A stretch of 64,000 bases of DNA from the human T2T-CHM13v2.0 reference genome, Homo sapiens, in the NCBI RefSeq assembly GCF_009914755.1, contig NC_060927.1; one strand, written 5' to 3'. Both the position numbers and the translations under genes were made by a program. This document shows positions 1-64,000 of this stretch, one piece after another; the first letter of the stretch is position 1; each line of letters starts with the position of its first letter. Under the pieces are notes generated by a model. That model saw nothing but the letters and a program-made list of their open reading frames with translations, was not told the DNA's origin and made no database searches.

Positions 1-440
1 TACATGGCAAAGTGAAGTTAAGGTTGCAGATGGAATTAAGATGGCTAATCAGCTGACCTTAATATAAAGAAATTATCCTGGACTACCCCAGAGGGCCCAG
101 CGTAATCACAAGGATCAAATGTAGTAGAATGAGGCAGAAGGTCAGTGCCAGAGTGACGCAGCCTAAGGAAAACTGGACCAGCCACTGCTGGCTTTAGAGA
201 CAGAAGGGGGCCATGAAATGAGGAATTCAGGGAGATTCTAGAAGCTAGGAAAGGCAAAGCAAGGAAATGGATTTTCCCCTAGAGCCTGCAGAAGAAAGGC
301 AGCCCTGCCAAAATCTTGATTTTAGCTTAGTGAGACCCATTTCAGAGTTCTAATCTCCAGCACTGTAAAATAATAAATTTGTGTTGTTTTAAGCCACCAA
401 ATTGTTGGTAAATTGTATTACCGTGATAGAAACTAATACA
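1..440 (+). mobile_element. MLT1D/MLT1E-like MaLR solo LTR (5' end outside window)
   Basis: MLT1 motifs 'ctaatcagctgacctt...attatcctgga', 'ctagagcctgcaga', poly(A) signal 'aataaatttgtgttgttttaagccac' and terminal 'aactaataca' at 440. Confidence 0.85.
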
Positions 441-845
441 GACCCTGGTATATTCATGTGATGATTTTAAAATTAAATGTAAAGGTTCTACTCCTCCGAT
501 AATACTAATTAATACTAACATATTATTGTCATAAATATGAAATACACCCTTGGACTAGTCTTTATGCTATTACATATCATCTTACCTCGAAATCTACACA
601 CATACACACACACTCATAGCTTGGATTCATTCCTTTATCATTCATTCATCTCCTGAGCAAATTTTTTATATTATCTTAAAAGCTTCCACTCATTCTAAGT
701 ATTCTGATCTTTTACAGAATGTTTGACAATGACATTTCTCTAACTTTCCATTACTACCCGTATCATCTCCTCAGTTCTTCTATTAAGCCTGACCAAAGTA
801 CGCTCCTGACACCAGATTCTCCCTGACATAAAAACCAGGGGAGTT

Positions 846-1337
<492 letters not shown>

Positions 1338-1857
1338 CTACTGCAGAATTCTTGTTCAGGGTGAGTGAAGTAATCACAAAACCACAAATTCAGAGCCCAG
1401 AACCACATACATCTTCCTTCTCACAGTCTCTTCCTGGGCTTCTCCTTCAAACCTTACATATCTAAAATGTAAGACTACTGTCCCTTCCTTGAACAATGAG
1501 GTTACTTGGTCACCTTCCTAACAGTAAATTTAAATGCTTCCAAAATTCTGTACCATCTAGAATCCCCTGACTCTCTTCAGAAAACTTTCTGGTATCTCTC
1601 CCTAGACCAAAACAAACCAAATGGACAAATAAAAGCAAAAAGAAATTCTCCACAGTGCATCTCATTACACATGCTTACTAGAATATTTATGTAGCTTTAA
1701 GCAATAATTCATACCTCCCAATGTGTCTCATTTGTATTATTATCTCAAAGTAATTGTGTGATTTGTTACCTTTTTCTTTTAATAAAACATTTCATTTCCT
1801 CATTATGCTACCTATATAAGGCCAAACAAGTTTCAGAAATAAGGCAATGCTTCATGG

Positions 1858-2177
<320 letters not shown>

Positions 2178-3119
2178 TTATGTCTTTACTCACCCTGTTC
2201 ATGAAGGATAGTGTTTAACAGTTGAAAGTTTAAGAGTGTCCTTATCTTTCTTTCCTACATTGTTGTGGAAACTTTCAATGGTAAGTAAATTTTCATTGCC
2301 AAGCTTAATTTTCAAATAGCTAAAAGCATTTTACAAATATACAATATATATATCAAAGACTTATTTATTTCACAAGTGAGGCAACCAGGAGGATGATAAA
2401 GCTGGTTCAAATAGCACTTGAGAAACAGAGATTCATATATCCTGTCAAAGAAGATCTGCTGAAATAGGCTTGCTAAGTTAGAGAAGAGATGGGTTAATCT
2501 TCTACAGGACAATTAAACTATAACCATTGGGGTTATCTATTCATTTGCATCTGTACTAGAAAATTTCTTCTCTATGAGACAAAAATCTACAAATTAACAT
2601 GTCAACTTCATAAAGCCTGGGCCATAATCAATAGTAATCAATCAGTAGTAATAAAACAAGGATATATTCTCCTAGGAAATTAAATAATCCTTGGGTGGGC
2701 TTGTTAAACAATGCTCAGGTATGATGTTGAGAACACACGTCCTGCTTTTGTTTTATTGCCACTTTTAAGGTGATTTTTCTTATGAGAATTAGATAAGACC
2801 TCTTTTTGTATCCATACCACTCTTTTCCTGGGTTGCTTTCTTCCCCAATTAATGTTTTGAATTTGTACATCTTTGGTCTGCTTTTCTATTAATGGTAAAA
2901 TAATTCACCTAATAATTTTTTTAGTATCTTCCATTTACCACGCTGTGTTCTAGATACATTTGTATAATAATTTATATTTCAAAAAGTACCTTCATCTCGA
3001 GTCTTATTTTTCTTTCAAGTTTAAAGAGATATGGGTACTTTAGTAAGAACTGAATAAATTCAAAAATTTATTACTGAGTAATTAGATTTTAGATTAATAT
3101 AAAATAGTTACTATTTGTT

Positions 3120-3240
3120 TAATTCTCACAATAACTTTAGAAGGTATATTTTGTTGTAGATCAGGAAACCGAGGCTCAAAGAGGGGATTTTCCTTATAAG
3201 TGAGCAGATGGGTTTCAAAGCTGGTATTTTTCTCTAGGCC
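3120..3240 (-). mobile_element. MIR fragment
   Basis: MIR core 'aggaaaccgaggctcaaagagg'. Confidence 0.55.
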
Positions 3241-3807
3241 TCACTATTTTAAGCTATTTTTTTTTAAAAAGCATGAAGATCAAAGTTTTTAAAGTTTAGG
3301 TTTATCTTATTTATACTTTAAATGCCAGTCTGTGATAAAAAGCTGAAGACACAATTCAAAACCACTTGCTAAATAAAACTCTTTTAACAGATAGGTCTAT
3401 AAAATTAGAATTAGGGTAAGATTCTATCCCCACAAATAATTGCTAAAATGCTGGTCTTTCCTGACACCCATTAAATCTGTACCTTTCTGTGAGATTTACG
3501 GCCCAATAATGTATAATTTTATTATTGGATTTTAATTATCAATTCTGTGTTAATTAACCTCTCCAGGTGTCTCTCCTGAGGTTGGTGTCTCACAGTCCCT
3601 AGAAACAGTCTTTTTTTTTTTTTTTTTTTTAAAAAAAGGTGGAGGAAGAGGTAACTGCTGAATAAATAACTAGATTTCATTAAATTCTAAGAATGATTGA
3701 TGATTTCATATACATTGAATGGCATATACATTATTTATAAATATTCAAGGACAATATACTAGAATACAAAAGATAACAATAGAATGAAATGTGAATTCAG
3801 CACGAGA

Positions 3808-3955
3808 AAGTTGAGGTTCAACTGTAATTTTGAGCAAGGAATTTACTTCATCTCTATTAACCTTACTTACATGTCAACTGAGATTGTCCTGAGTAGTAAG
3901 CTAGATAATGCATGAGGATGTGGTTGTAAACTTTACAAATGTCAGGTGTTATTAC
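3808..3955 (+). mobile_element. MIR fragment
   Basis: 'ttgagcaaggaatttacttcatctct...agataatgcatg...ttacaaatgtcagg' resembles the MIR core and 3' end. Confidence 0.5.
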
Positions 3956-3984
3956 CTCTAGGACATACCCTCCCACCACATTGA

Positions 3985-4338
3985 ATTTCTTTTATGTCTT
4001 TAAACTTTCCATGTTCTCTCAGTGTAGGAGACTTGTACATGCTCTGCCTTCTGCCTGGGATCCATCCACAGCAGTTTCTATTCTCTGTCTCCTACTATTT
4101 TAAAGATGCCCACTTAGAGCACTTCTGGAAATTTTCCTCCATTCCCCATCCTGAGTTGCCGATAAGACCTCTCCTTTTTCCATCAGAATATATGTCACTC
4201 TGTTGTCTTCTTACTTGCCCATCTCCACCATTCACATTAAGCTCTCTAAGAGACAGGATCACATCTATCTTCTCTCCCCACCACTTAGGGCAGTCCATAT
4301 TGTATGGTAAATACTGAATAAATCTTTGTGGAATGAAT
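3985..4338 (+). mobile_element. L2 3' fragment
   Basis: 'taagctctctaagagacagg...aataaatctttgtggaatgaat' matches the L2 3' terminus. Confidence 0.55.
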
Positions 4339-5852
4339 TTTAAACTGCCAAGTAGCATATTTCCACCTCGTTACATCTAGGCAAAGTGTATTCAGCATCT
4401 AATACTACATAAGTAGTGTCTATGGGATTTAAATGATATGGTCCCCACTCAAAGGAATTGAAGTATTAAGATTTAGATTAAAAAATTACAGAATAAGGAA
4501 AGCATGTTTATGAGTAAATAGTGAATGCACTACAAAGTATTCATGTAGATAAGGGAAGTGTTTTATAGGAAGTAGGAAAGTTTCAGGCAAGCTTCCATAA
4601 TCGCCCCAAATCATCAGTATTAAAAACCATAAACTCAAACAGACTACTCCTAACATCACACTGAGGCTACCTTTGGGAAAAATGACAACTGTGAGTACAC
4701 AGAAGCGTCACAGAGGAGGTAAAGGAGAATGTTTCGTTATGGTCACTCTTTGGCATTGTTTTCATAGAGCCTTTGTTTCTGAGGTTAAAAGGTTTGATCT
4801 CAGCAAATACTTTGTCAGTTCATTATTTTTACAGGAGGAAATCTTCTAATATATTCTCTGTGCTTACTGCTTTTTAGTTCCAAACAACTTTCCCAGGAAG
4901 GCCGCAGATTCACCAGAACTCCCCATTCACCTTGGTACCATTGTATTGCTTTGAAACAAGCTCTTCTCATTGTGGCAAGTGCTGAAAGCAAATTTAGTGT
5001 ATTTGATTCAGACCTGTCCTTCATTATTTTGGCAATAGGCCTAACTAAGTAAATTTATTATTATAGCTTTAAAATGATTATAAGACCTGAAAAGGAAAAA
5101 AAAACTGATTTAAAGCCATTCCTTCCTGCAAGGATTTTGATAAAACAATCACATTAGTAAACTGTGTTGGGTATTTTGTACTGATATCCATTTACAAGCA
5201 CATACATCAAAATGTATACATGCATTTTTATTTGTGAATATATATGCATATATTAAATTACACACACACTTCATGTATGTATAATATACTTTGTCCATCT
5301 GTTTGGATCATTCCTTATGTAAATGGACATCAGTACATACCTGAGATGCCACAAGGTACTGTTTTATAACATCATAGCACAAATATGCACGTAAAACTGA
5401 TAACATCATCCTTACAAAATGAATTATGTTGCCAAAGTAAAAAAAGTATAAAATACAATGTTAGCATATCTTCATCAAAAAGAGTTAAAGCTAAAAATAA
5501 ATAAATAAAAGTTTATCTCCTAATTACAGGATTGCACTTCAGAAACATCAAACATCCCAGTTGCAGATTAACTGCGTGGGCCTAAATGTTCCATAGTAGA
5601 TATTTGTTCCTTTTCTTGATTTCTTCCCTTCCACCTATATAACATTGGAACTGTATAAAGAGAAGTAGACTTGTAAGGTTATTATTTAAAATATTCTGTC
5701 CCTGAATGGACCAGTTTGGTATTTTGTAACTATGCTCTCTAATTTTTAAAAAATCACTGGTACTAAAAATACCGATTTGCAGAAACTGCCTAGTACATTA
5801 GAATCTGCAACAGAGGGCCTGACAATCAGTACTTTGAACAAATGTCTAAGGT

Positions 5853-6013
5853 CAATACTTCTCAAATGTTAATGCTCAAACTAATCACCTAGGGAACTTG
5901 TTAGAGTGTAGCTTCAGACTCAATGCATCTGCAGTGGCACCTAAAATCCGCATTTCTAGCAAGACCCCAGGGAATATGAAAAACACTGGTTACAGGACCA
6001 GACTTTGAGTAGT
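5853..6013. mobile_element. MER5 (hAT-Charlie) DNA transposon fossil
   Basis: 'cttctcaaa...aatcacctagggaacttgtta...gcatttctagcaag...gaccagactttgagtag'. Confidence 0.7.
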
Positions 6014-8970
6014 CAGCTCTAGCTGATGGTGACCATAAGGCATGATTAGGAAGTAGTAGTCTAGTCATTAGTTCTCAAAGTGTCAGATACTAATTTGCTT
6101 AGGTAAACAATTTGGAGTCAAAGTTATTTTACTAGTAATATTAATTAGTTTACAAAGATGAAGAAGAAAAAAAAAGACTTAGGAAGAAATACTGTCTTCT
6201 TAACCTGTTGGGTTACTGTTCCATACACCTCAGCTAGGCTAGTTATGGTAGAACTGAATAAATTGTAATAGGCATTTCTTAGCTCCATAGTTTTCTATAA
6301 CTTCTATAGCAAATAAAACTTTATAATTATTCTCTGTTTGGTTGATTGATGGATTTTCTTGTTCTTGTTGCATAATTCTCAAAAGACACGTTTATTTCCT
6401 TTCGTAGATTCTTTCAGTCCATATGTATTGTGTACATACTGAACTAAATGGTATTGGGAGTTGCAAAAGTAAATAAAACACTATTCTTATCCTTCAAAGC
6501 ATATAGAGTCTGTCCAGGAGAAGAAACAAGATACGAACTCAAATATCCTAATTCAAGGTAACATGTTATGTCATTGAAACAGAAACACCAGGGCTATTGT
6601 TACAGGACTTCAGAGGAATGTGAAATTATTTCTTAGTGCAGTGCCAGAGCACGACACAAATTTGAACCAGGTCTGTCTTACCCATAATTACCACACTGTG
6701 CTGAAGACTGGAAACACTGGGGCCCAACTGTCAATGCTACAGGACTCTGAACTTGTCCTCAGGCAACAGGGTGCTGGCAAAGGTGTTTGTTTAAGCCTGA
6801 CAATCATTCCTTCAGTCCTAAGTTTAAAACCTCAAGCTTCTCCTTGAGGCTAATCAGCTGAGTTTTTAATGGGCCTTACGGGATCAGTGTTGAATGAATA
6901 CAATTTTCAATATGTCCACTTAACATTCATTTCTCTGCTGCGTGATTTTCATCTGTTGACATCATTCCCCCCAAAAATATAGTTTTTAATTATATGTCTT
7001 TTAATCCTAAAACTTTTTTAGTTTATTTAGTCACTTTTTAGCACATAAAAGAAAACTGATATGAGACAAAGTTGTCATGTGGTATTTGGGAATTGCATTC
7101 AATTTGTTTTGCTCTATTGAATTATGACTATTATTATTATATAAAAAAGACTATAAGAGAATAATATAAGGCTATTTCTGACATAATTCAAAATATGCAA
7201 AACAAACAAATCTAATTTGTGTGAACCATTTTGACTCACAATTATACTTTTACAAGAAGCCTTAAAAATAAGTTATCAATTCAAAGGAAATTATCCTAGC
7301 AAGGAAACATTATGAAGCAATTTACCGGTTCTATGACTTAGAGAAAAAAAATTTACTTTTATTCTGTATTATGCACCTAAATCTGCATTATTATAAAAAT
7401 GGACCATTAAATCATTTCATGAAATAGTGAATTGTGGGTTTTGTGCATAAAGCAATGAGTATTTATGGAAGAAAATATATGCAAAATTTGTATTGCAGAA
7501 AAGCAAGATGCCATAACATCTCAGCAATATGATCATATATTTTTAAAATCGTTATTTATGGTTCACCTGTATATTGAGATAAAACAGAAGGAATACATTT
7601 TTAAGGACCAATGCCCCATTCCCTTCCAAAATTAATCATCATTTGAGTTTTCCAAATTATAGACAAATAATAATGTTTGATTTTGACATTGTTAACCATG
7701 GGTTTGTACTGCAACCATGTGTTAACCAAGCAAAGTCACCTATCAAAAATAATAACAATTTGAGAACCGATTCCATTACATTTATACTATGACGGCTAAA
7801 CTATCACATTGAGAGCTGGCCCCAAAAAAGTGTGATGCATACTTTGGATTTGGCACTGAGTCCTAGGACACCCAATTATTGTGATGAATGCCTACTTTAT
7901 ATGTCTTTAACATCCTTTAAAAAGTGATAGAAGGAGCTCTTGTCAATGCTGAGGAACATGAAGGGCAGTGAACAGGGTCAACACACACCAGTTAAGGTAC
8001 TCAGAAATTCTTTGAATCATTCCCAGTATATGCTCAATAAACATCTGTGGATGGACCAATTCTGTACAAACTTCATGCTGACAATAGTTCTTCCAGCAAC
8101 TGTACATAATCCAGGTCCTCATTCTGCTGCATGGCTGTGGTTTACTCTGGCCATTCCTCTGCCAAATGCACAAAGAAGCCTCGTCAGGTAAAACTCTTCC
8201 AACTCTCTAAATGTAAATGACTGGCCTCCAGAGAGGTTATCTATCATGCATTATGAAGACAGCCCTAGACTTCTCTGTGAAAATATGGAACTATTATAAA
8301 GACACAGAAACCACAGGGCATTATGTTTTTCACTTTCTTTTGTAAAAAGGGTCCCAAAGGAGGAGTGTGGGAGAAATAGAAAAGTCACAGAGGAGGTACA
8401 ATCATAAGTATGATTATTTCCACCATATGTTTGCATTATTTCTACCATATGCCTAAACATATGGTAGAAATACCCATACTTATGATTATACCTTCTCTGT
8501 GACTTAGCGAAGAAACTGTCTTTATTTAAGTCTTTATGAAGTTGTAGTAATAGTTGGAGAAGCTTTCTCAATTGCTTTATTATAAAGAACAAAACTGGGA
8601 AGATACATTACCATAAAATAACATCAATTTATGGCAGTTATTAGAGGTTACCTTGCAGAATCAGTTACCAAAAAAAAAGAACCAAGAAATTTTGCACATT
8701 TAGTAATCATAACTAGAGATGTGATATCACCATCACTGGATGTCATTGTAAAGAAGCCTTTGAGCAGTCATTTCAAAAGTCATTATAATAAGCAGTTACT
8801 TTAAGGAAGCCATGAATATCCACCCACAGAAACAATGAAAAAACAATAATGCTACTGTTATGCATATGGATTATTGTAGCATACCATCATTATCTCAACT
8901 TAAAAACAGTATTCTTAGTCTGTAAAACTTGTAGATGAATCAAAAAAATGGCTTTAAAACTGATTTGTTA

Positions 8971-9404
<434 letters not shown>

Positions 9405-9451
9405 TTATACCAATATAATAAATTTATCTACATTATTTAAAGTTTTTATTT

Positions 9452-9560
9452 CCATGAGAGTGAGATATTTGTATATTTTGTTTACTTTTGGACCTCATGT
9501 GCATCAGACAGGAATCGACATATTGTGGGCATGCCGTAAATATTTACCGAATGAATAAAT
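9452..9560 (+). mobile_element. L2 3' end
   Basis: 'ccatgagag...taaatatttaccgaatgaataaat'. Confidence 0.55.
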
Positions 9561-9679
9561 ATAGTTAGTTTAAAACTTTTCTTTAATCTATTCACTAGGA
9601 AAAAAGTAAATTTCACAATAATAATATAGTCAAACATATGTGGTAATACCTTGTTTTTTTATATGAAACAAAATCTATA

Positions 9680-9870
9680 TTTTTATTAATTTATATAGAG
9701 AGAAACAATTATAGATTCACATGCAGTTGTAAGGAATAATACAGAGATCCTTTGCACACTTTGCCCAGTTTCCTCAGATGGTAATATTTTGCAGAATTAT
9801 AGACTATTATGACAATAAGGATATTAACATTCATATAATTCACTGATCTTATTCAGGTTTCCATTCTACT
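9680..9870 (-). mobile_element. L1MC-type 3' end fragment
   Basis: 'tagattcacatgcagttgtaaggaataatacagagatcc...cccagtttcc'. Confidence 0.7.
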
Positions 9871-11744
9871 TGTTGAGTCTGAGACACGGATTCATGAAGG
9901 AACAAAAGTGAAAATAGTTTTGTATTAAATACTTTTGTATTAAAGACATGTTAATGCAGTCATTAGTAACAGCTGTGTAATTTTTTTCTTAATCACTCTT
10001 TAAAAATGTTAGTATCATCCTCAAAATGCCTAAGTTCTCTGATTAGAAACATATAGGATGAGCTGAACCTATTAAATCGATTAGGTAGAACATATATGCT
10101 TTTATAGGCAAATATTCAATAAACAGATAACATGAGCCCTTCAAAGTTTATTCTCCTCTATTGTTTTAACAAAGAACAATGGGCTTTTCTGCATTCATGG
10201 AAGCACTAGTTTGGAAATAATTCTGTGTTATGGGCTAGGCCTATCTGCTTGATCAAGTTGGAAAGATTGCCTGCTGACTAGTAAAATTAATGAAGTGAAT
10301 TCACACTTGGGACTTTAGAGAAGAAGAAAATATTCTGATCTATAGTTTTCTCACCAATAATGAAAAAGGGGTTGAAGTGCTCTATAAAGACCATTTAGCT
10401 CTAAAATTTCTATACTTCTAAGCTACTTGCCAGCATTTCCAGTGCATATAAAATGAGATTCTTTACATAATTGGCTGGTTATGTCTTGTACCTTCAGTAC
10501 TTACCCACTTAACATTATTCTTTACTGTGATATTTAAAAAGTTCCATAAGTAATTTCCACTAAAAGCCAATTATTACACACCCGCACTTACAAAAAGCCT
10601 GTGGCTCTCTCTCATATTGCACAAAGCTGCAAAGAGTCCTGACTGCCTTCTCCTACTTGTACAATTTAGTTAGCATGCTCTTCAGCTCCAGTAGTTGTCA
10701 CAAAAATGAGCGAGGCTCAATTTCCACATAGTCACTGAAATGATCCTTTTCATGTTAAACTGCTTCCAGGGTGCCAGTCTGGAAGGCAGATCCTATGTAT
10801 TGAATATCTAATTTTCCCCATGGAAAGTTCTGTGTACCATGGGGAATCCAGAAAAATAGGCACAGTCCTTGAGCAGTATATTCTGAGACTGGAGTTTCTC
10901 TTTTCATATTTGGGTCTCTTTTTTAGACTATCAGTAACATTAGTTACATAGAAAAATAAACAGGGAGAACGTTGCTTGGCATAATATGCTAGGGCTTTTA
11001 CAGTAATAACTCTTGAATTACATGGGGAAATTGCACTAAATGAATTCTAGTGTCTCTTTCAACTGTAAAATTTCATGATACCATCCTTTTTTGCCATCTT
11101 AAATAATGAAAAAAAACTGATGTATCAATACATGAAGCTTCTTTCTCAGACCTTCATTCTTTGGCCATTATTTTTATATTAGTAATGCCTGTCATACCTT
11201 CTCTTTAGGTAACCTTCAAGACTTACATCAGGTTTGCCTTCTAACTACGTGTCAGGTCCCGACGGGTGATTCTTTCTCTTCTCTGTTCCCATAGCAAGGT
11301 GTACACACACTGATGCTGTAGCACTCTTCATGTGTTTTTTTGACAAGTTAGCTTTTTTCTCTTCATATAACATTTGTATACTCATAGTTTATCAATCGCC
11401 CAATAAATTTATGTTGACTGGAATTTTAGAAATATTGACACCTGGTACAAAATTTAATCGGAATCTCTCATTTAAGAATTCCATTCTACCTGACTATGTC
11501 AATATTTTTCACTGTTCTAGTTGATTTTAAGGCCATTTTAAATTAGTGGCCATTGATGAGGCACCATGAACTTCAACAACAGCAACTGCAAACAGCACAC
11601 GCAGTGAGTTAATGAGAAGAACCACCATCAACATAAGCATATCTACTAATTTCTTCCCAAGAAGAAAAACCAAATAGCAACTGTAAGAATGATTTTTTTA
11701 ATCTTTTTAATCTTTGACCAAACTTTAATCTGTATACTCAATTA

Positions 11745-11980
11745 TTGATTGGAAAGGTAAGTAGAAAAAACATAAATGTGGGGCTCCAACATATCAGAGT
11801 TCAAATTCTAGTTCTACCAATGACTGACCATGTGAAGTTAGGAATATTTAGGATCTCTAAGACTTTGCTTTCAGGTTAATAAAATGATAATTGTAATCCC
11901 TACTTTGCATAGTTGCACTCAAGATTTGAGGAGGTAAAGCTGCTGACAAACAGTAGGCACTCCTTAAATGATAGCTATGA
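11745..11980 (+). mobile_element. MIR
   Basis: 'gttcaaattctagttctacca...taaaatgataattgtaatccctactttgcatagttg...cagtaggcactc'. Confidence 0.65.
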
Positions 11981-12284
11981 TGGCTATTTCTCAAATTGCT
12001 CTTAAAAGTTTACTTGGTTCTTGGATATTGTTTCAAGGAAGTGTGATCATAAATTATGGAAAATAAGACTTATCTATATTAATGCATTCTTTTCAGAGGA
12101 TGTACATGCTGATCAAGTTTAAATGCATCTTAAATATTCAATAGATCTTTTGCTATTGCCATGCTACTCTTTTATAGCATTAAGTAATTATACTTTGAGA
12201 TATTTAGATTTTTAAAAATAGAACAGTAATTAAACTCTTATCCATGCTGAATTCATTGATGAATAAGTTAAAATTCCAGGGACA

Positions 12285-12589
12285 GGCCGGGCGCAGTGGC
12301 TTATGCCTGTAATCCCAGCACTTTGGGAGGCCGAGGTGGGGGGATCACCTGAGGTCAGGAGTTTGAGATCAGCCTGGCCAACATGATGAAACCCGTCTCT
12401 ACTAAAAATACAAAAAATTAGCTGGGCGGGGTAGCAGGCACCTGTAATCCCAGCTATTCGGGAGGCTGAAGCAGGAGAATTGCTTGAACCCAGGAGGTGG
12501 AGGTTGCAGTGAGCCGAGATATCGCACTGTTGCACTCCAGCCTGCGCAACAAGAGCAAAACTTCAACTCAAAAAAAAGAAAAAAAAAAA
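12285..12589 (+). mobile_element. AluSq/Sp-like element
   Basis: Full dimer with diagnostic 'caacaagagcaaaact'; TSD core cagggaca on both sides. Confidence 0.95.
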
Positions 12590-14484
12590 CAGGGACAATC
12601 AAAGAATGTCAAGAGGTGGCTCTCTTTGGGGAACTGTGTCCTATCTGGCCAATCTTGCGGTAGGATTTCTAAAGAAAGTTTGAGGGAATATATGTCATTG
12701 TCTTTATGAGGCATGTTCCAATTCATCAGAAATTCGTCAGAATGAACTAAAAACTAACAAGCTGGTTAGCACAAGTTGAAGGTCATTTTCAAAATGGTTT
12801 AATTTCACCCGTATCAATAGGCAAGGTTTAAGTATCTGGTCCCTTCTTACCTCACCATATTAAGTAAAGGCTTTCTCTTCCAGTTTCCCACCCAAATTAA
12901 GCACATGTGAACTGTTGGCCATCAGTCAAATTTCTGCTTGTTCTTTGATGCACTTTTGAAACGTGATACATTTATCCCTAGAGAGGAAAAATTTGAATCC
13001 CTCCTGCCTCTGTCACTTAGGTCAAAATTAAATTAATTATCTTTACCAAATACAGACTGTTATTTGCATGTTACTTTTTTAGTGAATAATATCACCAAGT
13101 AGCATCAACATAAAAACCTGAAGTCCTCCTAGATTCTTCTCTCTCTCTCTCTCTCAGCTTTTTCTCACCTAATTGATGAATGAATCTTGAACATTCTACT
13201 TCTTGTTCCTTCCAAAAATAAAGTGATGAGAAGACGCAAAGATAGCTACATGTAGAGATTGGGATGCCTACAAAAGGGGACACTGGCATCTATCTCTCTT
13301 TCTCCAGCCAGACATGTTCTGAATTGTTGAATAATGATTTCCATTGCTGCCATGCAATTTGCATGAAGCCTTATGACAAAGTTCTTGGGAAAAATAATGA
13401 TGTGTGTTCCTTCAAGCTTGTAGGCAAACATGAACAATGAAACACTTACTTTCTCATGGTCTTCAGAATTCTAAAGGCCAAAAACTGAGTAGCCAGGAAT
13501 AGTAGCATAAAAAGAAAAGACACTAATGGGAGCTGCACTTTCAACATTTGTTGGCAAATATATATATCACTTAAGGTGGCTGAATTTGAGCCATCTTGAA
13601 TTCTCTCTAACAGGCTCTCTGATAGAGTGAAGAGTCTCTAGAAGTATGTGACAGATAACCAAGATAGGCCTGAGGAGAAATGGTGGGGAAGAAGGCAGGC
13701 ATGGAAGACCAGCTCAACAGGGCATCACCCAAGTCAGGAAGTGTACAGTATACACAGCTTCATAAAGGGCTTCTAATGACCCACAGATGTATACCCAAGA
13801 AGGCCTGGGTTTACATGTGTATTGAGGCCATTGAACAATATTTTTGTAAGATTATAATTCTTCTCCACTTACTCCCCAACCTCCATGGTCTGTGTGTGGA
13901 ACAGCCAGTAGCAGAATGGTACTAACAAGTTGAAGGAAGAGTGAAGAAAAAATCCATGTCTTCCTTTCATACTTAAGGTCCCAAAGTCAAGGGATAAAGT
14001 GACTTCTGGAGAAAAGAAATGCTTGTAATCAGGTTGAAAATGAAAGATTTTAGGTAAACTGGCTTGGGATTTTTAACACCTATGGAATCTACCCAAAAAA
14101 CTACCCGTGGACCCGAAAGTATGATCCAACCAAATATGTTTAAGGACCTTACTTGGAGGAACAAGAAGCCATTTCTTACATATACCAATTCAAATTCAGA
14201 GTCTGTTCAATAAAATATCAGCTTCAACAATTATTGTTACTGTGGTGGTTGTGGTAGTGGTGGTGGTGGTTGTTACTGTTATTGCCAGTAGCGATAGCAG
14301 TAATATCTATTTCTTCTATGTGGTAAAATTTTTGAAGGCAGAAAATGCCTTTGGTTTGTAACCTTATAACTTAATGCAAGACCAAGTTAACTAATTTTTT
14401 AATATCTGCTTAAGTATCTCATGAGACAGGAAAATGTGAATAAATTTTGACCCTGCTTCATCCTTAACTTGTTAAAGAATAAAA

Positions 14485-14620
14485 ATTCATTCAGTCACTC
14501 ATTCACAAACATTTATCATATGCCTACTACATTCCAGAAAGTATACTAGACACTGGAGTACAATTATAAGCCAAAGAAATGTGATCCCTGACCCCATGGA
14601 CCCTGTAGTCTACTGGGAAA
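14485..14620 (-). mobile_element. L2 3' fragment
   Basis: 'cattcattcagtcactcattcacaaacatttatcatatgcctactac'. Confidence 0.65.
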
Positions 14621-14717
14621 TTCAGGAAGTTACTGGGCACCTATATTACACAATAGGAACTGATATGAGGAAAGTCTATAGGAACACTTAGAAGGGACAC
14701 TTAATTCACACTGTGAT

Positions 14718-14780
14718 ATGGCCACTGAACCTAAAATATTTACTACCTGGCCCTTATATAAAAAGTTTGCTGACCTCTGA
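14718..14780. mobile_element. MER58 terminal fragment
   Basis: 'cctaaaatatttactacctggcccttatataaaaagtttgctgacctctg'. Confidence 0.6.
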
Positions 14781-14794
14781 GCTAGAAGTTTGGT

Positions 14795-15080
14795 TAGGCT
14801 AGAATGTCCAAGATGGCCACATTTATACATCTGGGAGTTGGTCTCAGAGTTGGGTTGCCTCCCTTTTCTTCTCCATGGCCTCTTATCCTTAAGTAGGCTT
14901 CTCCATGCTTCTTCCGAACATGATGCTTGCAGGATTTCAAGAGTGTGAAGGTACACTTGCAAGAATTCTCAGAACAACATCACTATAATCACTTCTATTG
15001 GACAAGGTAAGACATAAGACCAGTCTGCATTCAAGGAGCTGGACAAATGAACTTTCTTATCCGTTAGTGGGAGGAGTAGA
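14795..15080 (-). mobile_element. Old MLT1 (J/K-like) LTR fragment
   Basis: 'gtccaagatggcc...tcacttctattggacaag...cattcaaggag...gtgggaggag'. Confidence 0.5.
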
Positions 15081-15479
15081 AATACTGTATTTATTCCCCT
15101 TTGCAATAGTAATTGTACTGTCAGCAGTGTTTCAATCATACTACATAAATTTTTATATGTTTGTGATTTTATTATCTTAACTATCTACCACATTCAAGAG
15201 TAAAGTTCTTGCATCTTGATTGGGGTATAATTACAAATGTGTATACTCGTGTAAGTTTTTTGTCCCTACTAACAAAATCCAACTTAAAATTATCCATTTA
15301 AAGGCTATTTTTGTCTATTTATAGCTTTCTGTTCACAATGGCTAACTTTTAACAAATATTAAAGTCTTATTTTCTTTCCTTTTAGTTTATATCTCAAATC
15401 ATCATAAGGATTTTGGTTTCTTATGGAGAATACAGTCAAATTAATGGTTCTTGAACTACTGCTCAATTAAAACATCTAC

Positions 15480-16492
15480 TGTTAAAAAATAAACAGAAAA
15501 TCAGTGAGGATACAGAAAATCTGAATAACACCACCAACCAACTTGACTTAAATGACATATATAGAACACCCCACCACGAACAGCAGGATATATATTACAT
15601 ATTATTTTCAAGAACACACTGAACATTCTCTAGCGTAGACCATAGTCTAGGTCATGAGACAAGTCACTGTATTTGAGAGGATTTAAACCATACAGAGAAT
15701 GTTCTCTGGCTACAATTTAATATAATCATGAGTCAACACCAAAAATAAAACTGAGAAATCTTCAATTATTTGGAAATTGAAAAACATAATTATAAATTAC
15801 TAACAGACCAAGAAAAAATAACAGAAATTTTTAAATATCAAACTAAATATGAACACAATAATTAAATAAAAATCATATCAAATTTTATGGGATGCAGTTA
15901 AAACACTGCTTAGAGGAAACTTTATAGCTGTAAACACTACTCTTAATGGAAAAAAATCTAAAATCAATTATCCAAGTTTGCCTTTTAAAAAGGTAGAAAA
16001 AAAGAGAAAATCAAAGCCAAAGTAAGCCAAAGAAAATAATAAAGATCAAAGCGCAAATCAATAAAATAGAAAACAGACAGCAATGAAAAATTGATACAAT
16101 TAAAATTTAGTTTCCTAAATTTTCTTTAAAAAGGAAAATTAGTAAAAGTTCACCTAAAATGACCAAGAAAAAGAATAACATCAATTACCAAAATTAGGAA
16201 CAAAGTAGAGTTTTTCACTATAGAACACAGAGCTATCAAAATATTTATAAGACAATGTTACAAAAAACTTTATACCAAATAGATTACATGAAATAGACAA
16301 ATTTCTAGAAAGACACAAATTACCAAAACTGAGTTAGGAATACATAGAAAATCTGAATAGACCTATATAAAGTAAATAAATTGTAATTTAAAATCTTCCC
16401 ACAAAGAAAAATCAAAGCCCAGATGACTTCTCTGATAAATTCTATCAAACAAACATTTAAGCAAAAAGTAATACCAATCAAAACCCACATAC

Positions 16493-16537
<45 letters not shown>

Positions 16538-16660
16538 CTCTCTCTCTCTCTCTCTCTTTCAGAAAATAGAAGCCAGAGGAACATTTCCCAATTCAATTGA
16601 TGAGGTGACCACTACTTGGATACTGAAGTCAGACAATGACATCACAAGGAAGAAAAACAA
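15480..16660 (+). mobile_element. Old L1M ORF2 fragment (endonuclease/Z region, degenerate)
   Basis: 'ttgacttaaatgacatatatagaacacc', 'atgggatgcagttaaaac...cttagaggaaactttatagc', 'aaatagacaaatttctagaaagacacaaattaccaaaactga'. Confidence 0.85.
16486..16557. repeat. Compound (CA)n(CT)n microsatellite inside the L1
   Basis: Directly visible. Confidence 0.95.
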
Positions 16661-18819
16661 TATGGTACAATGTAATTTTGTGATAATTTTTAACATGTTA
16701 GCAATATCTGTTCTTTTACAGAGATAAGAAAAACTTTCACTTGGTTTTATTTATAGATACAGTAGAACTAATTTTTTTAGAGCTTGTTCTATACTAAGCA
16801 CTGTGCTAAGCCCTGGGAAATCAAAAGCAAGTGTCAGTCCCTTTTTTAATTGCTCACTATCTTGAATAAAATGACAGAAATGTAAATGAGTAGCTGTTCT
16901 TATGTTCTAAAAGCTCTATGATGCTGTGAAATGCAATGGTACACACAAAAAAAATTCATCACACTCAATGGTATTAAGAATTACTTCATAAAGAAATGCT
17001 TGAACAGCCTTGAAAAATCTTAGAAGATGCTAAGTTTTATGAACAGGAATTTGGACTTTATCCTTAATGTCAGTGTTTCTGAAAATGTGGGAAAAATCAC
17101 TTTGGCTATTAAAGATAACACTTCTGTGCTTGACTCTAGATAATAAGAACCTCTGTGGCACAAACCAGGAATTTTTAACAAAAGTAATTTCCTAAAGTCC
17201 GAGAACTCTGGAATTAGTAACAAAGTATCACCAAAGGATTTTGATGAGGTTTATGGTAACATCAACTAACTGTTAATCCTCGTTTGGCCTCTGCTCAGTC
17301 AGTTCTACCCAACTGGTCTCTTCTTGGATGTTCTTAACGTCCTCCTCATCTCGAGCTCCACAAGCACCAAGTCAGTCACTGTGGCCTTCAGTAGGCCTCT
17401 GCATCATCCACCAGGCCATTCTGATCTTCCACTACTTGGTCTCCATTCCTAGGGATCCCAGTTCTATTAAATAGATTGATCAGATCATACACACAAAGTT
17501 CACTATGTCCATGCCATTTGGTCTTAATCTGGGCCTTGATCTTCTTGGCACGTGCACTTTCTAAAGGCCCATAATCCTCTTTACAGTTATGTTTCCTGCA
17601 GATATCTTTCTATGTTACTAATGAAATTACTCCTTCATCAATTTTATACAGTCATGAATAAGAAATGTTGAACAAAAATACTTCATGTGGCTACGTAAGC
17701 TGAGAGATATTTGACAGTAACACATAAGAATTATCAGGAAGTGGTATGCAGGCGCCTGGGAAAAGGACTTTCACGATCATGTCAGGTTGGAAAGTGTCTT
17801 TCTATCAAAGGAACAACCAATGTTATTCAATGCAGAGGGATTTCACAGAGATACAAGCATTCAGAACAAAGAAAGAGAGCAAGCTATGATAAACCCTCCA
17901 AGAGGAAAGTCCTCTAGAGGGACAGATAGCAGCCATTTTCAAACAAGCCTTTTCAAGTCCCAGAACTAAATTGAAATTTCCAGTAGGAATTAATCAGAGG
18001 AGAAAGCTATTCACAGTGTTGATGAAGCTTTCCTATTATCAACATGAACTTTGAACAGGACTAACAAAGAACTGAAATGTCTGCAATTATAATGAGAAAG
18101 GGAAACATTCAAACACAGACATCTTGGGATTTAGAACAGATGGGACTTAGAAGAGACTCACTGGATGACTAAAAACCAGAACAAGAGAAAAGTAGCAGGG
18201 CAGAGATATTTCCCTAAGGTTTTTGCCCATTGTTTAGTGAAAATGTACTAAAAATTTAACATCAGAACCATACTATGTATTGGGGGAAGTTTTTTGTGTA
18301 TAGTTTATAATCATGCTTATTTGAGTCACTAGGTAAATTGTATCTTATACATTCTACAGTAAAGTTGTAGTTACTCAAAGTCCTCTGATTGTCTTTAGAA
18401 AATCCTGATTTAAGATAATAATAATAATACATTCCAGAATTTTGTGGACTTAACAAAAGTCCTTGACCATCAAGGACAGGCCAGATAAACATTGAGATCT
18501 GAACTTTAATCAGGCCTACAGTGACTCTCATACAGCCTTAAATTCATCTCAACCACAAGCATGAAAAGATTAAGCTAACTGGCTTAAGATGTTACATAGA
18601 CTGTCACTATCACCTCAACATATCTACACAGGGCATGAACTTCCTGGGCAAACTTGAGTTGTGTTACCTGGTCTCTCTGAGAAGCCAGAAGCTCTGATCA
18701 TCTTATCCACTAGAATCTGGGGAGGGAAGTGGCTGAGGCTCCTAACAGGTGAGTTCAATGGAGGCCATAATAAATCCTGACCCTCATTCTTAGTGGAGGC
18801 TGAACTGGACAGAGGTGTT

Positions 18820-19002
18820 AGAGAGTGTTCAGCATGAACATCAGAATCACCCAGAGGGTTTGTTAAGTCATAAATTGCTGGATCCCACTTCAGAGTTTTT
18901 GATTCATCAAGTCTAGGATGGAGCCTGAAAACATGCATTTACAATAATTTCTCAGGTAACGCTGATGCTACTTACCCAGATACTGTACTTGAAGAATCAC
19001 TG
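18820..19002. mobile_element. MER5A
   Basis: 'catcagaatcacccagagggtttgttaa...atgcatttacaataatttctcaggtaacgctgatgct...gaagaatcactg'. Confidence 0.8.
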
Positions 19003-19194
19003 TGTTAGGAGTGAGGTGATAGCAGCTTAGGCCCTGGGGTTAAGTGGGACTGAGTAAATGTGGGGAGACACAGGAACCAGGTCCAATGCAGATGTGTTCC
19101 ATTCATTCATAGACATCCTTAAGTTGATTTTACATCAACTTGGTTATCCAAAGTTATGCTATACAGTGTGACCTGGAAAAAGCTAACAAGACTG

Positions 19195-19290
19195 TCCTTT
19201 CATTCAAGACACGTTTATTGAGTGCCTACTGTGTAGCAGATGCTGAGCTAGGCACTAGGCATTCAGAAATGAAACATGATCTTGCTGTTA
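19195..19290 (-). mobile_element. L2 3' fragment
   Basis: 'cattcaagacacgtttattgagtgcctactgtgtagcagatgctgagctaggcactagg'. Confidence 0.7.
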
Positions 19291-20972
19291 TAAAGAGAAT
19301 TCTATTTTGAGATGTTTAAAACAATGATTCTTCCATCCCCATAAATCATGTTGCCTCTGGCTTCTGATTTAATGGCTTCTTTTCATTTCTGAGGGAAGTC
19401 AGATGCTGCCTAGAATAAAGAAATCATTGTTCAGCTTTAAACACCAAAAAAAATATTTTCTTGCATCCATAGTGTAACAGTCTTACAAACCAAGCTTTGT
19501 TTTGAGGCAAAATGCTTTGCTAAATTCCAAAGCCTTACTTTTACATATCAAGGGCAGGAAATCTGGAAATCTGAGCATAGGGTTTTATTCTATAGAAAAG
19601 TGAGAATTTGATGGAAGATCACCTTCTATTACAGAGGAAATAAAAATACAAATCTCTCTGGCCTCTGGAAGGAAGACGCAATAAATTTAGAAAAATTTCA
19701 AAAAAGATAAGACCAGGGTAAGGTTGTGGATTTCTTGAAACTCAGTGCCCTAATGTCCCGAGCATGGTTTCAGAGGAGCAATAGATACATCATAATAGAA
19801 ACTTCAAGCTGACAGAAACTTAATAACAACAAACCCATATACCTTGAAGGAGAATCCAAGAGCATCTAAGTGGGGCTCTGCTCCCTGAGTCAAGACTGAC
19901 ATGTTGCAAGAATGATAGAGCATTATTTGTAGAGTGAGGTGTCTATATGGATGGTCCCAAAATACTGCTCCTGTCTTTCCCTACTGCTTGCTCATAGCAT
20001 GGTAAGGATCCAGAAATCCCCGTGCAACTATATGAGGGATGCAGATGTCCAGGCTGAGGGCTGAAACATCCCAAAATCAGGAGGGAGGGGAAGCACCTGA
20101 GTCATAAGAGAGCCAGGAGCACCTGAGGAAGCTGACGTAAGGAGCCAAGCACCAGTGGTCATGGTCTTGGTGAACCTCAAGCCATGATTTCATTCACCAC
20201 TGAGACGTCAAACACATCACCTGAAGATGAGCATGAGCAGACTCAACAGCCAAGCACTCTGGCTGATATGAGCTACCACTAACAGCATCAATATGTGGAT
20301 CCAAGGTCTCCACAACTAACAATGTGAGTGGGGTAGAATTTTTTCCTGAACTCTGATGACACAAGAAGGAGAGAAAAGAAGGAGAGGAAAAGCTCTCAAA
20401 AAAAAAAAAAAAAAAGACTGAGAGGTTACTAACAAAAGATTGAGTTTATGAAATGGAGACTCCTAAATTGAAGGAAACAACTTTATCCAAAAGAGACTAA
20501 TTTAAACAGGAAGCTACTAATTTACATTTTAATGGACAAGCTTGAAATGTATTGTTGTTTTTGTTGTGGTGGTTGTCACTGTTGTATTTCCTGCTTATGA
20601 GCAGGAATGGAGATTCTAGAAGAATATTACAGAAAAATTTTAAACTGCAGATTGCTTTATTATGAGGAAGATGAAAGATTCCTGAGTTCCTTTGAATACA
20701 TTTTAAACCCACCACAGTCACAAGAAAATTCTAATGTCTTTGGCTTATCTCTATACACAGATAATTATTATAAAATTACTCCCTTATTGGTTAAGGGAGT
20801 AACTAATAGAGAGTAATTCTATAATAACTTCATAGTATCCTGGGAGCTCACGCTCCCACTGAGATTGAGACCTCTAGGTAAAACTGAACAAGGAAGTGGG
20901 ACCCAGAGTTGAGAGCAAAACACAGGCTGAAAAAAAGAAGTGTTCATCCAAGCAGCTGAATAGATAGGTTAG

Positions 20973-21013
20973 ATAATGATGATGATGATGATGTCGACGA
21001 TGACGACAACAAC
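20973..21013. repeat. (GAT)n/(GAC)n/(AAC)n trinucleotide run
   Basis: Directly visible. Confidence 0.85.
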
Positions 21014-23761
21014 AGAGGCATATAAGGCAACATGACAGTAACTAGAATCACCATCATCAGCTAGTGGGAATGAAATGGATGTCCTGGCACAGAGTAGGTA
21101 TCATTCATACACATATATATTTAGTATCATACATATGCATATATATTACTACTACTAGAATGACTAGTAGGTGGAAAGTAGAGTGTGGAATTACTATATG
21201 AGTTCTAGATTATAATATCAGGGGCATGTGTAGACTGTACTTAAGCTCACAAATAATCTGGGAGGGAGATAATGGGGGCTATTAGCCACCCTATCCACTC
21301 TCCCTTATCCATATCCATTTTCCACAGGGCAGTGTTTGATGACAAGTATGAGGCAGGTTCTATTGATGATAGAAGGTAGGCTCCCACAGCCAACTCTTTT
21401 GGGTTGTATTTTCCCCAGTAAACTTGGTTCTGAATCTTAGACAGAAATCCAGCACCTCCTGGTAACCTGTTGTGGTTCCCAACTCTGCATCCTACGACCC
21501 AGAGAAGTCACGGGGACATCGAGGCGTCTCTGTGTCTGGCACAGTGGGAGCAGAGAAGCATGTGATGAATCTCCAAAAGGGAAGCAGGAGGATTCCCAAG
21601 GCCACTGGATTACGACCACTGTCACCTTGAAGAACGTCCTCCTGCTTTCACTGCTGGCTGGTAGAATGTGTACGATTGCTAGAGAGCCATCCCCAGGCTG
21701 CCAAGTTGGTGAGTGAACTTCCTGTATAAATCACTGGACAGGGAAGGACATCATTGTGATATTTCTAGACAACCAGAAATTACCTCCTTATACTCACTGC
21801 TGTTAATATCCCCAGAAGTTTCAGGTAATAAAGAAAGATGGAAACCACAGTGTAAAGGCTGTGTTTTTTTTTTTTCTGCTCAACACTCTTTCCTTCTTTC
21901 TTCTCTCATTCTAACTTTTTGAACTCAGAAAAATAACACATAGTTAATACCTCCATCAGATTGTCTTACTGTAAGGAACAATGTTTTCCAGGTTACTGAC
22001 ACAACTGTAGCCCAGCACTCAGTGGTTGATCTGAGTGCTGAGATTGAGTTAATACCTTCTTAACTCCAAAATCTTACATTCCCCATGTATGCCATGCCTT
22101 CTCCCACAATATGGCTTAAATTCATGTAGATCATACCTTGCACTAGCATTTTGGTCACATTTGAAAAGAACCTGTGGCTTTTATTTAAAGCCTTCTTTGC
22201 GTTTTGGTTTTTATTTTTGAAAAAAAAAGTTTAAATTATATCCGAGATAAATGGTTCTAGAAAAATAAATGGTTGTATTTTAACGGTACTGATTCAGAAT
22301 CAGAGATTCTCTGAGGATGAGAGCCCACGATGTCTGAGAACACGGAGAAAGCGAGTACCCTGCCCAGCCTAGCCTTTCAAGTAGCATTGGCTATGTGTTA
22401 GGAGGTAATTAAAGTTTGTCTGTGATAAGCAGCTGGGAAAAGGCTGAAGCCAACGATAAGCAGCTAAGGAGCTACAAAAAAATGACCAAGAACAATGCTG
22501 TCAGCAGAGGGAAGCCAGTGTTTAGATTAGCACCCTTGAAGAGTGTAGCAGGGTAGAAAGGATAGCAGATGAATTCAACAGTCCAGGTACTATTCTAGCC
22601 TCTGGCAGCCATTTCTAGGGTGACTCATCTATGACAGTACAACTTCTCATGCCTCAATTTCCATATCTGCAAAACAAGAGGACTGACTCATATGCCCCCT
22701 TCAGTACCCAAAGCCTCATCAAGCTTCATCATGCTCTGAATTCATAAAACCTGGACGGTGAATGTAACATCTTTTTCCAGGTGCTTTCTCCTTTAGAAAC
22801 TTACAGCACCCATCATTAATTAGAAATTTAATTCATAGCTCCCATTTGGATTAGAATTATATTTTGGTAAAAAAAATGTATTGTTGATTTATTTTCTAGT
22901 CTCAGTTTTCCAAAGCTAAGAAAATAAGTGCTGCTAATGCCTTGCCTCCACCATCTGGGCTTTCTGGAAAAATGCCAATTATGTGTTATGTGAAATCCCC
23001 CCACCCCCACTGCAATTAGAAATTTCCTGCATTCTGTTATTCAAACTGTATCTCCCTAACTGCCACTTACCACCCAAAGTTGTACAGCGTTACTGTCAAA
23101 GGTGTTTTCAGCTTTTTGCCTTGGAAAATGTGTTCACGGTGTCTGTACTGATACACAAGTTCTGCCCATAGGGACAACAATAATCAAAAGAAGTGAGAGA
23201 ATAAATTATGCCCATACTAATGTGGAAAACATAGCCTTGTGATTATTTCTATTAGCTATTAAATAAAATGTATGTGACCAAAATGTCCCTTTGAACTCTC
23301 CAACTTACAGGTACTAGGAAGTCTAACATTTTGTTCCTAAGTTGGGTCAATTGTTCCTACTTGTTCACTTGCAGGACCCCAGCGCTTTACAGTTGTAGCT
23401 GTCATTGGGAGGAGCATGTCTTATAGACAAGGCTGGCCCTGGCCTTGCGGGCTCACCAGCACCTCTGCTGCCCTCACCACCCATCCCTTCCAATGTCTGC
23501 TACGCTCACCACATTGCTGCAGCGCCACTAAAGCTGGGCAAGCGGTAGCCCTGACTTAGGCTGCAGTACCTCTTGGGGTGTATTTGCTTTCCACCATTAC
23601 TGATATAGCTGCATCATTACCTATCTTTTGATTTCCGCTGTCCCCTTCCTTATGTGAAAAGCTAATGCCCTCCGTCTTGTGGCCTATTCTTAGAAGGTAT
23701 CCTGTGACAGAGTTGGGTGGCTTCTTGGTAATCCATAGCTTTTTATTTTGCCAGCCAGTCT

Positions 23762-24199
23762 TGTATTCATTTTTTAGGACTGCTGTAACAAATTACCACA
23801 AACAGTGTAGCTAACAACAACAGAAAACTTTTTTTCTCACAGTTCTAGAGATCAGAAGTCTGGAATCAGAGTGTCAGCAGTGCTGTGCTTCCTCTAAACG
23901 TTCTAAGAAAGAATCTTTCCTTACCACCTCCAGCTTCTGCAGACGCCAGGTGTTCCTTGGCTTGTAGCAATACAATGTCTATCTGTTTTCACCGTCACTT
24001 TCATGCCTTATCCTCTTCTCTACGTGTCTGTTTCCCTTATAAAAATACCTGTTACCAGATTTAGGGCCCACCTGGATAATCCAACATGATTTTATCTGGA
24101 GACCTTAAGTACATTTGAGAAGACTTTTTTCCAAATAACGTCAAATTTCATGTTCCACGAAGTGGTGAACATATCTTTGCCACCCTCTGACCCACTACA
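23762..24199 (-). mobile_element. MLT1B/C solo LTR
   Basis: Starts 'tgtattcattttttaggactgctgtaacaaattaccaca', ends 'cccactaca'. Confidence 0.85.
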
Positions 24200-24220
24200 A
24201 ACCCTCACACTGTGAGAGCG

Positions 24221-24593
24221 TGTATTAATCTGTTCTCACACTGCTATGAAGAAATACCCAAGCCTGGGTAATTTATAAAAGAAATAGGTTTAGTTGACTC
24301 ACAGTTCTGCATGGCTGGGGAGGTCTCAGGAAACTTACAATCATGGCAGAAGGCAAAGGAGAAGCAGGCACCTTCTTCACAGGGTGCAGGACGGAGTGAG
24401 TGCAAGCAGGAGAAAGGCCAGACGCTTATAAAACCATCAGATCTCATAAGACTCACTAATTATCACGAGAACAGCATGAGGGAAACTACCCCCATGATCG
24501 AATTACCTCCACCTGGTCCCGCCCTTGACACGCGGGGATTAGAGGATTACTATTCAAGGTGAGATTTGGGTGGGACAGAGCCAAACCACATCA
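24221..24593 (-). mobile_element. THE1D-like solo LTR
   Basis: 'tgtattaatctgttctcacactgct...gagccaaaccacatca'; 5-bp TSD gagcg/gaggg. Confidence 0.9.
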
Positions 24594-24949
24594 GAGGGTT
24601 TCCCAGAGAAAGAGCTTAGATTTGTAGCAATGCTTCTGTAATTTCACATGCATCTCTTCCTCACAGAGCATGCAGGCATGTGGACCATAGCTCCAGACTA
24701 CTTAGAATTACTGCTTCTTCTCAGCCTTTAGATCGCAAAGCTGAATGTAAGCTGCCATAGCAGATGTCGCCTTCTGGGGTTATGTTTTGCTCGGGAGTTG
24801 TCCCTCTGCAATATGATTTTTACCTCTCCTCAAAAGCCTGTTAGAAAAATCTTTGTCTGAATTCCAAAAAAAAAAAAAAAAAAAAAAAAGACTTTCAAAT
24901 TCTTTTCCATTAAGCTCCTGGGCCCTCGAAAACCAGAAAATAAAGGAAA

Positions 24950-25100
24950 TACATATACGTAAATATAAAAAATATGTATTTAAGGAAACATTTATACCAA
25001 TTTATATATAATAAATATTTTATATAAATATATGTGTATGCATATATATATACATATATATAGTGTGTGTGTGTATATAAATGTATATATACAATAAAAT
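24950..25100. repeat. (TA)n/(TG)n low-complexity tract
   Basis: Directly visible. Confidence 0.8.
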
Positions 25101-25889
25101 ATAAGGGCATTGTTGCCAAACCTCACAGATTGGCTTCTCCAAGTCTGTGCTCTAATCCATCCGTGATACCCAGTTACCTGTCATACATTTCAGAAGCTAA
25201 GCAGGAAGCAGGTAAAAGTCATGCTGATTTTCTTGTATCAAATAATGATAAGACAAACCTCAAAATATCTTCTGAATGTCTTGCTCTCAAGATACATAAC
25301 TGTGAAAACTGATGTACTAAGGAATAAAATCTGAAGTCTTTTCTTTAAGCTATTTGTCAGTAAAACATTTATCTTGTGATTTTCATAAAGTTCTTTTGGA
25401 TCAGGATGGAAAAAATATTGTAGTTCCATATCTGATCTCTCATCTCCCTCAATCCAACTAATGACTTCATCTTTCTTCTCTTTCTGTACTTACTCTTACA
25501 TTAAGAAAGAAGCTTGGGCTTGTATCAAATGATGATTAAAGATCAATAAATGAGACCACAAAACCTGGGTCATAGGAGTTTGTAAAATATGGGCAGGAAT
25601 AAGTAGGGTTTGATCTTGTCACCCATTGTGTCATGTTACGACTTGAATTATACTTAATTTTTACTTAGGGTACTCAGGGCATGGAAACCCAGGGTCAGCA
25701 TGGGTCTGAGAGAAATAGACCTTGGAACCTGAGCTCTAGCTATGAGTGGAATTGTCATACAATTAGAACACCACCCATGCCCCATCATTTCAGCAGCAGG
25801 AACTTGAATGAAGTGGGGCACTGCAGAGGCAAGGATACCATCAGCCTTGGTTAAACAGTTCTAAACTACATCCCTGTGTATAATGTATA

Positions 25890-26075
25890 TGGTGGTGTGC
25901 TGCTGCTGGCTTATACCAGCTCATGCATTTTCAAGAAATTTGTGAGTCAGTTAAACACCACAATTAAAAATAAATTTATATAAGCTTGCAATTAAATAAA
26001 TTATATTGAAAACAAAGGCAATAAATACTCAAAACTAATCATTTCCTAATTATTTCATTACCCTTTACTAGTTCA
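25890..26075. mobile_element. MER63 (hAT-Blackjack) fragment
   Basis: 'tggtgtgctg...aattaaataaattatattgaaaacaaaggcaataaatactcaaaactaatcatttcctaattatt'. Confidence 0.7.
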
Positions 26076-26779
26076 CTTGTATAAGAAAAATCTCTAAAGG
26101 CTCAGGATTTATTTTATTTCACCACTAAGGGCTCCATGTCACATGGCACAGGAAAACAGAGTCAACTCCTACATGTCTCAAAGGCAGATTTAAGAATCCA
26201 TGGATATTCTGCAATAGGTACATTTAATTCATCTGTAATTTTCTCCTTCAAAGTACTGATGGAATTTTTCTCTGACCCTAATATCCAAATTTTGGGTCTT
26301 TTTGCTATCATATTATATGAGAGACACAAGGAGGAATAAGAGAAAGAATAAAGGGAGTAGTGGAAGCATGTGAAATAGAAAATCTTGCCTCTGTAGATAC
26401 CAAGTCCTTGTCATCCTGCTCTAGCAGCCCTTCTCACCCAGGTGGTTAAGCATGAAGCCCCTCTTCTAATTCATCTTTTGTAAGAAAATCAAAACTCAGA
26501 AGCCCTGTGTCTAACAAATTAGGTTAGATGTTATTTTAAGTATGTCAAGTACAATTCATTTCCAGCTAAGGGAAATCAACTACTTCACTGGAGCAAGTTA
26601 TGCTTTTCTTAGATTCACCTAATTACATTAAACTGTCACAGGGTCGAATACTCTGCTAACTGGGACCCTCATCAGGTAGCAGACAGAATGCACTTTGGGT
26701 CATATGTTTTATGACTGAACTTACTTTAATCATCAAGCTAAACTGTAAAAGATTGTAAGTGTCTAGTAGAGCATATACT

Positions 26780-27452
26780 ATTGGTGGCCAGCCCCGAACT
26801 CTTTGCCCAACTCTTCCTTGCTGACCAAGTCATGATTATGTTTGAATGTTCACCTTCCTCCAGTTGGCAATGTGCCTAGGAAGGTGACCCCATCTCCTAC
26901 TTAGAGGTAAATCTTAATACATCCAAATCTAGCACAATCTCATTCCCCTTCTTAGTGACTGGGTATGTGACATATTTGTTGCCAATGAGAGATCCTCTAA
27001 AGGCACCCAGGAAGGGTTTTCCCATGGTTTAAAGGACACACACCAGAAAAAATGACTCCTCTACTTTCCCTGGACATTCTTACTTCCTCATAGGGTACTT
27101 TGTACTGGAGTAGCTGGATTGTGACCATGACAGAAGGCATGAAGGCAAGGCTGATAAATTGAGAATATCTGAACTGCTTCATTATCCATCTCTGGAACTG
27201 CCCTACCCAAGGCTTTCTTATTATTTAAAATAATAAGCATCTTTATTGTTCATGCAAGCAATTCTCAGTGTGCTGTCCCCACATGATAAGCACCAGCATC
27301 ACCTGGAAGCTTTCTAGAAATACAGAGCCTCAGGGACTATGTCAGAGTCGAGTCAGAACCTCTGGGGAAGGCACCCAGAAATCTATGATTTAATAAGCCC
27401 CTTGGTGTTTCTGGTGCATTTTCAAGTTTGAGAACCACCGGTTTAAGCCATT
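26780..27452 (+). mobile_element. Old MLT1 (I/J/K-like) LTR interrupted by MER5A
   Basis: 'gtatgtgacatatttgttgccaatgaga...ctggaactgccctacc...ttattgtt[MER5A]taagcca'. Confidence 0.6.
27256..27440. mobile_element. MER5A
   Basis: 'cagcatcacctggaagctttctagaaatacaga...caagtttgagaaccaccg'; degenerate 8-bp TSD gttcatgc/gtttaagc. Confidence 0.8.
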
Positions 27453-28554
27453 GGATAACACCTGGCAATGGGGCTTTGAATTTATTTGAGAGGTACTGAA
27501 GAATTCATGGATAATTTTTAATAGAAAACAACATAATATGTCTTGCAGGTGATCTATAGGAGCTACTCTCCAAATGTCAGTTAATAGTTGGTGACCATGA
27601 GCAAATCACTTAACATCTTTTTGTCCTGGTTGTATTATAAAATGAGGTGATGGTAGCTCCTAGGCTATGTAGGGAAATTGTTAGCATCCTATACTAAAGA
27701 CAAATGATATATACACCAATTATCTCGTTTGATGCTTTTATGTTTTTTCTCTTGGCTAGATACTAAAATGTTCTATTACATCTATTGTGATTATCTAAAC
27801 TACCAATTATACAGTGAGGAATGATAATTACTAAAATACTCTGCCCTCTTGTTTTACTTCAGAACTAAGGTGAAGTGAAAAGCTGGCATGCAGTTTCTAA
27901 GAAATTTTCAGGCAGAGCACTGGAGAAAATGTATGAAACACTCATAATTAAAATGCTTAAAAAGATAGGCTTTCAGAATATAGGAGACAGGTGAGGATAT
28001 AGAGTCCAGCTTTAAACTTGCCCACACATAATACATTGAAATAACATAGGACCCCTTTCATTTTGGTAATAAATGGACCAATCAATGTTCTACAAAGAAT
28101 GCTAGTAAGGTTGACATGTGCACAGAGAAAAATAAGATAATATAATAGATACGACTTGGATGCTAATTGAGGTTACATCCCTTTCTTCATTGATTTTAAA
28201 TTATATTCAGCTGTATAGTTAACCAATGACAAAAAAATTATCAAAAATAACAAGTATTTAGCACATACCAAACAATCAATGAGAAAGTACACATAGATTC
28301 ACCAAACTGTATGAATTTGTGATTAGAGGTCTAACAGGATGAAAATCAGCTTGTAACAGTAGCTTAACTATAGCAAAACCTAACTTTTGCCACAGCTTCT
28401 TTTGATTTATTCTATTTATAGAAACATAATTATGACATTGCTGTCATACAGGCCACATTGCAAGATCTACCATTTTCTCTTCCAGGTTGTCTTTCCTATG
28501 CAACATGGTTTCTAAGTGTAGTGTAATAATCCATTCATCTTCATTCAGATCAAG

Positions 28555-28705
28555 GGAAGAGGCAGTCAGTGTAAGGTGTTTGAGCACTGGGTCTGGAGCT
28601 AGACTTCCTGGGTTCCCCACCTCATGGTGTAATAGGGATATGTGTAAAGTTCTTAGGATAGTACCTGGCACAGTAAGTGCTCAACTTATGTTAATTCAGT
28701 AATAT
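28555..28705 (+). mobile_element. MIR (internally deleted)
   Basis: 'gggtctggagctagacttcctgggttc...tgtaaagttcttaggatagtacctggcacagtaagtgctcaa'. Confidence 0.7.
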
Positions 28706-29651
28706 TAGAGAGTGGTTTTAGTCTCTCTCCTTATGAGAGTGTATTGAAATTACCAGAAGATCTATTTCTTTCAAACTATAATCTATTGAAAACTAAAAAC
28801 CTATTACTCAGGAATTTTGAAAAACACCAGTAGGGCACATGGCTATCCTTTCTCCACAGCCCCACAACACACAGACACTCCCCTTCTCCTCTTGCAAATC
28901 ATTATTAGACTGAGCTGCTGTTACTGTTCCGCATGTTTTCTGTCACAGGAGATAATATGAATTTGATTTTAGGCTTTATTAGGTCAAATTTTGCTTTATT
29001 TGCCATGTATCCTTAACACTTAGGAGAGTGTTTAAAAAATAAAATGTTATTATATGAATGAGTGTGACATACTCTCTTTAGCTTCTAGACTACAATTTGG
29101 CCTTCAGACTATTCCCGGGTGTTTTTTGTTGTTTTTTTATTTTAGGTACAGAAATGCCTTGCAGAACACTTTTTTTCCTTGTGTAACACTTCCTTGGAAC
29201 ATAATCCAAAATAGCGTTACCAAGGCAAATGATCATCTCTAGGATTCTTACCTCATATTGCCAAACTGCTATGTATAACCATTGAGTTCATTCATAGTCC
29301 TTCTAGCAGTGCATAAGTATACATGCTTCCGTTATCAACAGTAGAAGGATATTTTCATTTTGCCAAATTAATAAATGTAAATTCTGGTTATGGTTCCCAA
29401 GTTTGGGAGTATAATTTCTAAGGGTACCTCTGGAGCAACTGGAAAAAAATCATTTGCCCTCAGAATTGGTCTGGCACAATCAGGGCACTTTGTTAGTGGG
29501 TTTAGTTGCTTTGTAGCCTTTTGAAACTTAAATTCCTTTCATTGCTAATAAAACTAGATACTTATGTCCACATATCCACATAATGCATATGGACACTGGA
29601 TTGGAAAGATACGCCTTAAATACACTAAATTTGGAGCCTGAGATGTAAGTA

Positions 29652-30101
29652 GACGTTAGTTTCCAAGGCTGTTGTAACAGATTACCACAAGCTGGGTGGT
29701 TTACAACAGAAGTGTATTCTCTCACTATCCCGGATGTGAAAAAAATCTCAAATCAAGTATCTCCAGGGCAACACACCTTCCAAAGGCCCTAGAGGAGAAT
29801 CTTTCCTTACTTCTTCCACCTTCTGGTGGCTCCAGGTATGCCTTGGCCTGTGGCTGCATAATTCCAATTTCTGCCTGCATTTTCACATGCCGGTCTCCTC
29901 TTCATCTATTATCGTTCTGTATTTTTCTTATAGAGACACTTGTCATTGAATTTAGGACCCACTTGGATAATCCAGAATGATCTCATATACAGCTTCTTAA
30001 TTACATCTGCAAATAACTTTTTTTCAAATAATGTCATATTCACGTGTTCCAGGGATTAGGATATGGACATATTTTGGGAAGACCCCATTCAATCCATTAC
30101 A
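29652..30101 (-). mobile_element. MLT1B/C solo LTR
   Basis: 'ttagtttccaaggctgttgtaacagattaccacaagctgggtgg...ccattcaatccattaca'. Confidence 0.85.
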
Positions 30102-31403
30102 ATATAGATGTATGTTAAATTAGAGAAATAAGATAAAATAAAACAGGGACTCTGCACAGACCCACTTGTCAAAATATGGTGCCATGAACCTAGCAGTATG
30201 CTAAACTCAATTCTAGGTAATTAAGATTTGAAGGGGAAAATTTTAAGGCAAAACAGTATATATAGATCTGTATTATTCCTGTCAAGCCTAACACAGAGAG
30301 GCTTCAAAATAGTGCATTTTACAACAGTAGACAAAAAAATAATATCTGAGAGATCGGATCTTCTTAATCTGGAAATCAGTAAGCTCTTTAAAGTCTTGAA
30401 TACAAACATAATTTTGAATTCTCCATGAGGAAAACAGGTTATCCACCCTGATTTGGGAAATGCTCAAAATGAATATAATCTACAAAAAAGATTTTAGATT
30501 AACATTTGGCAGTTATTAAGCTACCAACTCCCAGGCAATTCCACCCCACACCACCGTCCCCAACCTCCAACCCTTCTAAATTCTGCTTTGTGATGCTGGA
30601 GATCTCACACTACATTTCTCCTTTGGTCTTTGCTAAATAACTGGTGTGGCCTCTGTCTGCACGACAGGATACTGAATGGATGATTAATTAATAGTTCTTT
30701 TATTTATTTGTTCAACAAACATGACTTGAGGCCTTCTGCATGTTTGTAACATCATAGCCACTATAACACAAAGATGAAAACAATAGTCCAGGAACTGAAA
30801 GTCTCCTGGAAGCCTACTGAGAGGCTGAGTGAAATGCTACTGCCCTTTCTCTCACAATAACAAACGTAAAAGACCCAAGATGTTCCTTTTTATCCCTTCA
30901 ATTATTTTCCTTCTATTTCAAAATAGTCTGCAAAACCTGTTTTGTTTTTCAAAATACTGACTAACATATGCTATTAACTACAATTGTACTCTGATCTTTA
31001 CCTGTGTTTCTTTAGTTGACATTTAAGCCTTTACTTTAAACCTAAAGGTTCAATTTGTTAGCTCATTTATCATCTGTTTTTTTTTTTCTTACTAGATGAA
31101 AAACAATTCTACTAAGTGCCCACAGATACCTTTGGAAGGGCCAACCCTGTATATCTCCAACTCTGCCGTCAAACTTTCCCAAAGATATGGAAATGGATGC
31201 CACAATCAATCACAGGGTTGAAACCAGTGCTTCAGAAGTAAATCTAGTTTTCAAACTGTTACTTCTGAAACTATGGACTCTTGCTGGAAGTTAGGTCAGT
31301 GTCAATTATTCTTATTCCCAAATTGGGCACATTTTAGAAACTCTCAATTAATAAGAGGTAATGCTGAGACAATGTCACAGAAATAACTTGTGTTCACTTA
31401 TTT

Positions 31404-31717
31404 ATTTAAAATTTTTTTCAACTTTTAATTTAGATTCAGGGGGTGCATGTTTGTTCAGGTTTCTTACATAGGTATATTGTAACATGCCGAGGTTTGGAGT
31501 ATGAATGATCTCATCAACCAGGCACTGAGCATAGTACCTAATGGCTTCAATCCTTGCCCCACTCTCTCCCTCCCGTTCAGTAGTTTCTAGTTTCTATTGT
31601 TGCCATCTTTATATCTCCGAGTACCCAATGCTGAATTTGATTTGCTAGTATTTTTTTGAGAGTTTTGGTGTCTATGTTAATAAGAGATACTGGTCTGTAG
31701 TTGTCTTTTTTTGTTAC
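31404..31717 (-). mobile_element. Short L1 (L1PB/old L1PA-like): 3' end fused to a mid-ORF2 piece
   Basis: L1 3' end 'aacttttaatttagattcagggggtgcatg...gtacccaatg' joined to ORF2 'gatttgctagtattttt...ctggtctgtagtt'; 14-bp TSD gt(g/a)ttcacttattt. Confidence 0.85.
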
Positions 31718-32916
31718 GTATTCACTTATTTTAAGGGCAGTAGGATATCTTCAAATTAACTGTAGAATAAAAACAACATAAGGGAGAGGCAGAGCTTCCA
31801 GAATGACAGAATAAGGAGCTCAGTGGAGACTGTCCCTAGCAAAACAATTTAACTGGTAAAGATTATATTTTTAAAAAATGATTTGAATCTGGAAATTGTC
31901 TTAAGGGAATACATCAAATGGAGAAACATTTATTTATGAAATTCACTAAATCTTGTTAAAAATAATGAGTTTGTGCCACTTACATCATGATTCACTCTCC
32001 TATAGCCCTCCCCACCCAGCTCTATTACAGATCTTTCCCTCAGACACTCTACTCCAGGCAGGTAGAATCCAGAAGTAGGTGGATTACTTCAGCCACTAAA
32101 CAAACAAATGACTAAGCAAACAAAACAACTAGTCCTGGGAGAATCAGTATACAGAGATGCCACAATATGTTATCTAAAATGTCTAAAATGTTCAGTTTTC
32201 AACTAAAAATGTTAAGACATGTAAAGATAAAAAATATATCCCATACACAGAGGGGAAAAGACAGGCAATAAAAGCTACCTTTGAAGAAGTCCAGATAGTA
32301 AACTTACCAGCCAAAGACTTTAAAGAAACCATGATATAGATGTTCAAAAAACTAAATGAAATCATGCTTAAAAAAGTAAAAAAGCTATTATGACAGCGTT
32401 TCATCAAATAAGGAAGATTCATAAAAATTATCTAAAAAGAGGAAGACAGAAAAATACATCTCCCTCCCCCAACCAAAAAAAATGACTGGAGGGGCTTAGT
32501 ACATATGAATTGGCAAAACAAAAAAATTTAGGAAACTTGAAGATAGATCAATAGAGATTATGTCATCTAAAGAACAGAGAGAAAGAAATATGAAAAAAGA
32601 AGATGATTGGAGTCTCAAAGAAATAATGGATGCCATATAAACAAACCAACATATGTATAATGTGTGGGACAGGAGAGAGAAAGGAAAAAAATTTCAAAGA
32701 AATAAAGACTGGAATTTTTCAAAATTTGATTGAAAAAAAAAAAAACACTAACCTACACATTCAAAAAGCTTAATAAATTCCTAGTAGAGAAAATGCAGAG
32801 ATTCACATCTAGATACTCCATATTTATAATGTTGAAAGTCAAAGTTAAAGCAAATGTCTTGAAAGCAGTAAGATAAAAATGACTCACTGCATAAAAGAGG
32901 AATCTCAATAAGAATA

Positions 32917-33281
32917 TAATACAATTCGGATTTGTGTCCCCACCCATAGCTCATGCTGAATTGGAGGAAGGTCCTGATGGGAGGTAACTGGATTAAAACG
33001 GAAGACTTACCCCTTGCTGTTCTCATGATAGTGAGTTCTCATGAGATCTGATGGTTTAAAAGTGTGCAGAACTTCCCTGTCTGTTCCGTCTTTCTCTCCT
33101 GCTCCACCTTGGTAAGTGCTTGCTTTCCCGTCACTCTTCTGACATGATTGTAAGTTTCCTGAGGCCTCCCAGCCATGCTTTCTGTTAAGCCTGCAGAACT
33201 GTGAGTCACTTAAATCTGTTTTCTTCATAAATCATCCAGTCTCAAGTAGTTCTTTATAGCAGTTAAGAATGGACCAATACA
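32917..33281 (+). repeat. 5' LTR of the MST provirus
   Basis: 'gatttgtgtccccaccca...ggaccaataca'. Confidence 0.9.
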
Positions 33282-34913
33282 GAAAATTGGTACCAGTAAA
33301 GAGGACACTGCTATAAAGGTACCTGAAAATGTACAAGTGACTTTGGAACTGGGTAACAGGCAGAGGCTGGAACAGTTTGGAGGCATGAGAAGAAGACAGG
33401 AAGATGTGGGGAAGTTCAGAACTTCCTAGAGACTTGTTGAATGGTTTTGACCAAAATGCTGATAGTCATATGGATAATTTAGTCCAGGCTGAGGTGCTCA
33501 GATGGAGATGAGGAGCTTACTGGGAACTGGAGTGAAGGTCACTCTTGGTACACTTTGGCAAAGAAACTGGCAGCATTGTGCCCCTGCCATAGAGATCTGT
33601 GGAACTTTGAACTTGAGAGAGATGATTTAGTGTACTTGGCAGAAAAAAAATTTCTAAGCAGCAAAGCATTCAAGATGTGACCTGGCTGTTTCTAAAACTG
33701 TATGCTGATATGTGTGAAGAAAGAGATATCTGAAATTGGAACTTATATTTAAAAGGGAAGCAGAGCATAAAAGTTTGGAAAATTTGTAGCCTGATCATGC
33801 AGTAGAAAATAAAAACCCATTTTCTGGGGAGAAATTCAAGCCAGCTGCAGTAATTTGCATAAGTAAAGAGGAACCAAATGTTAATGACCAAGACAATGGG
33901 GAAAATGTCTCCAGGACATTTCAGAGACCTTCACAGCAACTCCTCCCATCACAGGCCCAGAGGCCTAGGAGGGAAAAATGGATTTGTGGGCTAGGCCTGG
34001 GGCTCAGCTGCTCTGTGCAGTCTCAGGTCATGGAGCCCTGTGTTCCAGCCCCAGCCATGCCTAAAAGGAGCCAAGGTACAACTTGGGCTGTGGCTTCATG
34101 AGGTGCACGCTCCAAGATTTGGTGGCTTTCACCTGATGTTGGTCCTGTGGGTACACAGAAGGCAAGAGTTGAGGTTTGGGAACCTCTGCCTAGATTTCAA
34201 AGGATGTATGCAAATGCTTGGATGTTCAGGCAGAAGTCTACTGCAGGGGTGGAGCCTTCACAGAGAGCCTCTACTAGGGCAGTACAGAGGGCAAATCTGG
34301 GATTGGAGCCCCCATACAGAGTCCCCACTGGGGCACTGCCTAGAAGAGTTGTGAGAAGAGGGCCACCATCCTCCAAACCCTAGAATGGTAGATCCACCAA
34401 CAGCTTGCACTGTTGCACCATGCACCTGGAAAAGCCACAGGCACTCCATGCCAGCCTGTGAAAACAGTTGTGGGGATGGTACCCTGCATATCCACAGAGG
34501 TGAAGCTCCCCAACGCCTTGGGAGCTCACCACTTTCATCAGCATTCCCTGGATCTAAGATACGGAGTCAAAGGAGATTATTTTGGAGCTTTAAGATTTAA
34601 TGACTGCCCTGCTGGGTTTTGGACTTTTGAACTTGCATGGGACCTGTAGCTCCTCAGTTTGTGCCAATTTCTACCATTTGGAATGGGAGTATTTACCCAG
34701 TGCCTGTACTCCCATTGTATCTTGGGAGTAAATAACTTGATTTTTGTTTTACAGGCTCATAGGCAGAAGGGACTGCCTTGTCTCAGGCGAGACTTTGGAT
34801 GTAGACCTTTGAGTTAATACTGAAATGAGTTAAGACCTAGAGACTGTTGAGAAGAGATATTTGTATTTTGCAATAAAAGAAAGGCATGAGATTTGGCAGG
34901 GGACAGGGAGGAA

Positions 34914-35290
34914 TTATGTGGTTTGGATTTGTGTCCCTTCCCAAATCTCATGTCAAATTGGAGGAGGGGTCTGGTGGGAGGTGATTGAATCATGGGGGCA
35001 GATTTCTCCTTTGCTGTTCTCACGATAGTGAGTTCTCATGACATCTGATGGTTTAAAAGTATGTGGCATTCCCCACTTCACTCTCTTTCTCTCTCTCTCT
35101 CTCCTGCCACACCATGGTAAGGCATGCTTGCTTCCCCTTCACCCTTTTAACAAGATTGTAAGTTTCTTGAGGCTTCCCAGCCATGCTTCCTTTTAAACCT
35201 GCAGAACTGTCAGTCAATTAGACCTCTTTTCTTCATAAATTACCCAGTCTCAGGTAGTTCTTTACAGCAATATGAAAATGGACTCATAGA
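34914..35290 (+). repeat. 3' LTR of the MST provirus
   Basis: 'ggtttggatttgtgtccc...ggactcataga'. Confidence 0.9.
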
Positions 35291-36753
35291 GAACATAAGC
35301 TAACTTCTCATCAGAAACAATGAAAATGATGCCAAACAATGAAAACTCAAATCTACATAAAGAAATGAAGGGAACCACAGAGGGTAAATAAGATTAATAT
35401 TAACAAAAAGAAAGTGGAGGGAAAGAATCTGTAAAAGAGTAAAGTTTCTCTATTTAAATGGAACTAAGTCAATGTAAATATTAAGTAGATTGCAATATGT
35501 TAAAAATGTCTATTATAAACCCTAGTGCAACCACTAAGAAAATAACTCAACAAAGTATAAAGAATCATTAATAGGAATTATGATATTATACTATAAAATA
35601 TGAACTTAATATAAAAGAAGATAGTTCTCAAATCACTAATCTAATCATCCCCCTTAATTTGAGAAAAAAAGAACTAAACCCAAAGCTAGTAGAAGGGAGA
35701 CAATAATACAGAACATGTATATATTAAATAGAGAATAGAAAAAAATCAATAAAACCAAAGCTTTTTTCTTTGAAAAGGTCAACAAAATTGACTAATCTTT
35801 AACTAGATTGACAAAGATAGAGAGAGAAAAGATTCAAGTAACTACATTGAGAATGAAAAAAGATATGTTAATTACTATTAAGCTTATAGAAACAAAAATT
35901 ATATATACAGTATACTATAAAAAATTTGTCAGCTAATTAGATAACCTATAAGAAATAGACAAATTTCTAGAAATATGCAAATAACCAATACTGACTCAAG
36001 AAGAAATAGAACATATGGATAGACATATAAGTAAAAAGATTGAATTAGAAATCAAAACACTTTCCACCCAAAAAATGTCAGGACCAGCTGACATCACTGA
36101 ACAATTCTACTAAATGTTTGAAGAAGGCTTCATACTAACTCTTCACAATCTCTTCCAAAATTAAAAGGGAAGGGAACACTTCCAACGGATTCTATGAGAT
36201 ACCATAGAATTCTCTAGAATTCATAGAATCGTAGAATTTATTCTATGATACCAAGTTTGTCATGGTAATATATAAAAAATACATTATCTTGATTTAAAAA
36301 TCACAAGGAAAGAAAACTGTAGATCGATATTCTTTATAAGTATCGATAAAAAATGCTATCAACAAAATGCTATCAAACCAAACCTTGCAACATATCAAAA
36401 CCGTGTATATACCATGATCAAGTGGCACTTTATTCCAGGAGTGCAAGTTTGGTTTAGCATTTCAATAAATTAATGTAACATACCATGTTAATAGAATGTA
36501 CGAGAAAAATAACATAATTATCTCAACAGATGTAGAAAAAACGTTTAGCAAAACTCAACAATTCTTTCATAATAGCAATCTCAACAAACTAGAAATAGAA
36601 GGAACACCTTCAGCTTTATGAAGCTCATCAACCAAAAACTCACTGCAAACATCATACTTATTGGTAAAAAGCTGAATGCTTTGCCCTAAAAATCAGTAGC
36701 AAGAATGTCCACTATTGGTACTTCAACAATTGTACTAAAAGTTCTCGTCAGAA

Positions 36754-36998
36754 CAGTCGCACAATCTTGGCTCACTGCAACCTCTGCCTCTCAAGTTCAA
36801 GTGATTCTCCTGCCTCAGCCTCCCAAGTAGCTGGGATTACAGGCTCCTGCCATCATGCCCAGCTAATTTTTACATTTTTTGTAGAGGCAGGGTTTCACCA
36901 TGTTGGCCAGGCTGGTATCAAACTCCTGACCTCAAGTGATTCATCCACCTTGGCCTCCCAAAGTGCTGGGATTATAGGCATGAACCACCACACCTAGC
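36754..36998 (-). mobile_element. AluS, 3'-truncated (no tail), antisense inside L1 ORF2
   Basis: 'cagtcgcacaatcttggctcactgcaacc...atgaaccaccacacctagc'. Confidence 0.9.
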
Positions 36999-38044
36999 AA
37001 AAAAAAAAGGTATTCATATTGGAAGAAGTAAAATTATCTTAATTATTTCTAATTTTGGATAATAATTTTGTATATCGAAAATCCTTAGATGTAGAAAGAA
37101 TAATCCATTTTTTAAAATTGAAATAAATAAGTTTGGCAAGGTTTCAGGATTCAAGAACAACATACAAAAATGAATTGTATATCTATATAATAGCAATTAA
37201 CATTTTGAAATACGAAGTTAGAAAAACAATTACATTTACAATAGTATCAAAAAGAATACAAAAGTAAAGCTTCAAATAAAATTAACAAAATAAGTTTAAT
37301 GCTTTTATGTGGAAAACCACAAAACATTTCTGAAAGACCTAAATAAATTGAAAGTCATCTAATATTAAAGATTCAGAAGATTCAATATTGTTAAGGTGGC
37401 AATACTACCCAAATTGATCTATAAATTCACCACAATCCCTGTAAACATCCAAGTTGGATTACTGTTTAGAAATTGATAAGCTGATCCTAAAATTTACATG
37501 GAAATACATGAGACTCCAAATAGCCAAAACAATGTTGAAATAGAAAAAAAAAACCTGGAGGACTGCAAAACTTACTATAAAGGTACAGTAATCAAGATTC
37601 TGTAGTACTGGCATAAGAATAGACACACACATCAGTGGAATAGAATTGAGAGTACAGATGTAGACAGACCCTTACATCATATATGACCAACTGGTTATTG
37701 ACAAGAGTTTGGTGACAAACAGGGAAAAAAATAGCCTTCTCAATAAATGGTACTAGAAAAATTTGATATTCATATGAAAAGAAAATCTAAAGTTGGATGC
37801 TCTCACTCTGTATAATAAAAATTAACTCAAAATGAATCACAAACCTAAATTAAGAGCTAAAATTATAAAATTCTTACAACATAACAATAAATGTTTATGA
37901 CCTCGGGTTAGGTATTGGTTGGTTAGCTACAACAGCAAAAGTACAAGCAACAAAAGAAAAAAGTAGATTAAATCTCCTTGGCCAAAACTAAAAACTTTTG
38001 TGCTTCAAAAGACACCACCAGGAAAGTGAAAAGGCAATCCACAA

Positions 38045-38420
38045 GGTTATGGACTGAATATTTGTGTTTCCCCAAAATCCATATATTGAAACCTAATTCC
38101 CCAATGTCATAATATTTGAGGGTGAGGCTTTGGGGAGGTAATTAGGTCTTGAAGTAAGTAATGAGGGTAGAGCCCTCATGAATGGGATTAGTGTTCTTAT
38201 AAGAAGAGACACAAGAAAGATAATTTCTCTTTCTCTCTCTCTCTGTCTTCCATGTGAGGATTCAACAAGAAGGCACCCCCTACAAACCAGGAAAACAGCC
38301 CTCACAAGCCCCTTGATCTTGGACTTCCCAGCCTCCAGAATTGTAAAAAAAATAAATGATTGGTTTTTTAAGCCACCAAGTCTATGGTATTTGTTATAAC
38401 AGCCCTGGCTGACTAAGACA
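38045..38420 (+). mobile_element. MLT1A/A0 solo LTR inserted in the L1
   Basis: 'gttatggactgaatatttgtg...gactaagaca'; TSD cacaa/cacag within L1 'aggcaatccaca|gaataggagaaaat'. Confidence 0.9.
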
Positions 38421-39337
38421 CACAGAATAGGAGAAAATGTTTGCAAATCATATCTGATACGCAACTTGGGTCCAGAATAAAGAACTCTGACAACTGAATA
38501 GTAAAATAACAAATTTTAAAATGGGCAGAGAATGTGCATAGACATGTCTCCAAAGAAGATATGCAAATAGCCAATAGGCACATGAAAAGATGCTCAACAT
38601 CATTGGCTATCAGTTAAATAAAAATAAAAGCCATGATAATACCATTTCACACCCACTAGGATAGATATAGTAAAAAAGACATAACTGCTGGCAAGCATGT
38701 GAAAAAACTGAAACCCTCATATACTGATGGTGGGACTGTAAAATGGTGCCAATGCTTTGATAAACTGAATGGCAATTTATCAATACTGAAAATAGAGCTA
38801 TGATATGACCCAGAAATTACACTCCTAGGATTCCCAAGAGCAATAAGAACATACATCCACTCAAAATTAAGAAATAGAATGTAACATATCCACACAATGA
38901 AATATTTTTAGGCAATAAGAATGGAGTAGCAATATATGCTACAACATGAATGCGCCTTGAAAATATCATGGTATGTGAGAGAAGCCAGTTATAAAAGACC
39001 ACATATTGTATGATTCCATTTCTATGAAATGTTTATAATAGGCAAATCTGTAGAATTAGAAAGTAGATTCATGGTTATTTGGGGCCAGAAGTGGGGTGGT
39101 GTTGGGGAAAATTAGAAATGACTGCTAACAGGCACAGCATTTCTCTCTGAGGGAGCAAAAGTGCTCTAAAAGTATAATGTGGGGTTGTACAACTGTGTGA
39201 GTGTAGGAAAAAGTACTCAATTGTATTCTTTAAATGGATTAATTATAATTTATATCAATTACTTCTTAAATAGATCTATTATGAAAAATAATAGAACATT
39301 CCGCTGGAAATCATTTTGGCCTACTTGAGTTCAATGT

Positions 39338-39601
39338 ATTCATTTAAGTTTGGGGAAAACTGAGACTGGCAAGTCACGTAACATGTCTGAAGTCACACAG
39401 CTAGAAATGAGTAAAGCTGGGAATGGAATCCAACTAATAAAAATGGTAATTATATTTACTGAGATACCATTAGATATCTGCACTACTTGTGCCTCCTGAG
39501 ACACTCCTCCACAATTATTGGAGGCCTCCCACTATCTCTGCCTTTGGAACTACCTCCAGGATCTGCACTCCTGAACCTATTTCCTAATCTCACCAAGCTG
39601 G
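39338..39601 (+). repeat. Left arm (donor copy) of a perfect 264-bp inverted repeat; begins with a MIR fragment (about 39338-39432)
   Basis: Exact reverse complement of 41499-41762 by manual base-by-base comparison. Confidence 0.97.
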
Positions 39602-40072
39602 ACTGCTAGTCCTTTGCTCAAAGTCAGTTATTGCCCCTCTGCCTTTCCTTTTGGGTTTCTTATTATCTGTTTTCTTCCCAAGCCCATATTTACCTGGCAT
39701 CTTACAAGCCTCAGCTTTCCCTTTGTTCTACATTTCACAGCTTTCCAGGATCAAGTCCTTGCTCTTCAGTGGTACCAGTGCCACCCCTGGAATCCCACCC
39801 TTGGTCAGAGCTCATAATAGAGTTCAGACATTATGAGCTAAGTACCAGGTTGTCTTGTTTTTAGAAAAAAGTCTATAAGGCAAGTATCTTCTGGCCATTT
39901 TGGAGAATGTTGAAGTTTAGAAAGACTAAATAATTTGCCAAGGGTCATTTTGACAGAAAATGGTAGAGCAGGGAAATGACCTGTCTGATTCTGTTCTCCT
40001 TTCTCCTGTGCAGACAACCTGGAGGTCTTATGCTCCCGTTTATTGTTTTTACTATATTCATGGGTTATAGGA

Positions 40073-40563
40073 TCTGATAGTTTTCTGTTGCTGCTATAAC
40101 AAATTATCCACTAACATACAGGTTTAACACAACATAAATTTGTTATCTTACAGTTCTGTGTCTCAGAAATCTGATGCAAATCCCACTGGGCCAAATCAAG
40201 TGTCGCCAAAGCTGCATTCCTTCTCTAGGTCTAAAGAAGAATCCATTTCCTTGCCTTTTTAGCTTTTAGAGGCTGCATGCATTCCTTGGCTTACAGTACC
40301 TTTCCATCTTCAAAGCCAGTCATAGCTAGTCAAGCCTTTCTCAAATTTCATTCCTCTGACATTGGTTCCTTTTCTGCCTCCCTCCCCTTAATAGATTAAA
40401 GACCTATTAGATTATATTGAGCACACATGGATAATCCAGATTAATATCTCTCTATTAAAGTCAGCTGATTAGCAAGCGTGTCCCTTGTTGCTGTGTAAGG
40501 TAACATATTCACAGGTTTGATAAATAAGGGACATCTTTGGGGGCCATTATCCTGCCCATTATG
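40073..40563 (-). mobile_element. MLT1D/E-like solo LTR (inside the inverted-repeat spacer)
   Basis: 'gttttctgttgctgctataacaaatta...aagtcagctgattagcaa...gggccattatcctgccc'. Confidence 0.8.
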
Positions 40564-41416
40564 TAGGATGAGAATGGCTCTTCACTAGAACAGTGTAGTA
40601 ATCTCAAGTATCCTTCCCCAGCCCTCCTTATTTTACCATTCCATACCCTAACTATTTCCTTCATCCTCCATTAGGATCTGCCCTTTGACACATCTAATGG
40701 ATTGCTTCATGTCCAAACATTTTTCTCATTCATCCTTGCATCACAATTCATGTTGTCTTCCTCATTCATTTGGATTTCCACATATCCCTGGCTCAATGGA
40801 TAGTCTAAGTTGAACTCAAACGTTTATGTTGGATAATAGTATAATAAATTACTCCTACAACAAAATGCTGATATTTTAATATGGCCCCTACCCCATGCTT
40901 TATTGCAAAAGAAGTAGAGTCAATCCTTCAGGGATTCTCTGGATATACTTGGAAAGCTCAGGTTTCAAATCAGATCTAAGTTTTGTTTAAATCTGCCAGA
41001 GTGCTCAGGGGCTGTATCAGTTAAGGTTTTTGTTGTGGTTTCAAGTGACAGAATTGAATTTGATAGTCATTTTCATGCTGTGGCCAAGCAAAAGAAAAAA
41101 TTAATTTTAAAAAATACAATAATTAGAGTTGAAATAGAGCAAAATAAGAAAAGAAAGAAGTATAGAAGGATCTTGTTAAGACATTTCTATTAGAAAAAAA
41201 CTTGAAAATGTCAGAGTTTTTTTGTTTGTTTTGTTTTATTTTTTATGTTACTCCCCTCAAGAGAAAGACTATCAAAGTAATTAGCTGGCCAAGTTTAGCT
41301 TCCTGTCTTTCCTTGGCTCTACTATGGCAACGAAGGAAAAGATCTGGCAAGGAATAAACTAATGGATTGTAGGACATTTCTTTAGTTTCATTTGTGAGAA
41401 AATAGGGATTAAAGGC

Positions 41417-42072
41417 GTTATCTCTCAGGGTTCAACCAGAAAAGAAGAACCAATAGGAGGTATAGATTAATAGATGTATATGTAATGCAAGAAATTGGCC
41501 AGCTTGGTGAGATTAGGAAATAGGTTCAGGAGTGCAGATCCTGGAGGTAGTTCCAAAGGCAGAGATAGTGGGAGGCCTCCAATAATTGTGGAGGAGTGTC
41601 TCAGGAGGCACAAGTAGTGCAGATATCTAATGGTATCTCAGTAAATATAATTACCATTTTTATTAGTTGGATTCCATTCCCAGCTTTACTCATTTCTAGC
41701 TGTGTGACTTCAGACATGTTACGTGACTTGCCAGTCTCAGTTTTCCCCAAACTTAAATGAATTATTGAGGGCTGGCTAAGTAAGTTCAAACTCTGCAGAC
41801 CATCAGGAAGGGAGGCTGGAACTCTCAATACAGGCTGGAGCTGCAAGCCATGGGCAGAATTTCTGAGGGAAGCCTCAGCTCTGCTCTTAATGCCTTTCAC
41901 TGATTGAATCACACCAACCCAAATTGTCAAGCATAATTTCTTCACTTAAAGTAAACTGATTATGTACTTTAATCCCATCTACAAAATGGCTTCACAACAC
42001 TTAAATTAGTGCTTGATTAAATAACTGAAAACTGTAGCCTAGCCAAGCTGATACAGCAAAAAGAGCATCACA
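41417..42072 (-). mobile_element. MLT2 (ERVL, D/E/F-like) solo LTR interrupted by the 264-bp duplicated segment
   Basis: 'cagggttcaaccaga...gaaccaatagga...gaaattggc[insert]attgagggctggc...cttaaagtaaactgatt...tagcctagccaagctga...catcaca'. Confidence 0.85.
41499..41762 (-). repeat. Right arm (inserted copy) of the perfect 264-bp inverted repeat
   Basis: Exact reverse complement of 39338-39601; splits the MLT2 LTR. Confidence 0.97.
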
Positions 42073-43344
42073 GAAGAGGAGTAGCAGAACAGGTCATCTC
42101 AGTTTATAGACTCATCAAAAACTGTTCACAATGTAGGAGAGATAATTCACCAGAACAAAATAATGGGAGAATATTGGAAAGGGGTAATATACTCTGGAAA
42201 GCCAAAAGCAATGCCCCTAAAGAGACTGGAGAGATTGGCAAGAGAGGTTCTTGCAGAGTAAGTGGACAGTCTAAGATGGTAAGAGGGCTTTTTTTACCTA
42301 TCTGGATCTTTCTATCAAATTGCCTTCTGCATGTGTCCATCCGATGAGCTACTACTCTGTGAGGCACCATAGTCCTTCTTGTTATCTTTCATCTCTGTAA
42401 TGCAGAGTAACTTTGATGTGGTAAGTAATTTAGGATTATCAGGTACAGGAGAGTTTAGTTGGAAAAAATATTTTGAAGGCATAGATGCCTATGGGAACCC
42501 TCAAATTACAACATATGGGCAGCTACTGTTTTAGCCTATGGTCAAGTGTGGCCTTAGTGATAGGATCACTAAGATATATCAACCTTCTAGTAACAACATG
42601 CCCACAGGGACTGAGAGAAATTTACTACACTCAAGGAAAACAACTCATTGCCATCAGCACAAAACAAACTTAAGATGGAAAACATGATAAACATGAAGTC
42701 AAAACTTTAAGAGATATATCTGTCAAATAATACATCCAATTGATGTCTAAATTCCTCAGGATTTCTGAAAACACAGAGGTTAAAGTTGAGCTGGAGCCTC
42801 TCCTTTGTCTGTTCCACCACCTGAATTGTTGGGGTTTTTTTCCTTACCATTCATTTTGCAAATTTGTATAAGCTCTCCCTTTCTTGGTTACCTAACATCT
42901 TTCCCACCTTCATTCCCTCTATAAATACCATTTCTGCAGCATCTTCAAAAGCTTATCTCCTCTCCACAGCTGTCTGTTCAAAGTTGAGAGTCTGACACTG
43001 ATTTAACCAGCTTGAATTGCTCTGAAATAAATTTCTCAGGGTAGAGACCAATTGCTTAAGCATTGTCAATAGCTGAATATAACGTTGGTGCTTCATAAAC
43101 ACAGAATGAACATAAATAACAGAAAATCTAAAATAGAGTATTAACTTCTGTATTTTGTACAATTAAAATTTGATGTTGGGGATTGAACTATGGAACCCCC
43201 CCAAAATTTATCAGTAAGTGGGTGCTGTCTTCTGTTATATAGGAGACAGATTTTTACAAATGGAAAGGCGGGGATCCTTTCAGCATTATATGAATGCACA
43301 GGAATACTGACTTTTTATTCCACTGCGCCTAGACTCTCCATAGA

Positions 43345-43755
43345 AGAGAATATTAGCTGTTCACAATTATTCTTTCCCCTGTGGCCTCCCTCTGGGTAGA
43401 AAAGACTTCTCAATTCTATTGACTTTGAACTTGCCCATGTGATTTCATTTGGCTAACGAACTGTAAGTGGATATGGCTTGAACAGAGGTCTTAAATGTGC
43501 TCGCATGTATTGCTTTGGCCTCTAGAGGTACGGAATTTTATGAGTTCAGAATGAAACTGTCATGTTTCCAGAATGAGGAGACCTGTGGAAAAAATCTGGA
43601 CTCATTCACAGCCTAAAACGAGTCCGTCTAACCCCAACCGACCCTAGTCAAGCCCAACAGGGTCACAGCTGACTCTCAGATGTGAAAGCAGGAAATAAAT
43701 GTTTATTATTATAAACCACTGAGATTAAAGGGTGGCTTTTTACATAGTATAATCA
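43345..43755 (+). mobile_element. MLT1G/H-like LTR
   Basis: 'ccatgtgatttcatttggctaacgaa...gaaataaatgtttattattataaaccactgaga'. Confidence 0.6.
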
Positions 43756-44050
43756 GAATGATAATAAGTAATATATTCCCAGATCCTCAAATAATTTCAA
43801 TGAGAAGAAATGAAACATTAGGAAATATTGAGAGTCTAAAGAAAAGTTTGCTCCTACATTATACTTCCTGGAATCTCTCAGGTCAATTTCATCCCACAGA
43901 TGAGATCTCAGAAATGTGATGAGTCTGTAGTTCTTTTTTTCAAGCATTTTTTGTAATAAGGCACCTTGGACGTATGCCCAACCAATGTGTAATGATTAGT
44001 CTACCCACAGGTATAAATGAATACCTCTGGAGGAAACACAAATTATTCAT

Positions 44051-44840
<790 letters not shown>

Positions 44841-44979
44841 CTTCATTTACATGATTTACCAAAGTGACATAACTAGTTATAACAACAGGCAACATTTATT
44901 AATATTGTCAAATGTATGCTATGCACCATGTATCATTATTTAATTTCTTCCTCACATTGAAAATAGTACTAATGAAATG

Positions 44980-45097
44980 CAGATGATACAATTTTTCAGC
45001 CTTATGAAGGTGTGAAATTGATATGCATTTGGTAGAACCCATACTTAGAATTTTTCAATTTCGATCTTTTCCTGGACTAGCATTATGAGGTACAGTA

Positions 45098-45130
<33 letters not shown>

Positions 45131-45528
45131 AAAATGCTGGACAGTGACAGCAAGCCATTCTGCCTTTCGCTTTCAATACAGTGATATGCCCAGTGAGGGC
45201 CCGGAAGCTCCACACCCATTTCCCCATATTTCATCCTATGCGCCTCTTTTTCTGTGTCCCTTCAATAACCTTTCTAATAAGCCGGTAAACATAAAGTAAG
45301 TAAATTACATTAGATATTCAACACTGTATTATAAAATAGGCTTTGCATTAGATTATTTTGCCCACCTGTAGGTTAATGTAAGTGTTCTTAGCATGTCTGA
45401 GGCAGGCTAGGCTTACGCCATGATGTTCAGTAGATTAGGTGTATTAAATCCATTTTAGACTTAGGATATTTTCAACTTATGGTAAGTTCATCAGGATATA
45501 AACCCCATCATAAATCGAGGAGCATCCA
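44980..45528 (-). mobile_element. MER47 (TcMar-Tigger) fossil containing a (TC)n run and a foreign insert
   Basis: 'cagatg...' to 'aaccccatcataaatcgaggagcatc'; 'tattataaaataggctttgcattagattattttgccca'. Confidence 0.8.
45183..45300 (+). mobile_element. Internal fragment of a MER21-like LTR
   Basis: 'gagggcccggaagctccacacccatttccccata...cctatgc...taataagccggtaaac'. Confidence 0.65.
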
Positions 45529-45534
45529 TATGTA

Positions 45535-45675
45535 ACATCATTATTGCTGTTGAGCAGGTGAGAACGTTTAGACATAGAGATATTAATTAAATTGCCCAAA
45601 GTCAGATGGGTGGTAAAGTAGTGGAACCAAGATCTAATCTAAGTATCGCTCCAAGCCCCAATCTCTTAACCATAC
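45535..45675 (-). mobile_element. MIR (other half lies at about 44885-44975, split by MER47)
   Basis: 'aattgcccaaagtca...gtagtggaaccaagat...ctcttaaccat'. Confidence 0.65.
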
Positions 45676-46454
45676 TAATTAAAAGTTAGGAGAAACCCAG
45701 GATCTGGTTTCCTAGGGCAGTGCTCATTTACTTCAGCCCATCTGCAGCAACCAGGCAGTCAGTTTAAAGCCTTTTGATAAATCGTACAACATTGGCATTT
45801 GTATGAAGAAACAGGCAGGAAATTAAATTACACCTATTAAAGTAAAGGCTGATTTAGACCAGTGGAAAGTCTGGCCCATGCAGTCTTTTAGGTGTTGGAA
45901 AAGGAACAGAAGGCCAAAATAATTTATGTTAAAAAAAATTGCCAAGAGCCATAAAAACCTGAGTATTCACAACAAAGACAACTACTATCTGCCAATTCAA
46001 GAAAAGCTAGCAGAATTAAGTAAAAGGATAAAGCAAATAACTTTTCCTCTCTAGGTGGACTTGTCTTTACGGGCCTGATTCAGTTGGATATGAAATTGGA
46101 TTATGTAGGTGACTAAGGTTTTCACAAGGGTGTTCCCTCAAACATAACTGTCTTTATGGCCAACAAATAACCAAAAAATTTTCTAGTCATTTATAAAAAA
46201 TGTGAATCCAAGAAGAGTACGAGGGAAAGGAATCTAAATAATATGGAAATGATAAATGTCTTCTTCTATTGGCTGTGGCTGGTAGCAGGAGATCTGATTA
46301 TTATCAGCAAGTGGCCTTGACAAAAGGGCCTCTGAACCTGGGTGCTAAACAATTTTAGGCAGCCTCAAATCAGTGGTATAAGCTATTGTTTGAAGGTGAC
46401 TATCAAATATATGAAATAATAGGTCTATCAAAAGCATAGTTAGGAATGTCTTCA

Positions 46455-46850
46455 GTTCTATCAATCAAACAAACCAATTTGAGGAACAATCTGCAAAATA
46501 ACTGGTTCGTACTCCTCAAAAATGTTAAGGTGATAAAAGTCAAAGAATAACTAAGAAACTATAATAGACCAAAAAAGACTAAAGGGACAACCAAATGCTA
46601 CATGATATTCTGGAATGAATCCTGGACCAGAAAAGGGAAATTATTTGTTCCCGTTTGCTTAAAAGGACAGTAAGAAAACTAGTAAATTTGGTTTATCAAA
46701 TACTATAGATAATACGGTATCAATTGTAATTTCCTGATTTTGGTTGTGATTTTGATTATACTATAATTGTTTGTAGGAAATACATATTGAAGTATTTAGG
46801 TAAAGGGATATTATACTTGCAACTTTCTCTGACATGATTCAGAAAAAAAA
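46455..46850 (+). mobile_element. L1MC-type 3' fragment
   Basis: 'tgaggaacaatctgcaaaataactgg...atcctggaccagaaaagg'. Confidence 0.65.
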
Positions 46851-47149
46851 TACTCCATCTGGAATTTATTTTTGTACATAATATCAGATAAGAGCCTAAT
46901 ATTACTTTTTATATGCATAGGATGTAAGTCCAGCACAGCTTATTAAATAATTCATCCTTTTGTACTAAATTATAATATTGCCTTTGTCTTGTATTATCAT
47001 ATATAACTAAGATCTATTTTTAATCTTTATTTTAATCATGCATCTACTTTCCATTCCTTTGCCAATATCATAGTGACATGATTGACTTTATGGTATGTTT
47101 TAATTCTTGGAAGACAAGATCTACCCTACTTTTCTTTTCTCTACACCCC

Positions 47150-47410
47150 CTTTTATGTATATATAATGTATATATATGCATATAATACATAACTATTCAC
47201 ATATACATGAAATATTTATATATGTACATTGTATATATATTTAAATATACATATTTATGTGTATATATACATTGTGCATATTTATGTATGTACTTATATG
47301 TATGCAAGTTTGTATGTACATATATGGGTGTAGATACATATTGTATATATTTGCGTAGATATATTGCATATACATAAACACATATATATGAAAGTATATG
47401 TGTATTGCTA
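47150..47410. repeat. (TA/TG)-rich low-complexity tract
   Basis: Directly visible. Confidence 0.85.
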
Positions 47411-47678
47411 CAGTAAATCATTTTCCCCCATATTTTTTAAATTGCTCTATGCATGGTTGCTCCTCTTTATTCCATTTTTTATAATTTTGCTTTCTCGCCT
47501 TTTTCCATAGACTCTTGAGGGATCTAACCAGTATTTCAATCTTTCCAAAAATGACAATATCCTTCCCAGTATTTTGTTTCCCCCCCATTATTTTCATTTT
47601 TACTTTATTAATTCCCTATTCCTGCTCTCTGGTTTATTTTTTCTTTCTTAATGTTTTAAAATTGATAAGTTAAATTCC

Positions 47679-48335
47679 GATGTGGAGAAATAGGAACGCT
47701 TTTATACTGTTGGTGGGAGTGTAAATTAGTTCAACCATTGTGGAAGACAGTGTAGCGATTCTTCAAGGATCTAGAACCAGAAATATCATTTGACCCAGCA
47801 ATCCCATTACTGGGTATATACCCAAAGGATTATAAATCATTCTACTATAAAGACACATGCACACGTATGTTAATTGCGGCACTATTCACAATAGCAAAGA
47901 CTTGGAACCAACCCAAATGCCCATCAATGATAGACGGGATAAAGAAAATGTGGCACATATACACCATGGAATACTATGCGGCCATAAAAAAGAGGATGAG
48001 TTCATGTCCTTTGCAGGGATATGGATGATGCTGGAAACCATCATTCTCAGCAAACTAACACAAGAACAGAAAACCAAACACCGCATGTTCTCACTCATAA
48101 GTGGGAGCTGAACTATGAGAACACACGGACACAGGGAAGGGAACATCACACACTAGGGCCTGTTGGGGGGTTGGGGGCTAGGGGAGGATAGCATTAGGAG
48201 AAATACCTAATGTAGATGATGGGTTGATGGGTGGCGCAAACCACCATGGCATGTGTATACCTATGTAATAAACCTGCATGTTCTGTACATGTATCCCAGA
48301 ACCTAAAGAGTAATAAAAAAAATAAATAAATAAAT
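47679..48335 (+). mobile_element. L1PA (about L1PA7) 5'-truncated 3' end
   Basis: 'gatgtggagaaataggaacgctttta...gtatcccagaacctaaag' plus A-rich tail. Confidence 0.92.
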
Positions 48336-48339
48336 GGCA

Positions 48340-51330
48340 AAATTTTATATAAAAAATAATAATTTTTATTTTTATTCCTTAATATTAAAGGCATTCAAGG
48401 CCACACTCAGTTGCTCTCCGTACAGCTTTGGCTGTGTCATGTGGTTCCAATTTGCATTGCTTTCTGTACAGCGATTTTCTTTCAATTCCAAGTTTCATTC
48501 AATGGTTATCTAGAAATATATTTGGAATTATTACATATTTAGTATGTGGGGGTTATCTTCATGCCATTTATTCCTAATTTCTAATATTTTTTTCATTCAT
48601 TGTATAATATTCCTTGCAGCATGATCAGAAGAGATGGCCTGGAAAAAAAAACACTTTTTTATGTGCAAAATTTATTTGTGGCCAAGTACATGATTAATTT
48701 TCGTATATATTTCATGGCTAGTAAAGTATATTTTTGGAAGACATAAAAAGTCTCCTCTTATTAATTGTACTATTTTTTGTGTAGTTACTTAATATTGTAT
48801 ACAAGTTATACATGCACAATTCAAAAAGAGGTGTACTGAAGTAACTGTTGTATTTGTACTTTTATCAAGTTCTCACAATTCTAACAGTTTCACTTTACGT
48901 CTACTAAAAGCTGTTGGGTTGTTCGGTGCATACTAGTTCCTGGCTGGTATATGTCTTTCATAACTCTGCTTTTCATCATTATCCTTCCATGACCTATTTA
49001 GTGCTTTTAACCTAGAATTCTGTGTTGTCTGATACTACCTTTGCCTTTCATGCTTTCTTTCTTCTTTGCATTTTCTTAGCATTGCTCTTTATTGTTTTAA
49101 TCATTTTAAGTGTCTTTTTTTCCTGTAATTAACATTAACTGTCTTTTTTAAAGGCAGTTTGACACATTTAACTGGAGAATTCAGCTTTCAAATTTAGTGC
49201 AATCACTGGCACATGACATGTTATACTTTCCCCTTTCATCGTTTATTTTATATTATTGTTCGTCCTTTTTTCTGACTTATTTTTCTAGTTGATTATTATT
49301 GCTATTTGGTCTTTACCTTATGCCTGTTTGTAAATTCTGCCAATAGATTTTTTAATTTTTTAACGATTATCTATTTTCTTTGTTCATACCAAAAACTTAT
49401 TTCTCTACAATTGTTTGACATAAAAATAAAAACTATTTCCCCCAATGAGATGTTCTATTTCCTATCTTTTTCCACCTGTCCATACAGTTACAGGTTTAGC
49501 ATACAGTAGTGGTCTGAGGGAGGTATGTTCCAAGCCCCCAGTGGATTTCTGAAACCACAGATAGTATCTAACCAGATTACCGTAAACTGGAACACACTTC
49601 TGTTCATGTCTTCCACCCATAAATTTCTTGTCTTTTCCATCTTAACTAAGCACTCATCACACATTGTGGCCATAATTTTTGCAGTTTGAAGTGAGACAGC
49701 AAAACTAGAACAAATTTCTTTTTCTTCTTCACAATTTCACAAATGGAAGATTTGTTCTTACAATTGATCTCAACAACCTCCGCCTATGATTTTTTTCTTT
49801 CCTTGTTAAATCAGAGAGTTCACCTATTTACTTAAAAGAAGTACTTTACGACTTCTCTTTGGCATGTTGGAATTGTCAAGTTTCCTGCACTTTAGGACCA
49901 TTTTTAAGTAAAATAAGGGTTATTTGAACACAAGCACTGCAAAACTACCAAAGTCCACTTGATAACTCAGGCGGCTCCTAAGTGACTAATGGGTGGGAAG
50001 TGTCTACAGTGCGGACAAAGGGACAATTCACGTCCTGGGTGGGACAGAGCTGGACAGTGTGAGATTTCATCACACTACTCAGAAAGGCAGGCAACTTAAA
50101 ACTTATGAGTTGTTTATTGCTGGAATTTTTCATTTAATAATTCTGGACCACAGTTGACTGTGGGTAACTGAAACTGCAGAAAGCAAAACCGTGGGTAAGG
50201 GGAAACTACTGTATATGCATTTCTCTAGAGCATCCTCCCCCAATGTTGAGAAAGAATTTGAAATGATTTACTTCCCTTATCTTTTTTCCCCACCTCAATC
50301 GTAGGAGTTACTAAAAAAAATTTAGTAATTTTAAATCTAAACTATTACATGAATTTTTATTGCAGTGTGTCTCTTCTCTTTATTTATACTTTTATCATAG
50401 TATATTTAGCATTTATATAACATATACTCAAATACTCTATATTATGATCCATTCATGTCTAAGTAAACACAAAAACAGCATTTATCTACCATTCATTGTT
50501 CTCAGTTTCTACACCATTTCACATTTCCCTGGCTTGATTTCTTATTTCTCCTTTACTTGTTCACTTAGAATCTCTTCTAGACCATTGTGTTTTCCTGAAA
50601 AATATACTCTATGAATTATTATAAAATATTAATAGAATAATTTGACCTTCCAGATGAATTACAGTTTTGCAAAGTAAGAGAGTCTCAGGTTGAAATCCTT
50701 TACACTGCGTTGTCGTGAAGAACTATACCACTGTATCCCTGACTCCTATATTGCAGATTCAAACTAGGAAAATAGTCTAAATCTCTTCTCTTATTTGTGA
50801 CCTTTTCTTTCTGGCTGGAAGGTTATAAGAATTTCTTTTTGTTCTTAAAATTCCAGAATTTTCCAAGTATACTCATGTATATTTTATCTCATCAATATTC
50901 CCTAGCCCTCACAATATGCCCTTTCATTCCATGACTTGGGTCTTTGATCTCAGAGAAATTGTATTCCTAAATTATATGTGCATTTTGATGTCCAAGATCT
51001 GTCCTCCGTGTCTCTTATTTTTGGTCATAATTTCTCTCTTTATATTTTTGTTCTTTATTTTAAAAAAATTTAGCCCAGTTAATTTCCTGGGTCATCAATT
51101 TATTCTCAACTCTGATCATTCTTTCCTTCAATTAAACCAAAAACTCTTGCACGAAACTTGTTTTTAATTCCAGAAATTTTACTCTTATATTGCCTTGAAT
51201 GTTTTTTTATTTTTAAGCTGTCATTTGGCTCCTCTGTTCTGACTGATCTTCATATCTCTAGCTTCTGGTCATTTTTAATATTGTTTTTCCATGGAGTCTA
51301 AAGGTTTGATTGCTGGAGACCACTATGCCC
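48340..51330 (-). mobile_element. Highly degenerate old L1 (L1ME-like) fragments, interrupted by MER44
   Basis: T-rich strand with L1-like motifs such as 'ttgtctgatactacc', 'ctttctggctggaagg', 'atttgtggccaagtacatgattaatttt'. Confidence 0.45.
49504..50211 (-). mobile_element. MER44 (Tigger7-derived) DNA transposon fossil
   Basis: TIRs cagtagt...actactg flanked by TA on both sides; 'ggaatttttcatttaataattctggaccacagttgactgtgggtaactgaaac'. Confidence 0.85.
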
Positions 51331-54254
51331 TGTAAAGAGAGGAAGCTAAGTATTCTCTACTCCATAAGTCTCTGCCAGTGCACCAAAAACTAATTCTTTG
51401 CCTAATCCCTAGCCTACTTTCACTCTCTCTGCCTGAGAAGCAGGGAGGACTTCATCCACCCATCAATTTCTTTTTGGCCTCCTAAGCACCAGTGAGACCA
51501 GCCATACACCCATGGACAATGTTGACCATCTATCAGGAAGGGGGTCCACACATTGCTGAGGCCCATGGTTTCCACAGGACTTTCAATTTTCAATCCTCCC
51601 TGCAATTCCTTCTGATGGTCTTTGGGTTATCATCTATCCATAAAGGCAAAAAAAAAAGAAAAAAGAAAATAAAACTCCATTCTCCTTTGACCCACCCTAA
51701 CTCCTGCAGAATTCAAATCTTACTAGCAAATAGCTTCCTCTGAGCCCCAGCAAGCTTATTATTCAAGAAAGACAGATTAGAAATAAAATAAAAAGAAAAG
51801 GAGTCATAAGTTTCCCAAAACACCCCTTTTCTTTACAGTTTTTAAATTTTTCCTCATATTTTATCTTGTTCGATCCTTACATTATGCAGTAAAGGTTCAA
51901 ACCCTGAAATTACAGGCTCAAGGTTATTTCCACATTTTAGAAAACTGTAATAAACAGAAAAACAACACTTAGATTGACCTTGCTTAGACATACATGGTCA
52001 CATTCCAACATAAACATGCTCATGTTTCAAAGCCTGCAAATAATCATTATATCCTTCCAAATTTTTAAGAACATGATCTCCAAAGGGAGGAATATCTGAG
52101 ATATGGATAATAAAGAATGGAACAGCTCACATGGTCTGGGGCTGTGGGCTCAGCGCCATTAACATATGCTCTCCTAACAGGACTGTACCAATGCATAGTC
52201 ACAGTCAGCTTTTCTGAGCTTCTTGTTTGCACCAAGCACAGCTGGAAGTACAGATGTAGGAAGCACACCGGCAGGCTGGAAAAGGATCAAGACAGGTACC
52301 GATAAGGCTCTTTTCCTTTAGATCTTAAAAGGAAGATGTACGTCCTTTTCCAAACTCCAAATGACATCTAAAAAACCTTCGGTCAACACAGTGTTAGGAA
52401 AAACATGTGTTAACTTTTTATTCATTTATTTTTCAGTTACAGACTACATGCTAAAATTCAAATGTGACTGTTGTGTACTCTCCATGTAAAAAAATTAACA
52501 GGAACTATACTTCCTCTGACACAATAAAACTTTAGTCATTTTTACAACGCTCCAATGTGTGAACAAGTATGAGAACTAGACTAGACATCCCTTTCTTTTC
52601 GACATATATCTCTCACTGTAGTCTTGAATGGTATAATAACTCTTATTCTTTTACTTCCCTTTTTCCCTTAGCCACTTCATGCTCAGAGTTATCACCCTGG
52701 AGAATTGCCACTGCATGCCCAGGTTATAACTTGGATGCTGATGACAGCTTAAAGGGGAATGCCTCTTATCAGTTCGTATTTTAAAATTTCCCGCCCTTTG
52801 TTCTCACAGGAGCCCTCATTAACCAGTTCTGGGTCTGCACAGTCCTGTAGAAAACACATCTTTCAAGTTTATGGGCAGAATACTACAGGCTGGTGCTTTC
52901 ACTAAGTAGCCCTCTCTAATCACTTTTATAACTTATTGTCCCATCAGCAAGCAAAGCTTAAGATAAACTGCAACCTCTGATATGGTTACAACAAATCCAG
53001 CTTGCAAAAGTGCCTCCTCTCTTTTCAGGAAATTCCATTCAACAGTGGTACAGGCAATCATCCATCCATCTTCCTTGACTTTTTTCTTTCCATTTCTTCT
53101 TAAGCAGTGGATACAGTCACAGATTTGAAATCAAGGAGACTCAAGTCTTCCCTTTTCTATTTACCATCTCTAAACTAGAGTTTCTTATACCGATGCCTAC
53201 TCCCTGGGTAATCAGGTATGCAAAGAGCTCAATACATTTCCTGGCATATATTAGGTGTTCAATAAGAGGTGGATTTTTATAGTAGAAGGCTCTGGGATCA
53301 AGGATGTATAACTCTTCACAGGAAGGAAGAATGGAAAGATGAGGGATGGAAGGACGGAAGGAAGGAAGGAGGTCTGGTTTATTAAAAATGAAGCCACAGT
53401 TCAGAAACGTTTACAGTTCTGTAGTACTGCCTCAGACTTTTCGCAGCATTCTTTGTGCCACCACTCTAGATAACTTTAATAAACCAGTCAGGGAAAATGC
53501 CTTTGGCAGTTGTATAAAAAATATTTTTGTCTATTTTGTGGAGATGATTTTTGCCAAATTGAGTTGGTTTGTAAATACATAGCTTAGTACTACCAAGGCA
53601 TGTCTTCCTTCTGGGACAGTCATGACACAAAATATTCCTTTCTAGGATAGGCCTGGTGTTACAACTCATCTTTTATAACACAAACACAAACTCCTTGATT
53701 AGACTCTCTCTTATATCCAACAACATCTCTCCTCATCCCCATTAGCCAAAAAGCAATAGAAAATGCTGATGATAGCAACAAATATTACTTTAATATTTAG
53801 GAGTTCTTGGTCTCCGAGGAATTTGAGATCTGACATATAGAAATCACTCAGTAACTATTTACGGGAAGGAGGGAGGAACGGAGGGAGGGAGAGAAAGAGG
53901 GATGGATGGATGGCCGAAAAGGGTTTGAAATCATCTGGGATAGCAATGATCTTTTTCTCAGTGCTACTTGCACAGTGGCCACACTCTCCAACATTGCCCT
54001 ATATTTTTCTCAGATTTTTTAGGATATACCTACTCTAAGTTCAATGGAAACAAACTCAACTGTAGGATATCACACACACTGAACATTATGGCAAGAATTA
54101 GTACTGTGGAAAGAAGTATAACACTAATAATAAGTATAATACTAATGATAATAATAACAACAATAATACAAGGTGCAACTAAAATTAATTTTATACTTAA
54201 CATCCGACAGTCACTTTCCTAATTCCCTTACTTAGGAAAGGGCTTTTATTTTAA

Positions 54255-54400
54255 CTTTCTTATTCCCTTTTTTGCAGTTTGGGAAAATAGAAGCCCAGAG
54301 AGAATTAAGTTACTCACCCAAGGTTACCAGCTAGACAGTAGTGGCTGGCATTTGAACCTAAATCAGTCTGACAATGGAACCCACACTCATATTCATCATA
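54255..54400 (-). mobile_element. MIR
   Basis: 'gggaaaatagaagcccagagagaattaagttactcacccaaggttac...atttgaacctaaatcagtctgac'. Confidence 0.7.
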
Positions 54401-55149
54401 CTGTCATTTTGTAGTCATCACAACATATCAACCCTCAACTTCTTGATGCTCTGACAGCTATCACTGAAAATAAGCAATATGACTGTATTTATTAGTAAAA
54501 GCTAACCCGAATTTTTCTCCTGCTTCTACTGGTAATAAAACATGGTAATAAGTCCAAGACATGGTTGTGAGCCCAGGTATAAAATCCTAACATTGCTACA
54601 TGATCTCCAATCCTCCCTTCTACCTTTAACACACTAAGATTCCATGTAATCAAAGATCAGTGTGGAAGGTCTATGTTGATGAATCATGATGTTAAAATAA
54701 AATTTAACCATAAACAAGAAGAAAATAACAATATGAAAAATACATGATGTTAGTAAAAAATCTTTTTACCTTAGGAGATGGAAGCCCTGTGTACAATGTG
54801 CTGTGTGTACATTTCCCAGATTTTAACTATGCTTGCTGTGCTTTATTTATGAGCCATAAAACAGTAATCCATAAGTGAAGAATGAAACACTCATAGTGCT
54901 GTTTAATGTGATATTTACACTCTTAGAATCAGATGCCCTTTTGTCATCATAATGGGGCATATTATGAAAAAAAAGGGAAGTAAAGACTGAAGAGATTTAC
55001 AGGCAGAATTACCAAAAGTGCTCTGCAAGAGGCTGAAAATCACTATCAGATTAATTGTAATAATAATTAAAAATCTCTAAAAAGCTATGATTATTCACTG
55101 AAAAGAACGAGTATGCTACATAATTTCTTTTTCAGCAAGAATGGACGAC

Positions 55150-55362
55150 AAAATTTGAAGAAAAACAAAAAGTAGGGGGACAAAACAACAGAAAAGGGAG
55201 GAAGGAAGATGGAAAAAGGAGCCAGAAGAAGCAGCAAAGAGTGGAAGATGACAAAAGAGGAAAGAGAAGAAGGAAGGGTGAAGAAGAGGAAGAAAAAAGG
55301 AGGAGATGGAGGACAGAAGTGGCTAAGGAAGATGGAGAGAGAGAGAGAAAGGAAAAGAAAGA
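55150..55362. repeat. Purine-rich (GA) low-complexity tract
   Basis: About 200 nt mostly A/G on the + strand. Confidence 0.85.
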
Positions 55363-55924
55363 ACCTTCCTTTTGACCATGGATATAGAACTCACATTTGC
55401 AGCTATTTCTTCAGCTCCAGTGTTCCTTCATGCAGATTACAACTAAATCTGAGATAAAATGAATCTTAATGTTTCCCCAATGTTCAACCTTCTTACAGAT
55501 GTTAAGATACCATCAGAGAGGGCTACACTATTTAAAATTTAGAGAGAAGGGAAAAAATATAAAAATGCACACATGCATACACACATTTATACCTTATATT
55601 TGACAAGAAAAGAATTTCCATAACTTTATCCCAAGCTGCCGTCACTGTGAAATTATCCATCATCTATGAGGTCATGAAAAAAGGCAGGGATTGTCAAATT
55701 TTCTCATCTCAAGTTATTTCTTCAGATATCAGCTTTGTAACACAGAGCTTCTCCATAACTGTAAATTAAGATGTGTCAGTAGCATCCAAAACAAATGTGA
55801 AATATTTGCTTTTGAGATATCTCTTTGCATTTCAAGGAGAGAGCATAGAAGTGCTCTTTCTCTCTATATCTCACTGCTCCAATAAGACATAGAAGAATCC
55901 CTTGTAGAAAAAAACTAGCAATAG

Positions 55925-56096
<172 letters not shown>

Positions 56097-56904
56097 AGCA
56101 CATTAATTTTCTTTTTGGGAACTGATGCCAGCAGGAGTTAGCTCAGTGAAGGTAAGAAATAAGTTATGAGGGCAACAGGAAGATAACACAGCAAGAGGGC
56201 AATTTAGGATCTTAAATATTTAAAAGTATATGATTTGAAAAATCATACAAGATGTTTTTAATCCTAAGTTCATGTCTACCAGAAGCAAGTATTTCTAAGC
56301 ATATTGTTCTATTCTTCTTCTCCAGATGAATTATTTTTATGATTAACTAAGTATATTCATATATTTATTCCTTAAACAAATATGGTTTAGGGATCTACAA
56401 TACAGATCAAAGCTATAAATGTGATAAACCAAATATAATTCTCCTAGATAATTCATATACAAGGGAGGGACAAAATTTAAGAAACTACATACTAAGAAGA
56501 ATAACAGCTAATGTTTGTGGGTATTTACAATATGTCAGGCAAGTAGGCACTATTTTATTATCCCCATTTTAAGAATAAGAAAACTGTGTCTAAGAGAAAG
56601 TAACTGTTTCCAAATTTGTAAATTCTATTTTAAAAATTGGCACATAAACTCTAATCTTTCACCTGTACTTTCAACTGCTGTGCTACTATATATTTATGTA
56701 AAAGATTTTTATTATCAGAGAACAATCAAGCATTATGTGTGTTTAGATAATAGAGAGAAATTTGCAGCTGGAAGGACCAGAAAAGATTTCATGGAAGAAG
56801 TAGCATTTAAGCCAAGTAAGTTTCAGTTCTTTGAAGATGGAGCACCATGTAAATCATTCCAAGTGAAGCAATTCTATCTACCTCGTGTTTTTAGAATTAC
56901 TCTA

Positions 56905-57189
<285 letters not shown>

Positions 57190-58577
57190 CCACCTCTATT
57201 GGTATAGGAACTCCTGTCATTTCCTCTAAGAAGTGTGTATCAGAATCATCTATAATGAACATCGATGTTCATTTAGAAATTGGGGCTTGTAGCTTTCTCT
57301 CCTTTATCCTCCCCTGCCAACATCCCTGAGCAGAAAATCACATCTCATGGTGAGTCCCTATGGCTGATAGGAACACTCAGGTGTGCTGGGCCTGTGAGGA
57401 GGAGTGCTGCCATAGCTATGCAAAGTGGACCAGAACAGAGAATTGAGTGAAGCTGAAGAGACCATGGCAGAGAGGCAAGCACAGGATAGTGGCAGGAAAT
57501 TTCAGCTGTTAAACATCCACTCCAGCAATGCCAAGCATATTAATCATCCCAACAATTCCTAAGTAGGCATTGTTTTCCGTGCAACATACGGGATCATGCA
57601 GAATCTGAAATGGAATTTGCCCAGGCTTACACAGAGAGTGAGAGGATTTGAATCAAGATGGGTCAAACACCAATACCCAGGGCTTGTACCTCAACAGACT
57701 GTGGTGTCAGTTGCCTCCCTACTGTCCTCACTCCAACCACAGTCTCTGTCAGGTTTTTATAACAAGGGAAGGTGAAAAAGCAAACACATGTTTGCTGTTT
57801 GAAAGAGTATGTCTGTCTTACTTGCAGAATGGCCCGGTAGAATTATTTTGTCAAAAATATACTACCAGTCTCCAGCTTTAGATAAATTATAAAATAATAC
57901 TACTAATAATCAAGTCCATTCTAAAATTGAGAAAGGAAATTAATGAACTAGAGGAGATAGAAAGGATCATAAATGCAGTCAGTGGGCAAAATATTTAGTG
58001 GCAAATACTTAGGGCTAGCCTAAGAAAACCTCACACCCTTCTGGACTTTATTCTCTAAGAACAGTCAAGATTCACTCAAGAAAGCATAACTGCAATAGAA
58101 TAAGGAGTTTATCATAGGAATTAGACCGTAAGCAAGTGTCAGGGGGTCTGGAGGAGGAAAGCTCCAAAAAATGAGAAATTCACTCACCAGCCATGTTGTG
58201 GGTGAAAATGTTCAGACTTCAGAGATCTGGAACCTTAGCATGTTCACATTCTACAGTAAGAAAGTGAATGAGGCTGGTTCTACAGAAGGTTTCTGTTTGC
58301 AATGAGTTCATAGCAAACTGTCTCTGAGTGGGATGGGGTCACAGTTGGTCAAAGAGCCTTCCACATAAAGCAGAGTTGGACTTTCAACAGAATGAATTGC
58401 AATTGCCCCTCTCTCTGTCTCTCACCATCTCTAACCACCAAAGCCCTTCAGAGTTTGATATACGCTGCTCTGTTTCACTTTTGCTTTACAAACTCTCACA
58501 CCAATTCTAATCTAACACCATCCCGGCAGGGGTTGTGGAAAATGTAGTACCAAGAGAGCTAGGGCAACAATGGGGAA

Positions 58578-58801
58578 GAGGCCAGCAAAGTATGTACAGC
58601 CTATGGAACAAATCCATCCCACCTCCTGTTTTTGTAAGCAAAGCTTACCGAAACACAGCTATGCTTATTTACTTATGTATTTTCTGTGGCTTCTTCCATG
58701 CTAGAACAACAGAGTTGAATAGTGGCAACAAGACCAGAAGGCTTACAAAACCTAAAATGTATATTCTATGACCCTTTACAACAACAAATTTGTTGACCCT
58801 A
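58578..58801. mobile_element. MER58A
   Basis: 'cctgtttttgtaagcaaagc...gcttatttactta...cagagttgaatagt...aaacctaaaat...gaccctttaca...ttgaccct'. Confidence 0.8.
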
Positions 58802-59999
58802 CAACAGAATAACCCAGGAGAACCTTCATCACATTTGTAATCATTTATTCAGTGACAGAATTCCCATTTAAATAGTAAGCAGAACTCTTATTGCCCATCT
58901 CTAAGTCCAGAGCTTGGGTCATAGAAGTACTCAGTAAATGTCTCTTAGATCACAAGTCAATTGAGGTATCTATTAGACTTGGGCTCTGACTTGAAGTGGT
59001 AGGAATCTGAACAGGAACCCCCTTGGGGTAGGCACAGTTAAAGTCTAAGCAAGTGGTCAACATGGAGGAATTCTGCCCAGATAGAAGAGCTCCACCCCTC
59101 TCCAGGGATCGGGAACAGGACGCTAGCCCTTTGAAAGAGCAACTGGTGGTGGCAAAATAGAACCCCAATCAAAAAGAGATAAGGATGCTAAACATCTATA
59201 AGGATGCTATAGAGAAAAAAAAAGTTCTTGTTGATAAGGTGACACTTGATCAGAGACCTGCAGGCAGTGAGGGATAAAGCCATGCAAATACCTGGAGATG
59301 AAGCATTCTGGGCAGAGGGACCAACATGTGCAAATAATATAAGAAGCAACTTGTTTGGCAAATTCAGAAATAACCTATTTCTTTAAATATTGATGCTAGG
59401 CTTTAATTTTGAGATAGACATACTTGATGTACTTGCCTAAAGTTAGAATTATGTCCAGATTTGGGGGGGAGAGTAAGGAGATATTGGTTAAATGGCTATA
59501 GGCTTAGAAATTGGGCAATGCCCAATATACTAAAACTAGAATTTATTTGCATAGAATTTCTAACCAAAATGCAAATTTATTCATTTATTTTTAATTTAAT
59601 TTGATTTTAAGTTCCAGGATATATGTGCAGGATGTGCAGGTTTGTTATATAGGTAAATGTGTGCCACGGTGGTTTGCTACACCCATCAACCCATCATCTA
59701 GGTATTAAGCCCCACATGCATGAGCTATTTATCCTGATATTCTCCCTCCCCACACACCTGCCACCCCCAAACAGGCCCCAGTGTGTGTTGTTCCCCTCCC
59801 TGTGCTCTCATTTTTCAGCTCCCACTTATAAGTAAGAACATGTGGTGTTTGCTTTTCTGTTCCTATGTTAGTTTGCTGAGGCTAATGGCTTCCAGCTCCA
59901 TCCGTGTCCCTGCAAAGGACATGATCTCATTCCTTTTTATGGCTGCATAGTATTCCATGTGTATATGTACCATATTTTCTTTATCCAGTCTATCATTGC

Positions 60000-62900
60000 T
60001 GGGCATTTGGGTTGATTCCATGTCTTGGCTATTGTGAATAGTGCTGCAATGAACATACACGTGCATGTATCTTTATAACAGAATGATTTATATTCCTTTG
60101 GGTATATACCCAGTAATGGGATTGCTGGGTCAGGTGGTATTTCTGGTTCTAGGTCTTTGAGGAATCACCACACTAACTTCCACAATGGTTGAATTTCTTT
60201 ACATTCCCTCCAACAGTGTAAAAGTGTTCCTATTTCTCCGTAGCCTCACAAGCATCTGTTGTTTCTTGAGATTTTAATAATCACCATTCCAAATGTCATG
60301 AGATGCTGTCTCATTATGGTTTTCATGTGCATTTCTCTGATGATCAGTGATGTTGAGCTTTTTTTCATATGTTTATTGGCCGCATAAATGTCTTCTATTT
60401 AGAAGTGTCTGTTCACGTTCTTTACCCACTTTTTAATGGGGTTGTTTTTTTCTGGTAAATTTAAGTTCCTTGTAGACCCTGGATATTAGACCTTTGTCAG
60501 ATGGATAGATTGCAAAAATGTCATCCCTTTCTGTAGGCTATCTGTTCACTCTTATGAGAGTTTCTTTTGCTGTGCAGAAGCTCTTTAGTTTAATTGGATC
60601 CTAAATTTTGCTTTTGTTGCAATTGTCTTGATTTTTTCATCATGAAATCTTTGCCTGTACCTATTGTCTATATTGTCTAGATTTTCTTCCATGGTTTTTA
60701 TAGCTTTAGGTTTTACATCCATCTTGAATTAAGCCTTTAATCCATCTTGAGTTAATTTTTGTATAAGGGGTAAGGAAGTGATCCAGTTTCAATTTTCTGC
60801 ATATGGCTAGCCAGTTTTCCCAGCACCATTTATTAAATAGCTTGTTTCATCAGGTTTGTTGAAGATTAGATGGTTGTAGATGTGATTCTTATTTCTGATA
60901 TCTCTATTCCATTCCATTGCTCTATGTGTCTGTTTTTGTACCAGTACCATGCTGTTTCGATTACTCTAGCTTTGTTGTACATTAATAGTTTGAAGTTGGG
61001 TAGCATGATGCCTCCAGCTTTGTTCTTTTTGCTTAGGATTGTCTTGACTATATGGGCTCTTTTTGGGTTCTATATGAATTTTAAAGTAGTTTTTTCTAAT
61101 TCTGTGAAGAATGTCAATAGTAGTTTAGTGGGAAGAGCATTGAATCTATAAATTACTTTGGGCAGTATGGCCATTTTTATGATATTGAGTCTTGCTATCA
61201 ATGAGCATGGAATATTTTTCCATTTGTTTATGTACTCTCTTACTTCTTTGAGCAGTGGTTTGCAGTTCTCCTTGAAGGGGTCCTTCACTTCTCTTGTTAG
61301 TTGTATTCCTAGGTATTTTATTCTCTTTGTAGCAATTGTGAGTAGGAGTTCATTCATGATTTGGCTCTCTGCTTGTCTATTGTTTGTGTATAGGAATGCC
61401 TGTGATTTTTGCACCTTGATTTTGTATCCTGATAATTTGCTGAAGTTGTTCATCAGCTTAAGAAGCTTTTGGGCTAAGACGATGGAGTTTTCTAGATATA
61501 GGATCATGTCATCTGCAAACAGAGACAGGTTGATTTCCTCTCTTCCTATTTGATACCCTTTTTTTCTTTCCCTTGCCTGAGTGCCCTGGCCAGAATTTCC
61601 AATACTGTGTTGAATATGAGTGGTGAGAGAGGGCATCCTTGTCTTGTGCTAGTTTTCAAGGGGAATGCTTCCAGCTTTTGCCCATTCAGTATGATATAAG
61701 CTGTGGGTTTGGCATAAATGGCTCTTATCATTTTGAGGTACGTTCCATCAACACCTAGTTTATTTAGAGTTTTTAATGGAAGGATGTTGAATTTTATTGA
61801 AGGCCTTTTCTACATTTATTTAAATAATCATGTGGTTTTTCCCTTTATTTCTGTTTATGTGATGAAGTATGTTTATTGATTTGCCTATGTTAAACCAGCC
61901 TTGCAGCCTGGGGATGAAGCCGACTTGATTGTGGTGGATAAGCTTTCTGATGTGCTGGATTCAGTTTGCCAGTATTTTATTGAGGATTTTTGCATTGATA
62001 TTCATCAGTGATACTGGCCTAAAGTTTTCTTTTTATGTTGTATCTCTGCCAGGTTTTGGTATTAGAATGATGCTGGCCTCAAAAAATGAGTTAAGGAGGA
62101 GTCTTTCCTTTTCATTATTTGGACTACTTTTAATTATTTTGAATAGTTTCAGAAGAAATGGTTTATAGTATTCTCTGATGGTTGTTTGTATTTCTGCGGA
62201 GTCAATGGTGATTTCCCCTTTATCGTTTTTTATTGTTTCTATATGATTCCTCTCTCTTTTTTCTTCTTTATTAGTCTAGCTAGCAGTCTATCTATTTTAT
62301 TAATTTTCTCAAAAACCCAGGTCCTGGATTCATTGATTTTTTGAAGAGTTTTTCGTGTCTCTATCTCCTTCAATTCCACTCTGATCTTGGTTATTTCTTG
62401 TCTTCTGCTAGCTTTGGGGTTTATTTTGGGGTTTGTTTTCTCTTAGTTTTAGTTGTGATGTTATGGTGTCGATTTGAGATATTTCTAGCTTTTTGATGTG
62501 GGAATTTAGTGCTATAAAGTTCCCTGTTAACACTGATTTAGCTGTGTCCCAGAGATTCTAGCATGTTGTCTCTTTTTTCTTATTGGTTTCAAAGAACTTC
62601 TTTATTTCTGCCTTAATTTTTTATTTACCCAGGAGTCATTCAGGAACAGGTTGTTAAATTTCCATGTAGTTGTGTGCTTTGAGTGAATTTCTTAATCTTG
62701 AGTTCTAATATAATTGTGCTGTGGTCTGAGATACTGTTATAATTTCAGCTCTCCCACATTTGCTAAATAGTGTTTTACTTCCAATTATGTGATAATTTTT
62801 AGAGTAAGTGCCATGTGGTGCCAAGAAGAATGTATATGCTGTCTTTTTGGTTGCAGAGTTCTGTAGATATCTATCAGGTTCACTTGATCCAGAGCTGAGT

Positions 62901-63407
62901 TCAAGTCCTGAAAAACCTTGTTAATTTTCTGTCTCAATGATCTCTCTAATATTGACAATGGGTTGTTAAAGTCTCCCACTATTATTGTGTGGGAGTTTAA
63001 GTCTCTCTGTGGGTCTCTAAGAACTTGTTTTATGAATCTGGGTGCTCCTATATTGGGTGTATATATATTTAGAATAGTTAGCTCTTCTTGTTGAGTTGAT
63101 TTCTTTACCATTATGTAATGCCTTTCTTTGTCTTTTTTCATCTTTATTGGCTTAAGTTTGTTTTTTCAGAAAGTAGGACTGCAACCCCTTCTTTTGTCTG
63201 CTTCCCGTTTGCTTGGTAAATTTTCCTCCATCCCTTTACTTTGAGCCTATGTGTGTCTTTGCACATGAGATGGTTCTCTTGAATACAGCACACTGATGGG
63301 TCAAGACTCTTTACCCAGCTTGCTATCCTGTGTCTTTTATTTGGAGCATTTAGCCCATTTACATTTAAGGTTAATATTGTTATATGTGAATTTGATCCTG
63401 TCATCAT
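60000..63407 (-). pseudogene. Disrupted L1 ORF2 (endonuclease/reverse transcriptase)
   Basis: Frameshifted pieces at 63144-63407, 62785-63141, 61546-61731 and 61070-61636 (FADD motif); multiple stops and deletions. Confidence 0.9.
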
Positions 63408-63446
63408 GATGCTAGCTGGTTATTTTGCAGACTTGATATAGATGCT

Positions 63447-64000
63447 TCACAGTGTCATTGCTCTTTGTACTTCAGTGTGTTTTTGCAGGGGCTGGTAACA
63501 GTTTTTCCTTTCCATATTTAGTGCTTCCTTTAGGAGTTCTTGTAAGGCAGGGCTAGTGGTGATGAATTCCTCCAGCATTTCTTTGTCTGAAAAGGATTTC
63601 ATTTCTCCTTCACTTATGAAGCTTAGTTTAGCTGGATATGAAATTCTGGGTTGAAAAATGTTATCTTTAAGAATATTGAATATTGGCCCCAATCTCTTCT
63701 GGCTTGTAGGGTTTCTGCTGAGAGGTACGCTGTTAGTCTGATGGGCTTCTCTTTGTAGGTGACCTGGCCTTTCTCTCTGGCTGCCCTTAACACTTTTTTC
63801 TTCATTTCAACCTTGGAGAGTCTGAAGATTATGTGTATGGGGTTGATCTTCTCATGGAGTATCTTACTGGGGTTCTCTGGATTTCCTGAATTTGAATGTT
63901 GGGCTGTCTTGCTAGGTTGGGGAAGTTCTCTTGGATGGTATCCTGAAGTATGTTTCCCAACTTGGTTCCATCCACCCCGTCTCTTTCAGATATCCCAGTC
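63447..64000 (-). pseudogene. Disrupted L1 ORF1 C-terminal part
   Basis: Frameshifted ORFs 63623-63805 and 63447-63692 match the ORF1p CTD (LQELLKEALNMERKN). Confidence 0.88.

What the first reader, a model, noticed from the sequence alone, without database searches (positions are those of the whole stretch)
39338..41762. Perfect 264-bp inverted duplication of mostly unique DNA, arms 1,897 bp apart
Seen: 39338-39601 and 41499-41762 are exact reverse complements (264/264 by manual comparison), while the surrounding repeats are heavily decayed. The segment is a MIR fragment plus unique DNA, not a mobile element, and has no TSD or poly(A). The right copy splits an MLT2 LTR at 'gaaattggc|...|attattgaggg', apparently replacing a few LTR bases, so the right copy is the derived one. 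Inference: a local template-switch event (FoSTeS/MMBIR or templated DSB repair). Zero mismatches imply it is recent, possibly human-specific or polymorphic, or is homogenised by gene conversion.
Basis: partly seen in the sequence, partly recalled or inferred. Interest (0 to 1): 0.85.

Follow-up and report, generated by a model that had tools for sequence, protein, structure and literature searches.

The report
Young inverted local duplication inside an LTR
A 264-base stretch of single-copy human DNA was copied once, flipped, and pasted 1.9 kb away into an old retroviral LTR, which is a clean but ordinary example of a known kind of DNA copying error.

Summary
Window 39338-39601 and 41499-41762 are exact reverse complements (264 of 264) with 1,897 nt between them. 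It is the only 100% inverted pair of 60 nt or more in the window. The 3.1-Gb assembly holds this 264-mer only at these two places.

The right copy is the derived one. Its flanks, 41419-41498 and 41763-42075, are adjacent, collinear parts of one interspersed LTR-type repeat in 18 of 28 other genomic copies. A profile of 14 copies aligns as one hit when the arm is removed and as two when it is present. Nine profile positions are missing at the site. There is no target-site duplication and no poly(A), and no model of a mobile element or of an inversion fits.

The best reading is a single DNA-templated, inverted local duplication, made by template switch or synthesis-primed break repair. One junction may lie in about 17 nt of imperfect homology, which is suggestive only. 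The other junction is blunt.

Zero mismatches bound the age at about 10-14 Myr, so human specificity is not shown. No other human or ape genome could be searched.

This is a known class of event, and the interest is modest.

The parts
39338..39601 (+). Source copy of the 264-nt segment (left arm)
   Evidence: It is 100% complementary to 41499-41762. It sits in DNA that matches nothing else in the genome. The nearest interspersed repeat ends at about 39298, 40 nt upstream. It is taken as the source because the other copy interrupts an LTR.
41499..41762 (-). Derived, inverted copy (right arm), inserted into an LTR-type repeat
   Evidence: Its flanks are adjacent parts of one repeat family in 18 of 28 other loci. 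The LTR profile gives one hit of 295.7 bits with the arm removed and two hits (39.7 and 245.7 bits) with it present.
39602..41498 (.). 1,897-nt spacer between the arms, in its original orientation
   Evidence: The LTR part at its right end (41419-41498) is collinear with, and on the same strand as, the LTR part beyond the arm. The spacer has therefore not been flipped in this assembly.
41419..41498 (+). 5' part of the interrupted LTR-type repeat
   Evidence: It matches the stretch just upstream of the right-flank match in other copies: 13 of 28 loci at E<=1e-3, and 18 of 28 at E<=1 with a collinearity filter.
41763..42075 (+). 3' part of the interrupted LTR-type repeat
   Evidence: 38 of the 40 scored genome hits (451 first-look candidates) are other copies at 70-80% identity, and together they cover window 41751-42076.
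41752..41762 (+). Last 11 nt of the arm (CTTAAATGAAT on the + strand), which can stand in for the 9 missing LTR positions; possible homeology used at this junction
   Evidence: Keeping these 11 nt raises the LTR profile score from 295.7 to 304.4 bits and leaves no empty profile column. 6 of 1000 random 11-mers reach that score. The length 11 was chosen afterwards as the best of 31 lengths, and 94 of 1000 random 9-mers also reach it.
41764..41768 (-). 5-nt run (TCAAT on the - strand) just outside the arm, shared with 39331-39335 at an offset of 1 nt
   Evidence: Read. A run of 5 or more within 10 nt and an offset of up to 2 nt occurs in 3.2% of 200,000 random pairs of window positions.
39331..39335 (+). 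Matching 5-nt run (TCAAT) just outside the source copy
41498..41499 (.). Blunt junction (LTR 5' part | arm)
   Evidence: The outward flanks of source and target share a longest run of only 2 nt here, and a run of 2 or more occurs in 90% of random pairs. At most one ambiguous C lies at the join.

Best explanation
One mutational event copied 253-264 nt of single-copy DNA (39338-39601) by DNA synthesis and placed the copy, inverted, 1.9 kb away inside an old LTR-type repeat (41499-41762). The event removed or overwrote 9 LTR positions.

Shown:
- The segment has exactly two copies in the genome.
- The two copies are exact reverse complements.
- The LTR is continuous once the right arm is taken out.
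- There is no TSD and no poly(A).
- The spacer is not inverted.

Inferred mechanism: a free 3' DNA end at the LTR site, either a stalled nascent strand or a resected break end, paired with the opposite strand of the nearby segment. It was extended for about 250 nt and then rejoined the LTR. I put about 45% on a more specific version. In it, the junction at 41762/41763 formed inside about 17 nt of imperfect homology (a 5-nt TCAAT run, a 1-2 nt mismatch, then 11 nt that resemble the LTR's own sequence), and the junction at 41498/41499 was sealed without homology, as in end joining. Whether the free end came from a replication fork (FoSTeS/MMBIR) or from a double-strand break (synthesis-dependent repair plus end joining) cannot be told from one haplotype.

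The event is young. It is probably later than the split from Old World monkeys and most likely falls within the last few million years.

Its only evident consequence is structural. It created a perfect 264-nt inverted repeat that could in principle pair and flip the 1.9-kb spacer.
For: - Exact complementarity.
- Only two copies in the 3.1-Gb assembly. No weaker relatives of the arm in the window, in a 201-nt genome search, or in 182,564 bases of other human loci (best in-arm hit 35 nt, E=0.002).
- LTR continuity across the arm: both flanks hit adjacent, same-strand parts of the repeat in 18 of 28 loci. The profile gives one hit of 295.7 bits with the arm removed and a split hit with it present. 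With the arm removed, 9 empty profile columns (100-108) lie at the junction.
- Identity falls from 100% to background at both arm edges, with no decayed extension.
- No direct repeat at the junctions and no tandem array there.
- Junction homeology: the 11-nt arm end fits the LTR profile (304.4 bits against 298.8 +/- 2.0 for random 11-mers; 6 of 1000 reach it), and the 5-nt flank run has P=0.032.
- Blunt other junction: longest shared run 2 nt.
- Age: P(0 differences) is 0.0004-0.005 at 25 Myr, and the 95% upper bound is 9.5-14.2 Myr for mutation rates of 0.4-0.6e-9 per bp per year (rates recalled; arithmetic).
- The class is described in print: interspersed inverted duplications among human complex SVs (passages); 5,295 complex SVs, 73.7% with inverted segments (passages); template switches that create perfect inverted repeats (passages).
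Against: - No allele or orthologue without the insertion was seen. No other human or ape genome is held by the tools, and one scan of prokaryote genome contigs for stray copies found nothing.
- The homeology at the 41762 junction is only suggestive. The 11-nt length was chosen afterwards as the best of 31, and random 9-mers and 10-mers reach the same score in 94 and 49 of 1000 trials. Keeping 9-10 nt from the other end of the arm scores almost as well, 303.0 bits. Four of the 14 profile copies (L004, L005, L006, L008) look like duplicates of one locus.
- MMBIR or FoSTeS would normally leave microhomology at both junctions, and one junction has none.
- A source 1.9 kb away is further than the single-stranded zone of one fork.
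- Read-level support for the two junctions in this assembly could not be inspected.
Confidence: 0.8

Rival explanations
1. The duplication is old (tens of Myr), and its arms have been kept identical by repeated gene conversion between the inverted copies.
For: Zero differences in 264 nt can also result from homogenisation. Inverted repeats close together on one chromosome are known to convert each other (established knowledge for large palindromes; not tested here).
Against: The arms are only 264 nt long. Identity is 100% right up to both edges and then falls to background, with no diverged margin of the kind partial conversion tracts would leave. The surrounding LTR is 70-80% identical to its relatives, so tens of Myr without a single escaped difference would be needed, against P(0)=0.0004-0.005 at 25 Myr without conversion.
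Confidence: 0.07
2. The feature is an assembly artefact or a change private to the sequenced cell line, and is not a feature of human germline genomes.
For: A perfect, mismatch-free copy is what a very recent or artificial event would look like. Only one assembly could be examined.
Against: The whole structure spans 2.4 kb, well within single long reads, so a consensus assembly should not create it (inference). The junction lies at a plausible homeology, and the insertion is clean with a small target-site loss, as in natural events. No read data were available to test this.
Confidence: 0.05
3. The whole 2,425-nt unit is a transposon with 264-nt terminal inverted repeats, or the 264-mer is itself a small mobile element that inserted twice.
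For: Long terminal inverted repeats around an internal segment resemble foldback or long-TIR DNA transposons (resemblance recalled).
Against: The LTR half at 41419-41498 lies inside the supposed element, yet it is contiguous with the half outside once the right arm alone is removed. The 264-mer has only two copies in 3.1 Gb. There is no target-site duplication around either the arm or the whole unit.
Confidence: 0.01
4. The inverted duplicate is a by-product of an inversion of the spacer made by staggered breaks, a process that leaves inverted duplications at inversion ends.
For: That model yields exactly two inverted copies flanking an inverted segment (known from Drosophila inversions; recalled).
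Against: The model predicts that the LTR part inside the spacer would be inverted relative to the part outside. In fact the two parts are collinear and on the same strand, and they join into one profile hit when the arm is removed.
Confidence: 0.02
5. The insertion was copied from an RNA by reverse transcription during break repair, not from DNA.
For: Templated insertions derived from transcripts have been described in human genomes (recalled; not read here).
Against: There is no poly(A) and no TSD. The source lies 1.9 kb away in a region with no annotated gene within 100 kb upstream (hub annotation). There was no Rfam match in 38000-43000. Nearness favours a DNA template.
Confidence: 0.03

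Closest known systems
Interspersed (dispersed) inverted duplication, with or without loss at the insertion site: a class of complex structural variant in human population surveys
   Same: A second, inverted copy of a non-repetitive segment is inserted at a non-adjacent site on the same chromosome, with a small loss at the target. Interspersed inverted duplications, one of them with a deletion, are named as human complex SVs in bioRxiv 10.1101/200170 (passages). gnomAD-SV resolved 5,295 complex SVs, 73.7% of them with inverted segments (PMC7334194, passages).
   Different: Here the event is seen as part of a reference-grade assembly and not as a called variant. Its frequency and the existence of the empty allele are unknown. 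The subclass label 'dDUP' is recalled and did not occur in the main text that I searched (0 occurrences).
Short-range template switch events (four-point model; Walker et al. 2021, PMC7954356; Loytynoja and Goldman 2017, PMC5453318)
   Same: [quoted passage not shown]
   Different: Those events use templates 'tens to hundreds of nucleotides' away. Here the copy is 253-264 nt long and the template lies 1.9 kb away. PMC5453318 was seen only in a search listing.
FoSTeS / MMBIR templated insertions (e.g. PMC8421209)
   Same: Polymerase template switching produces templated insertions, and homology is short or imperfect at a junction.
   Different: One of the two junctions here has no microhomology. 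No further rearrangement accompanies it. That paper was seen only as a listing with the start of its abstract.
Small inverted triplications (PMC13334657)
   Same: The inverted pieces are of similar size (median 160 bp) and are ascribed to replication errors and template switching (passages).
   Different: Those variants have a DUP/IN/DUP structure with flanking direct duplications, spacers of about 30 bp and 6-bp junctions. Here there is no direct duplication and the spacer is 1,897 nt.
Inverted repeats that mediate recurrent human inversions by NAHR (PMC6748972, PMC3961182)
   Same: Highly identical inverted repeats flank a segment that could be flipped.
   Different: The 24 NAHR inversions in that set use inverted repeats of 654 bp to 24.2 kb (passages), and 264 nt is below that range. 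No inversion is seen here. 'chr3' and '3p24' occur 0 times in the main texts of both papers. Their supplements were not opened.

Membership tests
Interspersed inverted duplication / templated insertion | A second copy of an otherwise unique segment at a non-adjacent site on the same chromosome | tested here: met
   Exactly 2 genome matches, 1,897 nt apart.
Interspersed inverted duplication / templated insertion | The copy is in inverted orientation | tested here: met
   264 of 264 reverse-complementary.
Interspersed inverted duplication / templated insertion | The copy interrupts sequence that was contiguous before | tested here: met
   The LTR halves are adjacent in 18 of 28 other copies. The profile gives a single hit once the arm is removed.
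Interspersed inverted duplication / templated insertion | No hallmarks of transposition (TSD, poly(A), many copies) | tested here: met
Interspersed inverted duplication / templated insertion | An allele or orthologue without the insertion exists | not testable with these tools
   Only this one assembly is held. A scan of prokaryote contigs found nothing.
FoSTeS / MMBIR | Microhomology at the switch junctions | tested here: inconclusive
   The junction at 41762/41763 may have homeology (P=0.032 for the flank run; 6 of 1000 for the 11-mer, chosen post hoc). The junction at 41498/41499 has none (run of 2).
FoSTeS / MMBIR | Origin in replication, and point mutations near the junctions | not testable with these tools
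   This needs the ancestral sequence or trio data.
Short-range template switch (four-point model) | Template within tens to hundreds of nt of the mutation cluster | tested here: not met
   The template is 1,897 nt away. The range is taken from PMC7954356 passages.
DNA transposon with long terminal inverted repeats | TSD around the whole unit, other copies in the genome, and a target that is contiguous outside both arms | tested here: not met
   No TSD. Two copies of the arm only. The target LTR is contiguous around the right arm alone.
Inversion with breakpoint duplications (staggered breaks) | The segment between the copies is inverted relative to its ancestral state | tested here: not met
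   The LTR part inside the spacer is collinear with the part outside.
Small inverted triplication | Direct duplications flanking the inverted piece | tested here: not met
   No direct repeat of 30 nt or more in 37000-44000. Only two chance-level direct pairs of 18-20 nt in 38000-43000.
   No repeat library is held. The LTR is shown to be an interspersed repeat (451 first-look candidates). The arm gave no repeat-like hits. Both names rest on recall.

The most novel reading that the evidence does not exclude
The event is specific to the human lineage, and perhaps still segregating. It would be a mid-range templated insertion primed on about 17 nt of imperfect homology, and it would fill the size gap between short-range template switches (tens of nt) and kilobase-to-megabase MMBIR rearrangements. 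It would also show the birth of a perfect 264-nt inverted repeat, before any decay, that can now flip the 1.9 kb between its arms.
Probability: 0.2. Interest if true: 0.5.

Novelty: new member of a known kind. Interest (0 to 1): 0.3.

Why it matters
This is a clean, datable example of how a local copying error creates a long perfect inverted repeat out of single-copy DNA. Both junctions are readable, and the old LTR serves as a built-in record of the state before insertion. If pangenome or ape data show an empty allele, its sequence would tell directly whether the event was primed on imperfect homology. The haplotypes would also show whether a 264-nt repeat is long enough to flip its spacer. 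The locus lies in a gene desert, so no effect on a gene is expected.

Tried and rejected
- **MIR content of the arm.** I tried a genome search with 39270-39470 (only the two own copies), blastn of 39200-39750 against the window (only self and the right arm), and blastn against 56 other human loci totalling 182,564 bases (best in-arm hit 35 nt, E=0.002). The MIR label therefore remains untested.
- **A repeat crossing the left arm's edge**, which would confirm the source copy independently. The 38 foreign hits to 38950-39990 all end by query position 349, about window 39298, 40 nt short of the arm.
- **Rfam on 38000-43000.** No family matched.
- **Stray copies of the locus in prokaryote genome contigs**, searched with a 40-nt pattern. 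None found. This was a long shot and says nothing about other human genomes.
- **Tandem repeats at the junctions.** None; there are two small arrays elsewhere.
- **Further small templated pieces or a TSD near the junctions.** Only chance-level pairs of 15-24 nt.
- **Models considered and rejected:** TIR transposon, twice-inserted small element, inversion with staggered breaks, small inverted triplication. Reasons are given under rivals and membership.
- **Literature.** The searches were by topic and not by locus, so I make no claim that this locus is absent from print. No supplementary tables were opened.
Full report
**1. The observation**

A repeat scan of 37000-44000 finds one inverted pair and no direct repeat of 30 nt or more. 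The arms are 39338-39601 and 41499-41762, 264 nt each, 100% complementary, with 1,897 nt between them. I read both arms on the two strands, and a script confirmed that one is the exact reverse complement of the other.

Across the whole window, 31 inverted pairs of 60 nt or more exist. This pair is the only one at 100%. The other 24 that were listed are 71-90% identical and look like dispersed repeats.

The window's own assembly (3.1 Gb; the window is contig 3, 22568001-22632000) contains the 264-mer at exactly these two places (2 candidates, 2 scored). It reproduces 41150-42110 base for base. The feature is therefore in the assembly and is not peculiar to the window file.

**2. Which copy is derived**

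A genome search with 41150-42110 returned 40 scored hits out of 451 first-look candidates. Two were the locus itself and the left arm. The other 38 were copies of one interspersed repeat, at 70-80% identity, and together they cover only window 41751-42076.

I blasted 41000-42200 against the 28 fetched copies. The right flank matched in all 28. The short left flank (41419-41500) matched just upstream, on the same strand, in 13 of 28 at E<=1e-3. With a looser threshold (E<=1) and a collinearity filter, it matched in 18 of 28.

I built a profile from 14 of those 18 copies. Four (L016, L018, L023, L028) were dropped because 134-364 nt separate their two parts.
- With the arm in place, the profile hits the window in two pieces, 39.7 and 245.7 bits.
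- With the arm cut out, it hits in one piece of 295.7 bits spanning profile positions 15-436.

The right arm therefore sits inside a once-continuous LTR-type repeat and is the derived copy.

With the arm removed, nine profile columns (100-108) are empty at the join. The name MLT2 could not be checked because no repeat library is held.

**3. What the segment is**

The arm has no other relatives.
- A 201-nt genome search across its left edge found only the two own copies.
- A sensitive blastn of 39200-39750 against the window found only itself and the right arm.
- Against 182,564 bases of other human loci, the best hit inside the arm was 35 nt at E=0.002.

An interspersed repeat upstream (38950 to about 39298) stops 40 nt before the arm.

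The arm is 42% G+C and has one CpG. Rfam finds nothing in 38000-43000.

**4. The junctions**

There is no target-site duplication and no poly(A). The only other short repeats in 38000-43000 are chance-level pairs of 15-24 nt at 74-93%. No tandem array lies at either junction.

*Junction 41498/41499.* The outward flanks of source and target share a longest run of 2 nt, which is the chance level (P=0.90). This is a blunt join.

*Junction 41762/41763.* Two things stand out.
- Just outside the arms, both loci carry TCAAT (39331-39335, and the minus strand of 41764-41768), at an offset of one base. A run this long, this close, occurs in 3.2% of 200,000 random pairs.
- The last 11 nt of the arm can stand in for the nine missing LTR positions. 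Keeping them raises the profile score to 304.4 bits, the best of 31 lengths tried, and leaves no empty column. Random 11-mers give 298.8 +/- 2.0 bits, and 6 of 1000 reach 304.4.

Several results count against reading too much into this.
- The length was chosen after the fact.
- Random 9-mers and 10-mers reach 304.4 bits in 94 and 49 of 1000 trials.
- Keeping 9-10 nt from the other end of the arm scores 303.0 bits.
- Four of the 14 profile copies look like duplicates of one locus.

I therefore treat a tract of about 17 nt of imperfect homology at this junction as suggestive only.

**5. Mechanism**

The anatomy fits a single DNA-templated event. A free 3' end at the LTR site paired with the opposite strand of a segment 1.9 kb away. 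It was extended by about 250 nt, and the product was rejoined to the LTR.

Either direction of synthesis fits.
- A break end from the right side of the LTR could have primed on the homeology, with its extended end then joined bluntly to the left side.
- A strand arriving from the left could have switched bluntly to the source and returned to the LTR through the homeology.

Replication-based switching (FoSTeS/MMBIR) and synthesis-dependent break repair with end joining cannot be separated from a single haplotype. The blunt junction and the 1.9-kb distance lean slightly towards the break-repair version.

**6. Models rejected**

- *Transposon with 264-nt terminal repeats.* One LTR half lies inside the supposed element, yet it is contiguous with the half outside once the right arm alone is removed.
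- *Small mobile element inserted twice.* There are only two copies in 3.1 Gb and no TSD.
- *Inversion with staggered breaks.* This predicts LTR halves in opposite orientation, but they are collinear.
- *Small inverted triplication.* This needs flanking direct duplications (PMC13334657, passages), and there are none.

**7. Age**

With recalled mutation rates of 0.4-0.6e-9 per bp per year, zero differences in 264 nt gives a 95% upper bound of 9.5-14.2 Myr and a median of 2.2-3.3 Myr.
- P(0) at 6.5 Myr is 0.13-0.25.
- P(0) at 25 Myr is 0.0004-0.005.
- If paralogue divergence equalled a recalled human-chimpanzee divergence of 1.2%, P(0) would be 0.04.

The copy is therefore young compared with the LTR, which is 70-80% identical to its relatives. 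Human specificity is likely but not shown, and polymorphism is only a possibility.

Long-term gene conversion is unlikely for arms this short. Identity also stays perfect to both edges and then drops to background.

**8. Comparison with what is known**

- Interspersed inverted duplications, including one with a deletion, are named among human complex structural variants (bioRxiv 10.1101/200170, passages).
- gnomAD-SV resolved 5,295 complex variants, 73.7% of them with inverted segments (PMC7334194, passages).
- Short-range template switches that create perfect inverted repeats are documented in great apes, but their templates lie tens to hundreds of nt away (PMC7954356, passages).
- Inversions made by recombination between inverted repeats used repeats of 654 bp to 24.2 kb in the best-studied set (PMC6748972, passages), so a 264-nt repeat is below the documented range.
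- Papers on MMBIR insertions (PMC8421209) and on widely spaced inverted repeats (PMC10164571, PMC6103520) were seen only as listings with the start of the abstract.

My literature searches were by topic. No supplement was opened. I make no claim that this locus is undescribed.

**9. Verdict**

The event belongs to a known class, lies in a gene desert, and has no evident function. Its value is as a tidy natural example with both junctions readable.

The open questions are the empty-site sequence, the age, whether it is polymorphic, and the orientation of the spacer. All of them need other human and ape assemblies, which these tools do not hold.

Noticed in passing
L004, L005, L006, L008 (G000 C19:47219150-47219486 minus strand, C19:47290404-47290739, C2:132746155-132746489, C20:30013824-30014157): Four copies of the same LTR-type repeat share near-identical sequence, including the DNA upstream of the LTR. 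They look like one locus spread by segmental duplication, two of them about 71 kb apart in opposite orientation on contig 19. They should count as one independent LTR copy in any statistics.
   Followed up: partly
window 38950-39298: An abundant interspersed repeat (2,059 first-look candidates; 38 foreign hits at 70-85% identity) ends about 40 nt before the left arm. Its family was not identified.
   Followed up: no
window 47684-48325 and 59588-60239: Three inverted matches (281 nt at 89%, 142 nt at 85%, 113 nt at 77%) lie in register about 11-12 kb apart. They are probably one longer diverged inverted pair of a repeat of 600 nt or more, both within stretches masked as repeats.
   Followed up: no
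window 37000-37400: A very A+T-rich stretch, with G+C of 0.21-0.27 in 250-nt windows.
   Followed up: no
window 39796-39852: A small imperfect hairpin-like inverted repeat in the spacer, with 23-nt arms at 74% and an 11-nt loop. It is probably chance.
   Followed up: no
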